DNA of 62,531 nucleotides, filler included, from Choristocarpus tenellus KU-1152 (lineage: Eukaryota; Protista; Phaeophyceae), in NCBI GenBank assembly GCA_964200185.2. It is 9 parts of 9 records of this genome, joined end to end, with 100 filler letters (N's around TTAATTAATTAA, not from the genome) between each part and the next. Parts side by side here need not be neighbours in the genome. Positions count along the whole stretch, not along the records: positions 10,954 to 17,356 come from CAXNAD020008208.1; 8 more parts are not named here. One strand, written 5' to 3'. Under the pieces are notes generated by a model. That model saw nothing but the letters and a program-made list of their open reading frames with translations, was not told where the DNA came from and made no database searches. This document shows, in pieces, positions 1 through 62,531 of the stretch. Within the stretch, counting starts at the first letter, position 1. The number at the start of each line of letters is the position of its first letter. Both the position numbers and the translations under genes were made by a program.

Positions 1-178
1 CATACCCCCCTAGCATGTCATAGAACATAGCTCCTATCATACCGCTGAAAAAATCAAGTCTTTCTCACATGAAACCCACCCACAGGACATGAGGTGAGAA
101 GTGAGAAGAGCTACACTGGACAGAAAGCAACAACAAAATAGAGAATAGATCACTGGCTGGTTAGGGTATACCTTATAC

Positions 179-3999
<3,821 letters not shown>

Positions 4000-4125
4000 C
4001 TTAAATAAGGTACACCCCAAACAAGACAAAAGCATGGGGAGGAAGGAACGATGTGGGGGGGGGGGGGATGGGGCCGAAGGGGAGAGGAAAAAAAAAGTTT
4101 GGGGGAGAGGGAAAAAAACTGGAAA

Positions 4126-4225
4126 NNNNNNNNNNNNNNNNNNNNNNNNNNNNNNNNNNNNNNNNNNNNTTAATTAATTAANNNNNNNNNNNNNNNNNNN
4201 NNNNNNNNNNNNNNNNNNNNNNNNN
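4126..4225. other. Artificial contig spacer (N44-TTAATTAATTAA-N44)
   Basis: Six-frame stop linker flanked by Ns. Identical spacers at 10854-10953, 17357-17456, 21722-21821, 24849-24948, 28767-28866, 38484-38583 and 51814-51913. Confidence 0.99.
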
Positions 4226-6482
4226 TAAAGACCTGTTGAACGCAGTTCTACCCCCCCACAGACCCCCCCCCCCCCCCCCCAAAAAAAAAGAAAGAAACTA
4301 CACAGGTTAAGCAATGAACAGTGATCAGCACCACACCGTACCTCTCAATAGCGGTGAACAGTGACTAACTAGGGTAGGACACACAGCACTCTGACACACA
4401 CTACAAAAAAAAAATCCTTCCCCATCCAATCTAAACGCCTTCCACTCGTGTTGCATCAACACTATCGTACAATAACCTGCAATCACAGCAGAGAGCACAC
4501 TCTCACAAATTCTACCCTTTACCTTAATCCTAACCCTATCCCTAACCCCCAAAATGTATCACTACAAATGCAAGGGTGGACATAATCTACTCTGCAGCAT
4601 GGATGCACGTTACCATGGGGGCTCCAGTATTCTCGTGGACGCTGCTCCAGTTGTTCTTAACCTTCTTGAGAGCATCATAAGTCAACACCACACCCCGATC
4701 TACATTACGAGGAAAAAAGCGCTCCAGCTGGAAAGAAAGGAAAAAAATGGATTATTTTTTTTCCGGATCGACCAATAAAAAAAAAAAAATGTTTTTGGAC
4801 CGATCACACAACAAACGGCAGAGCATCAGTCCCACAAGTCCATAGCAGTTCCAAATTGTCACAATCAGCATCAACAAAAATAAAATAAATACACACACAC
4901 ACAGAAACAAATAAATGAGTAAATTAATTAAAATGGTGGCAGGATTTGTGGGATGCTACGAAGGCATGAGGGGCAAAATTGAAAATGGAAGTAAACTTGT
5001 GGATAGTCGTAACTGTCGTTGTAACTGTCACTGTAACTGTCATCGGACACCACTCCCACTGCACAAACCAAAGCAATAGACCCAGCAGGGCTAAGTTAAA
5101 AAAAAAATGAAAATTTTGTGGAAGAGTGCAGCGCACCGAAACCGCCTCCTAGAGTTGGACATAAGAAAAAATTACGATGGGTCACGAGACTTCAATACAG
5201 CTCTGTTCATAGAAAAAAAAAAAGTAGAAAATATCAAGATTTAATTTGACATCAGAGTAGGAAAAAAAAAATGTCTACAATAGCCAATGTACAACATGGA
5301 GGATCTCGTAGCTGTATGCAGGCCAAAAAGGTAACCCTGACACTGAGGTGATGTGCACACACGATCTACACCCTACCCCTTCAAATAGGTGCATCTCAAT
5401 AAGTAGTGAGATGACGTGTAATTTAAGGGGGGGGGAGTAAAGTTAGGGTTAGGGTAGACAAAGAAAAAAGAATTGAGAAAGACTCATTAAACGCCTCCGG
5501 TACTACTACTAACAGAGTCCGAGCAGCAACTTTCACGTTCCACTTTTAAAGGTGTCTAGCACACGTGCCTGGAGCAGTGCACAAACGAGGGTCCCGGGGA
5601 GGTGTTCTTTTACTGCACCTTCAAAAATCTGGTCACGCCTCCCAGTTTTTAGAACACCCACAGGAGAGAGTAACACAACAAAAAAAACAATTGAATCGCA
5701 AGAGGTAATCGCAAGAGGTACAGGCCCTCTATAACACAGCTTACGTATCTTCTAAGAGATGTGCGCAGTCTCATCTCAACACCAAGGTATTACATTGATT
5801 TTTTTGTTAACAAACAATACTCCTACTCCTGGAGTACTGAACATTTTCATGATCAACGAAATTACACATGTAAAAAAAAAAGAGAAGCCAACAATACACT
5901 TTCGTTTCAAGCCAACAAAATTTCTCTGCAACAGTGCAACACCTCGTGTCTTCTCCTACTATACATACACAATCTACAATCCAGACCCTAACCCTAACCC
6001 TAACCCTCAAAAGCAAAGCGTAGGTGGTTAGGGTTATGGCAACATTCGCGTGACGCGGCAAAGGTCCGTTTCCATCAGCGCGGTTGATTCTCAAGTGTGA
6101 GGTACGAGAAGCACATGAACGACACATAGTGACATACAGTGATACATACTATGAACACTTCAATACTTGACGTCTCATACGCATGTGTGTACAATGTTTT
6201 GCAACAAGTGGGGCGGAATCAAGCGAACACTCCATGGGGTTTTCACCCCTGCACAGTATGTATAATTTAATCCCTGTAATATTTCAGCCAAATTTGTCCC
6301 ACGTTGCATACATGCCACCCCCTATTTGCGTCCTTCTTCCCATTCTCAAGTACATTCTCGTTGTCGACATAAGGGTACAGAGGGTGTACCACATGCAAGG
6401 GTACAATTGTGAAAGACAAAATCCGGGTGGCATTGGATTTCCAGGTTACTGAAACATACAATTCTCTTCACCTCAATTTAGC

Positions 6483-6514
6483 TAACCCTAACCCTAACCC
6501 TAACCCTAACCCTA
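6483..6514. repeat. Interstitial telomere-type (CCCTAA/TTAGGG)n microsatellite
   Basis: (taaccc)x5 here; shorter tracts near 1181, 2831, 2931, 4530, 5443, 5985 and 61514. Confidence 0.8.
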
Positions 6515-8948
6515 ACACTGGTGACATTAGCGCCTGCCAATGTTCTCTTCCATCCGAGTAGCAAAAACTGTGCATCATTAGTAAAGGTGTGTCTTTTGAA
6601 GCATCAATTGCCATCATTGCCAAGGGTGCCTCCTTTCAACTGAGCACCCGCTATTGTGATGCTTGCTCAATGGTCAAACATATGTTACTGGGCAGAGTGT
6701 AGTTGTTGCAGGTATTCTCTTGAATCAAATGAGGTCCGATTTAACCCTTTCCCTACAGCAACAACACGTCAGAAGACAACCCAGAACGGTCCCTTGCAAA
6801 AACTTTGAATAAGAACATGTCAATTAATGTTGAAAATCTCGCCAATTTCCTCTACAGTCACTATGAAGAAGAACGCCAGGTAAACTGCAACAACGAGAAA
6901 CCAAATCCGACCAGATCAACAATAAAGTATGCACCACACTAAACTTCCAATACAACCCATGTACAGTTTGTTTTCCTGCTCGAATCAGTACAAATATTGT
7001 GGCACGCAACATCTACAAGACTACACACCTACTGCACACAAATAACCATATTTAGTCTCAACTGACCGAGCCAGACGTACACCGCATGGTAAGGTTCATC
7101 AGCAAAAAAGCACCAAGGACTCCCTCATCTCTTGATCGACATGGACTGAAATCTCATTCATTCAGGATATCATGGTTGAGTCTACGTAGGACTTAGACGA
7201 AGTCATAAGACTTAACTGTTGCTCGCACGAACCAAGTACTCCAGATTATGCTATTTCTGTCTTCTAAAGGAATTTTTTTTCGCAAGTTCGAAAATCGACA
7301 TACGATGTCTAGCGCTAGAGAGTTCTTATCCCAATTTTCTCATAAATAGACTCGTGACAATCCCTTCCACAAACCCAAGAAGGTGCAAAACTCAAATAGC
7401 CCTTAGTGTTGTCTACATCAATTTTAAGAAGACCCAAAGGATACCCCCATCATTTTTAAACGTAGGGCTTTCTGACCCTCATGAACCTGCGAATTGAGAG
7501 CCCTGTGCAAGCTATGATTTTGTTATGTACAAGCACCGCCCTACTCCACAGAACCGAATTATAGAGGCTGGAGTGAGGGGCAACGTTTTGAATCGTAGTG
7601 AGCCTAGGTTAGACACGAAAACACCAATGCCTCACTAGTTCTGATAAAGGTTAAAATTAAGATGATGTGATTCTCTGCAAGATACAGAAGCTGTCAGAAA
7701 CATTGTGACAGGATGCCTAAGTGTAAGTTGAGTCATGGCAGAAAATAAAAGCGGGATAATCGAGATCTTGTTGAGAGTGTGAGACTCCAACTAGTATTGC
7801 ACGCATACAGCTCGAATAGATCGTTCCGATAAAGCGGAAGGAATCTATCATCAAAATGTTGCTTATGTCTGATTGCCAGGTGGGGATATGTTTGACGATT
7901 AATGGTAGGACACTCACTTGCTTCTTGGCGTTGTAGGATATCATCACATTGTCAACATCAGACAAGAACAAGGAACCTTTAGCTCCATCCCACTTGCTCT
8001 TTCCATTCACTGATATCTTCACGGAAAGGTTTGGCGCTCCCTGGCCATCGCCACCCGTGCCTGTACTCGCCGCATGACCCATCAATATCGAAGTCTTCAC
8101 GCCTCCCAATTCTCCTCACTGGCCTCCTAAGACCCTTCCTTTAATCTTTCTGTTTTAAAGTCTTTTCTGCCGTTGTCTCTCCTGAGGGAGACAGGGCTGT
8201 CCCCCTCAGTGGACCCCTTCAACCCCTACTCCTTGCCACTTTGTTGCCTATCGCAACTCGAAAACCTTAGAGTGTGTGAGGTTATAAAAGAGATTAGTAG
8301 TCATCACCAGGAAGGAAGAAGCAAGAAAAATATATTGTTTCGATTGCACTTTGTATTTATGAATCGATTGTTGATAGTTGAGAATATATTAATTGTGTGT
8401 CATCTCCCCAAGAGTGATGAGATATTTAAAAGGGGAGAGGGGAATCTTTTATCTTTTTCAAGCTTTTTTGGAGATATTTTGCTTTACTTCGTAGATTGGA
8501 GATATTGCAGGATTTTCGATCGGAATGCCAAACGAACAAAAACTCTTTAGAACACAACAAAAGTAAACAAACGTTTTCACACTAAATTAACACTTTCACA
8601 CTATGCCCTTCTTTATGAATACTGTTGAGCGTGTAAGGTACCAAATATTTCTTGTTAGAAAAAGGAGACTCCTCTTCACAAAGCGTAATGCTCTTGTTTG
8701 TAAGAGTCTAATACAATGAGCAACTCTCAATCATTGATGTTTGGGGGTATGTTGTAGGTTGAAAATTGAAACAAGATTTGACATAACTTATAGAGGAATG
8801 TAACCCCCAAAATAATGATAGAAGTTAGGGTTATTATTGCATCATAATCGACGTTGAGGGATGAAACACAAGACAAAAAACCAATCATTGATGTTACATG
8901 TAACTAGTTATGGTTGATGATACAAAAAGTCTAACATAAAAGTAGTTA

Positions 8949-9345
8949 CTGGATGAGCTGACTACACACATCGTGGAGGGGAGAGGAACTGGAGGCTATG
9001 GCGGGAAAGGAGCGGTCAAATGCCGACTATTATGTCAAATCGTCTCCGTAACAATGCAGATGGCACTGTCTAGATGTGTGATGCTTTTTAAGCTAGAGTC
9101 ACTAGGGAGATGGGCAAGTAGGGGTTTGTTGGATTCTTGGGATGCCTCCCTAGCTCTTCACCCTAGAGTGAAGAAATAGGTAGATTGGAGGCACAGGAAG
9201 GTAGTGGTACAACATAGAAGTGAAATGACAAATAAATTAGTGTTTCTCACATTTGTGACATACGTTATTTCTTTAGGGTCTATACTGACATGTGAATAGT
9301 TTTCATTGTTTTTTCCCCTGACACATCTGCAAAATACCAGAGGTG
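8949..9345 (+). mobile_element. 5'-truncated 3' end of an RLE-type (CRE/NeSL-like) non-LTR retrotransposon
   Basis: Encodes LDEL..HIVEGRGTGGYGGKGAVKCRLLCQIVSVTMQMALSR, resembling the C-terminal tail of a restriction-like endonuclease ORF, followed by a conserved 3' UTR. Homologous copies at 10760-10853, 38716-38815, 52020-52290 and 53262-53737. Confidence 0.7.
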
Positions 9346-10759
9346 TCGTGAGGCAGGGTACAATCTTTTGTGGGGGGTTTTGAGAATCACCAGTTGTGTC
9401 AAGTTGGGTTGCTTCCAGCAAACCCCAAGCTGTCTCAGCCATCAAATCTTAGGAGAAGTTTGAAGGGAATCCCAGTTCCGCCAGATGACGTCACATCTTG
9501 GTGATCGTCAATGGCAAGAGGTCTGAGAATTCTCAAGAAGTTCTCTGTGTTTGAGGTGGGTGGGAACATCACCAATGACAAAGAAAAGTGCGCGCAATGC
9601 ACTTGTGTGTGTGCGCGGATGTGTATCTGGACTGAGATCAGCTCCCAAAGGGATCTACCTACCTGTCCGTCACAGAGGGCATAATAATATAATAAGAGTA
9701 GTTGTATGCTTAGGAAAGTCTGATATCTGATATAGATTCTCGCTAAAGCAGCACCTAAGAGGTAGCTGAAGGAGACACTCAGTCTCGTCACTAACTGCTG
9801 ACTAGTTCTCTCTTCATTTTCGTTGGGTATGTATTTCTTTCTCTTTGTGTGATGTCATCTGATTTTGATTAGACTATTTAAGTGGAATACTTTTGAGTGT
9901 TCTATTTTTCTTCTCACTTTTTCATGAGTTGGTGAAGGCTGAAGACCGCTTCTTTTGTCCCATGCCCAATTATTCGATAACACTTTTCATAGTACGTTTC
10001 GTCGTCCTTTTCTATCTACTTCCATTACTTTCTTCAATTATGCACTTTTATTTCTTCTACAATGCCATTTTCACAACCCCGCTTTGCCGACAGACAGGGC
10101 AGGCAGATTATTGGAGGAAAATACTTCATCTAAGGATGTTTTTTTTTACAATTATGACGGCAATTTTTGTGTATTTCAGTTAGGAAATATAGGGATTTTT
10201 CGGGGACTGAGGGAAGAAATAATTCAATTTTTTCCTCTAACAATGTTGTGTATATATATTATTACAAGGTTATGAACATTTCAAAGACAATAGTTAAGGA
10301 TCAAAATCAAAGCTAATATAACCTTTAATTAAATATATACACATTTCCTCCCATGTTTTACTATACACTCACTATCTTCCAAATATGTCAGAAGATGTAG
10401 AAGCGAAAGACGAAAGAACACTAATAAAAAATTGAAGAAACTACAAGAAATTCTTTTACAATTGAGTTACAACACTTTATATAACATAACTACAAATTTT
10501 ATTATTATACTCTTTAGAGGAAAATCCATATTTTGTATATTATGATGAATTAAACCATACAATCATACACTCTTTTTTATTATGCTCTGTCACACATTTT
10601 GTAGTTGTGTGAGAGGAAAAATCATTGAAAACTATTCACATTTCAAAAAAATACATATCATACGTTCTTATATTATTATGACCTCTCACATTTTCTAGTT
10701 GTGTGAGGGAAAAAATCATTGAAACTATTCACTTTTAAGACAAAACCCTAACCACAACA

Positions 10760-10853
10760 CCTTTGCGGTGGAAAGTTTTGGGCGCCTCGGATGAGCTGGC
10801 TACCCACATAGTAGGAGGGAGAGGAGCGGGAGGATATGGCAGGAAAGGAGTAG
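10760..10853 (+). mobile_element. Fragment of the same RLE non-LTR family, cut by the contig end
   Basis: cctttgcggtggaaagttttgggcgc...ggatgagctggctacccacatagtaggagggagagg = PFAVESFGR...DELATHIVGGRG. Confidence 0.65.
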
Positions 10854-11507
10854 NNNNNNNNNNNNNNNNNNNNNNNNNNNNNNNNNNNNNNNNNNNNTTA
10901 ATTAATTAANNNNNNNNNNNNNNNNNNNNNNNNNNNNNNNNNNNNNNNNNNNNGGTTGTGGAGGATCATCCCCTGCTTATAATATACAAGACGAAGGGGG
11001 GGGGGCGCCCTCTCACGGGCACTGACAAGTATCTCAGATGTTGTCAGGACATGATTCTTCTCGCGCACAACAGTGGGACAGAGTTCACATGCAACAAGCG
11101 AGTCACGATTCATCTCCTGTTGTACTCCAAACCATGTGTGACGTCGAATACCAAGGTGCTGCAATGGACATCCCCATGAGGGCCCTCCACTTCCTCGTTA
11201 ACAGGTTCGTTAATAATGTCACACACACCCTTCTTCACGGTAGCAGGGACCTTTTTTGTACAGGTGTAGAACATCGTTAAACAGTAACACAACAAGCTGG
11301 GTGACGATTCAGGGGCGTCAAACCATACCACGAGTGACCTTCCACAAATCAGTATGTTAAGCAAGTCTCGGTATATTTTACTCTTTTGTCAGGATTTCGT
11401 TTGAAGAATCTTAATGATTTGGAGTCTTCAACATGTTTGAGAGATGTATTTGGCATTGAGGTGCCAGAAATTCTGTTGGCCTGACACTATTGTGATGTTG
11501 AGAAACT

Positions 11508-12400
11508 CTAGTATCGTCCTGGAAGGTCGCTATCATCCTCATGTGGAAATATCCTAACCCTTTCCCCATCAGCCATCAGTAAAACCAGGTTCATCCACAC
11601 ATAATATCGAGTTCGCCATGGAAGCCTACACACCACGTTTCCGGTCCACTTGATCGCAAACAAAGTCCATTCTCCATACCTTTTGCCACGATTTAAGCTT
11701 GGGCTTATCCAGCGGCGATTCAGCATGGCCCCCATATCATCTAACCACTTGTTTACACATAATGTTTACACATAATATCGAGTTCGCCATGGAGGCATAC
11801 ACACCACATTTCCGGTCCACTTGATTGCAAACAAAGTCCATTCTCCATACCTTTTGCCACGATTTAAGCTTGGGTTTATCCAGCGGCGATTCAGCATAGC
11901 CCCCATATCATCTAACCACTTGTTTACACATTACACATAATATCGAGTTCGCCATAGAGGCATACAAAGTCCATTCTCCACACCTTTTGCCACGATTTAA
12001 GCTTGGGTTAATCCAGCAGCAATCCAGCATAGCCCCCATATCATCTAACCATTTGTTTATGGTGCTCATGCTATAATTCAGCCCCTTGGCAACCATCTTC
12101 TTTGTCACCTGACGGACTATGGATGACCGATTATCGGAGCTAATACTATATGTTGCGGCCATCTTAGTGGGTGTGAGCTCCGAAGGCCGCCCACTACGTG
12201 CCGCCACCCCTAGGTCAAGCGTGTGGCCACAGTCAAGCTAATGGGCGACATCCTCCCAGAGCCCTCACATGTAACGCTTAGACACTCCAAACTCCGCTGC
12301 AAGGGCTGGCCCAACGTGTCGCGGCAGTTTATGCTCACAAGGGATCATCGCAAGGGTGTGCCGCACTGCAAGCGCAACCCTGGTATTCAGGGACACTTGG
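11508..12400 (-). mobile_element. Decayed mariner-like transposase relic with an internal ~170-bp triplication
   Basis: Homologous to 58380-59220 (RSGRPSELTPTK, KGLNYSMSTINKWLDDMGA, MADGERVRIFPHEDDSDLPG). The segment 11598-12060 consists of three copies of one unit; frameshifts are present. Confidence 0.75.
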
Positions 12401-13264
12401 GTACCCTTCCTTCGCAGGGGGGTCGATGGGGGGGTTGCCATGCCAACGTTCTCACCCTTGACGTGCCCAGTCTTGGTCTCAAAATCACCCCAAAAGACCC
12501 CTACTTTGACGGCTTGAAGCTCGAGTTTGTACCCGATGATCCTCGACCCCCACCTTTTCTGAAAACTGAGATTGTCAACCCGATTTCGATCTGTGGGGTT
12601 AACGTCCAATTCGGTGCTATTCTTGCTTGGCGAGCCCATATGTTTCACGGCACAAACTTATGGCACAGAGGTAGTAGTAACTTCAAAATAACTGTATGAC
12701 CAAGGCGCCCTCCAAGCTAGAATTACGGATACCAATATGATACTTCTGGCAGGCTGTGAAAGAAGGGGGGGTGTACTGTAAACGAGTCAATGGCAATACT
12801 ACTGTGCATGGCAAACTATCAGTGTAGTATTTTGTCTGTGCCCAGCACCTTTGGATCACTGGGCACAAGGAGGACATGGTGCTGGAGGTTCTTGGGTACA
12901 ATTCATGTTAGGATGAGCCAGGGTGGGGGTTGTGCAATGTAGTTCAATGCTACAGAGCAATGTGCAGTGCTCAGCAATACTACTTATCCCTTCTGGGGGT
13001 CTGGTGCTCCATATTCCTAGAGCATGAGGCTCCTTGGTATGACCCAACTAAGCGAAAATATATTCATTGGGATCTGATGTCTTACACATTCATACAAAGT
13101 GGCTGGCAGGGTGTTCAGAACATTTTTTTTTAAGTGGGTCAGACCTGGCAGCCAATATAGAAAAAACAAACTCTGAACCATCCATTCAATAGCCCTTGGA
13201 AAAAATGTGGACAATAGGTAGGTGAAATATAAACTATTCAAAGCTTTGCCTCTAGCAAAACTAC

Positions 13265-16200
13265 TCAATCAGGCCACACTCTACCTATGAAGTCTTTCTT
13301 GCTTTCCATACTGGGGTACACTTTCCAAAGTTTAATACAGTCATCAAGAAGTTGCCCAAGGTTACGGTAGGTCTCTGTAGTCCCTTCCACTACCATGTAA
13401 CAAACCTTTGGTTCTACGTGTATCAAGGAGTGCTGCACAAAATTGGATACACAGGTTCTCGCTTGTACTGTTGGTGTCTTCTGTGCCTGGCATTGATTAT
13501 TTGATGCAGAGTTCCAAAGTTAAGAGGTTTACAAAAAAAATTAGAAACATATCACATCAAAAAGGATGCAGGTAAAAAATGAACCAGTTTGGTGCCCATA
13601 CTGAGGACACGCAAATTAGGAAAGAGCCAATGTGAATGAGTGGTAGAGACACAATTGACAGGATGATACTGGGAAAATAGCAACATTGTAGGAGGATCTA
13701 TAACAGTTGCGGAGCCTTAATGAAGCAAGGGCAATCAATGTTGCACAAATGTTAGCAGAAAAATATTCACTATTCGGCCCCATCCCATACAGCACCTTGT
13801 CGGTGAAGCTCAACACCAGGACACCTGGTTTGGTCTCACTGAAGCGTAGCAAGAAGGTTCCACTATCCTGGTCCAGGAGCAAGCGCTCAGCCTTATACCG
13901 CCCCACAAAACCAAAGATAGCATGAGAGCTCCACTCATGTTGCAGAAGCAGGAGCGTGGAAACTAGAGGTCCCCACCACTTGGAGAACTCCACATATGCT
14001 CCCAGGCTCTCAAGGCCGTTGCCATTCCTCTCCAACATGTTCTGGACAAATATAAGGTCATCTTCATTCATCCCACGCGGCTGCCCCAGAATTTGTCCGT
14101 AGCCATATTCCTGATGGTTGACCAAATTCCCCAGTTCACCTCCACACCCCTGTAAACCATATGACCCCTCTACCTCCACAACTGCGGCTGTGCTGGGTAT
14201 GGTCAAGGTTCTACAGAGGTGGTGCTGAAGTTGCTTTGAGAGGTTATCCCACAATGCCCGATCACACTGGTCATCCTCCTTCCCCCCACCCCCATGAATC
14301 ACAGCACCTACCCATGCCAGGAGGCAACCTTTGTCCTGTATTCCTTCTCTACATGCCACTTCCCACACACGTTTTCCTGCTGAACTCATGGATAATGGCG
14401 GCTCCACAACACGAAACTCCGCAGCACCCGATCCCACCCACGATCTGGTATCACTTCTGTCCCCCTGCAGATCCCCCAGCGTTGATAATGCCGAAGGCAT
14501 GTTGCTGTTGGTAATCGAGCTAGGAGGGTGTGATAAGCTGGATAAACAATTTCCAGGGGATACGTTTGGACAAAACCCAAGCAACAACCTGGATAGTGAC
14601 AAGTGATAAGGGGAGCACAAGGTGAAGGGCCAAATTAATTCCAGTACAATTATAGGGTAGTGTCACGTTATACATCAGCACAAACAATCAAGCCTGGGTA
14701 CCTGCTGCTTGGCTTCAACCATCATCCTACTGGTTGATTGTTGCATAGAACCATGGTAGGGTATTATTACCCATACCATCACAACCTCTCATCTAATTCA
14801 AAATCTCTCCATACATCTTTACGAAATTAATGTGTGAGTCAACAAGCCGTAGACGTAAGTGGACATTTGGAAAGTCAATTTCATCAATGTCACTGCTTCC
14901 ATCTACACCCCATACCACCCAATTCCCCCCCCAACCCCCATTCGACACCTATGATTCAATGCTCCATGCCCCTACCATCTTCTACCAACTTTACCAAAAA
15001 TGACCATAACACGTAAGTACGTTCTGCATTCCCTGTATCTATCCAGTTCATTTCCCCTCGTCCAACTCACATCTCAGCCAAATCTTCACAATTAGAGAGC
15101 CCACGATCGTAGAGGCAGGGCGCTAGTTGCTTCATTGTTCCAGGGTGACCTCTAGCATTTAACAGGACCTTGTGGTTGGCCAGAGCATTAAGAACTTCGT
15201 TGTGGGGGGCTTTATTTTCCAAACCCAACTCCGAGTATGTAAAGTCTCGCGGCATGTGATCCAATAGAAACTGTGCTGAGTGCATTCTGGTCAACGGTTC
15301 AACTCGTAGGACCTGGGAGACATGGAGGTGGGCAAGGTATTACTCTATGAGTGTGAAAACCTACAGAGTGTAACGTAGGCCTTCACTGAGAGATCCACAG
15401 CAAGGAGGGGGGGGGGGAAACCTGCTGCTGCCTTGGGGCGACATAGAAAGTCGTCATAGTTGCAAAGCTTAGCAAGCGGTATCTTACCCTCAAACTAAAA
15501 GTGGTATCAATAAAAAGTTGTAGGTGGTCACTCATTGATTACCTCACATGCAAAAAATATATATTATAGAGAAGTATAAAAATATTACTAGGATTACTTT
15601 GGGGTGTACTGGCAATGAGAAAAAATTGGCGTGTGAGACACTGTACCACAACAGTTTCCATAGAAAACGCGGAAGAGACAATGCTCGATTTCTGTTTTGT
15701 TGTTAGGAAAACATCATAAAACGGAACGATTCTGCACCATTGCTCAAGGCTGCCCCTTCAACAAGAGCTCCTGCATTCAAGACTCATTTTCATAGTGTCC
15801 TAAGTGGCCATTGGTCCTCGCACATCACCTTTCATTTCATTGCTATTGAATAACAATATATACTACGTAACATACATACACCATGGTACATATATCGTCC
15901 TGTTCTGCATCTACACAAGCCCAAACATCGTGAAGGCAGTGAAGAATAGGGGGATTCACACACAATATCACCGTCATGACTGACAGTACAATCCCTTGCC
16001 ACTGCAGTTACTAAGGGTCATCCACATTGACAGAAAAGGTCGAACTGAACACAACTTGGCAACATATTGTTCCAAAACATTCAAAAAGGACCCAACATTC
16101 ACAAAATTAAAAGTCAACATTTCATATTCCCATTAGGCAATAAATGAAACCCCTCTTGTTGACAAGAGCAGCCCCCCAAGGTCTTGATACTGTGACCACA

Positions 16201-17267
16201 GGATCAACATCAAAAACAACTCAACTTATATGCCCCTGCCTTCATGCTCTGAGCCTTGATGAAGCATATCAAGCCTACCATACCCAAAACTCATCTCCAA
16301 CAAGAACAATAAATTATTTCCCAGATCAATTCATTCGATCAATCCCTTTTTTTTCCCGTCACCAATACAATTTTTTTCCCCTTTTTTTTCTAACCACCAG
16401 CAAAGTACACAACCACAGAGCAACAGTCCTTGAATATGCACATGAAGGTGGACAGGGAGGAGAGAGACAAAGAGTCAGGAGCAACATAAAACGCAACAAG
16501 GGGCAAACCTCACTATTGCACATGTGTGCAGCCAGGCTGATACCACAACAGAGGCTTTGGTGAAATGGGAAACACATAATATGTTTAAAGTAGTGTTAAT
16601 TATGCAGAAAAAGGTGTGTATATATATATTGTTCATACACAAAAACAGGGTCCCATGGTATCTATCCCATCACTTGAATGCAGCCTTGTGCGAAAATGCT
16701 GACTGTAGGAATCTCTTCTTCATTCAAGAGGTTTCCCCTTACCCTCTCAGAGCCAACCTGGAATAACTCCTTGGTGCCTATCAGGACACGCTCCTTGCTT
16801 GTGAGAAGCAGGTGCAGCCTATTGTTTTTGGAGCACAGACTGCTCAGCACCTGCACCAAAGAGTCCCTAGCTGCCCCTCTCCGCCCGTGTCCCTCAAACA
16901 GAGAGTCTACCCCGTCGATAGCAAGGAGGACCTGGAATATTAGTATTAACAATTATCACATTACCATCATACCCATCAACACAGTGGAAAAGGGGTATGA
17001 TGGACATGGGAGCATTTGGGTTAGACATCTGGGGGGCGTAATTCTAGAAAAGTGAAAAAAAAAACAGGAAGAATAATCCTAAGGAGCACAGCATCAGACA
17101 GGAAAGTCAGCACATCACAAATAAGAAAAACATTTCAGTGCGCGTTGACTTACCTTGCCATCGATTGGAGTGTTCTTGCCTTGGTCAGAAGGAACTGTGA
17201 AGAGGTGTGCAAGGAGATCATCTATTTTTGATGGGACTCGGTCTGTCATTCCCACAGCAAGTCCTAA
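13265..17267 (-). CDS. STAND/NB-ARC-like NTPase - STAT linker - SH2 fusion protein, 5'-partial (exons 17267-17154, 16931-16743, 15312-15071, 14588-13796, 13486-13265)
   Basis: Five AG/GT-bounded exons join in frame (phases 0,0,2,0) and end in TGA at 13265-13267. NTPase motifs: Walker B VLLAIDGVD, sensor-like HLLLTSK, RNBS-C-like VLRVEPLT..SAQFL, GxP motif ARGHPGT. STAT-linker-like motifs: WDNLSKQLQHHL, RGMNEDDLIFV, FSKWWGPL. SH2: W..HAIFGFVGRYKAERLLLDQDSGTFLLRFSETKPG...VQHSLIHV...YRNLGQLLDDCIKLWKVYP..SKKDF. Confidence 0.85.
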
Positions 17268-17456
17268 CTGCAGAGGAGGACATGCACATGCGAAGGATGA
17301 GTACAACAGGAATTACATGAACAGGTTCCAGGTTGAAGGGTTTGAAGGGAGGGGGGNNNNNNNNNNNNNNNNNNNNNNNNNNNNNNNNNNNNNNNNNNNN
17401 TTAATTAATTAANNNNNNNNNNNNNNNNNNNNNNNNNNNNNNNNNNNNNNNNNNNN

Positions 17457-18420
17457 GCCGTAACGCTCCGCCCAAACCCTGCTCTTCAATGTTGCAAAAC
17501 CCCCCAAATCATTGATGTTGAGACCCAGCGACTGCGCTGGCAGCATCGCAAGCTTTAAAGTTCCATTCATCCTCCATCCCTGCTGCGTTCAGCTTCTGCA
17601 CCATGCCCTTGCCCGTATACAGGGTCGTGCCGTCCTGGTGTATGAAGGCCCAACCCAATTCCAGCCACGACATTTTTTTCTTGATCGCTGGCAAAAGCTG
17701 CTCTGTGTACCACTCCAGGTACCACTCAGCGTTGACGTTGACGTCAACCTCATACTTCTCACCCTTCCAGAGCTACACTGTAGTCGATTGCGCCTCCTTC
17801 GTGACACAAACCCGCAAGATCCCGATCTTGCCATCGAAATCATGGGAAGGATCTGGGCGCGGAACGGCGAAGATGAACATCACTTTGGGAATGTGACTCT
17901 TGTGCTGCACCTTCATTGAGCCCACCTTTTTCTCCCCCGGGAACATGCGCACATCTCTCGTTTGCGGATGAGGTAGAACCACACCTCATCGGTGTGAAGG
18001 TGTTGAGGCCAGTCCTGTAGGTTTTGCGGTTGATGGAGTTCTGGTCGAGGATGAAGTCCACCCTGTTCTTCTTGTAAGAAACCGAAATGGTAGGGATGAC
18101 TCACCGCTGAACCCTCGTTGCCCCCATGGCTTCGAGTCAGCGATGAAGCCTTTGAGCTGCCAAGTGTGAGGCCCGCTTAGGCGAGCTTGGCGGTAAGTTG
18201 GTCAATAGTCAGCGTGCGATTACTGGCGTTGATTTCCCGGATCTTCACTACTTGTTTTGTTTGCGTATAGTCCAACGGCTGTCCAGATTGTGCTTGTGAT
18301 TTCAGGGAGAACATATTCCCCCTGTCTAACTGTTCTTTGACGCGCGCCCACACCAATTTAGGGTGTTTTTTTCCACTCCGAACTCTTTCGGAGTGACCCA
18401 GAGGAAGAGCCAATGCTTAA
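17457..18420 (-). mobile_element. Plant-type (DD39D-like) mariner transposase pseudogene
   Basis: Frameshifted motifs HTDEVWFY (cf. DEKWFY), VQHKSHIPKVMFIFAVPRP..FDGKIG, HQDG (cf. QQDNA) and PAQSLGLNINDLGGF (cf. QPPNSPDLNVLDLGFF). Confidence 0.85.
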
Positions 18421-20846
18421 CACAGAGCAGGGGGGGTCCGACCTTTTCCTTGGTCAGTTCACAGTTATTTTCCTGAGACGGTGGGCTTCGTGCCGGGGAT
18501 GACGGGGTGTGGGGGCTTGCCATGGGGGTTGTGAGAAGTGTTCTTTGGAGTCCACGTTGTACCAGGAACATTAAAAAATGATAAGAATATACCCCATTTT
18601 GTGTTCCATTATATCGGAACCATTTCAGAGCATAATTCTTTGTAGTGTTTTTATATTTAGTTGCTAATGTAAAGTATTCCAAGAATCCAGCGCAAAGTGA
18701 AAGTTTATGAAGTAACCTGAGTTTTGTGGGCAGAAGAATTCTGGTTGGCTGGGGGCACAGGACAAGGGAGGGTAGTGGAAAGAAAACGAAGGAAGCAAGA
18801 AGAGAACGAATAGTTAAAGAATGACTGGCTAAGAGAGGGGGGAGAAAGGTTGAAAGAATGAGTGTTAGGAAGAGGGAAGGGGAAGGAATGATCAGTATCT
18901 AATAAGGGAGCTGAGAACCAGGGGTACAGGGCGAGGAGGGCGAGAACAAGACAACCTCCGAGCAAGCTCTCGCCGGAGTAGATCAAGACAGAACCCGAAC
19001 AATCGTTCTGACAGATGGAAGGGAGAAAGGTCCGATGGGAGAGGCGGGGATGCTTGAGAACCGGATACTGGGATGGTAAGAAAAGGTCCACAAGGTAAGA
19101 GGGCTGATGACTGAGACGGTGAAAAACATTGTGGATAGGTGTAGGGTAGGAATGGAATATGGGTAGTGAAGTGGGTAGATTCAGACATAATACAAGGGGT
19201 ATCTGGGGAAACCCATAAAACAAGAAATTACGAAAGACTGACCACGATGTTATGGTGGGGTGAAACAAGGTTAGACGCGTAAATGATGAATCGGCCGATT
19301 CACACGGTAGTGACCCTGGTAGAGATGGAATTACATGCTAATTCGGTAAGTTATAAATGCTGATACTTTTTAGGTTAGTACACAGAGAAAGGGAAAGGGT
19401 TGAGGGTCCTGCCAGAGTTACAGTCCAAGGGGTTGACGGGAACCAGTAGTAGAGTGTGCCGGTTTCGCCACAAACATGGTTATCCCATGGAGATCACGAT
19501 AAAAATGGGAAAGTTAATGGGTCAGGGTAGGAGTAATGTGCCTGTGCTAATCTTGTGGAGTAAGTGCAGTTTAGATAACGCTCGAAAGATAGGGCCGGGA
19601 CTGATGCTAGGTTTATATCAATAGGTGGAATCACGTGGATTTGTTTTCCGCTGCTTACATTGTCCAACCTAACCCATAGGGAAAAAGGAAATCGAATAGC
19701 GTGGGCTCACTGTAGGATGATGTAGAGGGGACCACCCCGTTTAAGGGTAACGCGTGGAAGTTACGAGGTTAGTAATGGGACGCTTACTAAGCACAGGCAA
19801 TCAGTGGTTATGTCAATATGAGTAGCCATAGAATTTATGGATTAAAGTTACAAACTGGGAGATAATGTGGTATAGAAAACAAAACAAATAAGAAAACCTG
19901 TATTGGTATTCCAGAGTACCGAATGAGGCCACGTGGTAGGTGGGGATTCTAGGTGGAGTCACAGCTACGAAATTAAGTACCGATAATGGCACGGATGGAC
20001 ATTTAGTAGGTGGGAATTTTAGGTAGAGTGAATGTCACGAAAGTAAGAACTGGGGATTGGCAGTTGATGTATGTATAAAAAACAAAACGAGATGCGACAG
20101 TTGAAAGAAAAATGGACTTGGCAAGAACATACCAAAAATATGCAGATAAAGAAGGGCACACTAATATAAATAGGGGGTAGGGGAATGAATAACCATACCT
20201 CCTACACCACCCTGTGTAGAAATGTGGGTTAACTGTGTGAATAAAGGACTACTGCTTAAGATGGGAGGTTACATTTGAGGGCCTTAGATTTTAAAAGAAA
20301 AAGAGGAAAGAAAAAGGGGGGGATAAGGAGAGGGACTAAACGGTATGACCGTTAAGGAAGTCTTTGTGGGCATCCTTTCTACAATTAGGAACAAGTTGCC
20401 ACAGTGAAGGAAAGTGATAAACAAAAAGATAGTGCCCAACAGTAGGATAATCACTTCAAGTCAATAAAAAGGCCGGGAGGGGAGGCGGGAGATTCAGGTC
20501 ACAGTAGTGGGGTGAATTAGATACAATGGTATGGCATGAACGTCTCCACAGTTTGAGTTGCACAATGAGTGGAAATGGATGTGCTCAATTGAAAGGAACA
20601 GATAGGAATAATATGCTACAGTCCCCTAAAATATATATATATACTTGTATTTATTGACATAGAAGTGTCTAGGGAGATGTAATTTGTTTAGGTGAGCCCT
20701 GAACCATCTCAAAAAAAAAAATGCACACTTTGCTGATCCTAAGTACATAATGTGACTATGAAGGTCTCACACCTGAGTCAACTCACAAGCAGCTACGACT
20801 GATCCAGGTCAATAATGCACAATACACGTTTTAGTCCTTACGGAAT

Positions 20847-21721
20847 CCATCCAGACTAGTCCCTACCAGATTACGCAAGGCAATAATAAGGAGGGTGCAT
20901 GAACAATGTTTGAGCAATGGATTGATCCCTCACTAAGGGCGGGAAGGTGGACGTGAGAATACAGGTATAACACAGATGTTGGATGGAGGTGATTTCCAAC
21001 AGCCTTTCAAGGTAAGAGGAGTTCAAGAACATGCAGGGGGCGGGGGGGGGGGCATATGCAAGAGACTTTGATATGTATCTTATCAAGGACAGTCACTTTA
21101 AAGGTATGCCTTGGTCGGATGATGGATATTTCCCTTTTGTCAAAGACTAGAGAGTAGTGGCTTGTTTTGGATTAAATACTCCAAGCAAATGCGATGATAT
21201 CAACAGTGGTAATGTTGAGGGGGGGCGGGGGGGGGGAAGGATAGACTTATGAAACTCCTAATCAAAACCAGCGGAAACCTTGTCAAAGCATTAAGTATTA
21301 CAAACTCCACTTTAAAAAATAAATAAGTGGAGTTTAATATCGGCAATACAAGGAGTGTGTGGCTAGCCGAGAATTGGGGATACCAAGTCTGATCTAGACT
21401 AACACATGACCATTACATGTCCTAGCCCTTGCGCAACCCATCCAGACTAGCCCCTACCAGATTACTCAAGGCAATGTCGAGGAGTGTGCATGAACGATGT
21501 TCAAACAATGGGTTGATCCCCGACTAGGGGTGGGAATGCGAACTTGAAAATACAGGTACGATACAGAAACAAGATGGAGCTGATCTCTAACAGCCTGCCA
21601 AGGTAGGTGAAGGTCAAGAAGGTACAGAGGGGGGGGGGGGGGGGGGGGGGAAAGCCTTGAAAAATTATAAATCAAAACCACGGAAAACCGGTAAAGGATT
21701 TAAATATAAAAATTTCAATCC
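20847..21721. repeat. Diverged direct repeat, two copies ~590 bp apart
   Basis: ccatccagactag(t/c)ccctaccagattac(g/t)caaggcaat... starts near 20847 and 21438; the distal aatcaaaacca..ggaaacc motif recurs near 21260 and 21670. Confidence 0.7.
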
Positions 21722-21821
21722 NNNNNNNNNNNNNNNNNNNNNNNNNNNNNNNNNNNNNNNNNNNNTTAATTAATTAANNNNNNNNNNNNNNNNNNNNNNN
21801 NNNNNNNNNNNNNNNNNNNNN

Positions 21822-21905
21822 ATCTGACGTATGCAACCAAATCACCCAAAAATCGTGACATGGGATGGACAGCTGCCACCCCCTCCCCCCCAGAAACTTT
21901 GAGTC
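21822..21905 (+). mobile_element. 3' half of MITE subfamily B at the contig start
   Basis: atgcaaccaaatcacccaaaaatcgtgacatg...cccagaaactttgagtc matches the right half of 41812-41990. Confidence 0.7.
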
Positions 21906-22143
21906 TTCCACTCAGTCGGCACCCATTGGCAATGTGCATGAGCATCAACACTGTCACATACATCCGTGCATGGTCACGGGATTAGGGAGACTTGCTACTT
22001 GGACTATAACAACAGTACAATGTGATCAATGTGCCCCTCCTCCATGGCAGACAATACAACTTGTTTCAAGCAATGGTAAACTTTCCCCACACTCTTGGTT
22101 GCATTGTTTCCTTGATTTTTCCTTCTCTCTTCATATTGGAAAG

Positions 22144-23184
22144 GATAAACGATGTGACAGTCACGTACTACAACGGCACCTTTGCCTGCAATGAGAGTAC
22201 ATGTGAGTCACTTCCTTCCAATGCAAAGATGCACCTGTTTTCTGCGTCTCGGGTAGTGCATCTCTCAGGGGTATCTGAATCAGTTGCAATGGATGTCTTA
22301 GCTTGAGGTGTGAGGTGATATACTTTCCTCCTCTCAATGGAAAATGATGAAAAATAATATGTTTGGTACGGATAGTACTAAGTGCTCAGGGACTTGATGA
22401 AAAGGAGAGTCCCAGGGTCTTGAAAACTGGACATGGCTTAGTTTGACCGTCTATATTTTCCAGCAACTGTACACGAGGCTTCCACAATTCAGACAGTCAC
22501 AAAATATAAATGCATCAATTCAATCTAACAGTTTCCTCCATCCCTTTGTACTTTGTGATTGCCAAAAATGTGTGTGTGTATGTGTGTGTGTGTATGTGTG
22601 TGTGTGTGTGTGTGTTCTGCCATGGACAGATGTTGACGTGGAGTTTTTGACAGATAATGGAAACCTGCCTTTGCTGGTGGCGGACACCACTGCCCTCTTC
22701 TTAGGGGTGAGATTCGCAGTTATTGCTCCTTTTCCCTACAACGCCCCTCTGTGGTTAGAATTCTGGGCGTGTGGTATATATACAATGCTGATGTAAGGGA
22801 AACTATAGTGTATGTGAGAGTACTTCACTGAATGGAAAGTAGGGAAGCACTGGTTAGGATAGGACGGTGACATCATACTCTACCGTTTCTGATCTCTTCC
22901 CCACAAAGTTTAACATTGGCCAGCTATATTCTGGTAAATCTTTCCAGGATGGCATCTCTCCAGGGGTGATGAATGTGACTAAAATGCGATCGGGTACGAA
23001 GGAGGACATAGAGTGTGCGGCCCATGGGGTATGTGATGAGTCCACAGGAGTGTGTGATTGCTTTGTGGGATACCAGAGCAGCGATGGTACTGGTGGGCGT
23101 GGGCAGAGAGGAGACTGCGGCTGGTGGAACAAGCAGCAAACCGCTCTCTTCCAGGGACGCGGACTTTCGATAGACTATAACTAA
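22144..23184 (+). CDS. EGF-like domain protein of the stramenopile mastigoneme/SIG-related type, 3' part (exons 22144-22202, 22630-22706, 22948-23184)
   Basis: In-frame GT-AG splicing gives INDVTVTYYNGTFACNEST/YVDVEFLTDNGNLPLLVADTTALFLG/DGISPGVMNVTKMRSGTKEDIECAAHGVCDESTGVCDCFVGYQSSDGTGGRGQRGDCGW...*. It has the C-terminal EGF motif GTKE..EC...G.CD..TG.C.CF.GY. Confidence 0.8.
22569..22615. repeat. (TG)n microsatellite in an intron just before an acceptor
   Basis: Direct observation. Confidence 0.9.
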
Positions 23185-24986
23185 ACGTCAACCAATATTC
23201 CAATCGAGACAATTTATCTGGATAGCTTCTCCAAGTAGACCTTGACAGCGCACTAGTTATGGCAAACAAAGAAGCAACAGCACATCTACGGTAGTTCTTT
23301 GAAATTTCTTAAAATATCTTGACCAAAGCATCTTGGGGGAGGCACCGCATATTCTGTACTTCTGACCACTTTATATTCAGGAACTTTGTTTGAAGGGTGT
23401 TGATCCTCTGTGGCACCAAGTAATAAGGAAGTAAGTCAATAAACTCCACAGGTAATCTTAGCCTGCATCTCAGCCAAGAGACAGAACCCAGTCTAGGAAT
23501 AAGAAGAAAACACCAAGAAGTTCATCCAGAAGAACTGTTAGGGAGGAGCATGCTCCTGAATGAGGATGATTCAATTCATTAGAAGAAGACGTGATGAATT
23601 TGACGAGTAACACCCCAAAGGTTTCAGTAGTTATGTCATTTCTAGAGCCTAGTGCACAAATCCTAGTGATGACAACATTTTGATGGCCATTTACTGGAGG
23701 ATAACGTGCAAAGTTTGGCACATCTTGGAAACGATTTGTGTGGGCTCGAAAGCTTCAACAGAGTGTGTAACTGGACTTCGAGTAGGTCACAGGGGGAGTG
23801 ACTGGGGTTTCTTGTGTCTCTTCTCTACTCCAACAAACGGAGAATCACTGACCACAAACTCTATGGACATTTTCCGCACCCTTGCCCGCTAGAGCACAGG
23901 TGATTCTGAAGTAAGGGAGAAAAACCCACGTTTTGCCCGTTTTGCATTTTAAGTCAGTTATTTAATCTTTCGAAATCCACCCCTATTTCTATGGACAAAG
24001 TTCTAAGTTTGACTTGAGAAGGTTGATTTCTTTGTTTGAAATTTTCGGTACAATTAAGAAAATATTCTACACTCGTTTTATAAAAATCGACAGGTTTTGC
24101 ATATATTTGTCAGCATCCAAAAAATGAAGCTCTGAATGCCTCTCATTGATTTTGACTCTAAAAAGGACTCAGGACCACCCTGAAATAGCTGCTCATCTTG
24201 TCCGGGTTAAAAAAACATGTATCACAGCTAATGAAACGAAGCTAGATGCAAAAGACTTGGACTCCTTGTTCATGAGCAGGGTGCTATCTGAACCAAATCC
24301 AAAACTTGGAGATGTTTACTAGCCTGTGCTTGGAGTCTACTCTGTCGAGGGGATTGTAGTGCAAAAGAAGGCTCATCCATCCTCCACCAATATAGTCTAT
24401 TGGATAAGGCTCCATGGTATCGTAACTGCGAGTGATTATGATGAGTGTTTGTGGAAGAAACCCGAGGATGTACCTCATTGTGCATGATGTGATTGCAAAA
24501 TATCAGGAATATTCGTTCTTGAGTTTATTAGTCTCCCACTACATATTGGATGAGACCCCCCATATTGGTTGTGCCTGTAACTCATGTTACAATTACTTGT
24601 CTTCCTCAGTTCCAGCTGTAGTAGTGGCCTGCTATTGACGGTCGCATCATGTTAATGTGGTGGTGGGATTCGTCAGGGGAATGATGCTGGTCTAGTATCA
24701 GGACGGTGCTTTGGGAGTCATCATGTGTTCTATGACGCGGGCTTGTTCTGCACACATACACACCAGGTGATGTTCATATCGAGATCTGTCTGTCTGTCTC
24801 TCAGATCAGATTCAAAGTATCTGGGGGGGGGGGGGGGGGGGGGGGGGGNNNNNNNNNNNNNNNNNNNNNNNNNNNNNNNNNNNNNNNNNNNNTTAATTAA
24901 TTAANNNNNNNNNNNNNNNNNNNNNNNNNNNNNNNNNNNNNNNNNNNNGCCTCATCCCTGTCTGGAATATTCTCTCTGTCTGCCAG

Positions 24987-25052
24987 ATGACTGGCGAAGT
25001 TGCCTACCGCAAGAAGGGCGGCGCGCCCACCGTTCAGCAAATGGCACACTAG
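24987..25052 (+). CDS. Probable terminal exon of an unidentified gene (MTGEVAYRKKGGAPTVQQMAH*)
   Basis: Pyrimidine tract tctctctgtctgccag, then a GC-rich codon-like run ending in TAG near the contig start. Product unknown. Confidence 0.4.
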   Translation: MTGEVAYRKKGGAPTVQQMAH

Positions 25053-28000
25053 TCTTTAAATGTGAAGTGCTACACGACGAGATGTTCGTAAAGTATGGGG
25101 CAGGATTATAGGCAGGTCAAGGCGTGCGCTTGGTTTTGTGGAAGAGCAACAACGGGGGAGGCAGTTGGTGTACCCATTGGGTTGTGAATATACTTGGTTC
25201 TTATTTTCATACCTTCATTCATAAACTGGGTGATGTGTCTCGTGTGTCTCTGTATTCAATGGTTGGGGGATGAGAAAGGTAGCCACGTTGTTGAGAGGTC
25301 ACCTTTCCAAACTTCGGGCGTGGACTATACCAGTTGCGGTGCTATGCTTCCAATAATTGGGGGTTGGCACTATTCGCCTGGTGTTTCTCTCGCAACTGAA
25401 TAGAGAAAAGGCTGAGGTTTGTGTTCCTTACACTGCCGTTATGTTTTATGCTGAATTTGGAGTAGACCGGTCCAGGGATATTTGTAAAATTTAGCCCGAT
25501 GTTAGATTTACAATTTATGACTTCAAATTACCAGGGGATGGTCGAGGACCAGTGTCCACGTTACAAAAATTATGTATTTTAGTGGATATAGGAATCGGTT
25601 GAATATCGAGGGGGATAACACATCGATCCAGGGTGGGAGGTCGAAAAGGTCGAGAGAAAATGCATTATTTGCATGTCCAGGACACAGCGTCAGAGTCAAG
25701 TTGCTATCTTGTGGTGTATTCTTAGGTATTTTGGATAGTACACTCGACTACGCTGGTATATGCAGACTCAGAGTTTGAGTTGGGTCATGGGAACAAGCAT
25801 TTATTTATTTATTTGAAGGCATATTTTAAATTGTCTACTCCTAATAAGAATAGATGCACAGTGTCCTAGACACTGCTCTGGAGTAGTTCTTTTACAGTTA
25901 CTGCTGTGAGGTGACTGTGTAGTGGTCACATGTTGCTTCCAAAACCCAATCCTATATTCCATAACGTGATAAACTACCTTCGTGATGTTGCATGCTGGCA
26001 CTGTCTTTTCGGTATGTGATGAAATACATCACTCAATATAATCATTGTAATATTACTGCATCAAATCCCCTTCTCCCAACAACTGTGGAGTTTGTGCTCA
26101 TGTCGTAACCTGTTCAGCATCAAGGATATAATACAGATTATGAATTGTAATGGATACCAAAGTGTTGTACATCTGTAATTATGCTAGAAGAAGAGACATC
26201 AATGATTAATTGTACTATACAACGTGCTCCACTGATCTGTTCACTCCAGGTCCCTCCTCCTTATCCCTCCTCATGAAATGGCCACATCTTTTTCAAACCT
26301 TTATGAAAAGTATTATACTGTATTGTTGATAGTATCACATTCGCCCCAAGGTTAGCTCCACTTTTAACCATGTTGACCTCTTGATAAGAAGACCAAAGTT
26401 ATGGTTGGTTCCCCTTGTAAACGCTGGAGGGACCCAACATTTCCTCATGGTACAAGAGTCACTCTATCTTACATGGAGGTAAGGAATTGGTAATGAATGG
26501 TGGTCGCAACCCCACTTTTTTTCCCATCCATTCCAGAATATCCTCTTTTAATTATTTAATGATCGCACTGTCATTTTGCAGACATTATCACTGGGGAGAA
26601 GTTACAGGCAAGAGAACGCGATCATAGACTCTGTGTTGCCGATAGCGTTGCAGTAAATGTCCACCAACTATACATCAATGTTTACGGACAAACGTGTCTA
26701 TGCTTACATGCAGTATTTAAAATGTCTTCATGCCAGTCTGGATCACATACGACAGAGTCCCAAACGTGCAGCATGCACCACAAGAACTAGCTCGAACAAA
26801 GGTTCCTACTACTGTTATTGTAAAGCATAGCTCCAGGCAAGTATTGGAATCTCTCCAATGGGAAGCGTCAGGAGTCAACTAGCCACCAATGAAACGTTCA
26901 CAAGACATAATTAGTGATCAAGCAGCAACATATTCAATCACTATGCTAGTTCAATGAATAATGCAATAACATAAACCCGTAATTTTTTTACATATATAGT
27001 TTAGATATGATGAGGTACATTCAGAACATATTACACGATTTATTGTCGCTGTATGATTACAAACAACCCAACATCGCTCGAGATTCAATGTTAATCTGCC
27101 TTTCCACCCTACTCCATGCAATTTTCTTCCATAACAATGGAGGGCTAGCTCTAGTTTTTTGCGGTCAGACTCGGATACACTATTGGAGAATTGGAGGTAC
27201 AGAAAACAGGGTGGAAGTAGGGGAGATTTATGTTTTTGCTTTGTACATATTATTATTTTGTGACCCAATTAGAAGCACAGTTCATCTTTACGTTCGTGAG
27301 CTACTTCTACCCGACTTCTAACGTTTTTCTTATTTTTGACAGTATAATTAACATGTAGTACTACGTAGTTGGAAACTGTATTCTGAGTACCCGTAAAGTC
27401 ACGCGTCAGGCTACTACTGGCTGGAGCCTCACATACAAATGAGCATACACACTCGACTCAATCAGACTCTGTAATCGGAAATAGTGGATACACAGCCAAC
27501 AGCAGACAGTTGAAGTCCTCCAGACACAGTCGAACACCCACCCATCTTACAAGGTGTCAGGATTATAAGGCAGCACAAGTCGAGCTTTCGTTGTTCCTGT
27601 AACACAAGCATATCTTTGTCCAATACACACCCACTGTGGTGGAAGTGTAGACAGTGGCTGCCTCACATGATTGTGTCTTTCGACCCTTGGATGGTAGGCA
27701 CATACCTCTGCTGCAGAGACCTCTTGAAGCAGCACCTCGACTCTTGAGTACATTAAGTCTTGGTGATAGAGACGCGTGGGTAGTCGCAAAGCTTCCCCAA
27801 CTAGTTGAAAATGATGTTGACGGGTTTGGCAATAGGATCCCAAACTGGTATCAAAAGTGGATATCCAAAACGAAAAAAAGTGGGAGAATGGAGTTGATGT
27901 ATCCAATATATAGAGAACAGAGGCAAATTTGATCTGGGTAGGACTTTGGGTAGGAGAGTTGGGCTCGTCAGTACAAATCAATGAGTTGATTTCACGTATA

Positions 28001-29333
28001 TATCCCCCCCTAAACGAGCTTTACATTTATGCGGTATCCGCAAGTCTACCGTATACGCTCGATAGTGGAAAACTAGGCTACGGTAGCAGCCTTGCGTGTC
28101 ACACCTTTCTCTCTCTTTAAGAAAAAAATAATATATGGCAAACTTTACCACGATTTTCGGCTGGCCATCCAAAAAGGGTGCATTCTCTCACCGAAATATG
28201 AACCACTCAGTTGCCATAACGTCGTCTCAACGGACCTGTAAGAGCTGTCCTTTGATGTGTGGGACGTCGATTGCAGACGAAGCAACTGAAAGGACCGCTG
28301 TTTGTGCTAAGAACGTCAGACAAGAGTTTTCAACGAGCTCGATGTGGAAAGGGGTGAAGTTATTGATGCGTGGAAGCGATATCTTCACACGTTGAGCTGT
28401 CACGACTGCTGCAAGTTCTCGCAAGTCGGGCCTTGGGCAGGAACATCTTCGAATCACTGATTCCCAGCGGAACCTGTGAAATGGAAGAACAGTGTGATAC
28501 ACGAAAAACAGATCGGGAATGTGAGTGTACGAATGGTGAGGAAGAACTACCCTAGGCAACGTCTATACCATGGAGGTCAAAAACCACTCGTTTACGACTA
28601 TAGGTGGATGTGGTGGTCAGAGACTGTGCAATATAGACTGATAGTCTACATGGTTTATATTCATTTAGTGAACACCACTAGACAACATGAATGTCGGCTA
28701 AGTGGAACAAGTGGCATTGACTTCTGTTATTGTGTGTGAAGTAATGAGTTCGAATCTCAGATGTTCNNNNNNNNNNNNNNNNNNNNNNNNNNNNNNNNNN
28801 NNNNNNNNNNTTAATTAATTAANNNNNNNNNNNNNNNNNNNNNNNNNNNNNNNNNNNNNNNNNNNNCTGGACAACGGGATGATTTCCGTCGTCTTTCAGA
28901 CTGAACCATGAGATTGCCAACTTTTCTTGACAGCTCCGCTACCGTCGCCATAAGCTGTCTGAATTCTTGGACAGATGGGCCCTCGGAAGGAACAGGTTCC
29001 CGCAATTATTGAATCGCATCTCCTCGTGTAGACATCATGAAATGATGGGTGAAAACCTCAGGTTCAATATATTGTGTTAATTGTATTAAGTATCCCCAAA
29101 ATCATCGAAGAGGATAGAGGTGACAAACCCGGAAAGACTGCTTGGTGTCTGTAGAGTGATTAAATTTAGGTGGGGCATGCAGCACTCCATAACAACGCAA
29201 ATATTTCCTTTTTATCTGAGAAATTTCTCATAAACTAATCACTAGTAAAAGGTTCTGATCATTCAACCACTAATTGATTGTTCCGTTACTCCATACATAT
29301 TGTTCCGTAACTGTCCGATAGAGTTGGGAAAGT

Positions 29334-29782
29334 CTAATCGAACACCTCACTCCTCTTCACGTACAGGCAGGCATTGAAGTCACTGACACTCCACCCCTCA
29401 TCAAATCTTGACTCCTTGAGCTCCCTGCACCACTCCATTGCTGATTGCTTAAGGCCATAGATGGCCCTGGGAGCTTTCACGACGGACCTGTTGGGCAGTT
29501 GTAGCCATACATCCTTAGGTAGTGGTGCGTTTAGGTAGGCTTGAGTGAAGTCCTGAGGGTTGATGGCCCATGTTCTGTTGGCTGCTGTAGCCAGGACTGC
29601 CCGAATCACGTCAAATCCCACCACTGGACTGAATGTACTGAAATAGTCGACCCCATCTTGTTGGGAAAACCACTTGCCACCAGCTTGGCCTTAAATCTTT
29701 CAATGTTACCATCGGCCGTCCTTGTGTTATCTTGAAGGTAAATCTTGTCTTGTCAGGTCTTCTCTCCGGTGGCAGACTCTCT
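29334..29782 (-). mobile_element. Ty1/copia reverse transcriptase fragment
   Basis: DGNIERFKAKLVA..., SPVVGFDVIRAVLA, DFTQAYLNAPL, AIYGLKQSAMEW and ACLYVK motifs, with frameshifts. Confidence 0.9.
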
Positions 29783-29860
29783 GAGTCAAAGTATCTAAGA
29801 GGGTACGGCCGCGTCCAAATGGGGTCCAGAATCCGATGTAGCGATTTTGATGTAATTTAA
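29783..29860 (+). mobile_element. Partial MITE subfamily A adjoining the copia fragment
   Basis: gagtcaaagtatctaagagggtacggccgcgtccaaatgggg matches the left end of 54617-54875. Confidence 0.7.
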
Positions 29861-32379
29861 GGGAATTGTGTATTTGGATTTGGGAGGAGTGAATTCCCTT
29901 GCTCCAGATTCAACTTCCAGAGCCGTTCCTTCTCGATTTTGTCCCCCTATCAGCCATTAGGAACGGCAGGTGTGACTACTTTTGCATTAAAACGTAATTA
30001 TGATAACCTATCTAGGTGATCAATTTGCATTTTTTCTCGAACCTGTGGCAATTTGGTTGCTTAATGAGGGCCGGGTAAACTTGGGGTGTGAACGATGATG
30101 TCTAGAGCACAGTCACAGGCGAGGTTGATAATTAGTCCGAAGAAAGTATCAAGCAAATCGGTAGCAGGGTCCTTTGTGGTGGTAGAAAAAAGGAGTGAGG
30201 CAAATCACTCAAGAGCATCATGTCTTGAAAATTTCGAAAGTGTCGCATTTGCGGTGACAGTTGGGTCGTAATCAATGCATTTTGTGTGTTTTCGATGTAC
30301 CCAACTGATAATTTGTATGAGATGAGAGGACAAAATCAAAGAGGAGATTCTCTGAAAGATTGAATTGATTTCTTCATTGTGCTCCAATCAGGTGCAGTGA
30401 CTGAAAGAAAGAGTTGTAAATTGTCGTGAAACGTGTTTGAAGAAATAACATCCTGGTTGCAATTCGATTGTGTTTTAGGTGCTCAGGGTGAGAAACTTGG
30501 ACTTACGTGACGCATGTTATAAAACGAGGCAGAAACACAGGATGAATGATACGCAAGGAATGAGGGGACTGATCCGACATTGAGACGGTGTCCTTTGTCC
30601 CAGTCTTATGCGATAGAGTGCACGTGAAGAACAAATGTTGAAGAATGTTGGTAGTATTGTTTGAATATTGAGGATAACCAAAAACATTTCTCCACATGAG
30701 TGTTGTCGCCGCTTGAGTCAGTTTGTGTGGGTTGGACCAATTTACGTCAAGCATGGTATTAAGTGAGGAACACATACAGGAAGAGTGACGTGCGAAGTAG
30801 GAGAATCGAAACAAAATTAAACTGGAGTCGTTTGCCCTGGTCTTTTTGGATGTAGTAGAAAACGCAAAAAAACACACATGCTGAGTGGGATATGTCAGCG
30901 ATTGAAACATTGCAGTACTTACGCATACTTGGAGCCCGAAAGAAATTGTGTTTGAATCCTTTCGCTTTTGAACACTTTTAACAATTTAGCGCTTACAATC
31001 ACAGTTTTACACAAGATGAGATACTCCCGCCCTCATACAAACTACGAGCATGGAGATTTACGCATGTAGGAAACATCGTAACATGTTTCCTATCTCAGAC
31101 TTTCGAAAACATTCAAGGCCTTAAAATTTGTCAAATTTGAAATCAAAGAGGCGACAGCAGTTCCTGCAAATTTTAAGGCATTGAATGTTTTCAAGAACCG
31201 TACACATTTGAGCGATTACCCTCTCTGAGGGAGAGAGACTGGATTATTACAATAACACATGTAAATCCAGGCGTCCGAAGAGAGCAACATTCTCTACTCA
31301 ATACCACCAACTCATACAAGGTCCACCTTGGCAGTCACCAAACACATGATAAGCATGGAATAGATGTTCAGTCTGAAGGTTGCACTAATCTGTTGTGAAG
31401 ACAATTGACGACAAGACATCGAGGTGTCCCACAACTCTACAACACCACCATATATATATATGATAAAGACATCTAACTAGTCAAGGACACTAACAAAATC
31501 AGGTCTGAAATGAAAATGTTGCTGGCAGACCAAGAAACAATATGGTTCACACTAATTCACCTAGTATCCATCAAATGTTGCACAACGGTTTCACGCGATG
31601 CTCAAATCTAGATCTCTTACTTTGAACGTTCCTCCCCATCGTCTCCTCGAAACTTTAGAAACAGTGTCCGTCTTCCCTCTTCCACCAACCCAAGAGCTGT
31701 GAGCATGTGCCGCAGGTTATGAGGCAACGAATATTGGTCACCGCACTCTTCCGCCTCCACACTGCCTTCCTCTAAACGAGAATCATAATATCCTCTATCT
31801 GCAATGTTTGCCTTGTTATCTCGCCCCAATCATGGCACCTCTTAAGGATGGTTTCGTGGACATAGCAATAGTCGCCCACAACAATGGGTTTGGCCTTCAT
31901 CCCTGTCCTCACCCTCACAAAATATGGTCACAAAGTCCACCTTGGGAATTCCACCTGTTCCCGCCATGAGGAGCGTCACCTCGCCATAAATTTGTAGATC
32001 CAGGACATATGAATATATGCAAAAGAACTGTCACAAATTCGGCAACGAGGGAATAGGTAAAAGGTTAGGCGTCAACATATGGGGGTAAGTAAGGGTTGTT
32101 ATTTCTTGGAACATTTGATGTTAATAAATTTGACCAACTGATTTAGTCTTTGACGATAGAACTACTGCGAAGTATTGCGAGCAGGTAAATTGTGTAGGAC
32201 TATGGAATGACTACGTCGAAGAGCGATGTTCACACCTCGTAATAGATATGGAATTGAAAATCGTTACAAACGAGTCTCAACCTTGGATGTTGCATCCCCT
32301 ACATGACCGACCCAATCTCCGGTTAATTTTCTGATTCTATGAGCTTAAGGGAGAAGTAATCGAAATCATATAAAATCGC

Positions 32380-33170
32380 AACGTTCGTTTTCTTTCTCGA
32401 AACGGATACAATCCTATCTCCTTTGAGTTCTTTTATTGGGATACTGAGGATGAAAGTTAATCGGGATCATATCAAATTCGCACTCTTGGTTTTATTACCC
32501 ACAACAGATGTGACCCTATCTCAGATAAATTTTCTGGATAAATCTTGGATTTGGAACGCACAACAGATACGACCCTATCTTCCTTGAAAAAGGTTGTTGC
32601 GGTAGTGAGGATGAAAGTAAAATCAAGATGATATAAATTTCGCAAACTGGGCTGTGGTATCCGAAACAGGTGCGACCCTATGTCCTATAAATAATCTGAT
32701 TTGACATTCTATTTTGTATCCTCAACATATGACCCTGACCCACTTAAAGTTTTTTGGCCAATGTTGAGGATTAGAGTAAATCCAGATTATCTAAAATTCC
32801 CAAAATGGGTTGTGGTATCTGAAAGAGGTGCGGCCCTAACTCCTATCCATCTTCTGATTCAACCTTGGGTTTGGTACCCACGGCATACACGACCCTATCC
32901 CTCCCTTTAAAGAACTTCCTGCGATACCGAGGACGAAAGTATATGATGAACTTCAGAAATACTCAAACTGGGTTTCTTTAAACAAAAAATGCAACCCTAC
33001 CTCCTTAATGCTTTCGATGCCGATAGTGATGTCGGAAGTACTTGAAAGGGATCAATTTATGGAAGGAGAATCAACGTTATATATACAATTCGCAAACCGT
33101 GTTTTGGCACCCTCAACAGATGCTACCCTGTTCCCTTCAAATTTTTCTGAATCCGAGAGTGACATTGTTT
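32380..33170. repeat. Highly degenerate tandem repeat, ~160-bp period
   Basis: Recurring gaggatgaaagt...aattcgcaaactggg..tggtatc...gaccctat motifs near 32445, 32607, 32766 and 32929. Confidence 0.6.
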
Positions 33171-34325
33171 CGTAATCAGAAGCGATCAATTTGTTCATAG
33201 ACGCAATATCGAAGGGAAGGGGATGCTTACCCAGTCCTTGAAAGAGCCCTCCTTCCCACTGGCTGGAACGTACAAGAGTGAGAGTGTATCCGCTGGCAGT
33301 ATCCTTGCAGCCTCCTTCGAGAACACGCCTGCAGCCATTCGGACTTTGTGCGACCAGCCGTGATCTTCAGGCAACTCATCTACAGCACTCGCAGCCCCTC
33401 TCCCGACAGAACATCCTGGCACATCTAACAAACTATTCCTCCTTGAGAGTCGATAACATCTGTCAAGGGATGGACAGGGTAAATAGGTTTGTGTTGGGAA
33501 GGCGAGATCGAAATGTTCTACAAATATATTGTCAATGTCCTGATCTACATATTTCTGGGATATAAAAAATACTACGAGCTCGATAGTGACAAAACCTTCT
33601 GCTATCATCCGGTGGAATGATGCACCACAGTGAGACAGAATGCGAGCAAGTAAAAGTGAAATGCGCTTACCTTTGTTTTCAATTGATTGGTGAAGCCCGT
33701 CTTTTCTTTTAGCAAATCGAAAGCCGCATCCGGAAAGCATGCCCAAAGAAGGGTGAAGTGGTGGACAGATCTAAACTTCAAAGAGGATTGTGGGGAGATT
33801 ATGAGATCGACAACAAGTGAAGGCGGACCCAAGCTAATACTCAGTTTAACGGACCCTTCCTTTTTCCACAGATGCAATACACGCGCCAAGCATGTAATCC
33901 AGAGGGGCAGTTCTCTAGAGCACCACCCTTCGTGATAGACCTCTTAAGGTCGTCGATGTCCTTCCTTCCATTTCAAGCACAGGGAGAATTGGTTGCTGCA
34001 CAGAAAGCTGGACAGCGTACAGTCGCATTCCCGGGATCATCCAAGAAATTTTGGAGGATGTTGCCCACCACCTTCAAATAGAGGAGGTTAACGTTGTACT
34101 AATTCACAAGTGGTCCTGAGTTGACGAGTCGCAGCAGGTGTTCGCCAGTGATGTTGGACACCGCGATGTACACAGTCCTCGGTTGCTTCTCCATTCTTGC
34201 CGCATATCCGCTGGGTAATCAAAGCAGGAGGAACAGACATTGGGTATGAGGGCGAGTGCTTCAAAATGAGTGGAGCGTGTATTTGTTGTCTTAACTAAAA
34301 TTCTTATGGCGAAATGTATTTGTTG

Positions 34326-35147
34326 GTTGAACATCAAAATTTTGACAAACGTCTTCAACTCCGTGAAGTCACAGAGTTGGAGGAAATTAGTCCAACATTC
34401 ATAAATTGACAAGTTGCTTCAACTCTGTAAAGTTACAGAGTTGGAGAAATTTAGTCAAACATTCCAAAATAGACAAATTCCTTCAACTCAGTAAAGTTTC
34501 GGAGTTGAACAAAATTAGTCCAACATCCAAAAATGGACAAATTACTTCAACTCCAAAAAAATACAGAGTTGGAGATAAATAGTCCTACATTCCAAAATAG
34601 ACAAATTACTTCAACTCCGTAAAGTTAAAGAGTTGGAGGAAATTAGTCCAACATTCTAAAATTGACAAAATGCTTCAACTCCAAAAAATTACAGAGTTGG
34701 AGGAAATTAGTCCAACATTCCAAAATGGACAAATTGCTTCAACTCCGTAAAGTTACAGAGTTGGAAGAGGAAGAAATGAGTCATACATTCCAAAATTGAC
34801 AAATAGCTTCGAGTCGGTAAAGTCACAGAGTTGGAAGAAAATGGTCCTACATTCCAAAATTGACCAATCGCTTTAACTCCGTAAAGTCACGGAGTTGGAA
34901 GAAAAAAAGTCCAACATTCCAAAATTGACAAATTGCTTCAACTCCGGAAAGTCACGGAGTTGGAAGAAAATAGTCCTACATTCCAAAATGGATAAATTTG
35001 TTCAACTCCGTAAATCAGCCCAACATTCCAAAATTGACAAATTGCTTAAACTCCGTAAAGTCACGGAGTTGGAGGAATTTCGTCCAACATTTAAAAATGG
35101 ACAAATCGCTTCAACTCCGTAAAGTCACGGAGTTGAAAGAAATTAGT
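34326..35147 (+). repeat. Tandem array of a ~64-bp unit (~13 copies) containing a hairpin; left arm of a long inverted repeat
   Basis: Unit gtccaacattccaaaattgacaaattgcttcaactccgtaaagtcac(a/g)gagttggaggaaatta. Internal stem caactccgt-aaagtc-acggagttg. Confidence 0.92.
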
Positions 35148-35639
35148 CAGTAGGTCTGTTTGGAAAACGATCTGTATCGATAAGGACGGAGTCCAAAAAA
35201 TATATTATGTCATTTTAAGAACACAAATCGTATAGATGAGTCTCGATATAATAAGAAGTATTCCTTATTGTGATGAAGGATGAGTACGCGAATCGTATCG
35301 TCTGACCCGATATAAAGAAACCAATACAATGCGTGTAAATTTCCGGGAACAATCTGACAGAGGCAGGAATCAGGGGTGTGTGGATGGAGTGCGGAAATTT
35401 TTGAAAAAAGTATGTACTGTTTTCGATGTAGGGGGAATAGATTGCGTGTGGATTTACTACATAATTCACACGTTGTCGGGTGTTGAATGGGGTGTATGGG
35501 GAATGTGGACAGGGGACAAATAATAAGGGCATGGGTGTGCGGTGTGCTTGATTTTTGTGTCACCTGTTACAGGGAAAGAATGGGAAATCTGAGTCTAAAA
35601 TAATTGCCCGCTTAGGCGATATTAAAGGGGGATGATTCC

Positions 35640-36737
35640 ACTTATTGGTAGGCTACCCCTATATATATTGAGGCGATGCATTTGCGCAAAAAAGCTCACA
35701 CAGAACAATGCAATATCAACGGAGGGGATATAGAGATGTGTGGCTACGCACGGGAGTAGGTGCCAGGGGGCTAGTCGCACTATTTTGAGAAAAGGCTTCA
35801 AAATTTGTTCCTATGTAGAAGCTGCCACACCGCCATGCATCTTTATGTTAATGAAGCCGTGAGGCTGTGTACCGGGGTAAAAAGATTAGAATGTAACTCA
35901 CATATTTCAACCCCCAATTCTTTGGTGTAAAATGGAGGGTGGCGAGTTCAAAATAACACTAGAAAGGGAACTGGGATAGACGTATAGTTGGGACGGATAC
36001 GGTACAAAGTATGCGCGGCGGAGTGCGATGTAAGGAACGCAAGTGTTTTTCATTTTAGGGCACACTAGCGTGGATAAACGGACGCGAGTTATGGTAGGGG
36101 GAAAGAGCAAGGAGATTGCCTTCATCGCCACAATTACTCGCACAACAAGGGAGAACAACGAACGATTCACAGCGCACAATCCCATCACAATGATTTATCG
36201 TTTTGCAAGAGGAAAGTACCAAGCTGGGGGGCTGGACATACAACAATGATATCTATATTTACTGTGTCGTTTGGAATCGACCTAGAAGGGGGTGGTGTAA
36301 GACTAATACCGCAGAAACATTGCAACCCACCCCAGATAGATTTCGTAGCTGAAAGAGTGGAACGAGCTGAAATGTCAGGGGGGTGTGTTTGTGCGTCTTA
36401 CTTGAATTGGAAAGCCTTCGTTCAGAATTTAGTTTGCTTCGAAACGGAGAGGAACGTGATCAAGGCCGGGCAATGAAAAATGGACTGTTTCTATACATGT
36501 TCGAACACGTGGTGGATAGGTGAGAAAACCATGCCATGACCAAGAGGGTGCGTGACTAGTTGTGGGTATCGGCGCGACAGAGCTTCGGATCTCGTGCTGC
36601 TCACAGCCACCGAGGTGGATTGTGCTTGATTTTTTGGGGGGGGAAATACGGACATAAAGCTCCATTGACTTTTGTGACGTTGCATGAGGCCTTATTGGGC
36701 CGTGATTACGAAGGAAGGTGTTATGTTTGACAGACAT
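35640..36737 (-). pseudogene. Possible degraded Polinton-like-virus major capsid protein gene (speculative)
   Basis: Broken frames: N-terminal GPIRPHATSQKSMELYVRISPPKKSST...IP...GFL and C-terminal GSFYIGTNFEAFSQNS..GT..A.P.I.I...FFAQ..LNIYRG resemble remembered PLV MCP motifs. Not verified by search. Confidence 0.3.
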
Positions 36738-38124
36738 GATAGGAGTAAATTATCTCGGTTGTTTGTTTGTGGAGATAGAGAGTAAGGGGTAAAGAAAACG
36801 CGATACGACTAGATATCCAGAGTCCAGTTAGGCGCCAGTACAACAGGTGGTAGATCGATCAGAAAAAGCACAAAACAATGTCACAGAGAGGTATCACCTC
36901 TTGGTACCCTTCGCCGGCGCCATCCTCACAAGGTTCTAGCGATCCTTATTTCCTCCATCAAGAAACAGCGATCCAAGCCTCCTCCACCGGGGTTGAAGGA
37001 GATTATACCTTCGAGAGAGACGCAGGGACTCGACAATTCCGTACACTTCACCTAGCAGAGCCTTGGCTTCCTGTCCTTGACAGAGACGGGAGTAGCGATT
37101 TTCACCACAGATTGTTGTTTGATGGTCATGTATTTGATACCTCCGATTATATATGTGATACCCAAATATGAGTACAACCGACACAATATTCTTTTTTTAA
37201 GGTTCGAAGTGACACGAAACCTTGAACCGGAACTAATTTGTTGCACTCTTGGAGTTGCAGATAATGGAATATATGTGTGTCTAGCCAGTGGAATCAAAAC
37301 GTTTGGCATAGAAAACACATTCGTGTAACGGCAATGTGGTCTTTGTGTATACATTGTGCAAGTATGCAATATTCTTCCACGGTTCTTTGAGGCCCGTGTG
37401 TTGTTTCGAAACGCGCAGAGACAAAACAATCGGTGGGAAACTCACACGACGACCACCACGGTAGCATAACACCCGAGAGACGCAACCGCTTTCCGATACA
37501 TAAGGGTGTATGTATCTGTTTGACGAGTATGCGTAATATAATGCACATTATCATTGTGGAATCAGGGTGTAGTTTCATCACATTTTTTACAACGTTTTTC
37601 TGTATTTTGTGTTGTTTGCGCGGTGTATATATATCTCCCGCCACTAGCGCAATTGTTGCGTTATATACACAACATGGAAATACTCATATCAACGTGCGTT
37701 GCGTGTGTGTGTGCGTGTGTGCGTGGGTGCGCCTGCACAGGTTATTGACAGGGGGGACTACGGGGGGTGGATGTGCACCACGTTGTACACCAGCTAAAGA
37801 AAGTATTGTAGGGTGAAGTTCAGGCGTCCATTTGGGGCCTACGTGATACCTGTAGGAGTGATTTTCATGTTCTGGGTGAAGGTGTGTTCGATGTAACGAC
37901 AATTACCTTCATCTTAACACACCTCCCTTTCCCGATTATCGTTAATCGGGGTTGATGATAATTCGGGTCGGACGCACAATCGGCTCATGATTGACCTATG
38001 CGAGGATTGAAGTCTGTTCCGACTCACCGCCTCTCTAATGTTGCAGCTGTGTATTGAAAAACCCTCTACTTTCAGGGTTTCAATCCTCACTCAGTCATCC
38101 TGAAGACCGACTTTCTCACTCTAG

Positions 38125-38443
38125 TTCAAATGGACTCTCTGTAACTTTACAGAGTTGAATCAGTTGGTAAATTTTGGAATGTTGGATCATTTTCCTCCAA
38201 CTCCGTGACTTTGCGGAGTTGAAGCAATTTGTCAATTTTGGAATGTTGGACTTTTTTTCTTCCAACTCCGTGACTTTATGGAGTTAAAGCAATTGGTCAA
38301 TTTTGGAATGTAGGACCATTTTCTTCCAACTCTGTGACTTTACCGACTCGAAGCTATTTGTCAATTTTGGAATGTATGACTCATTTCTTCCTCTTCCAAC
38401 TCCGTAACTTTACGGAGTTGAAGGAATTTGTCCATTTTGGAAT
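38125..38443 (-). repeat. Inverted tandem array of the same 64-bp unit (~5 copies); right arm
   Basis: ccaactccgtgactttgcggagttgaagcaatttgtcaattttggaatgttggac repeats. Confidence 0.9.
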
Positions 38444-38483
38444 GAGCCAAAGTATCTTAGAGGGTAGAGCCGCGTCCATTTGG
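38444..38483 (+). mobile_element. Left end of MITE subfamily A, cut by the contig end
   Basis: gagccaaagtatcttagagggtagagccgcgtccatttgg. Confidence 0.75.
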
Positions 38484-40802
38484 NNNNNNNNNNNNNNNNN
38501 NNNNNNNNNNNNNNNNNNNNNNNNNNNTTAATTAATTAANNNNNNNNNNNNNNNNNNNNNNNNNNNNNNNNNNNNNNNNNNNNACCACTATCAAATGTTG
38601 TACTACTGTCCCTTATCTTCGCATCTACCTATTCCTGTGCCCCTGGGGGGGAAACCTAAGGAAGCATATATAATAAACAGACAAAAATAAAAAATATATT
38701 GAAAAATAATAACAGACACATCTGCAAAATGTCAGAGGGCATAATAAATACAATATAGTTTTAATTGTTTTCCCCCTGACACATCTCCAAAAATGTCAGA
38801 GGGTATAATAATAAATAATATTGAGAACCAAGCGGTATAGCGGTAAATTGTTGTTGTTATGTACGTTATGATAATAAAGATCCCCCGTTAAATAGTAGTA
38901 CTGAAGGAAGTTCCATGCCACTTCTTTTTCAATCGATATTTTTCCCAATATGTTCATGTGGTTGTCATTTCTTGTTTGGTGATCTCTTTATTGCAAATAA
39001 TGATCGAGGATGTTTCACAAGGAATATATTTCAAGATTTTCTTGGTTATTGAATTGTAAATTTGGAACCCCTTCTCACAACAAAATCTCAGAAACCTCCA
39101 TTTTGAGAACCGTAGCTATTAATTAGTTGAAGTTTGTACCTGAGGTTGTACCTCACAAACCTGTACACAGGTACTTCTTAATGCTTGTGCAAATTGCGAA
39201 GAAGTGCCAATTTCTCGTTTACATCTTGACCGAACCAAATATGTAAGAGGACAGCAAAGGACGCGTGCTGGACCACGTCACGTCACAGTGAGCTTGTTGA
39301 GTAATTGGTGCAAAACAGTGACTTGCTCGGTGCATTCAACTCCTCACGTGCTATACTTCCAATCAATTGGTAGTGGAACGGCGTTGATACCCTGGGAGCC
39401 TAGCAAGCCTCTCGTGTCACCTCTTTTCGCACCTCTCTCGGTAAGCGCATTCATCACCTTGTGCAACTACCTTTCACGATGACCTTTTATATGGCACCCA
39501 AGTCTAAGCCTAATCTGACAAGAAAACTGCGAGAAGCCTCACCATCACACTTTTCGTTGCGCGTGTGGGATTAAGTTTTGTGACAATTTCGCGAATCCAA
39601 ATCGTGGCGCTACACCTGTTTTCATTTGGACGATAAAATCTCTCTCCGGTAGCCAGCTTTGGCTTGCAGGATGTACAAATGATGTGCAGCGTATCTGTTC
39701 CAAAGCACCTGATGGCTGGTGGTTACTTCCTAACTCGAAGTATTAGCCCTAAAAGTTTTTTTTTTATCTACTGCATTACAAGTCTCACCTTGAGATATGT
39801 TTGCACTGGATCTAAACTCCAAGCATACTAGTATGCTCTTGAAAGGTCTATTGGTACTTATGAGAAGGTATGGGCAAGATTTGCTGGGGGTCACATGTTC
39901 TGCGCTTTAATCTCATGATGTGTCGAACTCTTTTCGATGAGGTTCAGTAACACCTACGACATGCTGCGAGTATTTATTCCAAGTAACTTCACACACAACC
40001 ACATACGGCACGCACACACACACTCACGCACGCATTCACGCAGGCATGCATGCACGCACCACACAACATCAAACCGAATACAACTTTGCTATACCCTCAC
40101 ATACAACAACAATTTGCAACTCGACATCTCATCGCCCCATGACTCAACCAGTAAGGAGATATGCCACAAGAAATGTTCTGCCTCTGCTGATATTTTCTGA
40201 TTGGCACGGTCAGCGTTATAATTCATGTAGTAGATGGATTAGTGTGAGACAAGCAATTAGACTCATATCCCCAATGCTCTATGTGCTTCATGGATATCGC
40301 TGCTTGTGTGATTCACATAGCAAGTACTTTGAAGTATTTATTTCTTAATCCAAGATTGGAGTGTTACACTACGTCGTACCTTCGAACTACCTGTCACTGG
40401 TGAGGCGGTTAATGGTGTGGCAAGGGGATGATTGTGGAAGTCAGTTATTTGCCTCAGGGGTTGCTAAAAAAGGACTCACCCTAGTCAAATATGCACTTTA
40501 TGATCCCATTGGTGTCAACTTGTTGAGATGGGGGAGGATGGGGGAGTAGCCGGAAGGCACACATTCATGAGGAGGCAAAATCCCACCAAGGTGTATGGTA
40601 TATAGAAGAGGGAAGGGGGTGTAAAAAAAAAAAACTGCCACCAGTAGAATGAAGTCCACCCATAGCCTCCCAAAGGTGCTCAATCTAGGAATGAATCTCA
40701 TGCAGTAACTCTTTCGATATTCACACTCCATGTATATGTGTATGTCAAATAGCTTAACGTGACATCTTCATGCATGTTGCTTCATGAACTACAGGTGGAG
40801 AG

Positions 40803-43800
40803 ATGGCCAATTTCAATATTAAACAGGCTTCGCTTTACCAGGTCTTCTCTGTTAAATCAGACTTCTCCGTGTGTTGGAAGTTTGTGTGGCACGGCACCAT
40901 CCACAAGGCAAGTAAACATTGGTGGGCATATATCTCCCTATGCTGTTTGATTGCGATTAGATTGGGGAGAGAAACGTTACATATATGGACCTTTGGTGAG
41001 AAGAGAACCGCCTTTTTATGTGACAAAGGTAATGGACAGGCAGATGTGTGGCATCCTCTGTGAGTACCTTGTCGAGGCTGGGAGCTTATGTCCTTTGCGT
41101 TGCCTTTCTGGAATGGACATTATCTTTGAGTAGACATCATGCGATTTATACCGTTTGAGATATGTAGGATATTCTTCAGGTAGACATAGCTGTATACCTA
41201 GTCTTCGTGGCATGGAAGAATGAGTACTCTGAACTAAGCATCATTGTTCATTTCTGAGCCGATCTATAACGCCATGGGCGTGATGCATGTGTGATATATG
41301 CTTTTTGAAGAGAAAAGCATCAATGTAAACAACGTACCAGTGTTAGATGGAAATACATTATTTTCATACTTGATGGTATCAGAACTAAGTCAAACCCAAG
41401 GGGATTTGGGACTCATAGATCCACAAACAAGTATTCATGTGCACCGTGCTACAGCTGGTGACAAGATTTTCTCTATCTTTGCTTGTTGCAGATCAATATC
41501 AATGTGGACTACAAACTCTTCGTAAATTCAACATTTACGGTGACATACGACAATGAAGTTGTGGGTGCCACGAAAGGCAACATCGGCAAGGTCAACGAAA
41601 CCTACTGGACGGATGGTCTTTCTTACATTATTCAGGTTTGTGATTTCCCCACCACCACCATGTTGAGAAGCTTGGCGCACGTAAGGCTCGTCGCCGGAAG
41701 CTAGCAGTTGAATTCCACTGTAAAGCACACACACTGAATTATATTAATTGCCCGTCAACCATCCATCATCACTGACGTGTAAATGATTGTTGACTTATTA
41801 TATTTTATATAGACCCAAAGTATCTGGGAAGGGGGGGGGGGGTCTACACCAGGGTATCCATTTGGACCAAAATCAAGAAAAGTGCATTAACAGTATCCAT
41901 CCGACTTATGCAACCAAATCATCCAAAAATCACGACATGAAAAAATTGACCCCAAATGGACAGACTCCACCCTCCCAGATACTTTGAGCCATACGTACGT
42001 ACTTTGTATGATACCTAATCAATTATAAACGTACGTATAACCTATGATATACACTTGTGTAAGCACAAAGAAAATAAGGATAACACTATGTCATTCGACA
42101 TCCTCCCCTTGCTGAAAACAAGTATTGATACACTCAAACAATCACAACAATAACAAAAAGAATAAAACACACATGCTGTGTCACATGTTCATCAAAAACT
42201 TCACATGTTGTCTAAAAACTCGAACTGGCAAATTCTTGGTCAAGACATCTACCCTCTGGTTTGCAGTACCAACAAAAACAACACAAATCTCTCCTTTTCT
42301 AGACAAATCCCTCAAAAAATGATGTCGGACATCAATGTACTTTGTTCTAGTAGAGCTTGTGGCATTTCGTACTAGTTTGCACGCCAATGTGTGACTTTGG
42401 GATTACTACTGTACTTGGCAACTTCACGAACTGCATTTGCAATGTCAAGCCTAGTCATAACAGATGCCCACATCAAACTATCAACTGCCTCTCTGTATGG
42501 TGTACTTTCATCAACACTTGGAAGATTCTCACTCTTGTCTAGAGTCCTTGAGAGATCATGGGGTACCGACCTCTTCTTTGCCCCATCCATACCAAATCTT
42601 TGACGAACACTCTTTATGTACCTAGTCTGACTGATGGTGACAGTCTGTGCAGTTCTGTCACGTCTCACAACCCATATAATACTCAAGATCACCGTCTTCT
42701 ATGGAAAACTGCTCTTTAATCCTAGAGCGAACCCAAATCAAAACATTCATTTTACCAGCTACCAAAAGATCATCTACGTGGGGGGCTATCACAGCACAAA
42801 CAACACCATTTCTTACATAGCGTAACACACAAGGGTCTGCTCTGCATAGCTCAAAACCGCACTTTTCCAAAACGTGCACCAACAGATTATTATACTCTCT
42901 GCTTGCCTGTTTGGTGCCATAAAATGCCTTGATCAAACGCATCATCTTTCCAGACCATATACCACAACCATCACACAAACGTACAAAAATCTCTTCACTA
43001 ATATCAGCTTGTATGAAAGCTTGTTTTACACCCCAATGCTTTAATTCACAGTTTCTGTCTGCAGCTATAGCTAATACCATTTTCAAAGATGCAGGGGACG
43101 GTGTTGGTGCAAAGCTATCTTGGTAATCTAAACCCTCAATCTGTCGAAAACCTTTTGCTACCAAACGTGCCTTGTATCTAACTACCTCACCAAATTTGTT
43201 AGTCTTACGCTTGTGAATCCATTTATTGTCTATTGCTCTGCATCCAGGGGGTAATACTGCCTCCACCCAAACATTGTTCAACAACAAACAAGACATCTCT
43301 TAAGCTCTAACTCGATCCCATAAATCACATTCAGGAGAGCTACGGGCTGCTCTTATAGTCTTCGGTTCTGGAGGGAGCTCATTGGCTAACACTCTAATAG
43401 AATCTCTCGCACACATCACAAGGGTAGTCTCTATGGAAACAGAGAAACAAGTCATATAAATTGGACATGTCAAAAACAGCAGCTTTGGCGGAAGTAGGAT
43501 GATTGCCTGGTCTGGTGCGGTGGGGAAGGATGTTGTCTTCACCATTTCCAATGCTGAGTCGTCGTAATTCCCTTTCACATTGGCTGTCCTTGGCCTTATC
43601 CACCCCATCATCATCACCATCATTGCTATCCTCAGTCTCCTTCACCTCATTGTCATCATAAATGCTCTCCTCAATCTCCTCCACAAGTTCACCATTATCC
43701 CAGGTGTCTTCAGGTTCATCACCATTTTCTAGTCCACCTTCGATCCAGGTGATTCCATCATCATCATCACATTCACCCCCCATCTCCTGGATTTCTGCAG

Positions 43801-46800
43801 TCCTTCTGCGTGCATGTGGAAGGAGGATGTACCCTGGAGTGTCATCCAAATCTTCTTGATCTCGGTCTAAATCAGAGATTGGAAAACGAACCCTGCCATC
43901 CTTGGTGGGGTGCCAATGTATGTTAGATCTCTGAAGCACACGGTTAATACTGAAGTCTAGTACACGGAAGGTGTCACGGGGTTGATTTTCAGATATACCA
44001 TGATGCACTGCTTCCCACGGCTCCCAAGCTTGTGGCCAGGGATGGACTTGTAGTATCCATGGGTGCCAAAAGCTGGGATACCAGCTAGTGATCCAACTTC
44101 CCCATACAGTGCACAATAGGGGGAGGTTCCCTTATTTGCAACAGTTGAGCTTCTGTTGAGGATGTAGGCCGAGTGATTGTATGCTTCTCCCCACAACCAC
44201 ATTTTATCCCCCAATCCCGCAGAGTAAATGCTGGCCCTGGCACCACTATCCACTTGAGCAATGCGACTTTCGGCAACACCATTATACTGAGGTTCCCCTG
44301 TCCTGGTCATTTCCTGCACCGCACCCATTTCCGTCATCCGTCACCAAGTCCTGGAATTCCTCACTCTGCCACTCACCCCCCAGGTCATGTGGAATGTAGT
44401 GAATTCGCTGTCCACTGGAGAGTACTTCCGCCCTGAACCATCGTCTAAGGGCGTTGCCAGCATTACTCTTCTTCTGAAGCAGTTGTATCCAGGTGAAGCA
44501 AGACGCATCATCGACAATTGCCAGGGTGTACTCAGCCCCCCCGAGATACTTGACTGTCTTGGGTCCTGTAATGTCAATGAAGATGCGAGTGAAGTGTCCC
44601 CTAGCGCGTACACTGGTGAACTTGAGGACGTGATCTTTTATCCTAATCCCTTTTGCGCATCCTACGCACTTCGTTAATGTTAGATTCCCGGACAGTGTGA
44701 TTCCTTGCTCATGTGCTGTTTTTCGAAGGATTTGCTTACCAGCATGGTTGAGAATGCCGTGAAACACGTTGATGTGCATGGGTGTTGAAGAGACAGTTGC
44801 TGCTAAAGGTGCTTCTCCTGAGGGTGGTAACCTTTCGGCGTTAGCTGCGTACATGGATCAATTCCACTTAAAAACGAGTGGATAACCCTCCCCATCATAT
44901 ATGTGGTATGCATCATTAGTCAATTTGATGATCACCTCCTCAGCTCTACTTGCAGAATGAGCTGAAAGAAGGTTAAAAGCTATCTTCGGGACAAGCACAA
45001 CGGATGTCAACGTAACATTCACCCACTCATCATGGCCAACATTGAAATTTAAATCAATTTTGCCGTACCCTACGATGTGACTCCGCAGTAATGTGCCATC
45101 AGTCACAGTCATTTTGTGGCCCCTTGTGGACATGTGGCGAATCCATACATATGAGTCGAGTAATTTGTTACACCGTTGGAGGCACCCGAATTGAAACACC
45201 ACGTTTCGAGAGCATTCAAACTCACCTCGCCATTGTTAGTCATTGCGGCTGACATGATCTTAAATCTACTTCCTGTCCTAGCCAGTTCTTCTTATCCAGC
45301 CTCGAACTTCCTCCATAGCCTAAACGGTTCCTCTCATCCTGCTAGTTCTTCCGCCAACTCGTGCGGAGTCGCCCTCTGGCGATTTGTATTTCCCACCGAC
45401 TTTGGTGGTCCGGCCCTCCTCTGAGGGCAAACAGCTTGCCGATGTCCTTTGCTCCCGCAGCTGCAACACAATCCGTTATGTGTGCAAGGACCTGTGTGTT
45501 TTTCCAGTCCGCACATAGTGCATATTACTTTCGCCTTGGCCAGCCTTCTGGGACGGGATCCTGTCATCCCAGGGTGTATACGATGACCAGTCATACCTTG
45601 GTTGACTCCTCGGTTAACCCTTTTTACGGTCTGGGCGGAAAGAGAGCCCCCTGGCTCCCCGCGATCAGCTGCTTCCCGTTGGAGTGAGAAGTAGCGCGAA
45701 CGAGCAGCTTGTTGTATTGTAGCTCTCGAGCGCTCACTTTTGCTATGGTGCTGGAGATGGCGTTCGGTGATCTGGTAGTCATCATCCAAACAGTCTATCA
45801 TAGCGATTTCTAGGACCTGCTTGAACATCACATGCCCCATCATCGCCATCTGGCCAACCCGGTCCAGCATCATTGTGAAAGTGATTTGGGGATCTGATCC
45901 CTGAGGCATCTTGACCATCATAACTTTCCTTTGGAGTCTGGCTATTTCCCCATCTGACTGAATATGGAAGTGTTCACGTAGTTGTTTCCAGGCTTCTGAA
46001 GGTGAGGCAGCATTCCGGACTATACACCGGTAAATTCCACTGGTGCTCCTCAGCAGGACGTCATAGGCCTTCTTGGCCTTGGTGACTTCGTCTTCATTGA
46101 CATCTTCGTCCTTAATGAATTCGATGTCACCCACTCTGACGGGTTCCCTCATATACTGTAATGACCCATCAATATCTCTCTTCGCCCCCCAAAATGCACG
46201 CGTTGCAGTGAACCAGTCTGCATAATTGTCATCCGAAAGCTAAAGGAGTTTGGTGTGGGTCCCATCTTAGGCCATGAGTGATGTGCTTGCCAATACAAAA
46301 CAAACCAGTCCGGCTGCACCTCCCCTAGCTAGAGTTTTTGTTAGGCGCTTAAGCGTGTTGAGAAGTTTGGCGCACGTAAGGCTCATTGCCGGAAGCTAGC
46401 AGTTGAATTCTATGGTAAACACACACACACTGAATTATATTAATCGCTGACGTGTAAATGAATGTTGATTTATTATATTTTATTTACCTACGTACTTTGT
46501 ATCATACCTAACCAATTATAAACATACGTATAACCTATGATATATACTTGTGTAAGCACAAATAATGTAAGGATAACACTAGGTTATTCGACACATCACG
46601 CTCCTCTCCATCAGGGTGCCCGTGACAGTATCTGTCTCACTCAGACTGCACTTGGCCAGGTGGCACATTTTTGACCCAATTACACTGGGTAATATATTCA
46701 GCATAATTGATGGCGTGCATTCTTGAGCCATTAGTCACCTGAAGAAGGGAAAAACATGAAATAGTTTTGTTCTTCAACAGTTGTGGATGTACATAGCACA

Positions 46801-48518
46801 GAATCAACAATACGATTGATCTCCTCCAAGTATGGCAAGGTGCTTCGATCCTTCCACCTCAGTTATTTCACATCTCATTTTCCACTGTGAGATGCTCATC
46901 GTGCCACCTTGCTCCTGACCTTTCAAACTTCGTAGTACCATTACATCAATGCAAGCTTCAACCTCATGCTTGGCGGTACCCCCTTTGAGGATCTGCCTCA
47001 TGGACTGTGCCAGATATCGAAGGAAAAACAGAGAGAGAACTGCATTCACTGGAGATTCATGTGGCTGGGAACCGTGCACGAGGCAAGCGCATGGGAATAT
47101 CTTCCCTACCTCATCTCTGGGTTGGGGCGGGAATACACAAAGCCATAGTTTGTTATCTGCTCGACTTTGGGTTCAATGCATGGAATTGAACGAGAATATA
47201 CATATATATATATATGTATGTGTGGCAGGTTCTCTATTAAACTATATAGCAAGCGGCTGTTGAAGTATGAGAGTCTTGCTGCTCTTGGAGATTTGATTTG
47301 AGAGTTCTTCCATGATTGTATATTCCTTTCAGAAGTTGCTTTTCTGACAAAAGCAAGTTACTTACGTCACCTTACAATAGTAACATGAATGCTGTAGTGT
47401 GTATTGAAGAAAGGACGTCTGGAAGAATAGTGTGTTTGCAAACCAATGGCGTTGAATATGGATCCAGGAGTAGAGAGATTGGAGAAGTCTAATGAAGTCC
47501 CGTATAGCTGCATTGTTTATGTGCCCGACGTGATATCCTGCATAACTGTAAAGATCTACTACACATATAGTGAGGAGAAACACAGTGATAGAGAATTCAA
47601 AACATCGAGAGCGAAACCCATAAGATCATGAAATCGTAGGCTTATTTTGCAGCTTGCCTCTCTGCATCATCCATAGCTCTAGCATGGAAGTCATGCTCTA
47701 CTCGTACCTTAATGCGTACTCACAGATCAGAGCTGACGCACTGTTCAATTTATTTGGACCGTCGACAACAAAGATAGCATTCGACAGCCAGGAAGTGGGC
47801 ATTATTCACCAGAACCTCAAGCAAATCAACCATGATTATGAGATGGATGGCATCACTTTTAACCTACAGGTTGGTGTCAACCCCTACCGTACTTAGCACC
47901 CCCATCACTTAGTAGTCACGTGCACAAGCTCAACACTCCACCAGGCTAAAAGTATCTGGGGGGGGGGGTGGCGGCTGTTCATTTGGGGTCAATTTTTTCA
48001 TGTCGCAATTCTTGGGTGATTTGGTTGCATGTGTCAGATGGATAATGCAGAAGCACTTTTCCCGATTTTGATCCAAATGGACACCCTGGTTTAGATCTCC
48101 CCCCTCCCTAGATACTTTGGGTCACCATATTTGCGCTTGAGGTGTGCTCTTAATGTGCATATCCTTGCATTCGATCATCTCCAAAAGTACATAACATAAC
48201 TTATGTTGTTGGACTAAACCTGAAACACCTTATCGAACATTATCAAGTTCCCCATATCAGGGAGAGTGCTTCAGTGCTTCAACCTGGGTTGGTTTCTCTC
48301 TATTTGTTCTTCATTTATAAGAAATCCCTTCCCTAACTCGACACTATAACACCCTATGCCCCTCTCTGTGCTCACCACAGTATCAGAGGAGTTGGATGGG
48401 CATGCCCTTCCGTCTCACCGTGAATGACTGTGACTTTGAGACTTTGCCCAAGTGGGAAATCTCAGATCACGTTAAATCTCCCTGTGCTCGTAAACAGCAT
48501 ACTGCCAAAGCCATGTGA
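40803..48518 (+). CDS. Two-repeat beta-rich protein, FAIM-like, 225 aa (exons 40803-40907, 41492-41635, 46936-47082, 47726-47869, 48381-48518)
   Basis: All introns are phase 0. Spliced: MANFNIKQASLYQVFSVKSDFSVCWKFVWHGTIHK/ININVDYKLFVNSTFTVTYDNEVVGATKGNIGKVNETYWTDGLSYIIQ/YHYINASFNLMLGGTPFEDLPHGLCQISKEKQRENCIHWRFMWLGTVHE/IRADALFNLFGPSTTKIAFDSQEVGIIHQNLKQINHDYEMDGITFNLQ/YQRSWMGMPFRLTVNDCDFETLPK...*. The internal duplication W.F.W.GT.H ... F.L....FE.LP supports the gene model; the FAIM assignment is motif inference. Confidence 0.75.
41661..42100 (-). repeat. 3' LTR of the copia element (contains a MITE insertion)
   Basis: Aligns to 46356-46593 once the MITE and a ~20-bp indel are removed. Confidence 0.92.
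41812..41990 (+). mobile_element. MITE subfamily B (~180 bp) with a 3-bp TSD (ATA); PIF/Harbinger-like
   Basis: TIR gacccaaagtatctggga ... tcccagatactttgagcc. The empty site in the other LTR has the length expected for a 3-bp duplication. Confidence 0.88.
46356..46593 (-). repeat. 5' LTR of the copia element
   Basis: tgttgagaag...ttattcgaca. Confidence 0.92.
47944..48123 (-). mobile_element. MITE subfamily B, inverted copy, in intron 4 of the FAIM-like gene
   Basis: ggctaaaagtatctggg ... ctagatactttgggtc; the interior is the reverse complement of 41812-41990. Confidence 0.85.
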
Positions 48519-51500
48519 GACAACAACTTCTATGTACATATGTAGGGTTGTTTGTTTCTCTTAAATTTATTGTGGCTTCCACCAGAGCCGTCTGGGACTG
48601 CTGCTCTGTACCTGCAGTATTTATGTCGAGGGAAAGAAGGAAATGTCAGACCAGGTAGTGATTCCAGCATGTGTGGTATAAACCTGACAGTCAATACAAG
48701 GGCAGATGGACTACACTCCGTAATAGAGAGTCACACTAGTAAACGTACAGGTACTTCTAACCGTGATTGTGAAAGTGTCGTTACACACCAGTTGGAAACA
48801 ACTGTAATGAACCTTCGTCAATGTAGGCACAGTTCTTGTGCTGTGTGTAATGATAGCTTCTTCAAGCAAGATTTCATGTCATGTCTCGGTTAATGAAATA
48901 AAGTTTTCCACTCGTATTGACGGAATGCTGATGATGAACAGTGAGGTGAAGACTTGGAGATGGACACTACTGAAAGCTATGGGACCGTCTGGGATAAAGC
49001 AGACGCTCAAGTTGAATCGCACTGTCAACAACGAAACAATCCTGAGCCAGTTGGAACGGCGAGAAATTACAATTTCTTCAAAGCTATCATTTGGAATTTT
49101 GGAGGTGAGTGCTTGATTAAGGTGTGCATATGTGTTGAGCTAATCTTAAAACACATGCAACAACTATTGAAGGGCAGAAATGTACACCAACTCGCAGTAA
49201 TTTTGAATGTTGCTACAATTGGTGTAGTGTTTTAGGAGTTTCATCAGGGGACATGCATCCACAGAATGGTATGATTTATGATCAACCTATATTTTCATGG
49301 TGAACCACTAAGTATAAATGTGTTGCCTAGTGAGGGTACTAGAACTCTCTACGATGGTGTTGTATGTTGGTGCTTGCAGGACATGCGAGCAAGCAATACT
49401 TCAATAATTTTGCAGGAACGTTCCGCCACTGATTCCGTTGTACAGGGCACTTGGGGGACTGCTGAACTTATGCTGTACTTTTGGGTGTTGTGTATCTTGT
49501 ACACACCACGCATATATGTGTGCTTTCCTACATTGCCTGGAGTGAACAGTTACGTTATGAAGTTCAGTAAAGGATAATATGTGGTCTAACCAAGAAAGAC
49601 CAGAAACGTTCCCAATAACACGATCAAGTCAACTTGTGTAGTTGTAAGCTGAATCGTAAATAATGTAGTTCTTGCAAGGAGAACAGCATACCCTCTTTTG
49701 GGACATAAAAACAAAAATACATACTAAAAAATCAGTACTGGGACTTATGGTATTTCTTTGATGTCTGACATAATTCACCACGGTAATGTTGATCAAAGTA
49801 TCTCCAGCATTTAGATAGGCTGTGTGCCAAGGAATCCACCATCAAAATCCAACTCCTGACTATAAAACGTGACCAAACAATACTTGATTGAATCCTCCAA
49901 CAGAGACTACTGCGTAGTCTCCGGGTATTTATATTATTACGTTGTATATTTACTTTTTGAAGCTGAAACCTTGGCGAATTATGGTTTGTGAGTGACCTAT
50001 GTAGGACTTTCTATATGTAAGTACATTCAATGAACTGAATAATATTTGGTTTAGAGTTGAGGTTAGTGTCAAACCTGTACAAGGTAGACCTAGAGGAAGA
50101 ACATAGATATTTGAAAGATGCATTGAGTGGCTTGGAAGCTTGTGATTTGAGGAAGTCACTGTAAAGAGTTCAGCTTCTGACGATACAAAATGTTCAGGCA
50201 TTGTCACATTGTTGTCCCCAACTGACACTAGGAGTTCACCACATAGCCTTCAAGGTGATGGTAGTCCATACCACATGCTATATTGTTTATACTGAAGCCT
50301 TGAAAATATATCCATTTTTTGATACGTAAGCCATGCCCCCACGAGTATAGGAACATGCTTGACGTCAAGATATTATTGTAATGGTTGAAGAGATATATTG
50401 GGTGAAACCAACCACCAGCTTGTATCCATTATAATGTTGATATTAGAATGTGCGGATGTGCTTGTCAATTGCTGGAATATAATATCTCCAATAAGCTGAG
50501 GGACGATGCATATTTTGTTTGTGAGGCAAGTAGAGTACCTTGCATGGTACATACAGTACATAAAACAGGAGTATTTCCAGAGAGAAAATATTCTCCGTTT
50601 TTCATATCATCTTGGAGTCCAGTATATACCACAACTTCTATTTGGTGTGATACATACTAGAGCAGTAATTCCTAGGAAACATTTCTTCGGGGGTGTATCG
50701 TACAATAGACACTGTCGTGCTCTTGACTTGTGCAATGCATGCATAGCATTGTTTACATTGTTGTGGGGGTTGATCGAGAGGAAAAGAGGAGTATGAGGTG
50801 TAACAATAAATGGCATGTTACGGTAACTGCCAGTATGTAATCACAGTGATAACCCACCCATATACTGTCAAAATCCTCCCGGAGCAGCTGCCACCCAAAA
50901 TGTGAACAGAAACCTTTCCTACGAATTCTGTGTCAAAAGTAAAATTTCATTCTTATCTCCACTGTATGGTGGGTATTTTGGGACAAAGAAAAGTACAAAT
51001 ACTGTCAGGAGTAAAGGGCATAGATGAGAGGGGCATGAAGGCTAGGGCTGGAGTGTCAATCCCAAATATAACGAACTAAAGAATGTGAATCATTATGAAG
51101 AGAATTAAAAACAAGAATCAACAATAATACGGGTGGAGACACTGCTATGGAATCCAAATAATTGACTACAGGATCTGCCCTGCCGGGTATACCCCGATAT
51201 ATGTGACACAATGTTTGCTCTAGTCAACTCTATCACTCCTAGTGTTAGACCAAACGTGATGAGAAGAATATGTTGTTGCAATTGTGTTTTGTTTATGCTG
51301 TTCCAACAGACCCCCCCATCCCCTCCACCCCCCCATCTATCCAACACCTACCCTGATGCTATTGATGTTCAGTATAATTTGGGCTTGGAGGGAGAATGCA
51401 ACAAGAAGAAAGAGATATCAACCTTCTTTTATAATAGATTGAAGGAAGACGTCAGTGAAGAGATGACTTTCTGTTCAGATCCCGAGCAAGGAATATCCGT

Positions 51501-52019
51501 GTTTGCACTGCAACTGGTACTGGATGATGGAGGGAGGGAGCTCATCGCCGAAACAAGCAGGATTCAAGCCACCACAGGGAATGAGCCCGATATGCCTTCC
51601 TTAGATGTGCTGGCACACTGTCTTGGAGTCCATTCATTAAGAAAGTAGATCCAAATTTTAAACTTTGCAACCCTTTCTGTCACTTGCCCAGGGGTCAAAG
51701 TATCTGGGGTGGGGGTGTGTGTTAAAGAAACTGGTGTTCCTGTTAAAGAAACTGGTGTTCCCAAGACTTGAGTGTGTAAATAACTCGATTATTTCCTCAT
51801 TATGTAGAACAGGNNNNNNNNNNNNNNNNNNNNNNNNNNNNNNNNNNNNNNNNNNNNTTAATTAATTAANNNNNNNNNNNNNNNNNNNNNNNNNNNNNNN
51901 NNNNNNNNNNNNNGGTCGTGTGAGGCTTCACACCTTCTTATCTTCACTACTAACAAATAGCATTACCTCCCAAGGTAATTTGCACAACAACACAAGAGGC
52001 ACTATCTGGACGTGGCATG

Positions 52020-52290
52020 CGTTTTAAGCCGGAGTCACCAGGGAGATGGGCACGGAGGGGTTTGTTGGATTCTTGGGATGCCTCCCTAGCTCCTCATCCT
52101 GGGGTGCAGAAATAAGTAAATTGGAGGCACAGTAAGGCAGTGGTAATATCCAGATAGTGAAAAAACAAATAGATTAGTGCTTCTCACATTTGTGACATAT
52201 TTTTCTTCTTTAGGGCTTATACTGACATGCCAATAGTTTTTATTGGTTTTCCCCCTAATACATCTGTAAAATGTCAGTGGACAGAGTATT
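52020..52290 (+). mobile_element. 3' end of the RLE non-LTR family
   Basis: gagtcaccagggagatgggcacggaggggtttgttggattcttgggatgcctccctagctc... homologous to 9096-9345. Confidence 0.75.
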
Positions 52291-53261
52291 ATATATTACG
52301 AAATGTTATGAAACTTCTCATTTCAAGTTTGAAACAATAGTGAAAAGCATGAAAGCATGATGACCTCAGTAAGACCCTCGGGGCAACACTCAAAGGTATA
52401 ATGATCTCGTAGAGGAATTACCCAATTGAAGCGACCAATACGCATTTGTCCCAGCCAAAAACAAAAAAAATGTGACAAAGGATGCATTCTACAACAAGAA
52501 GACCCAAAATGGTTTGGGTAGCATGGCAGATGCACGCGCTATGTTTGCTAGCATGTCACACCCTTTCGCTGCCCCAGCCGAAACCCCGATTGTTAGGTAG
52601 GAACTAGGACTACGTCACCAGAACTGGACGTCCATGCACGATGAGGTATCAGGTCAAACTTCACTGCCACACCAAGAGGTTGTAAAGAGTGTACTGGCAA
52701 CCGCCGCACCAATGCTTCAAACTGTTCTAACCCAAAACTCATCACCCACTGTATGTGCTGCCCTAAACAAACAACTTTCTTCGGTTCCTGCGAAACACGG
52801 ACCTCGTTCATTCCAAAAAGCAATGCATCAAAACCCGTTCGACCAGTCACATCCGTTCCTCAGCCTGTGCTTCGATCCCCATTTCCTTTAGCTACAGACA
52901 GGGCGAGTGATAGAAGTCAACACCATTAGGGCAAAGACCTACCTCTATCGCTCAATCCAATGGGGAATGTCCAGGGAAGGGTCAAAATAGACGGAAGCCA
53001 ACATGGGCTACGGCAGACTGCTCTTTCGTCACGGGGCGCCCACTAACGCCGCTGAAGATGTTTGAATTTTCCCGTCACCTTCGGGTGGCGTTTCTTGTTC
53101 TTGCATTTTTCTCTTTTTGATAGTGAATTTCATTTTGCGCATGCTGATTTTCGTCATGGATTTTCTTATTGCTGTTGGACAAAACACCATAATGAATTTC
53201 ATTTAGGGCACTATATTATAATACTATATTTTATATATATACATATGATTCTTGTGGTTTT

Positions 53262-53737
53262 AACCTCAACACCTTCCGCATGGAAAGTTTTCGTCGCTGT
53301 AGCAACCAAGTGGAACGTTTCCTGGATGAGTTAGCTGCGTCCACAGTAGGGGGGAGAGGAACTAGAGGATATGGAAGGAATGGGGAGGCCAAATCCCCCC
53401 TACGAGAAATAGTCTCAATAATAACGCAGGTGACCCTGTCTAAACTTGTCGTGCACTTTAAGCTGGAGTCACCAAGGAGATGGGCAAGGAGGGGCTTGTT
53501 TGATTCTTGGCATGCAAGTTCCCTAGCTCCTCACCCTAGGGTGCAGGAGTAGGTAGGTTAGAGACACAGGAACACAGTGGTACAACATATATGGTAGTAA
53601 AATAGCAAATAGATTGATGTTTTTCACATTTGTGACAACTGTTACTTCTTTTGAGATTTTTCTGACATGTGAATAGTTTTCATCAGTGTTTCCTTCCCAT
53701 AACCTATCTCCAAAATATCAAAGGGCAAAATAATAAA
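53262..53737 (+). mobile_element. 3' end of the RLE non-LTR family (longest copy)
   Basis: ESF...VERFLDELAASTVGGRGTRGYGRNGEAKSPLREIVSIITQVTLSKLV plus the shared 3' UTR. Confidence 0.75.
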
Positions 53738-53895
53738 TGTATATATTGTTATCCCTATAGTGGTATACCAGTAGCTTTACCCTCTGGGGTTGTCCCGTCA
53801 TAACCTTTGGTGTAGGCATTGGATTAAAAAAATAAAAGCATATTCGTGATGCCCGTCAAAAGGCCCTCGAGAGTACGGTCTTCGTTTTGTTTCCG

Positions 53896-55444
53896 CTATT
53901 TTTTTATTTTATTGAAGAAAGAGCGCTCATATTGGGGTTCGAACCCTGGATTGTAGGTCACCAAGAGTGGCAACAGATGCACTATTACTTGATAAAATAA
54001 AGTACAGGGTTTGAGTGAGAAAGAAACCTCCCCACCCTTTCTTCCTGTGTGTTCGCAGACCCACTCTTTGATCTCGGGAAGGATGTCCTCGTCGAGGCCC
54101 AGAATGAAACGCCTCTCGTAGCGTCCTTGCTCCGACACCTTGATGTGGTCGTTAGTTAGGAAGTCTCTCTCCCATTTACTCACAGTTTCCGACCTGACCA
54201 TCGCATATCCTGCTGCCATCTCAAGCGCCGTTTGGCAGTCTTTCCCGTCGTCCATACACAGGTACAGAATTCGTAGTGTTAGAGCCTTTACTATCACATT
54301 TTCTCGTTGAGCGCTGGAGATGGGCATTGTCCGTGTTTCCTGGACGGTTGATATTTTATCATCAAGGACAGGCTTGAGTTGATCGAAAATTGTGTTGATT
54401 TCTCAAATGAATGCAGGTGGGGAGAAAGCCTTAATCGACTTTATACGTCCAACCCTAAGTCCAGGAACAAAAGTGAATGTAGGGAATCTTGCAAGAAGTA
54501 GGAGACACCAAACCATTGATGTGGAAATAGTCTCAATCTCACCTCCTCTTCTTCCCTGGCGTCCTTGTCGATGGCTACCTCCACCTGCTTCACGACCTCT
54601 TCTAAGTACAGGATTTGGGCCAAAGTATCTTAGAAGGTAGAGCCGCGTCCATTTGGGGACCACAATCCAATGTTGCGATTTTGATGAAATTTTGGCCATC
54701 GTGTTTGTTAGGAAGAGTCCATAACCATATTCTGGACACACATTATTATAACGTATCCATTCTACCTGCTCCAAAACATTTTGGAGTAGGGAAATGTCAT
54801 TAAGAAAAACATGGGATGCTAAGCCCCAAATGGACAAACAGGGCAAAACTCATACCCTCTAAGATACTTTCACTCTTTGGTGATATCGAAAAGTCTCCAC
54901 AGCTGCCGTTGTCACGATCTCTTTCTCCTCCACCTTGCGAGCCCTTTCGACCTTCTTTCAGGCTTCAGAGCCCTTGTAGCCCGACCCTAACACCTTCTTT
55001 CTCGTTTTCTTAAGCCACTCTGGCTCACGTAAGTTTCCAAACAGCCAGGGCCTGCTGCAACGGTCAACTACTAAGATATTCTACAACCGGGTTTTTGCTT
55101 AGGTGTTTCCTGGCCGCAATGCTCTCTTTCCCAACCTTCCCTTCGGGTGTCCACCCCAATTCTCCCTCCGCCTTCCATGACCAGGGTTCCCCACAGACTT
55201 CGTCACTGTACCACCTGGTGATGGACTCGCTGCTCTCTTCCTGCTTTGCCAAGGTGGTAGAGACTGCAGAGCAGTGCTCCGACGTGGTTGAAGATCCAAC
55301 CACGTTTGTGTGGTAATGCTTTCCATGTAATCTTCTCTCAGCATCAGTGTCGTGGCCACGTGATCCATTGCGTGGTTTGATCATGTTGCTGCTGCGCCAC
55401 ACTACGCGCACTTTCTCGTCACCTAACATTGCGCTGAGTGTCAC
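53896..55444 (-). pseudogene. Probable decayed DNA-transposase 5' region (IS630/Tc1-like), interrupted by a MITE
   Basis: AAGYAMVRSETVSKWERDF...SEQGRYERRFIL..DEDILPEIKEWV..HTGRKG looks like the HTH region preceding DDE domains. The catalytic part is not seen. Confidence 0.4.
54617..54875 (+). mobile_element. MITE subfamily A (~260 bp), complete, with a 3-bp TSD (TTT)
   Basis: TIR gggccaaagtatcttagaaggta ... taccctctaagatactttcactc; subterminal inverted pair gtccatttgggg/ccccaaatggac; flanked by ttt on both sides. Confidence 0.88.
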
Positions 55445-58157
55445 ACGGTACTAGCTTTTCGGTCGCCTCTCAACAGAGGTGCCAAGGGTAGATCCAGGGG
55501 GCAGAATGGCCTCGGCGGCTCTCCTTGTCTCACCATCGTAGTTCATGTTGCTGTGTGGGTCACGCCTGTGCGTGCCCACAGAAAGTCTGCAAATGGCGCC
55601 AAGAAGATGCCCGCAAATCTTGGTGGTTTTTTCGGTATCATCACACGTGCCAAACTTGAGCAGCGATTACCCCGCATCAGTTTTTTGCGGGGAGTTCAGC
55701 CAACCACTTAATTTCTGTCCGTTTTAAAGTCGTGACCTTCAAAATTGCGCCAGAGATGTTCCCCCGCGTTTTTTCCCAGTAATTGATCGGGACATAGCTC
55801 CCGTTCCCCGAAGCCTGGATATTTATTAATACAAACCATCAATAGCTCTTGTCATACGCTTTCATTTCATATGTATATTGTTGTATAAACCTTGTGGCGA
55901 TGTGGTAAAAAAAAAACTGCCACGGAGGGCGAAGCTACTGGTACCACCGCTTCGTAACATCTATAATATGTGTCAAGGAGAAATCCATACTTGGCGCTCC
56001 TACTAAGAGTCGAACTCAGGACGTGCTTATACATATATCGAAGAAGGACAGGTATCAAGTCCTGTGTAGAAGGTCCCTCTATTTTGCTTCTCGCTGAGGT
56101 TGAGGTTGATGAATTACTGGCTCTAACATGTAGAGCAGGGCCTACTTTTCACAGGGAGCCCGATGGTGACCACTCCCCACTCTGATTCGTCATGTGGGAA
56201 GATATCTATATATCGAATGCACCGATCTGGCTGGTTGGTGATATATTTTATGTCGAGAAAACAGTTATCGTTTGATCTGAAAGGTCTTGATATTTTCCAT
56301 TTACACATTTTATTACTTTTATAACACTAAACATTTAGAATAAATAATTTGGAATATCGATATTGAGTTTAAAAGCAACCTATTTTGAATAGTACTTAGA
56401 TGTATTGTGTTGGTGTGAAACAGTTGGAACAGCCAGACAGGATCTTCAAGGTGAAGGGGATCAGGAAGACCCACAGGAGGATTGAAAAGGATATAGACAA
56501 GGCAAGGGGGCGAGCAACCATCAGAAGGTCACCCAGGGAAGGAGCGAACAAGGAAAGGTGAATGAGGAGGTTCGTAACCTCCTCTCAAACATTCAGATAT
56601 TGAATGCCATCAGGAAGCAAATAATGCTGATGTCTTACGAGGAAATATAATTTGATTTGACCCCTCAAAATGTTTCTTCTTGCTGAGCGTCCAGAGTATG
56701 TACACACACACATACACACACACGATAAGAACGCTTCAAGAGCTTTCAAAATCGATATTGAGTGCACAATTTTTTTTTCACTCGATTAGGTGATGATGCT
56801 GTAGATAGTCGTCGTCAGTATCGAGTACTCACTAAAACCTGTTGTGGAATGGTATTGAATAAGTTCCACACATAGATGCAACATGCCTCTTAATGATCTC
56901 ATTGCACATATATATGGATATGATTTTCATTATTTTGGATCAAGAAAGTCCTGAGAATATTAGAGAGTACTATAATACCCATATATGCACATCCAACCTA
57001 ACCTTCAACATTTCCACATTTTTTCATTTTTCGCACGGAGTGGCGAAACGAATTCTACAATAGTTGGGCTAATACAAAACTTGGTGGTGGAGATGGTCAG
57101 GACATGCCACAAAAAGGTAGAGTCGCCATTAGACATGGTCCAGACATTTCAGATAATGGTAGACCCCTGTCCGGCCAGTGGACGTGGTCCGGTACAATAC
57201 TCAGTACATGGTCCGGATATGTTAGAGGATGTTAGATTTGGTTTGGCTAGTGGACATGGACCAGTGATATACCTGATAATCATGGACCAGGACACGCCAT
57301 ATAATTGTGGGACCGGACCTGCTGGCAGACGAGATAGTTTTAATTTGTTGGTCCAGTGAAACGATTTGTATTTTGTAGTTTAGTGGAAGATAGTTGAGGT
57401 ATGGATGTACTTTCCCAATGCCTCTCCCATTTCGTCGACGAAATTCAAATTTCCTCACAAGAAATTTATCTTGTGCAACCAGAACTCGAATCCGGACAAT
57501 CCTGTGAAAGAGTGGAAGGTAACATCCACCTGACCAATGTGGTCAACATCATTGTTACTCAATGTGTTGATCGCACCAGCCTGAAGGTTTATTACACCAG
57601 TGACAATAGTACATCCTCATTTCGCATTTCTCACAAATTCTGGATTAATTATTTAGCCTCGTCTTAGCCTCGCATCCATTCCATTCCCCTCAACCAACGC
57701 CGCACCACTCACTTCATGCCAAAGGGCTAGCACCCCATGTACTCTCATAGAAAATATGACAGTGGCTAGTGGGTTGATGGGTTATGGAACAAGTTTGTAG
57801 TCTTCTGATTGGAATCAGCGAGATACGCAATACACTCTATAACCATTTTTTTCTTAGGGGTTGATCATAGGTATTTTGGCATACTGCGTATGTGTACCTT
57901 TCTTTTAACTCTTCAACGGCCAATGGCAACCCCCGATTCACCACCAAAGTACGGCATACTTACCTGGCGTCGGAGTGGTGGTACATTGTTGTCATTTACA
58001 GTAATTTGGTACCCAAATGGAGCAGCATTCTCTTTTTCTGTTGTGATGAGAGGGGCATTGACTACTAGTGCTCACTTCGCACAACTATGTACCCACCCTA
58101 ATATCCCACTGAGTTCCTTCCAGTGATGACTTCAACCGTTTATCCAGCTATTTACCA

Positions 58158-58380
58158 GAGTCAAAGTATGTTAGAGGGTAGAGCCGCATCCATTTGGGGG
58201 CCAACATCCAATGTTGCAATTTTGATAAAATATTTGCTATCATGTTTGTTAGGAAATGTCATTATCCTTTTTCTGGACACACTTTTTCATAACGTATTTA
58301 CTTTATCTTCTCCGAAACATTTTGGAGTAGGTTAAATGTCCTTAAAAACCCGTGGCTAAGCCTCACATCGACAAACAGGG
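58158..58380 (+). mobile_element. MITE subfamily A lacking the right TIR
   Basis: Colinear with 54617-54843. Confidence 0.8.
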
Positions 58381-59220
58381 GTGTAAGGAAGAGGCATCTT
58401 GGCCTTGAATGTAGACAATAACTCCTCCGTGTACCATTTCCTGTACCACAAATGGTCTAAAGTACGGTCCTGCTAATACACATCCCCCTTTTTATGGTTC
58501 TTGCTGTCCTGTCTGCCGTTTTTGGCGCACACACACGCCAAACACCAAGCTTTCCATCAAAGCTGTGAGCCGAATCTGGGTAGGCCTTGGCTGCAATGGT
58601 CATGGTTTTGGGGATACGACTCTTGTGCTGTACAGTAGGGGACCCTGGAAGGTTGCTATCATTCTCATGGCGAAATACCCTAACCCTTTCCCCATCAGCC
58701 ACCACCTAAATCAGATTTCATCCACATGTATCGTGTTCGCCGTGGAGGCGTACACACCACACTTCTGGTCCATTTGATTGCAAACAAAGTCATTCTCCAT
58801 AACTTTTGCCACGATCTAAGCTTGGGTTTGACCCAGCGGGGATTCGGCATGGCCCCCATTTCATCCAACCACCTGTTCATGGTGCTCGTGCTATAATTCA
58901 GTCCCTTGGCGGCCATCTTCATTGTCGCCTGACGCACTGTGGATGACCGGTTATCGGAGTTGATACAATGTATGCGACCATCTTGGCCGGTGTGAGCTCC
59001 GAAGGCCACCCACTACGTACAACCACCCCTAGGTCAAGCGTGTGGCCACAGGCAAGCTGATTGACAATGTCCTCCCAGAGCCCTTGCATGTAACGCTCGG
59101 ACACTCCAAACTCCGTTGCGAGGGCTGGCCCAATGTGTCGCAGCAGTTTGTACTCACCAGGGACCATCACGAGGGCACGCCACACTTCAATCGCAAACTT
59201 GGTATTAGGGGCACTTGGGA
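58380..59220 (-). mobile_element. Plant-type mariner transposase pseudogene
   Basis: HVDE (catgtggatgaa), VQHKSRIPKTM..AKAYPD..FDGKLGVWRV, and an N-terminal HTH-like region GVSERYMQGLW..RSGWPSELTP. Confidence 0.8.
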
Positions 59221-62200
59221 ATATGTCACTTTCATCACCCTTGTCCAGTTCCCACCGTTAGCATGTGGTTTACACGCATCCTCCACTAATATTATGCCTG
59301 ACCACATCGATATCCCGCCAATACCTAACATGCTTGCCCATACTGTTTTTGGGTGCTTAATATGCATCTCCCCGTTTGTGGTCAGCACTCACTTTTGGCC
59401 CTGCGAGAAAGATTGATCAGGACACCCATTGTATTTTAGGGGGGTGGATGTTAGGGCATGTTGCCCATTCAGGACTTCATGGGGTGTTGTAAGATACCCC
59501 AGTTTGATGCCTGTTTCGCAGTTCATTTTTCTTTAGATTTGGTTCAGATAGCGGGATAGAAAAGGAAGGTCCGTTTAGATGAAGGAAATTGTCCTACATC
59601 TGACACGTCCACTTAGATGACATGAAAATAACCACAGGTTCCAACAGGACCTGAACGGGCACCTTAACCCCCCTCTACGATATTAAGGACGAAGTTGCCT
59701 TTATGTTGCCCCTCTTTCTCCTTCTACCCCTACCTTTCACTTTGACCTTATATTCTATCGGCCTCTTCCCACCTTCCTCCTCTCCATCCACTCACTTCCT
59801 TTTTTCTTCTTGGAGGCTCAGTTTGCTTTGAGGCTATTCGCTAGTTGATCGTTTTGTCTGCCCTCCCTACCTTTTTCTTTTTTCTTTGTCACTATATGAA
59901 ATTATTTACCTTTCAAAATTCTTATGGTCATACAACTTTGAGTCTTTGAGTACTTCATAATCCCTTTTTTAAAATATGCTGAGAAATATCGCAACCATCG
60001 ATAACGATGACCCAGAAAAAGAAAGCAGGAAGCGGAAAAAAAGAGAAGAATAGAACATGTGAACAACTTACACTTTGGATCCCCAAGATGTTCAGAGTTG
60101 AGATGTTGTTAGTGATGTGGAGCGAGTATGTTGGAATATGTTCCGAGCAATTTCGAACGTTTTCGAACGTTATTGGAACAAAATGAGAACGTAAAACCTG
60201 ATAACCAAATAGTTCAAAACACACACCACACATAATTCCACATTTGAATAATACTTCCAAAATTGAAAGGAGTTGTAACTATACAATCAAAGTGAAGAGG
60301 AACCACGATTTGAGGTAGTGGTAGAGAAAGGAGAGATTAAATTGAGATAAGAAGTGGTGTCCAATCTACCCAAAATCAACCGATGATCTAGGACGATAAA
60401 TCTCTAAGAGGTTTTCTCGATTGGACCTTGACTGTCTCCATAGGGCCTCATCCACTCCTCGTTACTACTGGTAGTGCGATTTGACCCTTAATGTTGCCTT
60501 TTCCAAAGAGCCTATGGGGATGTGCAATCTCCGTTGGTATCTTCTCCCTGTGCCTGTTGACCGTGGCACGATGCCAGGTAACATTGAGTGTTCTCAGAAT
60601 TCAGGGGGAAGACTGGTCGGACTTTTTGATTAGGAACTAGGTTGGGAAGTTGAAAGGTTGTCGTAAGTTGGGAAGCCAAATTTCTTGTATTTGTACTGGT
60701 TGTGGTGTTAAGCTTTTAGCTGACACTCTTGTTCTTCCCTTAGATGCTTCCGTTGCCAGCATGATGCCTCACGGGGATTAAGGTTATCTCCCACCCAACC
60801 TGGGCTTCGTAGAGTGACAACAAGGTTCGCAGTCGTAGATAACAACCAGAACCTAGATCATACCAGAGACGATGCCTCGGTGCGGAGTGAGGTTGCTTTC
60901 ACCCCAAGCTGTGCTTCATAGAGTCGTAACAAGCCTTCGTGATCACATGCAGCAATCAGAAACCAATTGAACACATTTGCCAACTTCAAGCAAACTGACG
61001 ACTGCTGTCAGTCTCTTTACAACCTTGAAAGCTACTACAAGCATAATGTTTCTGAGCACCTTGTTACATGAACATATTCTCTTCCCTTGCCACTCGCACA
61101 CTCCGTCCATGTAGGTTGAGCATATTGTCTGGTAGTGTAGCGATCCTCGCACTGGCATTGGCCTCGCCATCCTCTTACCCTTTGTACCTCGTTCCTGTCG
61201 CCCTCCCACAAATATTTGACCTGTTTTGGAAGGTGATACCAATAGAGATAATGGCGAATCCAGTCGACTGTGCCAAGGATGATCCCGTCGAGATCACTGT
61301 GTTCGGGTCAGTGTCACCTGTACTACCACTAAATAAACCATGCGTTCTCATGTGTATTGTCAAAGGTCCATCTGAAGATTTGGGTTAGGTTTGGGGTATG
61401 GACTGAATTTTTCAAGTCATGGCTGATAAAAACCCCTCTGCAGTGTGCACTGCACACCCCTGGAAAGTTTCTGATCAAATTTCATGCCCTGACGTACTTC
61501 CCTTCATGCCATGTTAGGGTTAGGGAAAACGTTTATTCTCCCCCTCACTAACCTTAATGTTGTATCCCTAACCCTGACCTTATCTCTACATCTCTACACC
61601 TATTCAGGCAAGCCAACCCCCGCAAAACCCCCTCCCCCATGAATGTATCAAACGACCACCTCCAATGTTACTTCAGTTACTACTCCTTCCACTGATTTCA
61701 TACTTTTCACGAAGCAGGGCGTCGTAAATCATGCAAAGTTCCGCTGCTTTGTTTTTGGGGTAGTGGGATGGGGACGGAGTATCTTCTCAGTCATTTTTTT
61801 TGTTTGTGCAATCTTCGGACTTTAGAGAGTTTCTTTTTTTTGCCAGTAGAGAGGAACACCTTTGAAACAACTTAAATGTAGGTGAACCGAACGAGTAGCT
61901 ATCGTTAGTTATTGCTGTCGTGCCCTGATTTCCCTGGACGGCGAACTTTGTGATCTATTTGTTCACCCTCTCTTTCGTTGTTGTGTATATTTGTAGCCAC
62001 TGTGACGAAGATGCAAAATCCTTTTTCTTTTTTTTTCAAGATATCTCCGATGAACCCTTCCTTTTGTGAGAGTGACAAAAAAGGAAAGGAGGACTGGCCT
62101 ACGATTGGAAGTGAAGGGAGGTGGTGTGAAAGGCAACAGTTCCACATGTCCACTCTGCAATAGCAACCATGAGCACCCTTCGTCAGTTTTCTTGCAATCT

Positions 62201-62452
62201 CTCTCGTTGCAAGTTTGTAGTTCGTTTGAGCCTGTAGTATGTATGACTTACAAGTAGGTAGACTCCTTGCATATAATCAGAGCGCTCCACATGAAACTCT
62301 GTACAGCATTTATCGAGCAGATGTACTGCTGTTGTTAGATATCATACCATCATACCAACCGACATACCTCTGATTTTTCGGATTTGATTGGCGGTGATAA
62401 TAAAAAAAAGAGCCCTACTGTAAACACAAGTTCTTGCTTTCATGTTCAGTAG

Positions 62453-62487
<35 letters not shown>

Positions 62488-62531
62488 CCCTTCTTTGTCC
62501 CTCCTCTTCTTCTCTCATCTACATCTTTCTT

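What the first reader, a model, noticed from the sequence alone, without database searches (positions are those of the whole stretch)
13265..17267. NLR-type STAND NTPase fused to a STAT-type linker-SH2 module: candidate phosphotyrosine-coupled immune or signalling switch
Seen: five exons splice in frame into one protein. It has NB-ARC/STAND-like motifs (Walker B VLLAIDGVD, LLLTSK, VLRVEPL, GHP), a low-complexity spacer, a region matching the STAT linker (WDNLSKQLQHHL, RGMNEDDLIF, FSKWW), and a complete STAT-type SH2 with the pTyr-binding Arg in GTFLLRFS. Known: STAND NTPases of NLR/Apaf-1 type normally carry LRR, TPR or WD40 sensors at the C-terminus, and linker-SH2 units are typical of STATs of animals and Dictyostelium. 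Inference: here the SH2 sits in the sensor position, suggesting an oligomerising NTPase switched by tyrosine phosphorylation in a probable stramenopile. The ORF track shows only disconnected pieces. The N-terminal effector domain and Walker A lie beyond the contig end. Homologues may already be deposited as generic 'SH2 domain proteins', so novelty is untested.
Basis: partly seen in the sequence, partly recalled or inferred. Interest (0 to 1): 0.9.

Follow-up and report, generated by a model that had tools for sequence, protein, structure and literature searches.

The report
Brown-alga STAND NTPase with STAT-type SH2
This is the 3' part of a brown-alga (Choristocarpus tenellus) gene from a little-noticed stramenopile family that joins a caspase-like protease and an NLR-like nucleotide switch to a STAT-type phosphotyrosine-reading SH2 module. 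This suggests a cell-death or signalling switch read out through tyrosine phosphorylation.

Summary
On the minus strand, five GT-AG exons (17267-17154, 16931-16743, 15312-15071, 14588-13796, 13486-13268; stop 13267-13265) give 519 in-frame codons, cut at the 5' end by the contig edge. The contig is from the brown alga Choristocarpus tenellus. Its public gene model (CAM9661584.1, 409 aa) already joins exons 3-5 but starts at an internal Met and misses the two upstream exons.

- **NTPase exons.** Exons 1-3 are the back half of a STAND NTPase (Walker B, sensor strand, GxP helix). They sit in order on the NTPase modules of full-length relatives.
- **Linker and SH2.** Exons 4-5 are a STAT-type linker plus SH2. 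Pfam SH2 scores 5.6e-10. The best solved match is Dictyostelium STATa (profile E 1.4e-18; model Z 18.6 over 193 residues).
- **Full-length relatives.** They carry CHAT protease, then a P-loop STAND (Pfam NACHT above threshold in some), then linker-SH2. They occur in Ectocarpus (deposited as "SH2 domain containing protein"), Discosporangium, Scytosiphon, Nemacystus, the oomycete Aphanomyces and a Paraphysomonas transcript.

The architecture is real and conserved, was deposited unnoticed, and I found no paper on it. It is not a STAT and not an LRR-type NLR. The mechanism is inferred. RNA evidence for this locus could not be obtained.

The parts
17154..17267 (-). Exon E0 (38 codons, LGLAVGM...PIDGK). 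Segment of the NTPase domain between Walker A and Walker B. Intron sequence runs upstream to the contig edge at 17356.
   Evidence: Canonical cag| acceptor and |gtaagt donor. Scores 12.4 bits at positions 109-139 of the brown-algal NTPase profile, against a maximum of 1.4 in 500 shuffles. 47% identical to Discosporangium P0203 337-372.
16743..16931 (-). Exon E1 (63 codons). Walker B strand VLLAIDGVD and sensor-1-like strand LHLLLTSK of the STAND NTPase.
   Evidence: Pfam NACHT E 0.013 at profile positions 83-133, below threshold. BLASTP 4e-12 to Hapterophycus P0016 2-62. 49.5 bits at profile 145-206. 53% identical to P0203 382-444. Alignment A2.
15071..15312 (-). Exon E2 (80 codons plus 2 nt). 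VLRVEPL strand and helical lid with the GHPGT...LAP (GxP/GLPL-like) helix. The public gene model starts at the internal ATG at 15285.
   Evidence: BLASTP 9e-12 to P0016 66-145. 66.1 bits on the brown-algal profile and 43.1 bits on the non-brown, NACHT-positive profile. Helical with pLDDT 81-94 over residues 1-70 in the P0001 model. Gene range.
14408..14588 (-). Start of exon E3: low-complexity, predicted disordered spacer between the NTPase and the linker domain.
   Evidence: pLDDT below 50 for P0001 residues 79-124. No conservation in alignment A1.
13928..14407 (-). STAT-type all-helical linker domain (P0001 about 133-292). It includes WDNLSKQLQHHL, PRGMNEDDLIF and FSKWW, and an internal disordered loop carrying Tyr235 (codon 14101-14099).
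   Evidence: VIA-align matches model 133-409 to Dictyostelium STATa 450-692, Z 18.6, rmsd 3.2 over 193 residues. The Foldseek top 22 hits are all STATs, with 266-285 aligned columns. The HMM alignment to 1uur starts at the PRxL helix. Tyr conservation.
13796..13927 (-). N-terminal half of the SH2 domain (end of exon E3), with the pTyr-pocket Arg320 (codon 13846-13844) in GTFLLRFSE.
   Evidence: Pfam SH2 1.9e-8 on the exon alone. R320 and S322 are invariant in the 46-sequence alignment.
13268..13486 (-). Exon E4 (73 codons): C-terminal half of the SH2, ending in the STAT-like L..YP....K.F motif. The protein ends 8 residues later. Stop codon 13267-13265.
   Evidence: The public model P0001 uses this acceptor. 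Pfam SH2 on P0001 covers 297-382, E 5.6e-10. The motif aligns to the STAT2 LYPRIPRDEAF region. Tails compared.

Best explanation
The window holds the 3' 519 codons of one Choristocarpus tenellus gene. The gene belongs to a stramenopile family whose domain order is CHAT (caspase-like protease), STAND P-loop NTPase, disordered spacer, STAT-type linker domain, SH2.

Shown here:
- The exon chain.
- The homology of each segment.
- The conserved domain order in full-length relatives.
- An intact SH2 phosphotyrosine pocket.
- A conserved His/Cys catalytic dyad in the relatives' CHAT domains.

Inferred working model:
1. The C-terminal linker-SH2 plays the role that LRR, WD40 or TPR sensors play in other STAND proteins. 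It binds a phosphotyrosine motif on a partner, or on another copy of the protein.
2. This binding releases or promotes nucleotide-dependent oligomerisation of the NTPase.
3. Oligomerisation brings the N-terminal CHAT proteases together and activates them, giving a proteolytic signalling or cell-death output.

For this particular gene, the CHAT domain and Walker A are inferred to lie beyond the contig end.
For: - **Exon chain and junctions:**
- **Organism:**
- **SH2 and linker:** Pfam SH2. By sequence, STATs are the best solved relatives: single sequence 9e-7, family profile 1.4e-18 to 1uur, reaching into the linker. The AF2 model has pLDDT 79, and its residues 133-409 superpose on STAT linker+SH2 at Z 15-18.6. 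Isolated SH2 domains score about 12.5.
- **NTPase:** relatives P0019, P0084, P0185 and P0207 pass the Pfam NACHT gathering score, and P0019 just passes NB-ARC. Window exons E1 and E2 score 17.7 and 43.1 bits against a profile built only from such non-brown members. The Foldseek top hits of the P0019 NTPase model are the plant NLRs NRC2/3/4 and ZAR1, Apaf-1 and CED-4.
- **Fusion is not a gene-prediction artefact:** the Paraphysomonas MMETSP transcript P0185 is a single 3078-nt ORF carrying CHAT+NACHT+SH2. P0084 is an intron-less 944-aa ORF on a 145-kb contig.
- **Closest sampled relative:** Discosporangium P0203 carries CHAT, a P-loop, the E0/E1/E2 equivalents and the start of the linker in one model.
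- **CHAT catalytic dyad:** conserved in about 20 of 23 members.
Against:
- CHAT and Walker A are not on the contig.
- The window's own NTPase exons do not reach the Pfam threshold (15.8 bits against 26.7).
- Structure comparison does not separate STAND from ORC/Cdc6-type AAA+ proteins (Z 14-16 for both). The profile search against solved structures was unspecific.
- No clear winged-helix domain with an MHD-like histidine follows the GxP helix.
- This protein has no tail tyrosine after the SH2.
- No tyrosine kinase or ligand is identified.
- Every mechanistic step after domain identity is inference.
Confidence: 0.8

Rival explanations
1. Same gene and family, but the SH2 is not a sensor. It acts as a STAT-like dimerisation or recruitment device. 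Phosphorylation of a tyrosine on the protein itself, or on a receptor, lets SH2 domains pair copies in trans or dock the complex at a membrane receptor. The NTPase is regulated by something else.
For: STAT SH2 domains work by reciprocal pTyr-SH2 pairing (established knowledge). The Ectocarpus members P0155, P0165 and P0168 share a tail motif GNGYALG about 30 residues after the SH2, which is a STAT-like position. One brown-algal subclade, including this gene, keeps a Tyr in a disordered loop of the linker (Y235, 14 of 29 sequences). A sibling architecture, CHAT-NACHT-protein kinase (P0207), exists.
Against: The window protein ends 8 residues after the SH2 and has no tail tyrosine. The loop Tyr is not conserved across the family. 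No phosphorylation data exist.
Confidence: 0.3
2. Two genes: the public annotation is right that the SH2 gene starts at ATG 15285, and the upstream NTPase-like exons belong to a separate gene or to a decayed remnant.
For: The deposited model CAM9661584.1 begins at 15285. No RNA data are available for the locus.
Against: ATG 15285 lies inside a conserved domain. E2 residues 1-9 (VLRVEPLTR) align to the family upstream of that Met. E0, E1 and E2 are in order and contiguous on full-length relatives. All frames are open with canonical splice sites. The truncated start is what a gene caller produces when a contig ends inside a gene.
Confidence: 0.05
3. The locus is a non-functional gene fragment or pseudogene copy sitting next to transposon debris on a short, repeat-rich contig.
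For: The contig is only 6.4 kb. A 171-bp tandem repeat and HTH-like ORF fragments lie 1.3 kb downstream. The gene's 5' part is absent.
Against: There are no stops or frameshifts in 519 codons across five exons. The Walker B Asp, sensor strand, GxP helix, SH2 Arg320/Ser322 and STAT-like C-terminal motif are all kept. The model is confidently folded.
Confidence: 0.1

Closest known systems
Ectocarpus siliculosus 'SH2 domain containing protein' (P0166, 1080 aa; P0170, 1000 aa) and unnamed orthologues in Ectocarpus spp., Scytosiphon, Nemacystus, Hapterophycus and Discosporangium
   Same: Same family. The window segments E0-E4 align in order to the C-terminal half of these proteins. The order NTPase, spacer, linker, SH2 is the same.
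   Different: Those models are full length and include CHAT and the P-loop, whereas the window copy is cut at the contig end. Identity is only about 28-36% to Ectocarpus and about 50% to Discosporangium over E0-E2. The window protein has a short spacer and no C-terminal tail.
STAT transcription factors, closest Dictyostelium STATa (PDB 1UUR); also STAT5, STAT6, STAT1, STAT2 and STAT3
   Same: The linker domain plus SH2 form one unit. The pTyr pocket (GTFLLRFSE) and the C-terminal LYPxxxKxxAF-like motif are shared. STATs are the best matches in both sequence and structure.
   Different: There is no N-terminal domain, no coiled coil, no Ig-like DNA-binding domain and no tail tyrosine. An NTPase sits upstream instead. 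It is not a STAT.
NB-ARC/NACHT STAND NTPases (Apaf-1, CED-4, plant NLRs such as NRC2/3/4 and ZAR1, animal NLRs)
   Same: A P-loop NTPase with Walker B hhhhDG.D, a sensor strand and a helical lid with a GxP helix. An effector sits at the N-terminus and a presumed regulatory module at the C-terminus.
   Different: There are no LRR, WD40 or TPR repeats. The effector is a fused CHAT protease rather than an adaptor such as CARD, TIR or CC. A winged-helix/MHD element was not seen. The sequence is very divergent, and the brown-algal members reach only the AAA_16/AAA_22 Pfam models.
Brown-algal candidate immune receptors NB-ARC-TPR and LRR-ROCO (Zambounis et al. 2012, PMC3341825; Phaeoexplorer preprint 10.1101/2024.02.19.579948)
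   Same: Brown-algal STAND or GTPase switches proposed as immune receptors.
   Different: A different NTPase family and a different C-terminal module. Neither paper contains the words CHAT or SH2.
CHAT-NACHT-protein kinase proteins (P0207, metagenomic)
   Same: The same CHAT plus NACHT-type scaffold, found as a relative of the N-terminal half of the family.
   Different: The C-terminal module is a PK_Tyr_Ser-Thr kinase rather than a linker-SH2. Its organism is unknown.

Membership tests
SH2 domain (Pfam PF00017) | Profile match above the curated threshold | tested here: met
   E3 alone scores 34.7 bits and P0001 scores 39.6 bits, against a cut-off of 21.
SH2 domain (Pfam PF00017) | Conserved beta-B5 arginine of the phosphotyrosine pocket (FLxRxS) | tested here: met
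   GTFLLRFSE is present. R320 and S322 are invariant in 46 aligned family members. Codon 13846-13844.
SH2 domain (Pfam PF00017) | Phosphotyrosine-peptide binding | not testable with these tools
   Needs a binding assay.
STAT transcription factors | Linker domain packed against a STAT-type SH2 | tested here: met
   Model residues 133-409 match STATa 450-692 at Z 18.6 over 193 residues. Profile E 1.4e-18.
STAT transcription factors | Coiled-coil and Ig-like DNA-binding domains upstream of the linker | tested here: not met
   Upstream lie an NTPase and a disordered spacer. No Pfam STAT domains were found.
STAT transcription factors | Tail tyrosine C-terminal to the SH2 | tested here: not met
   The protein ends 8 residues after the SH2 with no Tyr there.
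STAND NTPase (NACHT/NB-ARC) | Walker A P-loop | not testable with these tools
   It lies beyond the contig end. It is present in relatives, for example GEPGVGKT in P0019 and GERGVGKT in P0203.
STAND NTPase (NACHT/NB-ARC) | Walker B, sensor-1 strand and GxP lid helix in order | tested here: met
   VLLAIDGVD, LHLLLTSK and GHPGTMKQLAP align to the family columns, in profile order.
STAND NTPase (NACHT/NB-ARC) | Curated profile match (Pfam NACHT or NB-ARC) above threshold | tested here: inconclusive
   The window exon reaches 15.8 bits against a cut-off of 26.7. Relatives pass: P0019 41.0, P0084 36.2, P0185 34.2 and P0207 28.9 bits, and P0019 scores 23.6 against 23.5 for NB-ARC. Membership is therefore transitive.
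STAND NTPase (NACHT/NB-ARC) | Winged-helix domain with an MHD-type histidine after the lid | tested here: inconclusive
   Only one or two helices follow the GxP helix before the disordered spacer. The fold search ties STAND with ORC/Cdc6.
NLR in the strict sense (NOD plus LRR) | C-terminal leucine-rich repeats | tested here: not met
   The C-terminus is linker-SH2. No LRR hits were found.
Stramenopile CHAT-STAND-linker-SH2 family | Homology in order across NTPase, linker and SH2 | tested here: met
Stramenopile CHAT-STAND-linker-SH2 family | N-terminal CHAT domain with a His/Cys dyad | not testable with these tools
   It is not on the contig. It is present in Discosporangium P0203 and about 20 other members.

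The most novel reading that the evidence does not exclude
Stramenopiles (brown algae, chrysophytes, oomycetes) have an apoptosome- or inflammasome-like machine in which a STAT-type SH2 gates a STAND NTPase fused to a caspase-like CHAT protease. This would directly couple phosphotyrosine signalling to regulated proteolysis or cell death. Sibling proteins that carry a kinase on the same scaffold might act as the writers. It would be an independent, non-animal wiring of pTyr signalling into innate-immunity-type switches, in a lineage where pTyr signalling is essentially unstudied.
Probability: 0.3. Interest if true: 0.85.

Novelty: new variant of a known kind. Interest (0 to 1): 0.62.

Why it matters
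STAND/NLR switches are known to sense ligands through repeat domains (LRR, WD40, TPR). An SH2 in that position would be a different input logic: a post-translational mark read by the switch.

Brown algae evolved complex multicellularity independently. They show pathogen-triggered local cell death (PMC12396294), but their receptors and executioners are unknown. A conserved protein with a caspase-like protease, an NTPase and an SH2 is a concrete candidate, and it can be tested in Ectocarpus.

It also extends the STAT-type linker-SH2 unit, regarded as the oldest SH2 form (my own knowledge, not checked here), to a new context in stramenopiles.

On the practical side, the public C. tenellus model is truncated and can be extended by 110 codons.

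Tried and rejected
- **Joined protein.** E0, E1 and E2 were searched singly by reference. For E2-E4 I used the public model P0001, which a search returned.
- **Exon searches with no hit.** E1 alone against solved structures found nothing. Pfam found nothing in E0, E2 or E4 alone.
- **NTPase classification.** A profile of the NTPase module against solved structures was unspecific: SRP54, Clp and plant NLRs all scored weakly. The VIA second look ties NLR/Apaf-1/CED-4 with ORC/Cdc6/TnsC, so fold alone does not prove STAND.
- **Linker domain.** Pfam does not recognise it (no EF-hand_12 or Cbl_N2 hit on P0001). The assignment rests on the solved-structure profile and the AF2 model.
- **Literature.** Seven searches found no description of a CHAT/STAND/SH2 protein. 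Liu et al. 2011 (PMC4255630) is not held, so prior mention there cannot be excluded.
- **Missing 5' half.** The search for it in C. tenellus found only the Discosporangium counterpart.
- **Rejected ideas.** A STAT transcription factor, because there is no DNA-binding domain. An alternative last-exon acceptor at 13432, which is in frame but not supported by the public model or by Discosporangium P0010.
Full report
**What is in the sequence**

The piece (window 10954-17356) is the whole of a 6403-bp contig. The gene lies on the minus strand. Reading the sequence gives five exons with canonical GT-AG borders:

| Exon | Window coordinates | Size |
|---|---|---|
| E0 | 17267-17154 | 38 codons |
| E1 | 16931-16743 | 63 codons |
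| E2 | 15312-15071 | 80 codons plus 2 nt |
| E3 | 14588-13796 | 1 nt plus 264 codons |
| E4 | 13486-13268 | 73 codons |

The stop codon is 13267-13265. Together the exons give 519 in-frame codons. Upstream of E0 there are only 89 bases of intron-like, pyrimidine-rich sequence before the contig ends, so the gene is cut at its 5' end.

**Origin and public annotation**

An exhaustive HMMER search with E3 returned a protein 100% identical over all 264 residues, P0001 (409 aa). It is CAM9661584.1, an 'unnamed protein product' of Choristocarpus tenellus, on a contig of exactly 6403 bp. C. tenellus is a brown alga, a stramenopile.

It starts at an internal Met (window 15285) and omits E0, E1 and the first nine codons of E2.

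E0-E2 were analysed exon by exon by reference, and E2-E4 through the returned public model.

**Are the upstream exons part of the same gene?**

- E1 and E2 align to one Hapterophycus protein (P0016) at residues 2-62 and 66-145, with E 4e-12 and 9e-12. That protein continues into a linker-SH2.
- A profile of nine brown-algal NTPase modules places E0, E1 and E2 at positions 109-139, 145-206 and 208-290. The scores are 12.4, 49.5 and 66.1 bits. The best of 500 shuffles of E0 scored 1.4 bits.
- Discosporangium mesarthrocarpum is the closest relative recovered. Its protein P0203 has E0 at 337-372, E1 at 382-444 and E2 at 445-513, which are contiguous to the residue. Upstream it carries a CHAT domain and the P-loop GERGVGKT, and downstream the start of the linker.
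- P0001 as a whole aligns in order to the C-terminal half of full-length Ectocarpus, Nemacystus, Scytosiphon and metagenomic proteins.
- The fusion is not an artefact of gene prediction across introns. P0185 is an MMETSP transcript of the chrysophyte Paraphysomonas with a single 3078-nt ORF encoding CHAT, NACHT and SH2. P0084 is an intron-less 944-aa ORF on a 145-kb metagenomic contig.

**The C-terminal module**

- **Sequence.** Pfam SH2 is above threshold on E3 alone (1.9e-8) and on P0001 (5.6e-10, residues 297-382). By sequence the best solved relatives are STATs. For the single exon these are Dictyostelium STATa (9.2e-7) and STAT5B (1.4e-6), and the STATa alignment runs upstream of the SH2. 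A 46-sequence family profile gives 1uur 1.4e-18 and STAT2/6/5/1/3 between 1e-17 and 1e-13, ahead of other SH2 proteins. The alignment extends from the 'PRxL' helix of the linker to the C-terminal LYPxxPKxxAF-type motif.
- **Structure.** An AlphaFold2 model of P0001 has mean pLDDT 79. It shows a helical N-terminal piece (1-75, the end of the NTPase), a disordered spacer (79-124), a helical domain (about 133-292, with one disordered loop at 204-237) and an SH2 (about 293-409). The Foldseek top 22 hits are all STATs, with 266-285 aligned columns. VIA-align superposes model 133-409 on STATa 450-692 (Z 18.6, rmsd 3.2, 193 residues) and on STAT6, STAT5, STAT1, STAT2 and STAT3 (Z 14-18). Isolated SH2 domains reach about 12.5 over about 95 residues.
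- **Conclusion.** This is a STAT-type linker-SH2 unit. Arg320 (GTFLLRFSE) and Ser322 are invariant in the family. It is not a STAT. There is no coiled coil, no DNA-binding domain and no tail tyrosine, and the protein ends 8 residues after the SH2.

**The NTPase**

- **Window exons.** Alone they give only a sub-threshold Pfam NACHT hit (E 0.013, profile 83-133).
- **Relatives.** Their domain order is CHAT, then NTPase, then SH2. The NTPase part hits NACHT, AAA_16, AAA_22, nSTAND and NB-ARC. NACHT is above its gathering score in P0019 (41.0 bits), P0084 (36.2), P0185 (34.2) and P0207 (28.9).
- **Link to the window.** A profile built only from such non-brown-algal members scores E2 at 43.1 bits and E1 at 17.7 bits, in order.
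- **Motifs.** The alignment shows Walker A (absent from the window), Walker B (VLLAIDGVD), a sensor-type strand (LHLLLTSK), the VxxVxPL strand and a GHPxxxxxLAP helix.
- **Fold.** An AF2 model of the P0019 module (pLDDT 77.8) finds the plant NLRs NRC2/3/4 and ZAR1, Apaf-1 and CED-4 first in Foldseek (2e-8 to 1e-5). VIA Z-scores tie these with ORC/Cdc6/TnsC (14-16), and a sequence profile against solved structures is unspecific. I did not see a winged-helix domain with an MHD-type histidine.
- **Conclusion.** 'STAND NTPase' is well supported by transitive sequence evidence and by architecture. 'NLR' holds only in the loose sense.

**The family**

Members recovered:
- Ectocarpus siliculosus 'SH2 domain containing protein' (P0166 and P0170), plus several other Ectocarpus species.
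- Scytosiphon, Nemacystus, Hapterophycus and Discosporangium.
- The oomycetes Aphanomyces euteiches and A. cochlioides.
- Paraphysomonas.
- Many unnamed metagenomic or SRA-derived proteins.

The CHAT His/Cys dyad is conserved in about 20 of 23 members. A sibling architecture, CHAT-NACHT-protein kinase, also exists (P0207).

**Literature**

Seven full-text searches found no description of this architecture. The brown-algal immune-receptor paper (PMC3341825) and the Phaeoexplorer preprint discuss NB-ARC-TPR and ROCO proteins and contain neither 'SH2' nor 'CHAT'. One key SH2 survey (Liu et al. 2011) is not held.

**Interpretation**

Shown: one partial gene, its family, and the identity and order of its domains.

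Inferred, by analogy with STAND proteins whose C-terminal domain senses and autoinhibits, and whose N-terminal effector is activated by induced proximity: binding of a phosphotyrosine motif by the linker-SH2 controls nucleotide-dependent oligomerisation, which activates the CHAT protease.

A STAT-like role, with the SH2 pairing copies in trans or docking them to a receptor, is a live alternative. It is hinted at by a conserved tail tyrosine in Ectocarpus members and by a subclade-conserved loop tyrosine.

The two-gene and pseudogene readings are unlikely, for the reasons given under rival explanations.

**Verdict**

The gene is a truncated member of an existing but apparently undescribed family, so this is a new variant of the STAND/NLR-like kind rather than something categorically new.

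Noticed in passing
window 11597-11966, with a further diverged copy up to about 12100: A 171-bp tandem repeat, 2.2 copies, 93% matches. Minus-strand ORFs repeat MGAMLNRRWI.PSLNRGKRYGEWTLF..., and the neighbouring ORF 11908-12207 has a weak HTH_29 hit (E 0.028). It looks like decayed transposon or HTH-gene debris downstream of the gene.
   Followed up: partly
window 15285 (start of public model CAM9661584.1): The deposited gene model starts at an internal Met inside the conserved NTPase lid. It misses E0, E1 and nine codons of E2, so it can be extended by 110 codons.
   Followed up: yes
window 14101-14099 (Tyr235 of P0001): A tyrosine in a predicted disordered loop of the linker domain (motif YG...PRGMN). 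It is kept in 14 of 29 aligned sequences, which form one brown-algal subclade, but not across the whole family. It is a possible phospho-acceptor.
   Followed up: partly
P0155, P0165, P0168 (Ectocarpus spp.), C-terminal tails: A shared tail motif GNGYALG about 30 residues after the SH2, in a STAT-like position for a tail tyrosine. It is absent from the window protein.
   Followed up: no
P0207 (1002 aa, ENA metagenome): A sibling architecture: CHAT (14-188), NACHT/nSTAND1 (242-447), PK_Tyr_Ser-Thr kinase (744-986). It was found as a relative of the family's N-terminal half. This is a possible 'writer' counterpart on the same scaffold.
   Followed up: partly
L001 3001-5835 (ENA ERZ25071330, 145-kb contig): An intron-less 944-aa CHAT-NACHT-SH2 ORF among closely spaced genes, next to a CLC channel gene. 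The organism was not identified.
   Followed up: no
P0062, P0065, P0067, P0068, P0081, P0083, P0098, P0112: Weaker hits to the linker-SH2 are proteins with a Cbl_N2-type EF-hand followed by two SH2 domains. P0072 combines STATa_Ig, a kinase, EF-hand_12 and SH2. These are other non-animal contexts of EF-hand-like linker plus SH2.
   Followed up: no
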